DNA from: Candidatus Pacearchaeota archaeon
GTDB taxonomy: Archaea; Nanobdellota; Nanobdellia; Pacearchaeales; GW2011-AR1
DNA: 11,468 bases
Assembly (NCBI GenBank): GCA_016866975.1
Contig: VGKP01000019.1
Span: 1-11,468 of the forward strand
Reading direction: 5' to 3'
Shown: one piece after another, positions 1 to 11,468 of the stretch
Numbering within the stretch: the stretch's first letter is position 1
Layout of the letters: every line of letters begins with the position of its first letter
Notes under the pieces: model-generated
Seen by the model: only the letters and a program-made list of their open reading frames with translations
Told to the model about the DNA's origin: nothing
Database searches by the model: none
Position numbers and translations under genes: made by a program

Positions 1-3000
1 CCTACTGCTCCAGATAAGCTTGCGCTCCCGCTTATGCATTCTTTTTCAGATGTCACCTGATTGTTCTTAATTTCTTCTTTCACAAATTCATCTCTTATTT
101 GGTTGACTGCAAAGCTTGTCGATACCTGCTTGAACCCGCATTCTTCCTGTCCGTTGACATCTACGCAAAGTTCCTTGTATCCTTCAGGAGCTGTGAAATC
201 TTTTGTCTGTGTGGCATATTCCCCTCTTGATATATACCCTGCCGCGACAGGTAGGAACTGTGAAGAGTAATAGTAGCTTGTATCTGGAGGATTCCTTAGA
301 TATACTCTGTATTGCACTCCGCTGTCTTTCCCTGCAAATATATGGTAGAATACCTTATATTGAGCAGTCGCAGGCACAGTAGCGTCTGAATATTTGATAC
401 TGCTAAACCATGCATGGAACTGAGGCGGACTGTCTGGTTCAACAAGGCTGTCAAACTTTGTAGGAACTCCGGCAGATACAAATGCCTTGCATACTTGGGT
501 TCCTGCATCTTCTATTGATCTTACCCTATATGCCTTGAGTGAGTTTACTGCATATGTCTGTGTGAAATAATCAAGGGACTTTTGCATATTTTGCCATGCA
601 CCCATCACAGTCATGTATTCTCCTCCTCCTCTGGCTCCCTGATTGCCCCCATAAGCTGCCTCTACAAGTTTTGGAATTATCACATTTGCCAAAGGCGCCA
701 TTTGCCTCCAGAAGAATTCACAAAGATAAACTGAAGTTATCTGGTCACATATCCCTACGGTCTTCCCGCTCTTTATGTTCTCGGCCAAGCAATCTCTATG
801 AGATTTTAATATAGAAACATAAGAATCTATTCCTGCATGTATCCCTGTTAGGCACACTGGGACAACAATCTTTTCTCTCGCATTTGGAAGGCAAAGCAAT
901 GTGCTTCCAATGATTCCGCTCTGCACCACATCTGCCACAGGATATTTGCCTCCAAAGTCGCATCTGCTTGCAGGACATATGACTGGGTCACACACATTAA
1001 ACAAGAGGTGGCAGTCTTTCGGATCCATAAAGTCTTGGCACTGTACTGCAGGTATGTTCGCCGCAGCTTTCACATTTGTGAATACTTCATTTCCTATCTT
1101 TATCGGCTTGTTCCCATATTGTTGTGCCGCTTCTGTCAGGGCCTTTACTGCCTTGTTCACCAAATCTCTCGTCTGTTCCTCATTCAAACCTGGGAAATGC
1201 GCCAATGTCTGGCCAGTATTAAGATTCATCAACTCGCAGAGGTCATCTCCAAATCCTGCCTGTTGGAATTCTTCCCTCTTGTTGCTCCCTACATTGCACA
1301 ACCAGAAGCTAGAGACTCTTCCTGACGATTCAAATCCTGCTACTCCCCCAAATGTTGGCAGCGTCTGTTTAGTGGCGGCATACCATCCATGCAAAGTATC
1401 AAATGGCACTACTGCAGGCATTCCTTTGTAAGGTTCAGTCTCAAAGAATTTTATTTCTGGACTCTCATACCTATTGCTGTAGATTACTTGGTCTTGCGCT
1501 ATGATTGGCCCGACATTATAAGCTGAAGTAAACACAATTGCCTCATCCTTTGTTAATAATTTTGGTTTTCCTGATGGAGGCATATGCACTATATTCTGTA
1601 CGGCATAACTCCCTTGTGATGTCTGCCTTACTCCTGCTACGTATGTCCCTCCATCTATCCTTAATCCTCTGGTAGAGTCAATATATCCATTTACATTTAT
1701 AGCCACTGTCCTATCTATATCTATGCTTTCATTATCCTTTGTCAGCTCATTTTTTAACTCATCAGATGTTAATTTATCAATAGGCACTACCACGGCTATC
1801 ACTTTCTGCTGCGTCCCTGCAGTAAGGAAAGTGGCCGATCCAAGGCCCTGCTTCTTGAGCTCTTCATCTTGTATCTGTTTCTTTCTTAATTGTTTGTTCA
1901 AGGTTATCTGCTCTTCATACTTCTTAAGGTCAGAATTGAGATTGTCTCTAGTTGTATCAGTCACCCCATTCCTTTTTGACAATATTGCTTGCTCTATGTT
2001 TCTCAATGTAGTATAGTCACATTCGAAATGCTCATAGCAATCCGCATTTATCAATTCAGTCAATTTCTTTTCCCCTACCATCTCTTCAGGATATGTTTTT
2101 CTTAGATGCTCTGCATACTCTTTGGCAGCCACTCTTGTGTTCACACTCTTCTCTCCAAGCAATCCAGACTTAGTTACTTTCCCTTCTTCTATTGATTTTA
2201 CTCTCTGGTTGACTTGCCTTATTGCCTCAGATTGCGCCTTCACGTCGGCATTTATCTTGTCTGCCTCTCCAAGAAAACACTGATTTAGAGTATCATATTT
2301 TTTATCGCTTATTAGTTGATTGCACTTGCTCGTCCATCCCTTAGGGCCTCTCATGACCTGTTGTCTCGCAATGCCGTCTCCTGTAAATCCAGTCAGGAAT
2401 GTCTTTGCCGTAAGCACTGCAGATGTTGCAAAACATACGCTCTTCAATCCCGTCACGACTTTCTCCAGGTTCTTGTTTATGCTCTCCCATTTCTTTATGC
2501 TCTCATTTAAGTTCTCTATCTTTTCCAATGCTTTGTCAGGAGATAACTTTATCGCTCTCTTCTCTATCCCAATCCCCACCGATACATTTACTTCACTTCT
2601 GGTCCCAACAACTTTAGGTATCAGTCTTATCTTTGCCGCCTTTCTTACATTTATCTTATCTAATGTCACAAACTGTCCGCATATATCTCTTGCAGGATCT
2701 CCAACTTTCAATACCATTGTGCTAAGTTGTATTTTATCCCCATTCTTGACGTTTACGCAAGTAGGAGTTATCTTTGCTTCTTCTCCATTTAGGTCATCAA
2801 GTCTTATGCTCCCTACTATATCCTTCTTGCTTTCCCCTTTTACAGTTTTTGTTATTTCTATATCTCTTGTTTCTCTCCAGTTCAATCTTTTCAACCCAGG
2901 TTCATTGGCAAATTGTAATTCTACATAACTCCCACTAGATACATCAGTTATTGATGCAACTCTAAGTGTCCTGAACTTTCCATCTAAAGATACAACGCTG

Positions 3001-4616
3001 GAGGATAATGATGTATCATACTGATAGAGTTCCTGCAATCTCCCACTATATCCTGTCGAAGTCCCTGGATACAATTCTATATACTTCTGTATCAATCTTG
3101 CTTCATCATAGTTCTTCCCAAACTGCCTTGCAAGCAATATTGCAGATTCAAGAGCTTTTGCTCCATAAGTTGGATTGTACACAGATGTTGCCTTTACATC
3201 TCTTATAGGATCTACTGGATGCTCTTTTGCCACTTGCTCATAAGCATTGAGGGCCTCTTGATATGCTTTCTCCATATCAGATGTCAATTCCTTGTCTTGC
3301 TTCAACTGCAATTCTCCAGAAGTAACTTCCCTATGGTCGCTCCCAGAGCTTATGTTGTATCTTCCATTTCCGAGATACTCTCTGATAGTCCACATTTTTC
3401 CTTGCTTGTCTCCTGCCCACGTTACAAAGTCCCCAGTTACAAACGCGGCTATTTTCTGCCTTATTTTAAGCAATGCTCTCTCTCCGCTGCTACAGCTTAT
3501 GCTTACATTTCCAGAACTGTTGGTTGTCCCATCTACATATATCCTATCGACCCTGCATCTTCCATCCAAGAATGTACTTCCTTCAACAACATCTACGCTA
3601 TCAAGTCCTGAAGTATCCCCTACTTCTATTCTTGCTTTCTTTCCGACTCCAACATATTCATCATATGATGCTTGCAGCCCGGCCTGGCAATAGCTCCCTG
3701 GCAGATATATCGGATTAGAAAGCCTTCCTCTCTCTACTCTTGTCCCTGCTATTTTTCTGTCCTGGAAATATATGCTTAAATCAGCAAATCTCTCATTGAG
3801 ATTTTCAACCCTTACTGAGTATCTACCCTGCCAGAAACTTTGATTCTTGCTCTCTGTCTCTGCCCAAGTCTCATCATCTACAGGAGTAAGCAGGAATTCT
3901 GCTCTTCCTATCCCAAGCGCATTTCCAGATTCATACTCCACTCTTGCAGATAATGTCAAATTCACAAATGAAGGTAATGACGATTCATTTGCATTCTTCC
4001 TAAGCACTATCACTGCATACCCAATATTGCTGGTCATGGGGCTTCCAAGAAGTCTATCTTTTGTCCTTAATGCTGCTCGTGCAGGATGGAATCCTGTGCT
4101 TATTACTTCCTTAGGATAATTTGCTCTAAACTGTATATTTCTTATCTCTCTTATATCAATCAAAGGATTAAGCTTGAGAGCATCAAGCTGGCAGAATACT
4201 GGAACATTTTGCTCCGCAATCAAGTCGCTTCTCACTACTGCTGGCTGGCATCCCGCAGGAGCTACTTGTATCAACAAGTCTTGTCTGGCTTCGCACTGTG
4301 ATTCTTTGTCTCTTTCTTCCAATATCGGCCAATATGTGCTAATATGTCCGCTATATGCTGTCTGGAAATCGGGCTGAGGTTGTGTTGTCGAATAGAAACT
4401 AGAGCTACTAGAATATCCTCCAAAATCGTTATATGCTGCAATAAATGGCAACATATATATTATTATCAAAAAAACGATGCGCCACTGCGGCTTAAAAGCC
4501 GCAGTTTGATGCAGGCGCTCGTTTTTTGGATGCTCAAGGAACAACTCCAGCTTAAAAGCTGGAGTTTTAGTCAAGTTCCTTGACATGAAAAGTATGGGGG
4601 CTATAAGAAGTCTCAT
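1..4616 (-). CDS. Giant secreted/surface hypothetical protein, >1538 aa, 3'-partial (runs off the left edge); Cys-rich, with TPR-like and coiled-coil segments
   Basis: Manual minus-strand translation is open from ATG 4616 to position 1 (MRLLIAPILFMSRN...WRIVFLIIIYMLPFIAAYNDFGG...CEARQDLLIQVAPAGCQPAVVRSDL...CQDFMDPKDCHLLFNVCDPVICPASRC...KECISGSASLSGAV). Codon phase is identical at both ends, and no ORF in this frame appears in the track, as expected if there is no stop. Purine-rich coding strand, AGA/AGG Arg codons, about 29 Cys and several N-x-S/T sequons. Start is uncertain (4616 or 4586). Confidence 0.93.
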   Translation of the reverse strand, partial: MRLLIAPILFMSRNLTKTPAFKLELFLEHPKNERLHQTAAFKPQWRIVFLIIIYMLPFIAAYNDFGGYSSSSSFYSTTQPQPDFQTAYSGHISTYWPILEERDKESQCEARQDLLIQVAPAGCQPAVVRSDLIAEQNVPVFCQLDALKLNPLIDIREIRNIQFRANYPKEVISTGFHPARAALRTKDRLLGSPMTSNIGYAVIVLRKNANESSLPSFVNLTLSARVEYESGNALGIGRAEFLLTPVDDETWAETESKNQSFWQGRYSVRVENLNERFADLSIYFQDRKIAGTRVERGRLSNPIYLPGSYCQAGLQASYDEYVGVGKKARIEVGDTSGLDSVDVVEGSTFLDGRCRVDRIYVDGTTNSSGNVSISCSSGERALLKIRQKIAAFVTGDFVTWAGDKQGKMWTIREYLGNGRYNISSGSDHREVTSGELQLKQDKELTSDMEKAYQEALNAYEQVAKEHPVDPIRDVKATSVYNPTYGAKALESAILLARQFGKNYDEARLIQKYIELYPGTSTGYSGRLQELYQYDTSLSSSVVSLDGKFRTLRVASITDVSSGSYVELQFANEPGLKRLNWRETRDIEITKTVKGESKKDIVGSIRLDDLNGEEAKITPTCVNVKNGDKIQLSTMVLKVGDPARDICGQFVTLDKINVRKAAKIRLIPKVVGTRSEVNVSVGIGIEKRAIKLSPDKALEKIENLNESIKKWESINKNLEKVVTGLKSVCFATSAVLTAKTFLTGFTGDGIARQQVMRGPKGWTSKCNQLISDKKYDTLNQCFLGEADKINADVKAQSEAIRQVNQRVKSIEEGKVTKSGLLGEKSVNTRVAAKEYAEHLRKTYPEEMVGEKKLTELINADCYEHFECDYTTLRNIEQAILSKRNGVTDTTRDNLNSDLKKYEEQITLNKQLRKKQIQDEELKKQGLGSATFLTAGTQQKVIAVVVPIDKLTSDELKNELTKDNESIDIDRTVAINVNGYIDSTRGLRIDGGTYVAGVRQTSQGSYAVQNIVHMPPSGKPKLLTKDEAIVFTSAYNVGPIIAQDQVIYSNRYESPEIKFFETEPYKGMPAVVPFDTLHGWYAATKQTLPTFGGVAGFESSGRVSSFWLCNVGSNKREEFQQAGFGDDLCELMNLNTGQTLAHFPGLNEEQTRDLVNKAVKALTEAAQQYGNKPIKIGNEVFTNVKAAANIPAVQCQDFMDPKDCHLLFNVCDPVICPASRCDFGGKYPVADVVQSGIIGSTLLCLPNAREKIVVPVCLTGIHAGIDSYVSILKSHRDCLAENIKSGKTVGICDQITSVYLCEFFWRQMAPLANVIIPKLVEAAYGGNQGARGGGEYMTVMGAWQNMQKSLDYFTQTYAVNSLKAYRVRSIEDAGTQVCKAFVSAGVPTKFDSLVEPDSPPQFHAWFSSIKYSDATVPATAQYKVFYHIFAGKDSGVQYRVYLRNPPDTSYYYSSQFLPVAAGYISRGEYATQTKDFTAPEGYKELCVDVNGQEECGFKQVSTSFAVNQIRDEFVKEEIKNNQVTSEKECISGSASLSGAV
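4465..4591. mobile_element. Twin-hairpin palindromic element (MITE/PATE-like, IS200/IS605-end-like) lying in frame in the 5' end of the giant CDS
   Basis: Hairpin 1: AAAAAACGA-T-GCGCC ACTGCGGCT TAAA AGCCGCAGT [TTGATGCA] GGCGC TCGTTTTTT (4469-4527). Hairpin 2: ATG-C-TCAAGGAAC AACTCCAGCT TAAA AGCTGGAGTT [TTAGTCAA] GTTCCTTGA CAT (4530-4586). The loops are 60 nt apart. Imperfect flanking direct repeats ATCAAAA (4465-4471) and ATGAAAA (4585-4591) are 120 nt apart. The hairpins are seen directly; mobility is inferred. Confidence 0.6.
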
Positions 4617-4635
4617 ATTCTCTAAAGGAAAGTTG

Positions 4636-4662
4636 CCTCGAAGAAACCGCAAGTTTCTTAGG
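4636..4662. terminator. Short intergenic stem-loop (possible terminator, processing or stability element)
   Basis: CCT-CG-AAGAAAC CGCAA GTTTCTT-AGG, lying a few nt downstream of the TGA of the 606-aa gene in a 50-nt intergenic gap. There is no long U-run directly after it. Confidence 0.35.
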
Positions 4663-4666
4663 TCTT

Positions 4667-6487
4667 TCATTGTATATCCACTCCCGAATTGGCAAACAAT
4701 TCATAATTGTTCTGGAGTTGCTCCAAAGAGTTGGGTTTAGAAAATCCTTTCACATCTATTTTAAGAGTACCATTTCCAAGCATATCAGGAAGAAGATATA
4801 CTTCAGATGCTCCTCCTCCAACTATAGCTGATTCTATTTTGGTGGATGGCACAGTTATGTCAAAGCATTCCTCTTTTGTGCTCCCAAAAAATCCTAAAAT
4901 CCCTCCACTTGTCACTTTTGTGCACTCTCTCTTTGTTGTTGCAGGAAGAACTATGCTCGAATTTCCATAGATATATACACTGACATTGTATGCGCCTTCC
5001 GATAATTCAACTTTCTCAGAATTTGGCAACGACACTCCTATGCTCTTTGGCCCCTCGAATGTGACTAATGCTTGTCCAGACAATGGTTTTCTATCAACTG
5101 TCAATGACAATCCCACTTTATATTCTTTGTCAATCACTAACTCTGCCTTACTCTCTTTGCTGCTCGAGAATAGAACTTTCTTCTCAGCATATCCCTCTGC
5201 TCTTGCAATGATTTGCCCGTTTAAGCATGCAGGAGCCTTTGCCTTCAATGTACCATTCTTACTTTGACCAATACTACATTCCTGTTCAAAACATTGATAG
5301 CTTATGTTGGCATCAATTTTTCTCAATTGGACATCAAATATGTCAACTTCAATATCTTGCGTAGGGAATGCGCAGGCATTTGTCTTATCAACATTTTCAG
5401 CAATTCTTGCCCCCAATCCTTGTCTTGGGAGATTTTTATCTATGACTACCACGACTGGGAATTGGAATATCTCTCCATCATCTCTTACCAACTGAACCAT
5501 AACTGGAAATCTGACATCGTATACAAAATGGTATGGCGCATAGCAGAAACCCATCGCGCCCATTCCTTGTGAATTCCCTACAGGTTGTGCAATCATCAAA
5601 CTGCCTTGTGTTCCTGAAATCTCTATCTTTGTTGGCCAGTCCTGAGAATATCTAAAGATTGCAGGTATGGATGTTCCTGCATTTGTGTAGAAATAGTCAG
5701 AATCTTTATCTTTCCTTGTCTTTAAGCTGGCAATGTTAAGCTCAAGTGCATTCTTAATCTCACTCTCTACTTCTTGCACTTTCCATATTTTAGGAGTGCA
5801 ACTTATTTCAACTCCATCTACTGGGGCATAGAGTCTTAATACATCTTCAGCATATTTCTCCAGGAATGCATCTTCTTTCTGTCGTGAATATATTTCTACC
5901 GCCGAATTGAATAGCTCTCCAAATCCGCTTGATATCTCCACTTTATGTTGTGTCTTCCTGGCACTGCTATCTCCTTTACTTGCACCAATATCTGCATCTA
6001 CTTCTATTTGTATGCTTCTGCTCTGTATGCTGACACTTACTTTAGGATCTCCTCTCTTGACTTGCACACCTTGCACAGCAAAAGATTCGAAATCGCAGTC
6101 TTTCAGTCTGTCAGCTATGAACTCTCCCATCTCTTTCTCAATTCCTTGTTTGGTAGGTACATTTTCCTGCACGATGCCATTTCCAGATATAGACATCCAA
6201 TAGGGCACCCCAAATCCAAGAAATCCAAGCTGGGATGAAAATGGGGCATAATCACTACCAGGTACATATTCAGATTCTATGCGTCCACCTTGCGTTCCTG
6301 CAAGGTCTACTGCCGCTTTTGCTTCCTGTTCTATACAAGCAGCATAATAGTCATACACTGGAGAAAGCTCTGGAGGTACGCCCTTTACTCTTTCATCACT
6401 TCTGATAAAAAAGAACAACACTATTGCTGCTATAATCGCAAAAGCAACTATCACTATGACTGCCATCTGTCCCCTATCTCCTCTCAT
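4667..6487 (-). CDS. 606-aa surface protein with archaeal class III (type IV pilin-like) signal peptide; unknown function
   Basis: N-terminus MRGDRG/QMAVIVIVAFAIIAAIVLFFFI: charged leader, G/Q cleavage motif and hydrophobic helix. The rest is soluble, with paired Cys and N-x-S/T sequons (NIS, NGT, NVS, NSS). The start overlaps the upstream stop (ATGA, 6487-6484) and is preceded by GGGGG. Confidence 0.9.
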   Translation of the reverse strand: MRGDRGQMAVIVIVAFAIIAAIVLFFFIRSDERVKGVPPELSPVYDYYAACIEQEAKAAVDLAGTQGGRIESEYVPGSDYAPFSSQLGFLGFGVPYWMSISGNGIVQENVPTKQGIEKEMGEFIADRLKDCDFESFAVQGVQVKRGDPKVSVSIQSRSIQIEVDADIGASKGDSSARKTQHKVEISSGFGELFNSAVEIYSRQKEDAFLEKYAEDVLRLYAPVDGVEISCTPKIWKVQEVESEIKNALELNIASLKTRKDKDSDYFYTNAGTSIPAIFRYSQDWPTKIEISGTQGSLMIAQPVGNSQGMGAMGFCYAPYHFVYDVRFPVMVQLVRDDGEIFQFPVVVVIDKNLPRQGLGARIAENVDKTNACAFPTQDIEVDIFDVQLRKIDANISYQCFEQECSIGQSKNGTLKAKAPACLNGQIIARAEGYAEKKVLFSSSKESKAELVIDKEYKVGLSLTVDRKPLSGQALVTFEGPKSIGVSLPNSEKVELSEGAYNVSVYIYGNSSIVLPATTKRECTKVTSGGILGFFGSTKEECFDITVPSTKIESAIVGGGASEVYLLPDMLGNGTLKIDVKGFSKPNSLEQLQNNYELFANSGVDIQ

Positions 6488-6666
6488 TTTTTGCCCCCTT
6501 TTCCATTTTTATTTCTTTCAGGTCGCAGGACGTTAACGGACGCGCCAGCGGTCTTCACCTTATCCTGAATCATTTCGATTATCTCTGTATTAATATCTTT
6601 GCTCAGACTTTTCTTGAACTGATCCCAAAGAGTTTCATCTTCAATTAAAAGCAAGTATTTCTTCAT
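6484..6666 (-). CDS. Small protein (60 aa from ATG 6666; 68 aa from TTG 6690), probable ribbon-helix-helix (Arc/CopG-like) DNA-binding protein
   Basis: MKKYLLLIEDETLWDQFKKSLSKDINTEIIEMIQDKVK fits a beta-strand/helix/helix pattern, and INTEIIEMI resembles Arc helix B (VNSEIYQRV). It is translationally coupled to the next gene (ATGA). A TATA box at 6716-6709 favours ATG 6666. Confidence 0.65.
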   Translation of the reverse strand: MKKYLLLIEDETLWDQFKKSLSKDINTEIIEMIQDKVKTAGASVNVLRPERNKNGKGGKK

Positions 6667-6708
6667 CTCTTTTTCTTTCTCCCAAGTCAATCTATCAAAT
6701 GATACTCA

Positions 6709-6753
6709 TATATAAATCTTATTAGTAAATAACTAACTATCTTACTTAGTAAG
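6709..6753 (-). promoter_or_regulatory. Archaeal TATA box (TTTATATA, 6716-6709) with adjacent repeats (candidate operator)
   Basis: Minus strand reads CTTACTAAGTAAGATAGTTAGTTATTTACTAATAAGATTTATATA. It contains a direct repeat TTACTAA(G)TAAGA and two short inverted repeats, TTAGT-n5-ACTAA (6722-6736) and CTTAC-n3-GTAAG (6741-6753). Confidence 0.55.
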
Positions 6754-6854
6754 AAAAATAGGCAATATATTCAAAAGCATATTGCGCTACCATACTTTTA
6801 ACCTCTAGGAAGTAAATCCTTGCAATCTATAGAGAATATGTTAAAAAAGCTAAC

Positions 6855-6925
6855 TGGCCTCACCAAGAATCGAACTTGGGCATGGTCCACGTCAAAGACC
6901 CGGTCTACCATTAGCCTATGAGGCC
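6855..6925 (-). tRNA. tRNA-Val (anticodon GAC), intronless, no encoded CCA
   Basis: GGCCTCA TA GGCT AATGGTA GACC G GGTCT TTGACGT GGACC ATGC CCAAG TTCGATT CTTGG TGAGGCC A. Perfect 7-bp acceptor stem and 5-bp T stem, TTCGA T-loop, anticodon at 6893-6891, discriminator A73. Confidence 0.92.
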
Positions 6926-6946
6926 TACATCAGGCAATAAAAATCC

Positions 6947-6954
6947 CTATATAA
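6947..6954 (-). promoter_or_regulatory. TATA box of the tRNA gene
   Basis: TTATATAG preceded by purine-rich GAAAAAGAC (BRE-like), ending about 22 nt upstream of tRNA position 1. Confidence 0.65.
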
Positions 6955-6985
6955 GTCTTTTCAGTTCTCTAGGTTGCTAAGCAAG

Positions 6986-6993
6986 CTTTAAAT
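6986..6993 (+). promoter_or_regulatory. TATA box of the first GT2 gene
   Basis: CTTTAAAT ends 23 nt upstream of ATG 7016, suggesting a leaderless start there rather than at 7001. Confidence 0.5.
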
Positions 6994-7015
6994 TGCCCTT
7001 ATGCTCCATACCATC

Positions 7016-8341
7016 ATGAACCTTAAGGATAAAGTCATTTTTGTGCTCTCTAATCCTATTTTTTACTTCACTCTAGCTGCTCTCTATACTTTTTTCCTGA
7101 TCATAAACCATGGTCCAGACACGACTACAGTGATCTTTTCACTTTCTTCATTCCTCTTGATTTTGCACATCTTGTATGGGGGATATTTCCTCTTTAGGAA
7201 TGGAAAAGTCTTAGATCCAGTAATCGCTACATCTTCAATAGCTGTCCTTATCTCGATGTTTTATCTTACATCAAGCATACAAAGACCATATTTTTGGTTC
7301 ATCTCCCTCACCACGTTATTTATGTTTGCCATTATTTATCATCAAAGGACAAGATTTCTTTCAGATGTAGAATATATCAAAGAATTCTGTAATTACAAGA
7401 CATATATAGAGATACAGGGCATCATAGGTAGTCTGATCGGAGCTACCCTCCTCATCGCATTTCCAAACTCAGCTTTCTTAATTTCTATTTTCAACATATT
7501 AGGGATATTAAAATTGAACCATACAATCCTATTCAAAAAGAACCTCTACAGGATAAAATACTCTAATCCTTCTAAACTGAATAACCCTCTGGTAAGTATG
7601 ATTATAATAACTTATAATGAAGAAAAGAATATAGGTAAACTTCTAGATTCTATAAGATCTCAGTCATATAAAAGACTGGAAGTGATAATTGTTGATGATC
7701 ATAGTTCTGACAGGACTTGCGAGATAGCAAAGAGATTCTCAAGATCACTCAAATTAAAGGTAGTAAAGAAGGATATAAGGGGCCAGTCTAGGTCAAGGAA
7801 CTTTGGTGCAAAGTTTGCTCGAGGCAAAGTACTTCTTTTCCTTGATGGAGACGTTTCACTTCCAAAAGATTTCTTAAAGAGTAACTTAGAAGAATTTTTA
7901 GATAAAAAACTTTCAATTGCATTTTCAGATTACAAAGGAGGGGACAAAGATATGTTCGAGAAAATACTAAATTCATTCTACCGGGTATGGTTGAAGACTG
8001 TACAATATTATAACCCTAGGGCAATTGGTTTTAGCATTTGGGCTAGGAAGGCAATACATGACAGGACTTTATTTGACCCGTCAATCATTATGTCAGAAGA
8101 CTTTGACTATATAAATCGAGCCTCAAAGAAAGGAAAGTTCAGGATTTTATCTTCATGTCCTATAGATTCGGACTCTATATCGAGAAGATTTGACAGAGAG
8201 AACAAAGTAAAGCTAATCCTTAAATACCTATATTTTGAGACATATAGAAATTTTATTGGAGAGATAAGGCGGCCTCTTGCACAGTATAATTATGACCGTG
8301 GAGATGGCAAGGTGCTCAGCATAGATAACCAGAGATTATGA
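7016..8341 (+). CDS. Family 2 glycosyltransferase (GT-A fold) fused to an N-terminal multi-pass membrane domain; 441 aa (446 aa from ATG 7001)
   Basis: The GT2 domain starts at about 7586: PLVSMIIITYNEE...EVIIVDDHSSDRT...RNFGAKFARG..LLFLDGDV (DxD) ...SEDFDY. The first ~180 aa contain about 5-6 hydrophobic segments. Confidence 0.92.
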   Translation: MNLKDKVIFVLSNPIFYFTLAALYTFFLIINHGPDTTTVIFSLSSFLLILHILYGGYFLFRNGKVLDPVIATSSIAVLISMFYLTSSIQRPYFWFISLTTLFMFAIIYHQRTRFLSDVEYIKEFCNYKTYIEIQGIIGSLIGATLLIAFPNSAFLISIFNILGILKLNHTILFKKNLYRIKYSNPSKLNNPLVSMIIITYNEEKNIGKLLDSIRSQSYKRLEVIIVDDHSSDRTCEIAKRFSRSLKLKVVKKDIRGQSRSRNFGAKFARGKVLLFLDGDVSLPKDFLKSNLEEFLDKKLSIAFSDYKGGDKDMFEKILNSFYRVWLKTVQYYNPRAIGFSIWARKAIHDRTLFDPSIIMSEDFDYINRASKKGKFRILSSCPIDSDSISRRFDRENKVKLILKYLYFETYRNFIGEIRRPLAQYNYDRGDGKVLSIDNQRL

Positions 8342-8971
8342 CTTATCTTTAGGCATCCACCCTATCTTCTTGTATATAGAATTTCCCATTACATATATGC
8401 CATATGTGATGAAGAAAGCGGCAAATACATCTATTGAATAGTGCTGATGCATTAAAAGAGTGCTTGCCCCCAATACTATTGAAGAGAACAGAAAAAATTC
8501 TTTGGCCCAATGATTCTTGAACATAAGGAATCCTAGGAATGGCAATCCTGTATGTCCTGAAAAGAACAAGTCATTTGTATAGGCTATGGTGCTGAACGTT
8601 GGAGGAAAAACGGGAGATATTGCCTGCGCAGGAGCATAAAGATGTGTCAGGCTGATGAAAATGCTTCTTACAATCGTGAAAAAAGCTATAAGTCCACACG
8701 CATAATAAAACCTTCCAGGTGTAAATATCAGCGGATAGAGAAATAATGAATACATAACTAAAAGGAAAAACCAAACATATAAGAAAGTGACATCGTAGGG
8801 ACCTATAGAATCTAATATGATATCAGGTGCAGGAAGAGATATAAAACTGTCAGCATACGTGCCTGCTGCTTTGTTTGAAATTATTGATAAAAACCCAATC
8901 ACAGCAATTATGACCAGTTTCCATCTTGTTGACCAGAGCTCGTCAAGCCATCGCCTTGAAAGTCTTTTCAT
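8336..8971 (-). CDS. Sphingomyelin/IPC-synthase-like (PAP2/LPP superfamily, PAP2_C type) membrane phosphotransferase or phosphatase, copy A, 211 aa
   Basis: Motifs PAPDIILD, RSIFISLTHL, NDLFFSGHT and HQHYSIDV correspond to SMS-family D1-D4 motifs with the His/His/Asp triad intact; about 6 TM segments. Confidence 0.85.
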   Translation of the reverse strand: MKRLSRRWLDELWSTRWKLVIIAVIGFLSIISNKAAGTYADSFISLPAPDIILDSIGPYDVTFLYVWFFLLVMYSLFLYPLIFTPGRFYYACGLIAFFTIVRSIFISLTHLYAPAQAISPVFPPTFSTIAYTNDLFFSGHTGLPFLGFLMFKNHWAKEFFLFSSIVLGASTLLMHQHYSIDVFAAFFITYGIYVMGNSIYKKIGWMPKDKS

Positions 8972-8996
8972 TATAACTCACAAAAACTTATCTTAC

Positions 8997-9036
8997 TATA
9001 AAAAGTTTTTCTAATGATCCACGCGAGGTTTTTAAA
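8997..9036. promoter_or_regulatory. Back-to-back divergent TATA promoters
   Basis: Minus: GAAAAAC TTTTTATA (9004-8997), 26 nt upstream of ATG 8971. Plus: TTTTTAAA (9029-9036), 22 nt upstream of ATG 9058. Confidence 0.6.
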
Positions 9037-9057
9037 TCTAGATACCTTGATTTGTTC

Positions 9058-9792
9058 ATGAGAACCCCACTGATATCGATTATAATACCTACTCTCAATG
9101 AAGAAAAAGGACTGAAGAAAGCTCTTGAAAACCTAACTTCTGGATTACATGATACAAACTATGAATTAATAATCTCGGACGGGGGGAGCAATGATAAGAC
9201 AGTTTCTATTGCAAAAAAATATGCAGACAAAATTTTTGTACACAAGGAAAAAAGAAGACAGACTATAGGTGAAGGCCGTAATGAAGGTGCAAAGATTGCA
9301 AGAGGAAAATATATTGCTTTTGTAGATGCAGATGTCACTATCCCGGATCAAGACAAATTCTTCAAGAAAACTGTTGAAGAATTTGATTCAAGACCTGGTT
9401 TGGTAGCTCTTACGGCTAACATAAGGGTATTACCTGACAGAGAAAGCTGGGCAGACTGGCTTGTTTATCTCTGGTTGAACAGTTTTCATAAGATTATGAA
9501 CAATCTATTTCACCAAGGAAGAGCGGCAGGGGAATTCCAAATGCATGTCAGGAAAGAATTCCTTAAGATTGGCGGCTTTAGCGAAACTTTTGCTGCAGGA
9601 GAAGATTATGAACTATTCATACGCTGTTCAAGGAATGGTTATACATTGCTTGCTCCACTTACTGTTTATCATACAGGAAGACGCGCAAGAAAAACAGGTT
9701 GGCCAAGACTTTTGATTAAATGGTTCCTGAACAGCCTATCGGCATCATTTAGCCACAAATCAGTAAGTAAGGAATGGGAAGTGATCAGATAA
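9058..9792 (+). CDS. Family 2 glycosyltransferase, soluble or peripheral, 244 aa
   Basis: PLISIIIPTLNEE, ELIISDGGSNDKT, GRNEGAKIARG..IAFVDADV (DxD), GGF...GEDYELF. The track start is TTG 9052; ATG 9058 fits the promoter spacing better. Confidence 0.93.
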   Translation: MRTPLISIIIPTLNEEKGLKKALENLTSGLHDTNYELIISDGGSNDKTVSIAKKYADKIFVHKEKRRQTIGEGRNEGAKIARGKYIAFVDADVTIPDQDKFFKKTVEEFDSRPGLVALTANIRVLPDRESWADWLVYLWLNSFHKIMNNLFHQGRAAGEFQMHVRKEFLKIGGFSETFAAGEDYELFIRCSRNGYTLLAPLTVYHTGRRARKTGWPRLLIKWFLNSLSASFSHKSVSKEWEVIR

Positions 9793-10526
9793 TGGGTTAC
9801 TGGATAGACTATCTTTTCGAATTCTCAAAGGCACACGATTTTCTGGCCTATGTTGTGCTTTTCTTAGGTTCTTACTTTGAGACTCTTATAGGGCCAGGAT
9901 TTTTCATTCATGGAGAAATATTCTTCCTTGCGGGCTCTATTGCTGCAGGCTTGGGATATCTTAATGTCTGGTTGGTATATCTTATCTCAGTCTTGGGCGG
10001 AATTGCAGGAGACCATTCCAGTTACTGGCTGGGAAAAAAATATGGTGAAAAATTTATTTCTAAGTTTTTCAGAAAGTCCAACAAGTTCCTTAACCCTAAG
10101 AAATTCCAGAAGGGCAAGAGATTCTTTAAGAAATTCGGGGAGAAATCATTGTTTTTCGCCAGGCTTATGGGCCCAGTATCATGGATAACTCCTTTCCTGG
10201 CAGGAATATTCAGGACAGACTACAAAAAATTTACAAAATATAATGTTCTGGGAGTAATGGTAGGCATAGGTCAATTTGTGGCAATAGGATATCTGATAGG
10301 CTTTGCTTACATAAAAATATTCTCATTCATAGAAAGATATTTCTGGATTTTCTTATTTATCCTCCTTGCTCTGATATTCTTGGTAAGATATCTTTCTAAG
10401 AAGACACGAATAATAAGGATTCTCAAGGAAAGATTTGTAAAGATTTTCATGAAACATGGAATAATAATAGTGATAGGCTACCTTATATGTTATATAGCTC
10501 TTCTTTATTTCCTGATAGCTTTATAG
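9792..10526 (+). CDS. dedA: DedA/SNARE-associated (VTT) family membrane protein, 244 aa
   Basis: FETLIGPGFFIHGE, GGIAGDHSSYWLGKKYG, FFKKFGEKSLFFARL.GP...FLAG: the DedA signature with conserved Glu, Asp and Arg. The start overlaps the GT2 stop (TAATG at 9790-9794). Confidence 0.9.
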   Translation: MGYWIDYLFEFSKAHDFLAYVVLFLGSYFETLIGPGFFIHGEIFFLAGSIAAGLGYLNVWLVYLISVLGGIAGDHSSYWLGKKYGEKFISKFFRKSNKFLNPKKFQKGKRFFKKFGEKSLFFARLMGPVSWITPFLAGIFRTDYKKFTKYNVLGVMVGIGQFVAIGYLIGFAYIKIFSFIERYFWIFLFILLALIFLVRYLSKKTRIIRILKERFVKIFMKHGIIIVIGYLICYIALLYFLIAL

Positions 10527-11140
10527 TCAAAAACATAATTCCCTATTTTATATATGCCATAAGTAATAAAATAGGCAGATAGGACGTCTATTGAATAATG
10601 TCTGTGCATTAGCAATGCAATGGCCGCAAGTACTATCGATGAAAAAAGAAATATCCGCCTCAATTTTTTATTATCTCTGTAGATAAGATATCCTAAGAAT
10701 GGAAGGCCCACATGTCCTGAAAAGAATAGATAATTTGAGAAAGAAAAGAAGTCATATACTGCAGGCGAATAAGATAATGGAGATATTGCGCCTTCAGGCA
10801 TCTTAAGATGAGTCAATACTACGAAACCTGAGCGAATCACACTAAATAAGCTAAGCATCCCTATCATGTAATGTATCTTTTTAGGCATATAGATCAACGG
10901 ATAGAATATGAACAAGGACAATACAAACAGGAAAAGCCAAACATAAAGCACGCTCAGGTCTATGACTGGTAGATTATCAAGCACAATATCTGGAGGCGAC
11001 ACTGTCCCAACTCTCTCAACATATAAACCAGAAATAAAAGTTAGAACCACTGCAATTATGGCAAAGATCAATGACAAAGTAATCTGTGGTCTATGATCGA
11101 GTATGTCTTTTTTCCACAGAGCAAGTCTTTTGTCTCTCAT
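10505..11140 (-). CDS. Sphingomyelin/IPC-synthase-like (PAP2/LPP superfamily) membrane protein, copy B, 211 aa
   Basis: SPPDIVLD, RSGFVVLTHL, NYLFFSGHV and HRHYSIDV. It aligns end to end with copy A, sharing blocks such as LYVW, YPLI, AISP, GLPFLG, FLFSSIVL and FITYGIY. Confidence 0.85.
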   Translation of the reverse strand: MRDKRLALWKKDILDHRPQITLSLIFAIIAVVLTFISGLYVERVGTVSPPDIVLDNLPVIDLSVLYVWLFLFVLSLFIFYPLIYMPKKIHYMIGMLSLFSVIRSGFVVLTHLKMPEGAISPLSYSPAVYDFFSFSNYLFFSGHVGLPFLGYLIYRDNKKLRRIFLFSSIVLAAIALLMHRHYSIDVLSAYFITYGIYKIGNYVFDYKAIRK

Positions 11141-11159
11141 AATATCCTAAGCAAGACCC

Positions 11160-11167
11160 TCTATAAA
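11160..11167 (-). promoter_or_regulatory. TATA box of SMS-like copy B
   Basis: TTTATAGA ends about 20 nt upstream of ATG 11140. Confidence 0.5.
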
Positions 11168-11190
11168 TACCTAACTCAGGTTCCTTTTCT

Positions 11191-11298
11191 TTAATTTTTC
11201 TTCTTGGTCTTAGAGAGGAATGAGCTATGGTCTGGTCCTTTTCTCTCCACTTTGGCAACTTTCTCCCTGCCCACTTTTTCTCTTATTTTTTCTAAGGT
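11191..11298 (-). pseudogene. Orphaned gene 3'-end relic (35 codons plus TAA), homologous to the C-terminus of the upstream CDS
   Basis: It lies in frame directly after TAA 11301-11299 and reads TLEKIREKVGREKVAKVERKGPDHSSFLSKTKKKN*. It matches VEKKKPDHTPFLAK of the upstream ORF at 9/14 aa and 29/42 nt. Confidence 0.55.
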
Positions 11299-11468
11299 TT
11301 ATTTCTTACGTTTCTTCACAGGCCGTCGATGTGCCGCCGCATGCTTAAGCTTCGCAAGAAACGGAGTATGGTCTGGCTTTTTCTTCTCCACAGGAGAGGA
11401 AGTATCTTTCTGTTCCGGAGTACTACCCGTGCGCACCACCGCTTTCTCCTTCTTCACCAATGACTGTA
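11299..11468 (-). CDS. 3' end of an unidentified protein with a basic, low-complexity C-terminal tail (5'-partial)
   Basis: Open frame from the right edge: QSLVKKEKAVVRTGSTPEQKDTSSPVEKKKPDHTPFLAKLKHAAAHRRPVKKRKK*. Too short to assign a family. Confidence 0.6.
   Translation of the reverse strand, partial: QSLVKKEKAVVRTGSTPEQKDTSSPVEKKKPDHTPFLAKLKHAAAHRRPVKKRKK

Follow-up and report, generated by a model that had tools for sequence, protein, structure and literature searches.

The segment at positions 4465–4584 of the window (the whole stretch of 11,468 nt analysed here) is likely to be a 120-nt non-autonomous hairpin transposon of the IS200/IS605 type, similar to the PATEs, that recently inserted in frame into a giant surface protein's signal peptide. 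Selfish DNA of this kind is already known, and we infer that its presence in the giant gene is a tolerated accident, not an adaptation. The host is a DPANN archaeon, as a sequence-only reading of this DNA had supposed; a search of the literature found no description of these elements in Pacearchaeota or DPANN.

Limits, Fold, and Parts of the Element

The element proper, a member of subfamily A, lies on the minus strand, which is its sense or "top" strand, and extends over 120 nt from GTCAAGG to TTTTTTTGAT. Its boundaries were defined by aligning all copies with their flanks and by split genes that regain their frame once 120 nt are removed; in one such gene the HMUDK_hel profile continues across the removed segment (28–222 and then 225–275). 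The insert measures exactly 120 nt (40 codons), which corrects the 117 nt and 39 codons of the sequence-only reading. The "imperfect direct repeats" TTTT(C/G)AT described there are not a duplication: one is the target tetranucleotide TCAT, located 5' of the left end (4585–4588, minus strand), and the other is the element's own end TGAT. The element-less junction would read ...TTTTCAT directly joined to AATAATAT..., its exact position being placed by reading frames and the family alignment. Terminal inverted repeats are absent, since the ends ATGTCAAGG... and ...TTTTTTTGAT contain no inverted pair, and the end type is GTCAAGGAAC...TTTTTGAT. A classical MITE was rejected as a candidate because it would have both such repeats and a target-site duplication produced by a DDE transposase, and neither is present.

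The minus (sense) strand of region 4455–4600 folds at -61.9 kcal/mol (z = -10.3), and none of 200 shuffled sequences equals it, so the twin hairpin reported from the letters alone is real; the plus-strand fold of the same region has z = -7.9. The left inner hairpin (4544–4565, minus strand) and the right inner hairpin (4484–4505, minus strand) each have 8 bp and the loop TTTTAA, and each is enclosed by an outer stem, formed on the same strand by 4575–4583 with 4534–4542 on the left and by 4514–4527 with 4469–4483 on the right. Both inner hairpins are supported by folds and by compensatory changes, which were found in 21 of the 44 stem pairs across 12 genomes. The direct repeat D11 recurs at a spacing of 60 nt, showing that the two 60-nt hairpin modules are homologous, and the family as a whole is modular, being composed of 60-nt units with nested extra hairpins. 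A search of the element against Rfam gave no family at E up to 1. An archaeal bulge-helix-bulge intron was considered by inspection of the folds, the criterion being a 4-bp helix at the splice sites with a 3-nt bulge to either side of it, on opposite strands, and was rejected: in both the single and the consensus folds the ends pair neither with each other nor with the flanks.

Copies in This Genome and in Relatives

The twin-hairpin repeat is present at about 70 loci of this 806-kb (0.8-Mb) Pacearchaeota genome, and 11 copies, that of the window included, are 100% identical over 122 nt (the flanking AT counted). The search for further genomic copies thus bears out the proposal of a multi-copy selfish palindromic element. 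Moreover, 13 of 16 congeneric genomes carry the family at 78–89% identity. Most copies are intergenic. The same frame is open in subfamilies A and C; subfamily B has a net length of 118 nt and contains a stop, and A is found inside genes more often than B. Copies are also found at contig ends, and metagenome contigs break within the element. Behind copies that consist of the left end only lie ordinary genes such as gyrA, and no transposase. The sole candidate for an element-less paralogous site within the genome, C4:33906, turned out to be another repeat that adjoins the element. In genome G006, the long sense ORF surrounding copy L143 looks like the shadow of an opposite-strand gene and was left out of the count.

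Target Rule, Guides, and Strand Polarity

The tetranucleotide TTAT precedes 21 of the 26 A copies and 15 of the 18 B copies (36/44), against a background of 0.8% of sites. The copy in the window is the only A copy at TCAT, a mismatch to the family's TTAT. Insertion occurs 3' of the fixed tetranucleotide with no target duplication beyond a constant AT, and this AT is itself not a target duplication, because the two sides of copy L148 differ (AG vs AT). At the left junction, the AT of the target and the first G of the element together make up the ATG of the insert.

On the minus strand, the presumed left guide TAAA (4566–4569) adjoins the foot of the left inner hairpin on its 5' side, and the distance from the cleavage site to this foot is 19 nt. 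The presumed right guide TCAA (4506–4509) forms the last four bases of the one-sided bulge 4506–4513; the right-end cleavage tetranucleotide TGAT (4465–4468), whose G-A-T end is invariant in 20 aligned copies, is located 15 nt from the right hairpin foot. Covariation between guide and target across species was tested at position 2 only, the other three of the four positions varying too little: of 20 copies with A in the guide, 19 have T in the target; all 3 copies with a guide C, from three genomes, have G; and 2 of the 4 with a guide T have A. In every copy read, the right guide xCAA pairs by the same rule with the TGAT end of the element itself.

Copies point one way within each contig (8/8, 14/14, 5/5, 4/4, and 6/7, the contig strand being scored), and the genes nearest to them are divided between the same strand (37) and the opposite one (36). 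Such contig-wise polarity is expected for fork-coupled single-strand transposition (PMC5027513).

Proposed Mechanism and Candidate Enzymes

In the mechanism proposed here the element would move as single-stranded DNA, its two subterminal hairpins being bound by an HUH/Y1-type transposase supplied in trans. The cleavage sites would pair with the four bases 5' of each hairpin foot, and the element would enter 3' of the tetranucleotide (TTAT, here the near-match TCAT), leaving the target unduplicated.

Genes for Y1 transposases (PF01797) are present in this genome (G000), and the domain was found in seven of the 17 genomes of the genus (62–91% complete); it had no match in G008, G005, and G016, which carry 27–29 element matches each. 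The hairpins that flank the Y1 loci of this genome and of the genus are unrelated to the element and share no sequence with it, and no transposase with ends matching the element was found among the genomes of the genus. A search for TnpB gave nothing above the cut-off.

The Interrupted Signal Peptide

The giant gene (3–4616, minus strand), open to the window end and assigned to no Pfam family, encodes a secreted or surface protein that is conserved throughout Pacearchaeota: it has one orthologue in each of the 17 genomes of the genus, and relatives number 297 among species genomes and 483 among metagenome contigs. The ancestral start codon (MRLL...) is placed at 4614–4616, the orthologue in G016 starting MRIILAFF..., and the distance from it to the conserved DFGG motif agrees with that in G016 after the 120 nt are removed. 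An alternative upstream ATG (4668–4670, minus strand), with GGGAGTGGA ten bases before it, overlaps the stop of the preceding gene (ATGA). This upstream gene of 606 aa (4667–6487, minus strand), also without a Pfam family, forms an operon-like pair with the giant gene, and the codons for its conserved C-terminus are found ahead of the giant gene in relatives as well. From either ATG 4670 or ATG 4616 the minus-strand ORF is open across the element to the window end.

As it stands, the protein begins with MRLLIAPILF, continues with the 40 inserted residues, and goes on as IIYMLPFIAAYNDF, the insertion being located between codons 10 and 11, in the h-region of the signal peptide. Removal of the 120 nt yields MRLLIAPILF + IIIYMLPFIAA/YNDF, that is, MR, 19 hydrophobic residues, and AA/YNDF, which aligns with MRIILAFFVLSIFILPASFGA/SDFGG of G016 and with others. 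The earlier statement that excision restores a signal peptide is therefore upheld, in length and in form as in the orthologues, and the ancestral N-terminus of the giant protein is a predicted Sec-type signal peptide. With the insert in place, KPQWR and a 15-residue core (IVFLIIIYMLPFIAA) stand ahead of the old cleavage region AA/YNDF. The element's TGAT and the T-run before it read I-V-F-L-I in the frame of the giant gene, and the KPQWR-IVFL end together with the remaining core makes a plausible new signal peptide, in line with the basic residue and hydrophobic start that had been noticed at the 3' end of the insert. The protein is probably still exported, judging from this N-terminus, with a signal peptide longer by 40 residues. 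The earlier remark on codons also holds: the insert has two CGC codons and the remaining 73 Arg codons of the gene have none.

The alignment of orthologues suggested earlier was carried out on about 170 sequences, and all but one of them have a plain signal peptide. A plain signal peptide or the absence of the element was found in 11 orthologues of the genus, in 79 of 80 from species genomes, and in 80 of 80 from metagenomes. The sole exception, L074 from another species, has its own insert in the same orthologue; it belongs to a different subfamily and interrupts a different codon, and is thus an independent insertion. A second signal peptide in the present genome is interrupted at C8:6416–6537 (MKRAGVAFV | insert | ISAIAVFFLTL). 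All three signal-peptide insertions are young, being 96–100% identical to sister copies, and for this reason an intact frame is not yet proof of tolerance.

The youth of these insertions lends some weight to the view, which we consider rather unlikely, that the giant gene is crippled, either because the split core blocks export or because translation starts only downstream (TTG 4469 or ATG 4454) and yields a protein that lacks a proper signal; the open frame would in that case simply reflect how young the insertion is. A copy 100% identical to ten others has left little time for selection, other copies of the same burst plainly broke genes, and no orthologue retains such an insert in the long term, with one young case in about 170. 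However, all genomes of the genus and relatives far outside it have conserved the protein, so that its loss should be costly, and the three independent signal-peptide insertions all lie in the single open frame. Moreover, the rebuilt core of 15 residues that follows KPQWR is shaped like that of a typical Sec signal, whereas a start at 4454 leaves just MLPFIAA ahead of the cleavage region.

Reading Frame and Landing Sites

Two properties of the element keep the giant gene open: its length of 120 nt and the frame used here, which alone of the six is free of stops. The target, NTT|ATN in this frame, encodes two hydrophobic residues. Given this target and the right end I-V-F-L-I, frame-0 insertions fall in hydrophobic segments and rebuild them. 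Elsewhere the same family was destructive, having broken HMUDK_hel, NUDIX, MutS_V-like, and HAD genes, the HAD hydrolase gene being split by an antisense copy. The sense strand of genes shows no shortage of seven-T runs (49 observed vs 39 expected), and a stop of transcription by the T7 run of the element is therefore not arguable.

It is quite improbable that the element is adapted to coding, in the manner of Rickettsia palindromic elements, and selected for in-frame insertion and translation. Its length divisible by three, the three signal-peptide cases, and the frame kept open with a similar peptide in A, in C, and in about 13 of 30 copies in relatives could be read in this way. At the same time, only about 4–5 of the 12 or so sense insertions in genes use the open frame, where one third is expected, stops occupy five of six frames, subfamily B with its 118 nt net and its stop departs from the pattern, as do the many closed copies of relatives, and copies are mostly intergenic; in addition, compensatory changes conserve the stems and not the peptide. 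The likeness to Rickettsia palindromic elements drawn in the sequence-only reading extends to the outcome only: an in-frame bias is absent, and the build of the element and its target rule indicate a hairpin transposon of the IS200/IS605 type.

More tentatively, and with appreciable doubt, it may be suggested that frame-0 copies are translated, that the chemistry of the transposon makes signal peptides and membrane helices safe harbours, and that such insertions, excision being seamless in this class of transposon, are possibly reversible. If this were true, surface proteins of symbiotic archaea would repeatedly gain extended, transposon-derived signal peptides, and the ATG created at every left junction would add a possible start.

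The Filled and the Empty Junction

The filled junction was found in Logan contigs from three of four lake runs (four samples), and the junction without the element in none of the Logan contigs of the four runs, contigs being known to drop rare variants. A pattern search of metagenome contigs for the joined flanks with a gap of 0–6 nt gave 0 matches, and in a protein search of metagenome contigs for an empty allele of the same species the best relative was just 58% identical, so that none of the matches belongs to this species.

An excisable switch of export had been proposed, in which Y1 excision would restore the short signal peptide and lead to phase variation of the surface protein. Seamless excision restoring the donor site is known for this transposon family (PMC3201880), the gene hit encodes a surface protein, and Y1 genes are present in the genome. 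Nevertheless we found no evidence in support of the switch and rate it as highly improbable: the contigs show the filled allele in three samples and an empty allele in none of the four, every insertion of the family would be equally reversible, so that this site is not singled out, and the arrangement is not conserved in relatives.

Removal or bypass at the RNA level, intron-like or by a translational hop, which would render stop-containing copies harmless too, is hardly credible, since the mostly sense orientation of in-gene copies (about 11–12 vs 2–5 antisense), the length of exactly 40 codons, the very stable structure, and the preference of A over B inside genes are outweighed by an orientation that tracks the contig strand and not genes, an antisense copy in the HAD hydrolase gene, one-sided bulges of 8–9 nt with no bulge-helix-bulge motif, the absence of an Rfam match, and broken genes all of dispensable kinds.

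Implications

A recent transposon insertion of this kind would provide a clean mechanistic example of a selfish element that sits in a gene of essential appearance without destroying it, the sites where in-frame copies survive being set jointly by element length, target rule, and base composition. It would also represent an IS200/IS605-type hairpin transposon family with a readable guide–target relation, spreading through Pacearchaeota. In the very small genomes of these organisms, such bursts disrupt DNA-modification, NUDIX, MutS-like, and HAD genes and leave assemblies fragmented, and gene callers will give odd N-termini and split genes at element sites.

Comparison with Known Systems

Like REP/BIME sequences with their RAYT (TnpA-REP) transposases, the elements are hairpin repeats of a type thought to be handled by Y1-type HUH enzymes (PMC3333891), and a Y1 gene is present in some of the genomes examined here. 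However, REPs are 20–40 nt long, extragenic, and paired head-to-head (PMC3333891), whereas the present element has two hairpins in the same direction and distinct left and right ends, and also inserts in genes.

With Rickettsia palindromic elements it shares a small palindromic form, a reduced-genome symbiont as host, and the ability to sit in frame and add a peptide (PMC10969869). In contrast to those elements, which are in frame far above chance and whose mechanism is unknown (PMC10969869), this family shows no such bias, breaks genes with many of its copies, and bears the hallmarks of the IS200/IS605 type; it also has no sequence relation to them and is found in the domain Archaea.

The agreement with IS608 and ISDra2, members of the IS200/IS605 family with the Y1 HUH transposase TnpA, extends to the layout of the ends. 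On the left, the site of cleavage is external to the element, 19 nt 5' of the hairpin foot (PMC3201880), and on the right it is internal, 3' of the hairpin there; each foot has on its 5' side four bases that correspond to the cleavage or target tetranucleotide; the element enters 3' of the target with nothing gained or lost; and orientation is bound to the chromosome strand (PMC3201880, PMC5027513). The element here differs in the absence of internal tnpA and tnpB, in a right site 15 nt from the foot, where theirs is at 10, and in the target TTAT in place of TTAC.

Palindrome-associated transposable elements (PATEs) have been described in Haloquadratum walsbyi and other haloarchaea (PMC3119063). 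The present family, whose host is a freshwater DPANN archaeon, departs from them in having neither sequence relation to a resident IS605-type transposon nor a TnpB partner, in nesting each hairpin in a second, outer stem, and in its modular build of 60-nt units and extra hairpins. Both are too short for a transposase gene and lack terminal inverted repeats, have similar palindromes near both ends, insert with a short fixed oligonucleotide on the 5' side and no target duplication, occur in homogeneous bursts of near-identical copies, and are mobile even where intact IS200-type transposases are scarce (PMC3119063).

Insertion into the signal peptide of the giant protein

The giant protein is encoded by a long minus-strand open reading frame (4670..3), which runs off the end of the window and whose ATG 4670 overlaps the stop codon of an upstream 606-codon frame. 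The 120-nt element (4465-4584, minus strand) lies between codons 10 and 11, numbered from ATG 4616. The sequence-only reading saw here an insert splitting a normal signal peptide and, at the sequence level, comparison of orthologues proves the insertion. Exactly one orthologue occurs in each of 17 genomes of the genus; species genomes contain 297 relatives and metagenome contigs 483. An ordinary signal peptide just ahead of the conserved DFGG...YWP region was observed in 11 genus orthologues and in 79 of 80 species-genome orthologues, and the element is absent from all 80 metagenome giant-protein loci examined. Removal of 120 nt from the window yields MRLLIAPILF-IIIYMLPFIAA/YNDFGG, matching the nearest relatives' MRIILAFFVLSIFILPASFGA/SDFGG in length and form; this also speaks for ATG 4616 as the original start codon. 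Repeated translation reproduced the N-terminus with the insert as first read, and the reported rarity of CGC codons was borne out (two in the insert, against zero of the 73 Arg codons of the remaining gene).

The sole exception among the 80 species-genome orthologues comes from a groundwater Pacearchaeota (L074:1369-1490, JACPXY010000021.1), whose giant protein, 51% identical to that of the window, has its signal peptide interrupted in frame, behind codon 6, by a 117-nt element related to subfamily C. Two sister copies of this insert with 96-99% identity are present in the same genome, indicating that the insertion there was separate and recent. In addition, a subfamily A copy in G000, the genome holding the window, is situated in frame in another signal peptide (C8:6416-6537, equal to L017:1501-1622), where the same 40 residues part MKRAGVAFV from ISAIAVFFLTLISVQG at the N-terminus of a cysteine-rich secreted protein of 1,077 codons; the signal peptides of its homologues in four congeners are plain.

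The giant protein (window 3-4616; orthologues L047-L137 and L192-L271) comprises 1,750-2,700 aa in relatives, belongs to no Pfam family, and is single-copy across MAGs labelled Pacearchaeota or Woesearchaeota. Its signal peptide is directly followed by the conserved motif ...FQTYY...(T/N)YWP, and the gene has a conserved upstream partner. Beside its operon, two glycosyltransferase family 2 and two PAP2_C-domain genes (7001-8341 / 9052-9792 and 8336-8971 / 10505-11140) share 70-75% identical DNA at spacings of about 1.5 and 2.2 kb (repeats D1, D2, D4), suggesting that a GT2 + PAP2_C module was duplicated in tandem long ago.

The repeat family and the genes it interrupts

G000, a lake-water Candidatus Pacearchaeota (DPANN) genome of 89% completeness, totals 805,708 bases across 31 contigs. 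Other genomic copies of the element, anticipated in the sequence-only reading, bring the family to about 70 loci in it. Subfamily A (122 nt including the constant AT at either end) numbers about 29 copies, of which 11 have the same sequence as the window copy; subfamily B, with about 21 copies of 120 nt, differs in the left module; subfamily C has three copies, and a long form of 223 nt, with small additional hairpins nested inside, and half copies also occur. Contig ends of G000 are sites of element copies, and metagenome contigs from four lake samples end within the element, whose words reach a depth more than 100x that of the flanks. Of the 16 other genomes of the genus, 13 contain related copies of equal length and 78-89% identity, and such copies also occur in two additional genera.

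The sense strand of the element folds into two strong hairpins (-61.9 kcal/mol, z = -10.3; opposite strand, z = -7.9). These are homologous modules at 60-nt spacing (direct repeat D11), each consisting of an outer stem, a one-sided 8-9-nt bulge, an 8-bp inner stem and a TTTTAA loop. Among 20 copies from 12 genomes, compensatory changes affect 21 of 44 stem pairs, while linkers, loops and ends are invariant. Modular hairpin repeats abound throughout G000: the longer, 223-nt forms (C13:7454-7676, C2:40334-40670, C3:37448-37670) contain mini-hairpins of the type CCATCAAGAAT...ATTCTTGAGG, placed between modules as well as inside the loop, and similar ones make up a further repeat family (C4:43285-43363, C8:36366-36436, C2:56570-56642).

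Six genes are split by copies of the same burst (C1:116277-116398, C25:5965-6086, C1:102325-102446, C2:34615-34736, C3:34014-34135 and C23:9231-9352). They comprise a 5-hmdU-kinase-like gene, the halves of which align to profile positions 28-222 and 225-275, a NUDIX gene, one whose MutS_V-like similarity is weak and falls short of the Pfam cut-off, a HAD hydrolase gene hit in antisense, and two of unknown function. Loss of the MutS-like gene might affect the mutation rate. A DDE transposase gene (DDE_Tnp_1 / ISC1217-like; C8:20765-20886, L029) contains, close to its C-terminus, a subfamily C copy in the open frame, so that one mobile element is lodged within another.

Ends, targets and strand polarity

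Alignment of copies with their flanks revealed neither inverted ends nor a flanking duplication beyond the constant AT. In one relative's copy the left AG differs from the right AT, so that the left AT belongs to the target and the right one to the element. As judged from these junctions, the inserted unit measures 120 nt and lies 3' of a tetranucleotide. TTAT precedes 21 of 26 copies of subfamily A and 15 of 18 of subfamily B, compared with 0.8% of genome sites; the window copy alone among A copies has TCAT.

At either end of IS608, the cleavage site pairs with a quartet of guide bases 5' of the hairpin foot, and the element enters 3' of its target with nothing gained or lost (PMC3201880). 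In the present element the cleavage point precedes the foot of the left inner hairpin by 19 nt, as it does in IS608. In 29 copies from 11 genomes other than G000, the guide xAAA accompanies TTAT in 19 of 20 copies, GCAA or ACAA (three genomes) accompanies TGA(T/G) in 3 of 3, and ATAA is found with TAAT twice and with TGAT and TTAT once each; the right guide xCAA accompanies the element's own end TGAT. Copies are oriented one way per contig (8/8, 14/14, 5/5, 4/4 and 6/7), as expected from single-strand transposition at the replication fork (PMC5027513), and the genes nearest to them run in the same direction in 37 cases and in the opposite one in 36. The target rule, the guide-target relation and the strand polarity hold on independent derivation, the guide relation having been tested on copies of other genomes.

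Reading frame and fate of the insertions

Only one of six frames of subfamily A is stop-free, about the chance level for 40 codons. At every left junction the target AT and the first G of the element form an ATG opening this single frame, and copies upstream of genes could yield new upstream ORFs or N-terminal extensions. The frame-0 target TTAT reads NTT|ATN (Phe/Leu/Ile/Val, then Ile/Met), and the right end ATC GTT TTT TTG AT encodes Ile-Val-Phe-Leu-Ile/Met; thus an open-frame copy necessarily sits between two hydrophobic residues and adds a hydrophobic tail. In a signal peptide, the basic KPQWR and a 15-residue core would remain before the apparently untouched cleavage region.

Crippling of the giant gene by the insertion ranks below the main reading but has to be taken seriously, all three signal-peptide insertions being young. 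A coding-adapted family like the Rickettsia palindromic elements, as the sequence-only reading suspected, appears improbable. After in silico removal of all copies, the roughly 11-12 sense insertions of A and C within genes fall into frame 0 in 4-5 cases, frame 1 in 5 and frame 2 in 2 (antisense, 2-5), which shows no in-frame bias, and copies outside frame 0 break genes. Moreover, subfamily B is 118 nt net and contains a stop, and many copies in relatives have closed frames. In G000, subfamily A is often intragenic (about 14 of 27), whereas the equally young B rarely is (about 3 of 19), with the TTAT target common to both. The other proposal of that reading, a switch controlling export by excision, found little favor: metagenome contigs from the four lake samples contained no empty allele, and the window site is not special in any way. 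Removal at the RNA level is likewise improbable, since copy orientation tracks the chromosome, the HAD gene is split by an antisense copy, and the folds have no bulge-helix-bulge motif and no Rfam match.

Candidate enzyme and relation to known elements

The enzyme is the weak point of the assignment of the element to the IS200/IS605 type. Y1 transposase genes (PF01797) are present in G000, but the hairpins flanking them are unrelated to the element; no TnpB was found in the same genome. The element-rich congeners G008, G005 and G016 (27-29 element matches each, some mutually identical) have no PF01797 match even at a loose first look. The enzyme may be of a different kind, or an unbinned replicon may encode it. 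G000 holds two types of IS200-like element (C6:1-230 and C12:26680-26912; C10:1-640). One of the types is cut at the same point by the ends of two contigs and hence is multi-copy and probably active; the C10:1-640 copy encodes a 155-aa Y1 transposase between GC-rich hairpins.

The same enzyme puzzle was remarked on for the PATEs of Haloquadratum (PMC3119063), and the features of the window element are those by which PATEs are defined in that work.
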